Shown here: positions 1 through 12,491 of the stretch, piece after piece
Layout: each line of letters begins with the position of its first letter
Position numbering within the stretch: position 1 is the stretch's first letter
Assembly (NCBI GenBank): GCA_044870765.1
Contig: JBIOZG010000033.1
Coordinates: 1-12,491 of the forward strand
DNA: 12,491 bases
Reading direction: 5' to 3'
DNA from: Nitrososphaeraceae archaeon
Lineage (GTDB): Archaea > Thermoproteota > Nitrososphaeria > Nitrososphaerales > Nitrososphaeraceae
Notes under the pieces: model-generated
The model's database searches: none
Told to the model about the DNA's origin: nothing
What the model saw: only the letters and a program-made list of their open reading frames with translations
Made by a program: the position numbers and the translations under genes

Positions 1-268
1 TGATTAGACGCATATTAATTATATAAAATATAATACTTGGCTACAAATAATAAAGTAAACTCCTATTATAGTAATGTTAAGTAATGTCAATTATTGATTC
101 TTACTATAAATTATTATCTACTTTTCATATATTACCAATATTTATCTTTGAGTTTCATCGTAAAATAAACTGAAATTGAACTCTGCTTTCATCATAAACG
201 ACGGCACTTGGAGAAAGACAAACACACTGGCAAAAACACATTTATTCATTGGATTTGAACTACTTTTA

Positions 269-448
269 ATGAAAACATTATCATGTAGAGAAGCTGGATT
301 TGATTGTGACCATGTTGTAAAAGGAGAAACTGAAGAAGAGATATTCAAAAATGGTGCACAACATGCTATGAAAGATCACGGAATGAAAGAGGAAGACATA
401 ACTCCAGAATTCAAAGAAAAACTTAGGGGATTAATTAAGACAGAGTAA
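269..448 (+). CDS. DUF1059-like small metal-binding protein (59 aa)
   Basis: From ATG 269: MKTLSCREAGFDCDHVVKGETEEEIFKNGAQHAMKDHGM...; C-x6-C plus H-x4-H pattern typical of DUF1059. The TTG start at 176 in the ORF track adds an extension that does not fit the family. Confidence 0.85.
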   Translation: MKTLSCREAGFDCDHVVKGETEEEIFKNGAQHAMKDHGMKEEDITPEFKEKLRGLIKTE

Positions 449-534
449 ATTACATTTCATTTATTTTTACAATTCAATCATTTTTCATATTTTGATTTAT
501 AGTATTACTGTATATTGGAAAGGCCATAAATTAT

Positions 535-556
535 ATTCTGGTTCGGTGGGAACCAT
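535..556 (+). repeat. Dispersed intergenic repeat copy A
   Basis: ATTCTGGTTCGGTGGGAACCAT; core TTCGGTGGGA; TGGTTC/GAACCA inverted arms. Confidence 0.75.
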
Positions 557-719
557 GTACAATTCACATTAATCTATTTTATTATTTACTTATATACTAT
601 TCTAGAATCACAATCAATTTAGAGATATAACAATCTTATGGAAAAATTGGAAAATATTGTTTTCAGCCATGCGTAAAAGGATTGTAAAAAGGCTCTCAAT
701 TTCTTCAACAAATATATCA

Positions 720-1676
720 TTAGAAATAAGGTACTATCTCCTTAGAGAATATCTCTATTTGTTTAATGTAGTTATGAACAGGCCAGAAGTGGATACGTTG
801 TACTCCAGATTCATAAAGTAGCTTAATTTTTTTTAGGCATTGATCAGTAGATCCAAAAAGTAACAAATTCTCTAGCTCTTCAGCAGATCTTCCAAGAGCT
901 GGTGACAATACATCTTTTGCCATCTTATGGACTTTTTCATTATCATTATCAATATATCCAAACATTGTCATAACTGAGTTTTCAAATGACGTAATATCCT
1001 TATTCAGCTCTCTTCTGTAAGTCAGAAGTAACTTCCATTTCGCTTTGAATTTGTCTGGTGTGATATTATAAGCAGATGCCATCCAACCGTCTCCGTACTT
1101 TGCTACCCTCCTTAACCCTTGTTCTGAGCCCCAACTTGCTATCATGATGGGAGGGTGAGGTTCTTGATATGGTTTAGGATCAATAGACATTTTTTTCAAT
1201 CTATAGTATTTACCTTCAAAATCTGCGGATGATGAATCACTTTCATTATTTTCGTTCCAAATCATGTGGATGATCTCTAATGCTTCAGAAAATCTTTTCC
1301 ACCTATCCTCAAAAGGAATTCCACAGATATCATAGTCTCCTTTGTAGGAACCTGGTCCTAATCCTACAAATAATCTACCTGAAGATAAGATATCTATTGA
1401 AGTTAGAGCTTTAGCACAGATTACCGGATTTCTTATTACTACGTTCAAAATAGAAGTGCCAATTTTTATCCTATTAGTAGTTACAGCAATAGCAGCTAGT
1501 GAACTTATAGCATCAAGCCAGCCGGTTTTGAAAACTATGTGATCATTTACGCTAATCGAATCGTATCCCAACTCTTCGACCTTATTTGCGATTGAGAGGA
1601 TCTGCTCTCTTGAAAACGTTTCTTCTTTTGTTAATGCCATCACCGGTAGATGTGTTCCAAAGGCAATTGAGTTCAT
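720..1676 (-). CDS. LLM-class (luciferase-like) flavin/F420-dependent oxidoreductase
   Basis: Motifs EELGYDSISVNDH, RIKIGTSILN, LTSIDILSSGRLFVGLGPG, PKPYQEPHPPI, RVAKYGDGW; TATA-like TTTAATATATAA on the minus strand at 1699-1710. Confidence 0.9.
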   Translation of the reverse strand: MNSIAFGTHLPVMALTKEETFSREQILSIANKVEELGYDSISVNDHIVFKTGWLDAISSLAAIAVTTNRIKIGTSILNVVIRNPVICAKALTSIDILSSGRLFVGLGPGSYKGDYDICGIPFEDRWKRFSEALEIIHMIWNENNESDSSSADFEGKYYRLKKMSIDPKPYQEPHPPIMIASWGSEQGLRRVAKYGDGWMASAYNITPDKFKAKWKLLLTYRRELNKDITSFENSVMTMFGYIDNDNEKVHKMAKDVLSPALGRSAEELENLLLFGSTDQCLKKIKLLYESGVQRIHFWPVHNYIKQIEIFSKEIVPYF

Positions 1677-1893
1677 TTAATGACTTGATTGGAATGTCTT
1701 ATATATTAAACTAGATTTCGATTGCAATAATTTGTAATAAAGTATCAAGCATTAATAAATTAACAGAACCTGATATAAAATTTCGAAAGAAGAAAGAATA
1801 GGTGGATAATGAATCGATTCTTCATTGTAGTAACCTTAGTCAAATATAATGTTTGTGGGAATGGGAATGGAATTCCTTTACTGGATTATGATA

Positions 1894-2331
1894 TTATGGC
1901 ATATGTTCAGTATGTCGCCCCAGCACATCCTTGAAGCTTCTTGGTTTACCATCCGCAAAGACCTCTTTGGATGCATATTTCATCGAGAAGGCCAGCATTT
2001 GCTCAAGAATTGGAAGTACTGATTTTCCCTTCTCCGTTACAAAATATTCGACCCTTACTGGAATAACCGCATGGACCTTTCTTTCGATTAGATCATTTTC
2101 TAACATTTCTTTGAGGCGAACAGCAAGAGTTTTTGGATTAATACCTTCTATAGTTTCAAATTGGTTAAATCTTGTATGTCCCAAAATAATCATATTCCGT
2201 ATGATATGGATAGTAAATTTTTTACCTATCAAGTTAAATGTACAGTTAACAGGACAGCGAGTAGTCATTGAAACCAATTTTTGCGCTTCCTTTTGGTTCA
2301 TTCTAAATTTGCTCCTTGACGCAAATATCAT
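1894..2331 (-). CDS. HxlR/DUF24-family winged-helix transcriptional regulator
   Basis: CPV...LIGKKFTIHIIR...RFNQF...GINPKTLAVRLKEM...LIERKV...PVRVEYFVTEKG; minus-strand TATAAA at 2354-2359 supports the 2331 start (alternative ATG at 2301). Confidence 0.9.
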   Translation of the reverse strand: MIFASRSKFRMNQKEAQKLVSMTTRCPVNCTFNLIGKKFTIHIIRNMIILGHTRFNQFETIEGINPKTLAVRLKEMLENDLIERKVHAVIPVRVEYFVTEKGKSVLPILEQMLAFSMKYASKEVFADGKPRSFKDVLGRHTEHMP

Positions 2332-2740
2332 TCAAAATCAGGTTCACTTTCGATTTATACCCTACTTACCGATTATCACTTACCAATTTACATAATTACT
2401 TCTTTATAGTTAAGGAAGAAAGGGAAGTAAATTGAGATTTGGAAGTAAACTTGAAATTATGCCTTTCGTATTAGGAGGCGGCATCACCAAGTCTATCTTT
2501 GCCTTTGTGGCGATTGAATATGAGTTCCTTCTAACCGTTAGCGGCCAAATAAAACATGAATTGTTGAAAATGAATGACGCAAAGTTAATAGATATTGTTC
2601 ATTGGAGATATACGGAAGTCGCAAAACAAGCAGCGAAAGTTTTCACACTAAATAAGCCTTTCATAAATGGCTTTAAGAAAATACACAAGCTAAGTAAACA
2701 GATCTTTAATATTATATTAGCTACCAAATTCAGTAGGTGA

Positions 2741-3097
2741 ATAGAAACGCAACTACAAGCTCAGAAAACCAAGAAAGCAATTTTAACTGCTCTGGCCGAT
2801 CCTGAGATGGTTAGCATTATCAATTCAACAATGTACCAGTCCAAATCAGTCTATGACATCATCATGGAGACCAAGATGCCTCATACTACCGCATACAGAA
2901 AAATTAAATGGCTAGTGGAGCAAGACCTTCTCGTAATTGATAGGATTTGTATCAGTGATGAAGGAAAGAAATACAGTCTGTTTCATAGTGTCTTTAGATC
3001 GATAGTCGTAAAATATGAAAATATTAAGATAATAATAGAGGCGGAGCGAAACATCGATCCTGTTGATAGATTGACGGAAAGATTCTTCTCTCTATGA
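2741..3097 (+). CDS. Archaeal winged HTH (ArsR-like) transcriptional regulator; start uncertain (ATA 2741 or ATG 2807)
   Basis: In-frame upstream extension IETQLQAQKTKKAILTALADPEM supplies an ArsR-like first helix; SVYDIIMETKMPHTTAYRKIKWLVEQDLL is the HTH; EGKKYSLF is the wing. Confidence 0.75.
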   Translation: METQLQAQKTKKAILTALADPEMVSIINSTMYQSKSVYDIIMETKMPHTTAYRKIKWLVEQDLLVIDRICISDEGKKYSLFHSVFRSIVVKYENIKIIIEAERNIDPVDRLTERFFSL

Positions 3098-3141
3098 GTA
3101 GATAAGGTTAAACATATAGTTGAGTGATTAGTCTGGCAAAG

Positions 3142-3480
3142 CTACTTAAGGATTGAAGTTAGGCTTTCTACGATTTTATGGCCCGACCTGTAAGAATAGT
3201 AATATCTCATGAGCATAATTGAGGCAAAAAGAATCATAGAAACTAGATGTATCTGCATGCCAACATCGTGTAAATCAAAGTGGAAATCAAATGACCGAGA
3301 CTCGTATAAAGTAGTCACGAATTCTCCTCCAATCCAGATCAAAATGAAGATTGAAATTTGAAATCGGAAGGAATTGGGATTATGTGAATGCCAAGCCAAC
3401 CACACAAATATTCCCAGTGCCACGAATAACAAACAAAGTGTAAAATTACTCATAAGAGCCAAAACTGGAGACATCATCAT
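3142..3480 (-). CDS. Small membrane protein (about 3 TM), function unknown
   Basis: Three hydrophobic stretches; ATGA overlap with the upstream gene at 3477-3480 suggests translational coupling. Confidence 0.75.
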   Translation of the reverse strand: MMMSPVLALMSNFTLCLLFVALGIFVWLAWHSHNPNSFRFQISIFILIWIGGEFVTTLYESRSFDFHFDLHDVGMQIHLVSMILFASIMLMRYYYSYRSGHKIVESLTSILK

Positions 3481-3761
3481 ACTATAATTTTCTCCTTTTT
3501 GGATCTATCCATATATATGAATGCGCCGCCAAAAATTATTAAAACAACAATAGAAATGGTTCTGAAGAGTCCCTCTCCCAATACTTCCTCACCTGCAAAG
3601 TATGCCAAATGATATAACCCGTGAATGAGAATGAAAAGTGATAACAAGACTGTAAGAATTCTAAGATTGCTCCTTAATCTTAAACTAAGGTATACGGGAA
3701 CAATGGCAGCAGCAAACATGATAACACCACTAGCCAAATGAATTAGGTTTTCATCAAACAA
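3477..3761 (-). CDS. Small membrane protein (about 3 TM) with HGLYH motif, function unknown
   Basis: TTG start, three hydrophobic helices, His in LIHLASG and LIHGLYH; coupled to the downstream ORF. Confidence 0.75.
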   Translation of the reverse strand: MFDENLIHLASGVIMFAAAIVPVYLSLRLRSNLRILTVLLSLFILIHGLYHLAYFAGEEVLGEGLFRTISIVVLIIFGGAFIYMDRSKKEKIIV

Positions 3762-3849
3762 ATTAATTAATTTCTATGGATCACACTAGACATATAGATA
3801 TTATGCTCAATACCATATTATGGAATTCATCATTTGGGTTCCAATAGGG

Positions 3850-3987
3850 GGTTCCAAAGATGGGATTTGTCTCTATGTTAATAAAAAAACTGTCATACAT
3901 ATCATGTAATGTATGCACATCATCTTAACAAAAAGATCTTGACATCATGCATTATAATATCGATACTGCTTATAGGTATGAGTTATT
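3850..3987 (+). repeat. Copy 1 of a segmental duplication (promoter plus 5' end of the cupredoxin gene)
   Basis: 3850-3883 matches 4376-4409 at 33/34 nt; 3930-3987 is identical to 4455-4512 (58/58). Confidence 0.95.
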
Positions 3988-4034
3988 TTTCATATTACTT
4001 TATCAGGTGGGCTGACTTCGATTATGTATTATAA
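3909..4034 (+). CDS. 41-aa membrane peptide or truncated paralogue of the cupredoxin N-terminus (could be a pseudogene)
   Basis: MYAHHLNKKILTSCIIISILLIGMSYFSYYFIRWADFDYVL*; shares NKKILTSCIIISILLIGMSY with 4434..4922; TATA-like TTAATAAA at 3878-3885. Confidence 0.5.
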   Translation: MYAHHLNKKILTSCIIISILLIGMSYFSYYFIRWADFDYVL

Positions 4035-4197
4035 CCGTTCCTGTAGAGCGTGTGGCACTCATTTGGAACCTAGTTCAGTTTGCAATGTATGTAAAGAATA
4101 CGTATGTTGGATTTGTAGCAAATGTTTCAAAGCGGATGATGTTATTCACAGACATAACTATTGTATAATACCTCGCATGGTTGCAGTGGTAACATAA
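4024..4197 (+). CDS. Small Cys/His-rich putative zinc-finger protein (57 aa), missing from the ORF track
   Basis: MYYNRSCRACGTHLEPSSVCNVCKEYVCWICSKCFKADDVIHRHNYCIIPRMVAVVT*; CRAC, CNVC, CSKC and HRH, followed by tandem TAA TAA. Confidence 0.8.
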   Translation: MYYNRSCRACGTHLEPSSVCNVCKEYVCWICSKCFKADDVIHRHNYCIIPRMVAVVT

Positions 4198-4375
4198 TAA
4201 GCTACAAGCAAGAGAAGACGAAAAAATAAGATGGTCATGTATTCCTTCCTATAGAGTAGTACCGAAAGGTAAATTTTCCATCAGATATCCTAGCTTATGA
4301 ATCAAGTTCAGCCTTGACATATAGATATTTTGCCGTAATCCAAATTGGAAATCCGACATCTGGATCCCATTTCCT

Positions 4376-4512
4376 GGTTCCAAAGATGGGATTTATCTCT
4401 ATGTTAATATAATGCCGTAATAATTATCACTCTATGGATAACCTTCATTTTAATAAAAAGATCTTGACATCATGCATTATAATATCGATACTGCTTATAG
4501 GTATGAGTTATT
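4376..4512 (+). repeat. Copy 2 of the segmental duplication
   Basis: See 3850-3987; includes the TATA-like box at 4404-4411 and the signal-anchor codons. Confidence 0.95.
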
Positions 4513-4922
4513 CTTCGCACTACCTTGTCCAATCCATATCAGCCAAGAAGAGCAGTTCAGAAGACAAAGCTAGTTCGACCTCTACGGACGCCTCTGCTTC
4601 TAATAGTAGTTCTTCTATCGCTTTAAATGCATTAGAACTGAAGAATGAAACATACAGATGGCAGAACACTAGTGAGGCAATAAATCCCACACTGCATTTG
4701 ATAGCAAACACAGATTACCTTATTAAGATAAAGAATCCCACGGATACCAAGCATGAATTAATAATCGGATCAAATGGGACTGAGCTTGCGAAAAGCAATG
4801 AGATCGAACCGGATAAGAATGGAAAGTTTACCTTCAATGCTAATTCAACTGGGACACTTGAATATCATTGTGAGTATCATCCAGATACTATGAAAGGAAT
4901 CATTGAGATATCTAGCCAATAA
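4434..4922 (+). CDS. Membrane-anchored or secreted cupredoxin (plastocyanin/azurin-like blue copper protein)
   Basis: N-terminal KK plus hydrophobic helix, Ser-rich linker, upstream His (TKHEL) and C-terminal YHCEYHPDTMKG giving type-1 Cu ligands C, H and M. Confidence 0.88.
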   Translation: MDNLHFNKKILTSCIIISILLIGMSYSSHYLVQSISAKKSSSEDKASSTSTDASASNSSSSIALNALELKNETYRWQNTSEAINPTLHLIANTDYLIKIKNPTDTKHELIIGSNGTELAKSNEIEPDKNGKFTFNANSTGTLEYHCEYHPDTMKGIIEISSQ

Positions 4923-4934
4923 ATAAATAAATAC

Positions 4935-4969
4935 AGGAAATCTGATATCAAAATAGTTCCTTTTTTCTT
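4935..4969 (+). terminator. Possible terminator after the cupredoxin gene
   Basis: Short AGGAA...TTCCT stem followed by a T-tract at 4961-4966. Confidence 0.35.
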
Positions 4970-5146
4970 ACAATAACCATCTCGAATAAGGGTCAAACAT
5001 CTTTCTATCACTTTTCTGTAATCACTGGTTATAGTGGAATTAGAAATTCGTTCTTGATTGTCATTATGAGATGCTTTTCAATCACTTAGGGTAGAGTGAC
5101 TAACGCTTTTTACCCCTGAGTGATTCCGTTAAAGACGATATTTAAT

Positions 5147-5186
5147 AAGTTAGCACTAGGAGCAAAAGTTAGCATTAGTTTAAATA
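5147..5186 (+). promoter_or_regulatory. TATA box with upstream direct repeats
   Basis: TTTAAATA at 5179-5186, 22 nt before ATG 5209; AAGTTAGCACTAG at 5147-5159 and AAGTTAGCATTAG at 5166-5178. Confidence 0.6.
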
Positions 5187-5208
5187 CATCAATGACGTCG
5201 ATACAGTA

Positions 5209-5790
5209 ATGGAACTACAAAAAATTGATAATACACCAAAAATGCTGATAGTATACTGCACACTTGCGGGATTGATATCAGCTCTGATAATTTCGGGACT
5301 GCTAGAAGTCATAGACTTTGCATCGGGTACACCAAGCGGAACTTTTTTTGCCGTAATAGGACTATCACTAGGTTTTAACGATCCCGCCTCAGCTCAATAC
5401 ATTGGATATGGATTACATGTATTAACTGGTACTGTAGCGGGCAACATATTTGGACAAATGGCACTATTCTGGCGAAAACTTATTCCATACAACATGAAGA
5501 GGGGAATATCTTTAGGGTTAATGCTCGGTATATCTTTATGGGCAGTATTGTTCGCTCCGTTAGCAACATTTGGAATTCAACCTAGATTAGATACTTTCAT
5601 GATCACAGAAGCCAATACCTATGCCCACTCCATAGCAAATCACTTTGCAGGATTGTATTATTTCGTGTTGGGAGCATCATTACTATTCCATCTAGTCTAT
5701 GGCGCTGTCTTTGGATTACTGGCGGGAAGAATGACAGGGGTAAAGCTCACAATGCGAAAGCTTATAGACGCCAGAATTAATGGGAATTAA
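5209..5790 (+). CDS. Multi-pass membrane protein with two intramembrane His
   Basis: About 4 hydrophobic helices; GYGLHVLTG and LLFHLVYG motifs. Confidence 0.8.
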   Translation: MELQKIDNTPKMLIVYCTLAGLISALIISGLLEVIDFASGTPSGTFFAVIGLSLGFNDPASAQYIGYGLHVLTGTVAGNIFGQMALFWRKLIPYNMKRGISLGLMLGISLWAVLFAPLATFGIQPRLDTFMITEANTYAHSIANHFAGLYYFVLGASLLFHLVYGAVFGLLAGRMTGVKLTMRKLIDARINGN

Positions 5791-5828
5791 TCAGTTCTCC
5801 CACTTTAAATTGAAATAAGGAGCGCAAA

Positions 5829-7286
5829 ATGACTTCGTTGAAACTGCTAATAAATGAGATGGACTCAAATGCCTTGGGACCGAACAGACTTGATATGGTT
5901 ACTCATAACAGTATCGATACAAACAAGCAAAAGAAAATTAAGATCCTAGTCTCTGGGGCAAGTGGGTTTATTGGTCGCAGACTTGTTAGAAGGTTGCTGA
6001 TCTCACCTACCACAACAAACTGGAGTATAAGATGTATGACAAGAAAAGCACATTCACTTTCAAGCTATTTTCAGAATGACAGAGACAATTTGGAATTTGT
6101 GCAAGCCGATGTTCAAAACTATCCTGAATTAGTAAAGGCATTAACTGGTATTGATATTGCATTTTATCTTATACACTCGATGGAAGGATCATCAAAGGAA
6201 TGGAAAAAATTCGCGGAGCGTGATAGAGTTGCAGCAGAAAATTTTGCTCGAGCAGTGAATGAAGCAGGTGTATCGAGAGTTATTTATCTTGGGGGCTTAA
6301 CGTATGCACCCGAGCAAGAATTATCTAAACATATGCGAAGTAGAACACAAGTAGGTGAAATTCTAAAAAAATCTAACGCTGCGGTTACAATATTTAGAGC
6401 AGCGGTCATTTTGGGACAAGGAGGCGGATCTTTTCAAATGTTACAATACCTTGTAGAAAGGTTACCTTTGATGGTATGTCCAAAATGGGTATTGACCAAA
6501 TGTCAACCCATTGCAGTTGATGATGTAGTAGAATATCTGGTCAGATCTATTGAAATGAATGAAACAAAGTCCAAAACATTTGACATCGGTGGACCGGAGA
6601 TCCTCTCTTACTTGGATATGATGCGACGATATAGTAGTACTCTCAAAAAATCGATTAAAATTTTTATTATTCCATTCTTAACGCCAAGACTTTCTTCTTA
6701 CTGGGTTGATCTCATAACACCGGTGAAAGCATCGCTTGCACGTCCCCTTATCGACAGTCTTAGACATGAAGCAATAGTAAAAGACAATTCTATTGCAGAC
6801 ATCATACCACTTCGTTTAAAGAACTTTGAAAACTCAATTAAAATAGCAAGAAATGAGCAAACTGAAAATGAGAGGGTAATCAAAAAAGAGCGAACATCTT
6901 CATGTTTGAATAAACGAATCTTATTTACCTCTACTATCGCCCTAGCAATTATAGGATTTACGTACTACTTGTTAGATGTCAGAATAGAAATTTTTCAGCC
7001 CATTTGGGTGGTATTGGCAGGCCTTTGGTATTTTGGTATAGCTTTTTCAATATTCTTTATACATAAAGGTGCTAGACTAGGGTCGATAATAGCTGGGATT
7101 CTTGGATGGATTACATTGACATTTTGGCTCCTTGATAATTTCTATCTAATATTTGGGACATCAATTCTTGCATCGCCGCCAGGATATATCATGACAATTC
7201 GAAATTGCATAGGAGCAGCAATAGCGGGTTTGGTTGTTTCCTCATCCCACAATTTGTTTCACAAGATACGAATTCACTGTCTTTAA
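5829..7286 (+). CDS. Atypical SDR / NAD(P)-binding epimerase family protein (YbjT-like) with a C-terminal membrane domain
   Basis: ILVSGASGFIGRRL Rossmann motif, AFYLIHSM, RVIYLGGL, LSKHMRSR, RAAVILGQGGGSF, QPIAVDDV; last ~120 aa hydrophobic; AGGAG at 5818-5822. Confidence 0.88.
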   Translation: MTSLKLLINEMDSNALGPNRLDMVTHNSIDTNKQKKIKILVSGASGFIGRRLVRRLLISPTTTNWSIRCMTRKAHSLSSYFQNDRDNLEFVQADVQNYPELVKALTGIDIAFYLIHSMEGSSKEWKKFAERDRVAAENFARAVNEAGVSRVIYLGGLTYAPEQELSKHMRSRTQVGEILKKSNAAVTIFRAAVILGQGGGSFQMLQYLVERLPLMVCPKWVLTKCQPIAVDDVVEYLVRSIEMNETKSKTFDIGGPEILSYLDMMRRYSSTLKKSIKIFIIPFLTPRLSSYWVDLITPVKASLARPLIDSLRHEAIVKDNSIADIIPLRLKNFENSIKIARNEQTENERVIKKERTSSCLNKRILFTSTIALAIIGFTYYLLDVRIEIFQPIWVVLAGLWYFGIAFSIFFIHKGARLGSIIAGILGWITLTFWLLDNFYLIFGTSILASPPGYIMTIRNCIGAAIAGLVVSSSHNLFHKIRIHCL

Positions 7287-7393
7287 GTCTTGAAAATGTT
7301 TAAACATGGAAAAGTCATTCGCTTACGAACACCACAAATTCACTTAAATCGATTACCTATTGCGTTCTTTGTTAGGGGATCAAGTGTACTAGA

Positions 7394-8296
7394 TTGGTAT
7401 TTATCAGAGATAAAAAAGTAAAAGGACATTCATATGCTTATCTTGTAAGGAACGTATGGGATAGCAAGAATGGAAGGGTAAAACAAGATATTGTTAAATA
7501 TTTGGGTAGATCTTCTAAAGTAGCACTTGAGGATATCCCAAAAGAGTTTCAAAAGGACCCAAACGTAGTTACGTTTATTGCCTGTCATTCTTCGGATGCA
7601 GAAAAAATGGAATTTACCATGAAAGAAAAAATGCTGGAGCTCCTCATAAGAAATGATACCAATTCTCTACTTGATATATTTGAAAGATACTCTCAATTTT
7701 ATGGACTTCTTAAGTTCTACGAAAGATTGCTTGCCCCTGTGATGTACTTGGTGGGAGAGTTGTGGAAGGCGGGTAAACTGGATGTCGCCACTGAACATGT
7801 CTGTAGTAATGCTGCGCATACACTTGTAAAAATAATAAATGAAAGGGGCTCAAGGAATCCTGTAGCGAACAGAAAAGCTCTCAAGATTTTGATATGCACA
7901 CCTGAGGGCGAATATCATAGTTTAGGATGTATGGTAATCGAATCTTTTCTAATAAGCAAAGGACATTCCGTCTCCAACATTGCACCTTCTGTTCCTTCTG
8001 ACGCAATCATAGCTTTTGCAGATAAATTTAATCCTGATTTGATAATGATCTCAATAACTTTAGGCGACAATATTGGTGCCGCAACTAAATTGATAAATAA
8101 AATATTGGAGTCAAGGATAAGTGTTCCTCCTATACTAGTTGGTGGTATTGGAATTGAATCAATAACGATAAAAGGCCAAAACGATAAACTCAAAAAAGTA
8201 AAATTTTTGAAAGGGATAAAGTTAAGCGGTATTCTTCCCAGTATCATAGAAATTACAAAAGGCGGGCAAAAAGTTAGTGAAACAATTAAAAAATGA
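7394..8296 (+). CDS. Cobalamin-binding protein with CarH/LitR-type B12 module and a basic non-MerR N-terminal domain
   Basis: W-x9-EH (WKAGKLDVATEH) in the cap domain, E-x-H-x-x-G (EYHSLG), SITL and ILVGG of the B12 Rossmann fold; TTG start. Confidence 0.88.
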   Translation: MVFIRDKKVKGHSYAYLVRNVWDSKNGRVKQDIVKYLGRSSKVALEDIPKEFQKDPNVVTFIACHSSDAEKMEFTMKEKMLELLIRNDTNSLLDIFERYSQFYGLLKFYERLLAPVMYLVGELWKAGKLDVATEHVCSNAAHTLVKIINERGSRNPVANRKALKILICTPEGEYHSLGCMVIESFLISKGHSVSNIAPSVPSDAIIAFADKFNPDLIMISITLGDNIGAATKLINKILESRISVPPILVGGIGIESITIKGQNDKLKKVKFLKGIKLSGILPSIIEITKGGQKVSETIKK

Positions 8297-8763
8297 TTTT
8301 CACAGGTGCAGATGCTATTTTTAGTGGTCTTGTTTCAGGAATAGTAGCTACAGCGATAATGACAGCGACCGAAATCCAATCATGGAGAAAATGGGGATTG
8401 CTGGGAGTATTTGAATGGCATGAAAATCAAGTACTTTCCACTAGATTTTTTCATATTCCTCGGGAGAAACTTAGTTTCAAATATATTTTCTTTCTGCATT
8501 TCCTAAATGGATCATTGGCAGGTATCGCGTTTCCATTGATACTATCAATTCTTGACGTTTCTATTACATGGGATTATATCCTTGTGCCATCTGTGGCGTA
8601 TGGATTTATGCTTTGGATTGTCACACTTGTACCGATACACAAGCCAATAACGGGATATTCTGTATGGAATCATCAGTTAGGTCATTTACCTTCAATTGCC
8701 AGTCTTTTTGGTCATTTGATATATGGATTAGTATTAGGTATAGTAATAATGCTAATCTACTAA
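8293..8763 (+). CDS. Multi-pass membrane protein with two intramembrane His (resembles 5209..5790)
   Basis: GLVSGIVATAIMT, FFLHFLNG, LFGHLIYG; ATGA overlap with the B12 gene. Confidence 0.8.
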   Translation: MIFTGADAIFSGLVSGIVATAIMTATEIQSWRKWGLLGVFEWHENQVLSTRFFHIPREKLSFKYIFFLHFLNGSLAGIAFPLILSILDVSITWDYILVPSVAYGFMLWIVTLVPIHKPITGYSVWNHQLGHLPSIASLFGHLIYGLVLGIVIMLIY

Positions 8764-8791
8764 CCTCTCAAATGGGTGAAATAATAAAGAT

Positions 8792-9124
8792 ATGAGAATC
8801 TGGGACATTCCTGCAAGGAAATTATGCGCGAAACATCTTCTAGGTGAGCATTGTGAGTTACATGGGCTGTGGAATATTTTGACACAAAATAAATCTGGTT
8901 ATTCCAGACACCCTGAAACCCTAAGATGGAAGGGGAAATTGGCAGCACTATATCTCAGACATGAGGAGCTTGTAGTCGAAATGAAGAAAAGGAATTATCA
9001 ACACAAAAGCGATTTAAATAAGGTATTTGCTACTGGCCGGTCAATTCAGGAAAAGTTTGTAGATTCATATGATGGACAGCTAGAGATACTAAAGGACAAA
9101 GGATGTAAGTGCAAAATTACCTGA
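8792..9124 (+). CDS. Pyrimidine dimer DNA glycosylase / T4 endonuclease V-like protein
   Basis: MRIW...LCAKHLLGEH, GYSRHPETLRW, LYLRHEELVVEMKKRNYQH are characteristic of the Pyr_excise family; GGGTGA SD-like motif at 8774-8779. Confidence 0.82.
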   Translation: MRIWDIPARKLCAKHLLGEHCELHGLWNILTQNKSGYSRHPETLRWKGKLAALYLRHEELVVEMKKRNYQHKSDLNKVFATGRSIQEKFVDSYDGQLEILKDKGCKCKIT

Positions 9125-9165
9125 AGCCAGACAGAATAAAAAGTATCTTCAATAATATACAAGTA

Positions 9166-9234
9166 TGTTACTAATGATGGTAACAATAATTCGGGTTCGG
9201 TGGGATTCGGACAGTGCATGTAGTAGGTTCCTGA
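9166..9234 (+). repeat. Dispersed intergenic repeat copy B
   Basis: TTACTAATGATGGTAACAATAATTCGGGTTCGGTGGGATTCGGACAGTGCATGTA; left part matches copy C, right part matches copy D. Confidence 0.85.
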
Positions 9235-9294
9235 GTCCTTCCATCAATACGATTTATTGCGGTTCCAAATCTGAAATTCATTACTGAATACCTA

Positions 9295-10347
9295 TTAGAG
9301 TTTCTGTGGAGTAGTTAATATTTTTCCGAATAGCTGCGACTCTGACATCTTTATATGACCTTCCACCATGTTGCCAAATGGAAGAATGGTATCGATTACG
9401 GGCTTTATCTTTCCCTTCCTCACCCATCGTATTACTTCTTCTAATCCAGCTTTGGTTCCCTGCGTTGCACCCAATAAATTGATGCCTTTGAAAAACAGAT
9501 ACCTCAGATCAATTGTTGAATCGTATCCAGTAGTAGCGCCCGTTGATACAAGCGTGCCTCCCATCTTCAACAGGCTCAGCTCTTGTGGAAAAGTAGTTTT
9601 GCCAATATGCTCAAAAACAATGTCCACACCTTCTTTGTTAGTTATTTCACGCACTTTCCGGTACCAACCAGATTCACGATGATTTACTACGTAGTCTGCT
9701 CCAAGCTCTAGGCACTTGTTCATTTTGTCTTTATTTCCAGCGGTAGCAATAACAGGACAGTTAAATAAATTGGCAATCTGTATGCCAGCAATTCCCATGC
9801 CACTCCCTCCGCCCATTATTAGGACTGTCTGTCCCGGTCGTATCTTGGCTCTGGTAACAAGCATATGCCATGCAGTCATGCCGACCATCGAAATTGCTGC
9901 TGCGTCATCGAACGATACATTGTCTCGTAGCTTGACTACATTCGCAGCTGGCAATTGAGTATACTGTGCAAAACCCCCCCAGAGTGGCCCTGTCTGGAAA
10001 CCCCAGACTTTCCTACTGGAACAGTCATATTCCCTTCCGGATGTACATTCGTAGCATACCCTGCAAGTCAGGTTTGGATGCACAACCACTCTGTCTCCAA
10101 TCTTAATATTTGCGGATACATTTTCTCCTATTTCCACGACTGTTCCGGCTGCGTCGCTTCCTGATATGTGAGGCATTGGAATTTTGATTGGTTTACCCCA
10201 TATACCCCAGAGGTCATTGTAATTATATGACGCCGCTTCCACTTTAATCAGCACTTCGCTGGATTTTGGCTTTGGCGTATCAATATCCTCAATTTTTACT
10301 ACCTTTCTAGGATCATCATTATGTTCTCTGTACACAGCTGCTTTCAA
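9295..10347 (-). CDS. Medium-chain dehydrogenase/reductase (Zn-binding ADH superfamily)
   Basis: GSDAAGTVVEIG, structural Zn motif CRVCYEC-x7-C, GGGSGMG nucleotide-binding loop; TTG start preceded by GGTGGTGA SD on the minus strand. Confidence 0.92.
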   Translation of the reverse strand: MKAAVYREHNDDPRKVVKIEDIDTPKPKSSEVLIKVEAASYNYNDLWGIWGKPIKIPMPHISGSDAAGTVVEIGENVSANIKIGDRVVVHPNLTCRVCYECTSGREYDCSSRKVWGFQTGPLWGGFAQYTQLPAANVVKLRDNVSFDDAAAISMVGMTAWHMLVTRAKIRPGQTVLIMGGGSGMGIAGIQIANLFNCPVIATAGNKDKMNKCLELGADYVVNHRESGWYRKVREITNKEGVDIVFEHIGKTTFPQELSLLKMGGTLVSTGATTGYDSTIDLRYLFFKGINLLGATQGTKAGLEEVIRWVRKGKIKPVIDTILPFGNMVEGHIKMSESQLFGKILTTPQKL

Positions 10348-10453
10348 GTATGTTCACCACCATCTTTGTCATGGACATCCATTTATTCATAATGGCACAA
10401 ATGTAAAGTATAATACACCAATGACAGGGTAATGGTTTTAGCCTTGCATTTGT

Positions 10454-10496
10454 TTACTAATGTTGGTAACAGTAATTCGGATTCGATGGGAACCAT
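10454..10496 (+). repeat. Dispersed intergenic repeat copy C
   Basis: 10454-10491 matches 9168-9205 at 34/38 nt, then continues ACCAT as in copy A. Confidence 0.85.
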
Positions 10497-10731
10497 ACGG
10501 AATTTCATACTACTTAATTATTACATATCTGATAATGAAAATCTGTAAACCATATCACTAGTGATATTTTTGAAAGATCTTGACTTCTGCGACTTAGAAA
10601 GCCATTTCTATCAATATTGACCCCGTTCATAAAGTCGCAAGAAAATGCAGTGACCAAAATCTGCAGGTTCATTCTGAGCGAATAAAAGTGGAAGAATGCA
10701 CTGGTTACTGGAATGGATTTGCTTCCAATGT

Positions 10732-11514
10732 CTAATTCTTAATACGCTTACGAAAAGGAATATTATCCGGTATAGTTATCACTTTTTCGCCTTTTTCCTC
10801 ATCAGGTATTAGCGCATTATTAATACGCTTACGAAAAGGAATATTATCCGGTATAGTTATCACTTTTTCGCCTTCTTCTTCGTTGGCTTCTAATACATCT
10901 GGTATCAAATAATCTCTATCGTCTTCATACTTTTCACTGAATGACTCGTCTACAGAACTTTCAATTACTTCACCTTTTTCTTTGTCAGGTTTTAGCACCT
11001 TTTTTTGAATCTTGCGGGAGTTCTCTGCTTGCCATTTATCATATTCATCTTGCTTCCTTTTTAGCTCTGAATGGTCTTCAGATACAATTCGCTCGCCTTT
11101 CTTATTATTTAGTATTAAAACATCACCGTACAGTCCGATATGAGGAAATGATGTGGTCTTTATTCCCATGTCTTTTTGTACTGCTTGTATAGCTTTAGCA
11201 TATTTTTCCATCGTTTCAATATTTCGATCATAATCTCTTGCTTTATGATATGCAAACCACATTTTTTTAAGGATGTTAAAACACTGAGAGATTGAATAAC
11301 CAGAGGGACACATTAATTGTTGCTGTTCTTTACGTGAATACAGCTCCAAGAGCCCAAATCTATTTGACAATATTGTCTTCTTCTCTAGGCCTCTTTTTTG
11401 TGGTTTATACGGTTTATTACAATCTATCCATTTTTTGTTCTTTAGTAGATATACGCTAATAGTACCATCTTTCTTTGTATATTTTTGTTTCATTGGGTAA
11501 ATCCTCCACGGCAT
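10732..11514 (-). CDS. Hypothetical protein with a basic N-terminus, acidic C-terminal region and internal repeat
   Basis: 260-aa open frame; no family recognised. Confidence 0.7.
   Translation of the reverse strand: MPWRIYPMKQKYTKKDGTISVYLLKNKKWIDCNKPYKPQKRGLEKKTILSNRFGLLELYSRKEQQQLMCPSGYSISQCFNILKKMWFAYHKARDYDRNIETMEKYAKAIQAVQKDMGIKTTSFPHIGLYGDVLILNNKKGERIVSEDHSELKRKQDEYDKWQAENSRKIQKKVLKPDKEKGEVIESSVDESFSEKYEDDRDYLIPDVLEANEEEGEKVITIPDNIPFRKRINNALIPDEEKGEKVITIPDNIPFRKRIKN
10739..10874. repeat. Intragenic direct repeat, 55 bp identical, 81-nt period
   Basis: 10739-10793 equals 10820-10874; encodes GEKVITIPDNIPFRKRI twice. Confidence 0.95.
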
Positions 11515-11828
11515 TGATTATAATACTAAAGTGTTCTTGCTATCGGATAAATGTTTCGTTACCTTATTGAGTATTCTAGGTTCAATTCGCATGAGACCAC
11601 TTCAAGTTTGAATATCATGCTTTCATTTGGATGCGTTTTTGAGATCTATTTTATGTAATACCGTGCCTTTTGAAATTAAACGCATAGAGCTTGTACTCGT
11701 TTCTTCTTTTTGAGTATGAGTTTCAAAGTGCAGTTAAAAGCCCAAGGGTCTTGTCAATCTTTTATTTTCACTAGGGATAAATAAAGTTGTAAGTGAGTAT
11801 ATTAAAAAGAACTTGTACATTGTAGACG

Positions 11829-12320
11829 ATGAAAATAGGATTAATATCCGATACTCATGATAATATTCAGAATATACGGAGAGCCGTCAGAGAATTTAAT
11901 GATAATCATGTTGATCTTGTAATCCATGCAGGCGATTTTGTAAGTCCCATCGCTGTTGAATCTCTCGCAGGTGTCAAACTTGTTGGGGTATTGGGAAACA
12001 ATGACACAGATCTTCCAGGACTAACATCAACTTTTAACAAAATACATGGAGAACTGAAAGGAGAGATTTTTGAAACAGTATACGATGGAATGAACTTTGC
12101 TGTTTATCATGGCACTAGCCTTGCAAAAAAAGAACAGTTAATCAAATCTGGAAAGTATGATGTTTTTATTTATGGACACACGCATAGGAAAGATAATAGA
12201 AGTATTGGAACTACAAGAGTTATCAATCCAGGCACCGCTAAAGGATGGATTTTTGGATTTTTCGCGACTATAGCTGTATTTGATACCTCTAGTAGAACCT
12301 TAGAGTTTATCAATATATGA
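11829..12320 (+). CDS. YfcE/MJ0936-type metallophosphoesterase
   Basis: SDTHDN, HAGD, GNND, HG, GHTH and NPG motifs. Confidence 0.92.
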   Translation: MKIGLISDTHDNIQNIRRAVREFNDNHVDLVIHAGDFVSPIAVESLAGVKLVGVLGNNDTDLPGLTSTFNKIHGELKGEIFETVYDGMNFAVYHGTSLAKKEQLIKSGKYDVFIYGHTHRKDNRSIGTTRVINPGTAKGWIFGFFATIAVFDTSSRTLEFINI

Positions 12321-12341
12321 TATCTTCATATACAATCATAG

Positions 12342-12389
12342 AATTGCGGGTTCGATGGGATTCGGACATGTCATGTATTCGGGTTCTGA
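12342..12389 (+). repeat. Dispersed intergenic repeat copy D
   Basis: AATTGCGGGTTCGATGGGATTCGGACATGTCATGTA resembles 9188-9222; lies about 20 nt after the phosphoesterase stop. Confidence 0.85.
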
Positions 12390-12491
12390 CAACTTGGTCT
12401 TTAATATTTTGTCGTTCATAGATATACAAGACTGCATAGTGATTGTGGGCTATTATCTCAATTTAGCAATTGTCCTTCCTTCCTCCCACCA

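Follow-up and report, generated by a model that had tools for sequence, protein, structure and literature searches.

The locus and its relatives

The question raised by this locus is whether an ammonia-oxidising archaeon (AOA) perceives light through a B12-dependent regulator, and whether such a regulator is coupled with the repair of UV damage. Nitrification in soils and oceans is driven by AOA, for which sensitivity to light has been reported. The window studied here is the whole stretch of 12,491 nt, contig JBIOZG010000033.1 of a Nitrososphaeraceae archaeon, read on the forward strand. A literature search, of which most subscription journals and the main B12-photoreceptor reviews were not part, returned no paper on a CarH-like protein or B12 photoreceptor in AOA. 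Overall, we put at roughly 0.6 the probability that the locus encodes an adenosylcobalamin (AdoCbl)-based, light-responsive regulator of AOA, in which a CarH-like module, joined to an N-terminal domain of β strands, represses a single operon in the dark via a pair of direct repeats.

Related loci were retrieved with a 12-sequence alignment of the B12 family, and of the 160 loci that were confirmed, the 80 best, with flanks of about 6 kb, make up the neighbourhood set. All 80 loci come from AOA (Nitrososphaeria), in a set that is biased to close kin since its retrieval patterns derive from the B12 family itself. In the window, a tRNA search finds none, and a scan for sigma-70 promoters and intrinsic terminators, which is ill-suited to archaea, stays at chance level (9 found versus 9.0 expected).

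The putative B12-binding protein

The candidate regulator is encoded at 7394..8296 (+ strand) and has 300 aa, with a TTG start preceded by GGGGA 14 nt upstream. This start is supported because all 44 aligned relatives share the same MV[FY]IR starting position. Pfam assigns B12-binding_2 to residues 78-148 (E 1.3e-11) and B12-binding to residues 164-253 (E 3.7e-13). The initial annotation had seen two cobalamin motifs in this protein, and a regular-expression check indeed gives both W124-x9-E134-H135 and E173xH175xxG178. The former, in full W124-KAGKLDVAT-E134-H135 (7763..7798, + strand), is located in the four-helix bundle, and the latter begins the classic motif E173-Y-H175-S-L-G178-x41-S220-I-T222-x27-G250-G251 of the Rossmann module (7910..8146, + strand). 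Across 48 aligned family members E173 and H175 never vary, and conservation is 90% or higher at W124, E134 and H135; because of this conservation, and because HMMER places the motifs onto the corresponding ones of Thermus CarH, we do not take them as chance occurrences. His175 is predicted to be the lower axial ligand. According to PMC9304148, Wx9EH in CarH forms the pocket of the upper, adenosyl ligand, the full classic motif is D/ExHx2G/P-x41-SxT/V-x22-27-GG, to which the archaeal protein conforms completely, and the two motifs together set AdoCbl-dependent CarH apart from the B12-independent CarA. The residue following Trp124 is Lys, where Thermus CarH has the His that, according to PMC9304148, forms the light-state bis-His adduct.

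On the level of the whole module, a search of the PDB with the family profile ranks the photocobilins first (4.8e-30), followed by the Chloracidobacterium MerR-family protein (9.1e-28) and CarH (1.1e-25), and below these photoreceptors come methionine synthase (5.2e-21), AerR (7te2, 1.4e-17) and corrinoid proteins (8.6e-18 or weaker). The full-length protein is modelled by AlphaFold2 with a pLDDT of 93.5, and all 23 matches listed by Foldseek for this model against the PDB are the photocobilin, TtCarH or the Chloracidobacterium B12 domain. Sequence and predicted fold thus both support the view that the solved B12 photoreceptors are the nearest relatives of the B12 module, in accordance with the likeness proposed earlier.

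The N-terminal domain

The earlier assignment to CarH/LitR does not extend to the entire protein. The best NCBIfam model is that of CarH, covering residues 75-254 only and scoring 54.6 bits where the cut-off is 400, and neither Pfam nor NCBIfam detects a MerR domain. The MerR winged helix with its RxWERRY recognition helix is likewise missing from the predicted N-terminal fold, a β sheet with one helix. Because the MerR DNA-binding domain is missing, we do not count the protein as a CarH/LitR member. In its place stands a conserved domain with three predicted β strands, residues 1-66 (7394..7591, + strand), which is unclassified. The model has long antiparallel strands at residues 2-9, 12-23 and 28-39 and a helix at 56-65, with a pLDDT of 89.7 for the domain alone and above 90 inside the full-length model. 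Residues R5, K7, K10, Y14, Y16, V18, W22, Q31, Y36, L37 and G38 are invariant, and the charged residues comprise 13 K/R versus 7 D/E.

We propose from charge, conservation and position that this domain may bind DNA, which is a guess because no known DNA-binding family or fold is matched. Pfam gives no match for residues 1-79 even at E up to 10, and Foldseek with the domain model gives none in the PDB at E ≤ 0.001 (best E 0.2). Among the look-alikes of residues 1-66 in the ESM Atlas, the best score of 0.77 is inside the chance range. A word-index search with the same residues lists 120 matches, all 120 from the same B12 family, and so does not inform on other fusions. PC4 appears in the Foldseek search of the domain at a probability of 0.8, which we record as a lead only.

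A candidate operator at archaeal promoters

Upstream of memA, the probable first gene of the operon, we find a candidate operator (5150..5177, + strand; repeat family D15), composed of the direct repeats TTAGCACTA at 5150-5158 and TTAGCATTA at 5169-5177, whose starts lie 19 nt apart. Directly after the second repeat is a TATA-like box, TTTAAATA (5179..5186, + strand); it stands 22 nt before the memA ATG, and the first gene would therefore be leaderless or nearly so. Of the 13 sequences that make up the window's clade, 11 have the dyad formed by the two repeats before memA, and variant forms occur family-wide.

Such dyads are far more frequent than scrambled motifs. The first scan gave 120 matches, 118 of them intergenic, versus 0-7 matches in 20 shuffles, and the dyad count is 81, in 59 of 81 sequences, versus 0-8 for each of 30 scrambled motifs. 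The modal repeat spacing is again 19 nt, seen in 52 of 90 dyads; 68 of the 90 have a TATA-like box no more than 14 nt away, and for 74 an ORF starts at most 120 nt downstream, at a median distance of 31 nt. These ORFs are the B12 gene (30), memA (15), the families f3 (12), f9 (7) and f39 (3), Pyr_redox_2 (2) and others (5). Pfam has nothing significant for memA, f3, f9 or f39. At the B12 gene, memA and f3 the element stands immediately next to the TATA box, where it may be bound and may confer induction by light. A dyad before the regulator's own gene is the pattern of an autoregulated factor, and we infer that the B12 protein itself may bind the repeats. The repeats could also be bound by another factor.

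Operator-like sites are also found at genes for UV repair. In Nitrosotenuis (L048, L055 and L059), the promoter of the Pyr_excise gene, a putative glycosylase described below, has TTAGCACTA/TTGGCACTA as its perfect first repeat, followed 20 nt later by a degenerate second one, and also a TATA box. Two of three photolyase genes (L072 and L074) are preceded by a perfect first and a degenerate second repeat, one UvdE gene (L064) has a full dyad upstream, and the flavin amine-oxidase gene has operator-like sites in L064 and L074. In L013-L016, L031 and L060, where UvdE adjoins the B12 gene, UvdE shows no recognisable dyad.

The probable operon and its membrane partners

In the window's clade no operator lies directly before the B12 gene or before Pyr_excise, the 28-nt spacer of the latter included. 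The initial annotation had the operon begin at 7394, and with a candidate operator and TATA-like box standing before memA instead, transcription most likely begins some 2.2 kb farther up, at 5209. Because the candidate operator of the window is situated at 5150-5177, before memA, a single operon 5209-9124 is suggested, and in this clade the control of the B12 gene and Pyr_excise relies on assumed read-through from 5209. The 107-nt spacer before the B12 gene (7287-7393) has a TATA-like TTTAAAC of its own.

The five genes of this putative operon are all on the + strand. memA (5209..5790) encodes a multi-pass membrane protein of 193 aa; it is only weakly DUF6789-like (E 0.19, 12.3 bits, under the cut-off of 27.1). 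SDRm (5829..7286), with AGGAG 8 nt before its ATG, is an NAD(P)-binding atypical SDR (NmrA/NDUFA9-like), in which the SDR part at about residues 36-300 matches NAD_binding_10, NmrA and Epimerase in Pfam, and the C-terminal hydrophobic region, without a significant Pfam match, is probably membrane-spanning. Its nearest solved relatives are complex-I 39-kDa/NDUFA9-type subunits. The B12 gene follows, and then a DUF6789 membrane protein of 156 aa (8293..8763; Pfam 30.9 bits versus a cut-off of 27.1). The ATGA overlap of these two genes, described in the initial annotation, is exact, with the TGA at 8294-8296 sharing bases with the ATG at 8293-8295 in an overlap of 4 nt. The spacing given there for the last gene, Pyr_excise (8792..9124), also agrees with our analysis: the gap is exactly 28 nt and contains the Shine-Dalgarno-like GGGTGA (8774..8779, + strand), 12 nt before the ATG, whose GGTGA core is kept in the three close relatives shown (L001, L005 and L007). 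The SDR, B12 and Pyr_excise genes thus each have an SD-like motif upstream.

The initial annotation had linked the B12 gene with the glycosylase gene. In the neighbourhoods the conserved partners are instead the upstream genes, with an SDRm homologue in 49 of the 80 loci and a memA homologue beside the B12 gene in 46, and Pyr_excise is confined to three Nitrosotenuis loci and to the window's clade, where 8 of the 13 sequences have it. A DUF6789 homologue lies inside the flanks of 19 loci.

UV-repair genes in the neighbourhoods

The last gene encodes a Pyr_excise-family protein of 110 aa, which would be a DNA glycosylase acting on pyrimidine dimers and belongs to a short 'MRIWD' subfamily with 4129 relatives. 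It matches PF03013 with E 3.3e-25 (88.7 bits versus a gathering threshold of 23) over profile positions 1-79 of 81, the family of T4 endonuclease V and cv-PDG, and has an invariant Glu in its N-terminal region, E22, which may be equivalent to the catalytic Glu23 of T4. Unlike these enzymes, it is short, has the 'MRIWD' start, so that the end expected to supply the amine nucleophile is Met-Arg rather than Met-Thr, and has no sequence match in the PDB. Among 17 aligned members the invariant residues include, besides E22, C12, H15, H20, H24, C105 and C107, and these Cys and His residues suggest a metal site. No member of this subfamily is known to have been assayed for activity.

The enrichment of UV-repair genes that the initial annotation led one to expect is present in the neighbourhoods. 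Within about 6 kb, 22 of 81 sequences (742 kb scanned) have a UV-repair gene of one of three unrelated families, namely Pyr_excise (11), UvdE (8) and photolyase (3), where about one would be expected by chance on an estimate, rather than a measured control, of about three such genes per genome of 1.8-3 Mb. The sequences bearing them are spread over several separate clades of the family tree, on which the minimum number of changes is 2 for Pyr_excise, 3 for UvdE, 2 for photolyase and 12 for 'any UV gene'. The contrast drawn earlier with carotenogenesis stands in part. No phytoene synthase or lycopene cyclase is found among the 70 neighbour families and the 21 further neighbours annotated, and a desaturase is possible, as an Amino_oxidase-type flavoprotein (family f63), a family type including phytoene desaturases, adjoins in three loci.

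These data bear on the reading that the regulator is real and the Pyr_excise gene of the window a downstream passenger outside light control, the UV link being a by-product of genomic islands. We regard this as unlikely, though it is the most serious of the alternatives. L009-L012 (4 of the 13 sequences of the clade) have no Pyr_excise and other genes come after DUF6789 there, with a homologue of the window's metallophosphoesterase soon after in L009 and L010, where the contig is long enough; the lack of an operator in the 28-nt spacer fits as well, and the proximity of Pyr_excise to an MDR-dehydrogenase gene both in the window and in Nitrosotenuis suggests a mobile or separately linked unit. 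However, the gene follows on the same strand 28 nt on, with its SD motif, and no + strand terminator-like site is predicted in 7000-9500 (by a bacterial-type scan that is at chance level overall). The Nitrosotenuis homologues, moreover, have a promoter of their own with the repeat and TATA box, and it is three different UV-repair families that recur near members of the B12 family.

A possible light switch and its alternatives

The regulation that we propose would work as follows. In the dark, the AdoCbl-loaded protein would oligomerise, and the N-terminal domains of the oligomer would occupy the paired TTAGCACTA direct repeats, 19 bp apart and abutting TATA/BRE, so as to block TBP/TFB. In the light, the Co-C bond would be cleaved, the oligomer would disassemble and transcription would begin. 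The single operator 5150-5177 would control memA, SDRm, the regulator, DUF6789 and Pyr_excise (5209-9124), and because one operator would drive all five genes, the response would join membrane or redox protection with the repair of UV lesions. B12 binding, the response to light, repression rather than activation and co-transcription are all presumed in this scheme.

Among the closest known systems are the AdoCbl-dependent photoreceptor repressors of the MerR family, CarH/LitR (Thermus thermophilus, Myxococcus xanthus, Bacillus megaterium). Likenesses are the Wx9EH four-helix bundle with the Rossmann ExHx2G-x41-SxT-x27-GG, the place of CarH among the best PDB matches, and the adjacency of the B12 gene to light-protection genes, with photolyase in some loci. 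The tandem direct-repeat candidate operator at promoters of B12-family loci is a further one, the operator of Thermus CarH reportedly using direct repeats. Unlike CarH/LitR, the archaeal protein has the unclassified β domain instead of the winged helix, its host is an archaeon with TATA/BRE-type promoters, and its neighbours are membrane proteins, SDR and UV-repair genes, where the bacteria have genes of carotenoid synthesis. The photocobilins (8j2w/8j2x) and the Chloracidobacterium protein (8jbs) are its top profile and fold matches across the entire B12 module, but they carry a bilin-binding or a MerR part and the archaeal protein has neither; no second chromophore domain is detected in it by Pfam.

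A further known system is AerR, the B12-dependent antirepressor of CrtJ/PpsR. The B12 protein may likewise be an antirepressor-type partner that depends on light or B12, its N-terminal domain serving for contacts between proteins, with another archaeal factor binding the TTAGCACTA repeats and controlling the B12 gene, which we think improbable. AerR has the same B12-binding_2 + B12-binding architecture, a light-related role and a place among the solved relatives; the N-terminal domain resembles no DNA-binding family or fold, and some neighbourhoods contain small winged-helix (HTH_45) genes and TFB genes. On the other hand, AerR has no DNA-binding part and depends on its partner, whereas the archaeal protein has an extra conserved domain that is basic, with R5, K7 and K10 invariant. 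No second regulator gene is kept across the neighbourhoods, where the partners are membrane proteins and SDR, the dyad stands before the B12 gene itself in 30 of 81 sequences, and the profile ranks CarH and photocobilin well above AerR.

To an equally small degree we credit a dark cobalamin sensor for B12 or cobalt physiology, a protein stand-in for the B12 riboswitch with no role in light. The cassette has the cobalt-transporter genes CbtB and CbtA immediately upstream in L009-L012, both are also close by in L053, and CbtB is in L071; Rfam matches no family in the window, the cobalamin riboswitch included, and AOA make cobalamin, as stated in PMC6908642. Against this, no dyad precedes CbtB or CbtA among the scanned sequences, and the dyad-preceded or recurrent neighbours are membrane proteins, SDR, Pyr_excise, photolyase, UvdE and flavin oxidase, without genes for B12 synthesis or B12-dependent enzymes. 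An intact Wx9EH is, moreover, tied to AdoCbl, the photolabile form, in PMC9304148. Finally, a corrinoid methyl-carrier of the MtbC/MtaC type in a coincidental neighbourhood, to which source names such as 'methanogenic corrinoid protein MtbC1' and weak NCBIfam matches point, is very hard to credit, as the MtbC/MtaC/MtgC models score only 24-40 bits against cut-offs of 215-450, no methyltransferase partner is among the 70 annotated neighbour families, the conserved N-terminal domain and Wx9EH are foreign to such carriers, and photoreceptors rank above corrinoid proteins in both sequence and fold searches.

Returning to the light-responsive repressor, we hold the chances about even for its broadest form, namely that this is the first archaeal B12 photoreceptor transcription factor, in which a CarH-type switch drives a new β-sheet DNA-binding domain reading the TTAGCACTA repeats at TATA/BRE promoters, with an AOA-wide light/UV regulon of membrane proteins, the membrane SDR, Pyr_excise, photolyase and UvdE. 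If so, the B12 photoreceptor family would extend into the archaea and acquire a novel output domain for DNA binding, and there would be a genetic handle on light perception and survival in globally important nitrifiers. With a light-switch regulator and a defined operator, the light response of AOA would become directly testable; memA, DUF6789 and the SDR-membrane fusion, so far unstudied, would be candidates for photoprotection, and a new optogenetic module for archaeal or eukaryote-like TATA promoters would be possible. The archaeal loci may in addition resemble the LitR/PhrR regulons of bacteria, in which photolyase is induced by light, in having a B12-type regulator beside photolyase, a flavin amine-oxidase-like gene and an SDR gene, while the putative DNA-binding part of the regulator, the candidate operator and the host are all different.

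Gene row of the window

The window has a G+C content of 36%, and the close relatives of its proteins are all from Nitrososphaeraceae, i.e. soil ammonia-oxidising archaea (AOA). Five consecutive genes lie on the + strand from 5209 to 9124: memA (5209-5790), for a 193-aa membrane protein weakly resembling DUF6789 (E 0.19); SDRm (5829-7286), for a protein that joins an NmrA/NDUFA9-like NAD(P)-binding domain to a C-terminal membrane region, with complex-I 39-kDa subunits as the closest solved structures; the gene of the B12 protein (7394-8296); a DUF6789 membrane protein gene (8293-8763); and a Pyr_excise protein gene (8792-9124). SD-like motifs precede SDRm (AGGAG) and the B12 gene (GGGGA). The ATGA overlap of the B12 and DUF6789 genes, and the 28-nt spacer ahead of Pyr_excise with its own SD-like motif, GGGTGA, were described in the initial annotation and are both confirmed in the sequence.

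The 107-nt spacer between SDRm and the B12 gene (7287-7393) holds a block conserved in the relatives L001-L012, AAAATGTTTAAACATGG, including the palindrome TGTTTAAACA; this TTTAAAC-containing block may serve as an internal promoter or as a 3' element. On the - strand, 10732-11514 codes for a 260-aa ORF without family match, with a C-terminal tandem duplication of about 25 aa (GEKVITIPDNIPFRKRI twice).

UV-repair genes near the family

A pattern scan of genome contigs gave 160 confirmed relatives, and the best 80 were kept, making 81 sequences with the window. The titles of these best 80 of 160 name Nitrososphaeraceae, Nitrososphaerales, Nitrosocosmicus, Nitrosotenuis, Nitrosopolaris, Nitrosopumilus, marine group I and unspecified Thermoproteota/Thaumarchaeota, a taxonomic spread within what the scan patterns, drawn from the B12 family itself, retrieve. 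Several genomes have two B12 paralogues (e.g. L021 with L027, L057 with L070). For the gene maps, 899 ORFs were called in the 81 sequences and clustered, and one representative each of 70 neighbour families was annotated with Pfam, followed by tblastn. With the window's proteins as tblastn queries, homologues of SDRm are present in 49 of 80 loci, of memA in 46, of DUF6789 in 19 and of Pyr_excise in 10.

On the whole, 22 of the 81 sequences have a UV-lesion repair gene, without overlap: Pyr_excise in 11 including the window, UvdE in eight (L013-L016, where it is immediately downstream and convergent, L031, L035, L060 and L064) and DNA photolyase in three (L070, L072 and L074). If AOA genomes are assumed to have about 1.8-3 Mb (the L033 record has 1.77 Mb) and about one copy per UV-repair family, about one such gene would be expected in the 742 kb scanned. 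The linkage to UV repair that the initial annotation proposed recurs across homologues. On a maximum-likelihood tree built from the 81 proteins, at least 2 changes are needed for Pyr_excise, 3 for UvdE and 2 for photolyase over the labelled rows, and 12 for any UV gene over all rows; the association therefore arose, or was retained, separately in several clades rather than a single time. That the window's own Pyr_excise gene is a passenger seems unlikely. The gene follows DUF6789 on the same strand in eight of the 13 window-clade sequences (the window, L001 and L003-L008), is absent in L009-L012, and the L002 contig ends before the position.

In the short 'MRIWD' Pyr_excise subfamily, comprising the window's protein and its aligned relatives, C12, H15, H20, H24, C105 and C107 are invariant, with a C-terminal C-x-C; this suggests a metal site, which T4 endonuclease V is not known to have. 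Close to Pyr_excise lies a convergent gene for a crotonyl-/acryloyl-CoA reductase-like MDR/zinc dehydrogenase, in the window (8792-10347) as well as in the Nitrosotenuis-type loci L048, L055 and L059 (9382-11659); in the latter, an HpcH-aldolase gene separates the two.

A two-part protein family

The initial annotation took the protein for a candidate B12 photoreceptor, on motifs characteristic of CarH/LitR. The B12 motifs behind this reading, W124-x9-EH and E173xH175xxG, are both present, but residues 1-75 are not MerR, so the protein is not a CarH/LitR member. The B12 motif is complete, ExHx2G-x41-SxT-x27-GG, the classic binding motif as given in PMC9304148, where the intact Wx9EH is also said to contact the adenosyl group and to separate AdoCbl-dependent CarH from B12-independent CarA. 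Thermus CarH is the top match among PDB sequences in a single-sequence search (E 6.1e-13), and the two motifs line up residue for residue. In a search with a profile of 48 family members, photocobilin (4.8e-30), a Chloracidobacterium MerR-family B12 protein (9.1e-28) and CarH (1.1e-25) rank highest, with methionine synthase (5.2e-21) and a trimethylamine corrinoid protein (8.6e-18) lower. The AlphaFold2 model (pLDDT 93.5, pTM 0.87) gave 23 listed Foldseek matches in the PDB, all 23 being photocobilin, CarH or Chloracidobacterium B12 photoreceptors. By sequence and predicted structure, then, the module is photoreceptor-like. A role as a dark B12 sensor is one of the main alternative readings and is considered improbable. 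Source auto-annotations of the relatives conflict ('methanogenic corrinoid protein MtbC1', 'MerR family ... light-induced transcriptional regulator', 'cobalamin B12-binding domain-containing protein'). Scores against the NCBIfam corrinoid-carrier models are far under their cut-offs, and a corrinoid-carrier identity is very unlikely.

Residues 1-75 match nothing in Pfam or NCBIfam. The predicted structure, of high confidence here, has three long antiparallel strands (2-9, 12-23, 28-39) followed by a helix, and its best Foldseek match in the PDB, at E 0.2, is not significant. The domain is strongly conserved: M1, R5, K7, K10, Y14, Y16, V18, W22, Q31, Y36, L37 and G38 are invariant in 44 aligned sequences. 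Among 6068 proteins found at E <=0.001 in an exhaustive representative search, just 44 reach E <=1e-30. The alignment took in 47 of 150 listed relatives, full-length and covering the query from residues 1-3, and left out fragments and proteins matching the B12 module alone. Since these 47 cover both parts, the alignment defines a distinct family with a two-part architecture, N-terminal domain plus B12 module. The G+C-rich, Arg-rich relatives P0283-P0321 share both parts and may stem from non-AOA lineages.

Compared with CarH-type photoreceptors, the light-switch module is known, whereas the candidate output domain, the candidate operator, the host domain of life and the proposed UV-repair/membrane regulon are new. 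A full-text literature search, covering few subscription reviews of B12 photoreceptors, found no paper linking these photoreceptors to AOA or describing the two-part architecture; such reviews may have mentioned archaeal homologues earlier.

A candidate operator and a model of regulation

At 5147-5178, a search for repeats turned up AAGTTAGCACTAG and AAGTTAGCATTAG, 19 nt apart. The TATA-like TTTAAATA (5179-5186) follows at once and lies 22 nt ahead of the memA ATG. Within the window's clade, 11 of 13 sequences show this layout upstream of memA; L004 and L008 end short of the region. The variants TTAGGCAC, TTGGCAC and TTACCAC precede memA, f3 (a family without Pfam match) and, outside this clade, the B12 gene. 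A first scan of the 81 sequences found 120 pairs, counting some twice, of which 118 are intergenic, against 0-7 in 20 shuffles; a stricter 9-mer count gave 81 dyads in 59 of the 81, against 0-8 for 30 scrambled motif versions. In a regular-expression census of 90 distinct dyads, the repeats are 19 nt apart in 52 and 18-20 nt apart in 81, 68 have a TATA-like box no more than 14 nt away, and an ORF starts within 120 nt downstream in 74 (median 31 nt), namely the B12 gene (30), memA (15), f3 (12), f9 (7), f39 (3), Pyr_redox_2 (2) and others (5).

Some UV-repair genes carry related elements. A perfect first repeat, with a degenerate second one 20 nt further along plus a TATA box, precedes Pyr_excise in L048, L055 and L059; a strong first repeat precedes photolyase in L072 and L074; and in L064 dyads face both directions between UvdE and an amine-oxidase gene. 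On inspection, no recognisable repeat is seen upstream of UvdE in L013-L016, L031 and L060 or of photolyase in L070.

In the simplest reading, the N-terminal domain, basic with 13 K/R against 7 D/E in 66 residues, would bind the repeats, and the B12 protein would be autoregulated. With the second repeat abutting the TATA/BRE region, binding would repress; archaeal regulators overlapping BRE/TATA generally block TBP/TFB. By analogy with CarH, the AdoCbl-bound protein would oligomerise and bind in the dark, and light would release it. In the window, 5209-9124 would form a single light-controlled operon, since the sole dyad lies upstream of memA and the later genes have SD-like motifs or overlap. 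Every step of this model is an inference, from B12 binding, photochemistry and oligomerisation to DNA binding, co-transcription and the direction of regulation. It is doubtful that the protein is instead an AerR-like antirepressor, with the repeats bound by another factor; AerR itself matches the 48-member profile at 1.4e-17, below CarH.

Several perfect dyad-plus-TATA elements with no ORF >=60 aa within 120 nt (L017:2986-3013, L035:1289-1316, L045:3024-3051 and others) may belong to non-coding RNAs or small unannotated genes downstream.

Other recurrent neighbours

The recurrent cassette is [f3]-SDRm-memA-B12, and in the window's clade memA-SDRm-B12-DUF6789. A flavin amine-oxidase-like gene recurs in three loci, adjoining the B12 gene (L064:4616-5948, L074:4271-5614, L077:6855-8192); two of the three have operator-like repeats upstream of it. 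Phytoene synthase and lycopene cyclase families are not seen among the annotated neighbours, in agreement with the earlier view that the system is not linked to carotenogenesis; a phytoene desaturase role of the amine-oxidase-like gene is conceivable, since its Pfam family also holds these enzymes.

Further recurrent neighbours are CbtB/CbtA cobalt transporters, HSP20 with CDC48, TFB with malic enzyme, and HerA/Rad50-like genes. CbtB and CbtA adjoin the cassette in L009 (2510-3521), L010 (2663-3678), L011 and L012, directly upstream of memA, and are also found at L053:14-880, with CbtB alone at L071:949-1161; no operator dyad is seen ahead of them in these loci. CbtA weakly matches DUF6789 (E 7e-4), so CbtA, DUF6789 and memA may share a common membrane fold. 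In one paralogous clade (L053, L065, L071, L073), HSP20 and CDC48-type AAA ATPase genes lie downstream of the B12 gene; a small divergent gene, f39, has its own dyad. In the Nitrosocosmicus-type loci (L050-L052, L056, L058, L063, L068, L078), TFB (TFIIB) and malic-enzyme genes are upstream of the B12 gene, and HerA and Rad50/SMC-like repair genes are downstream.
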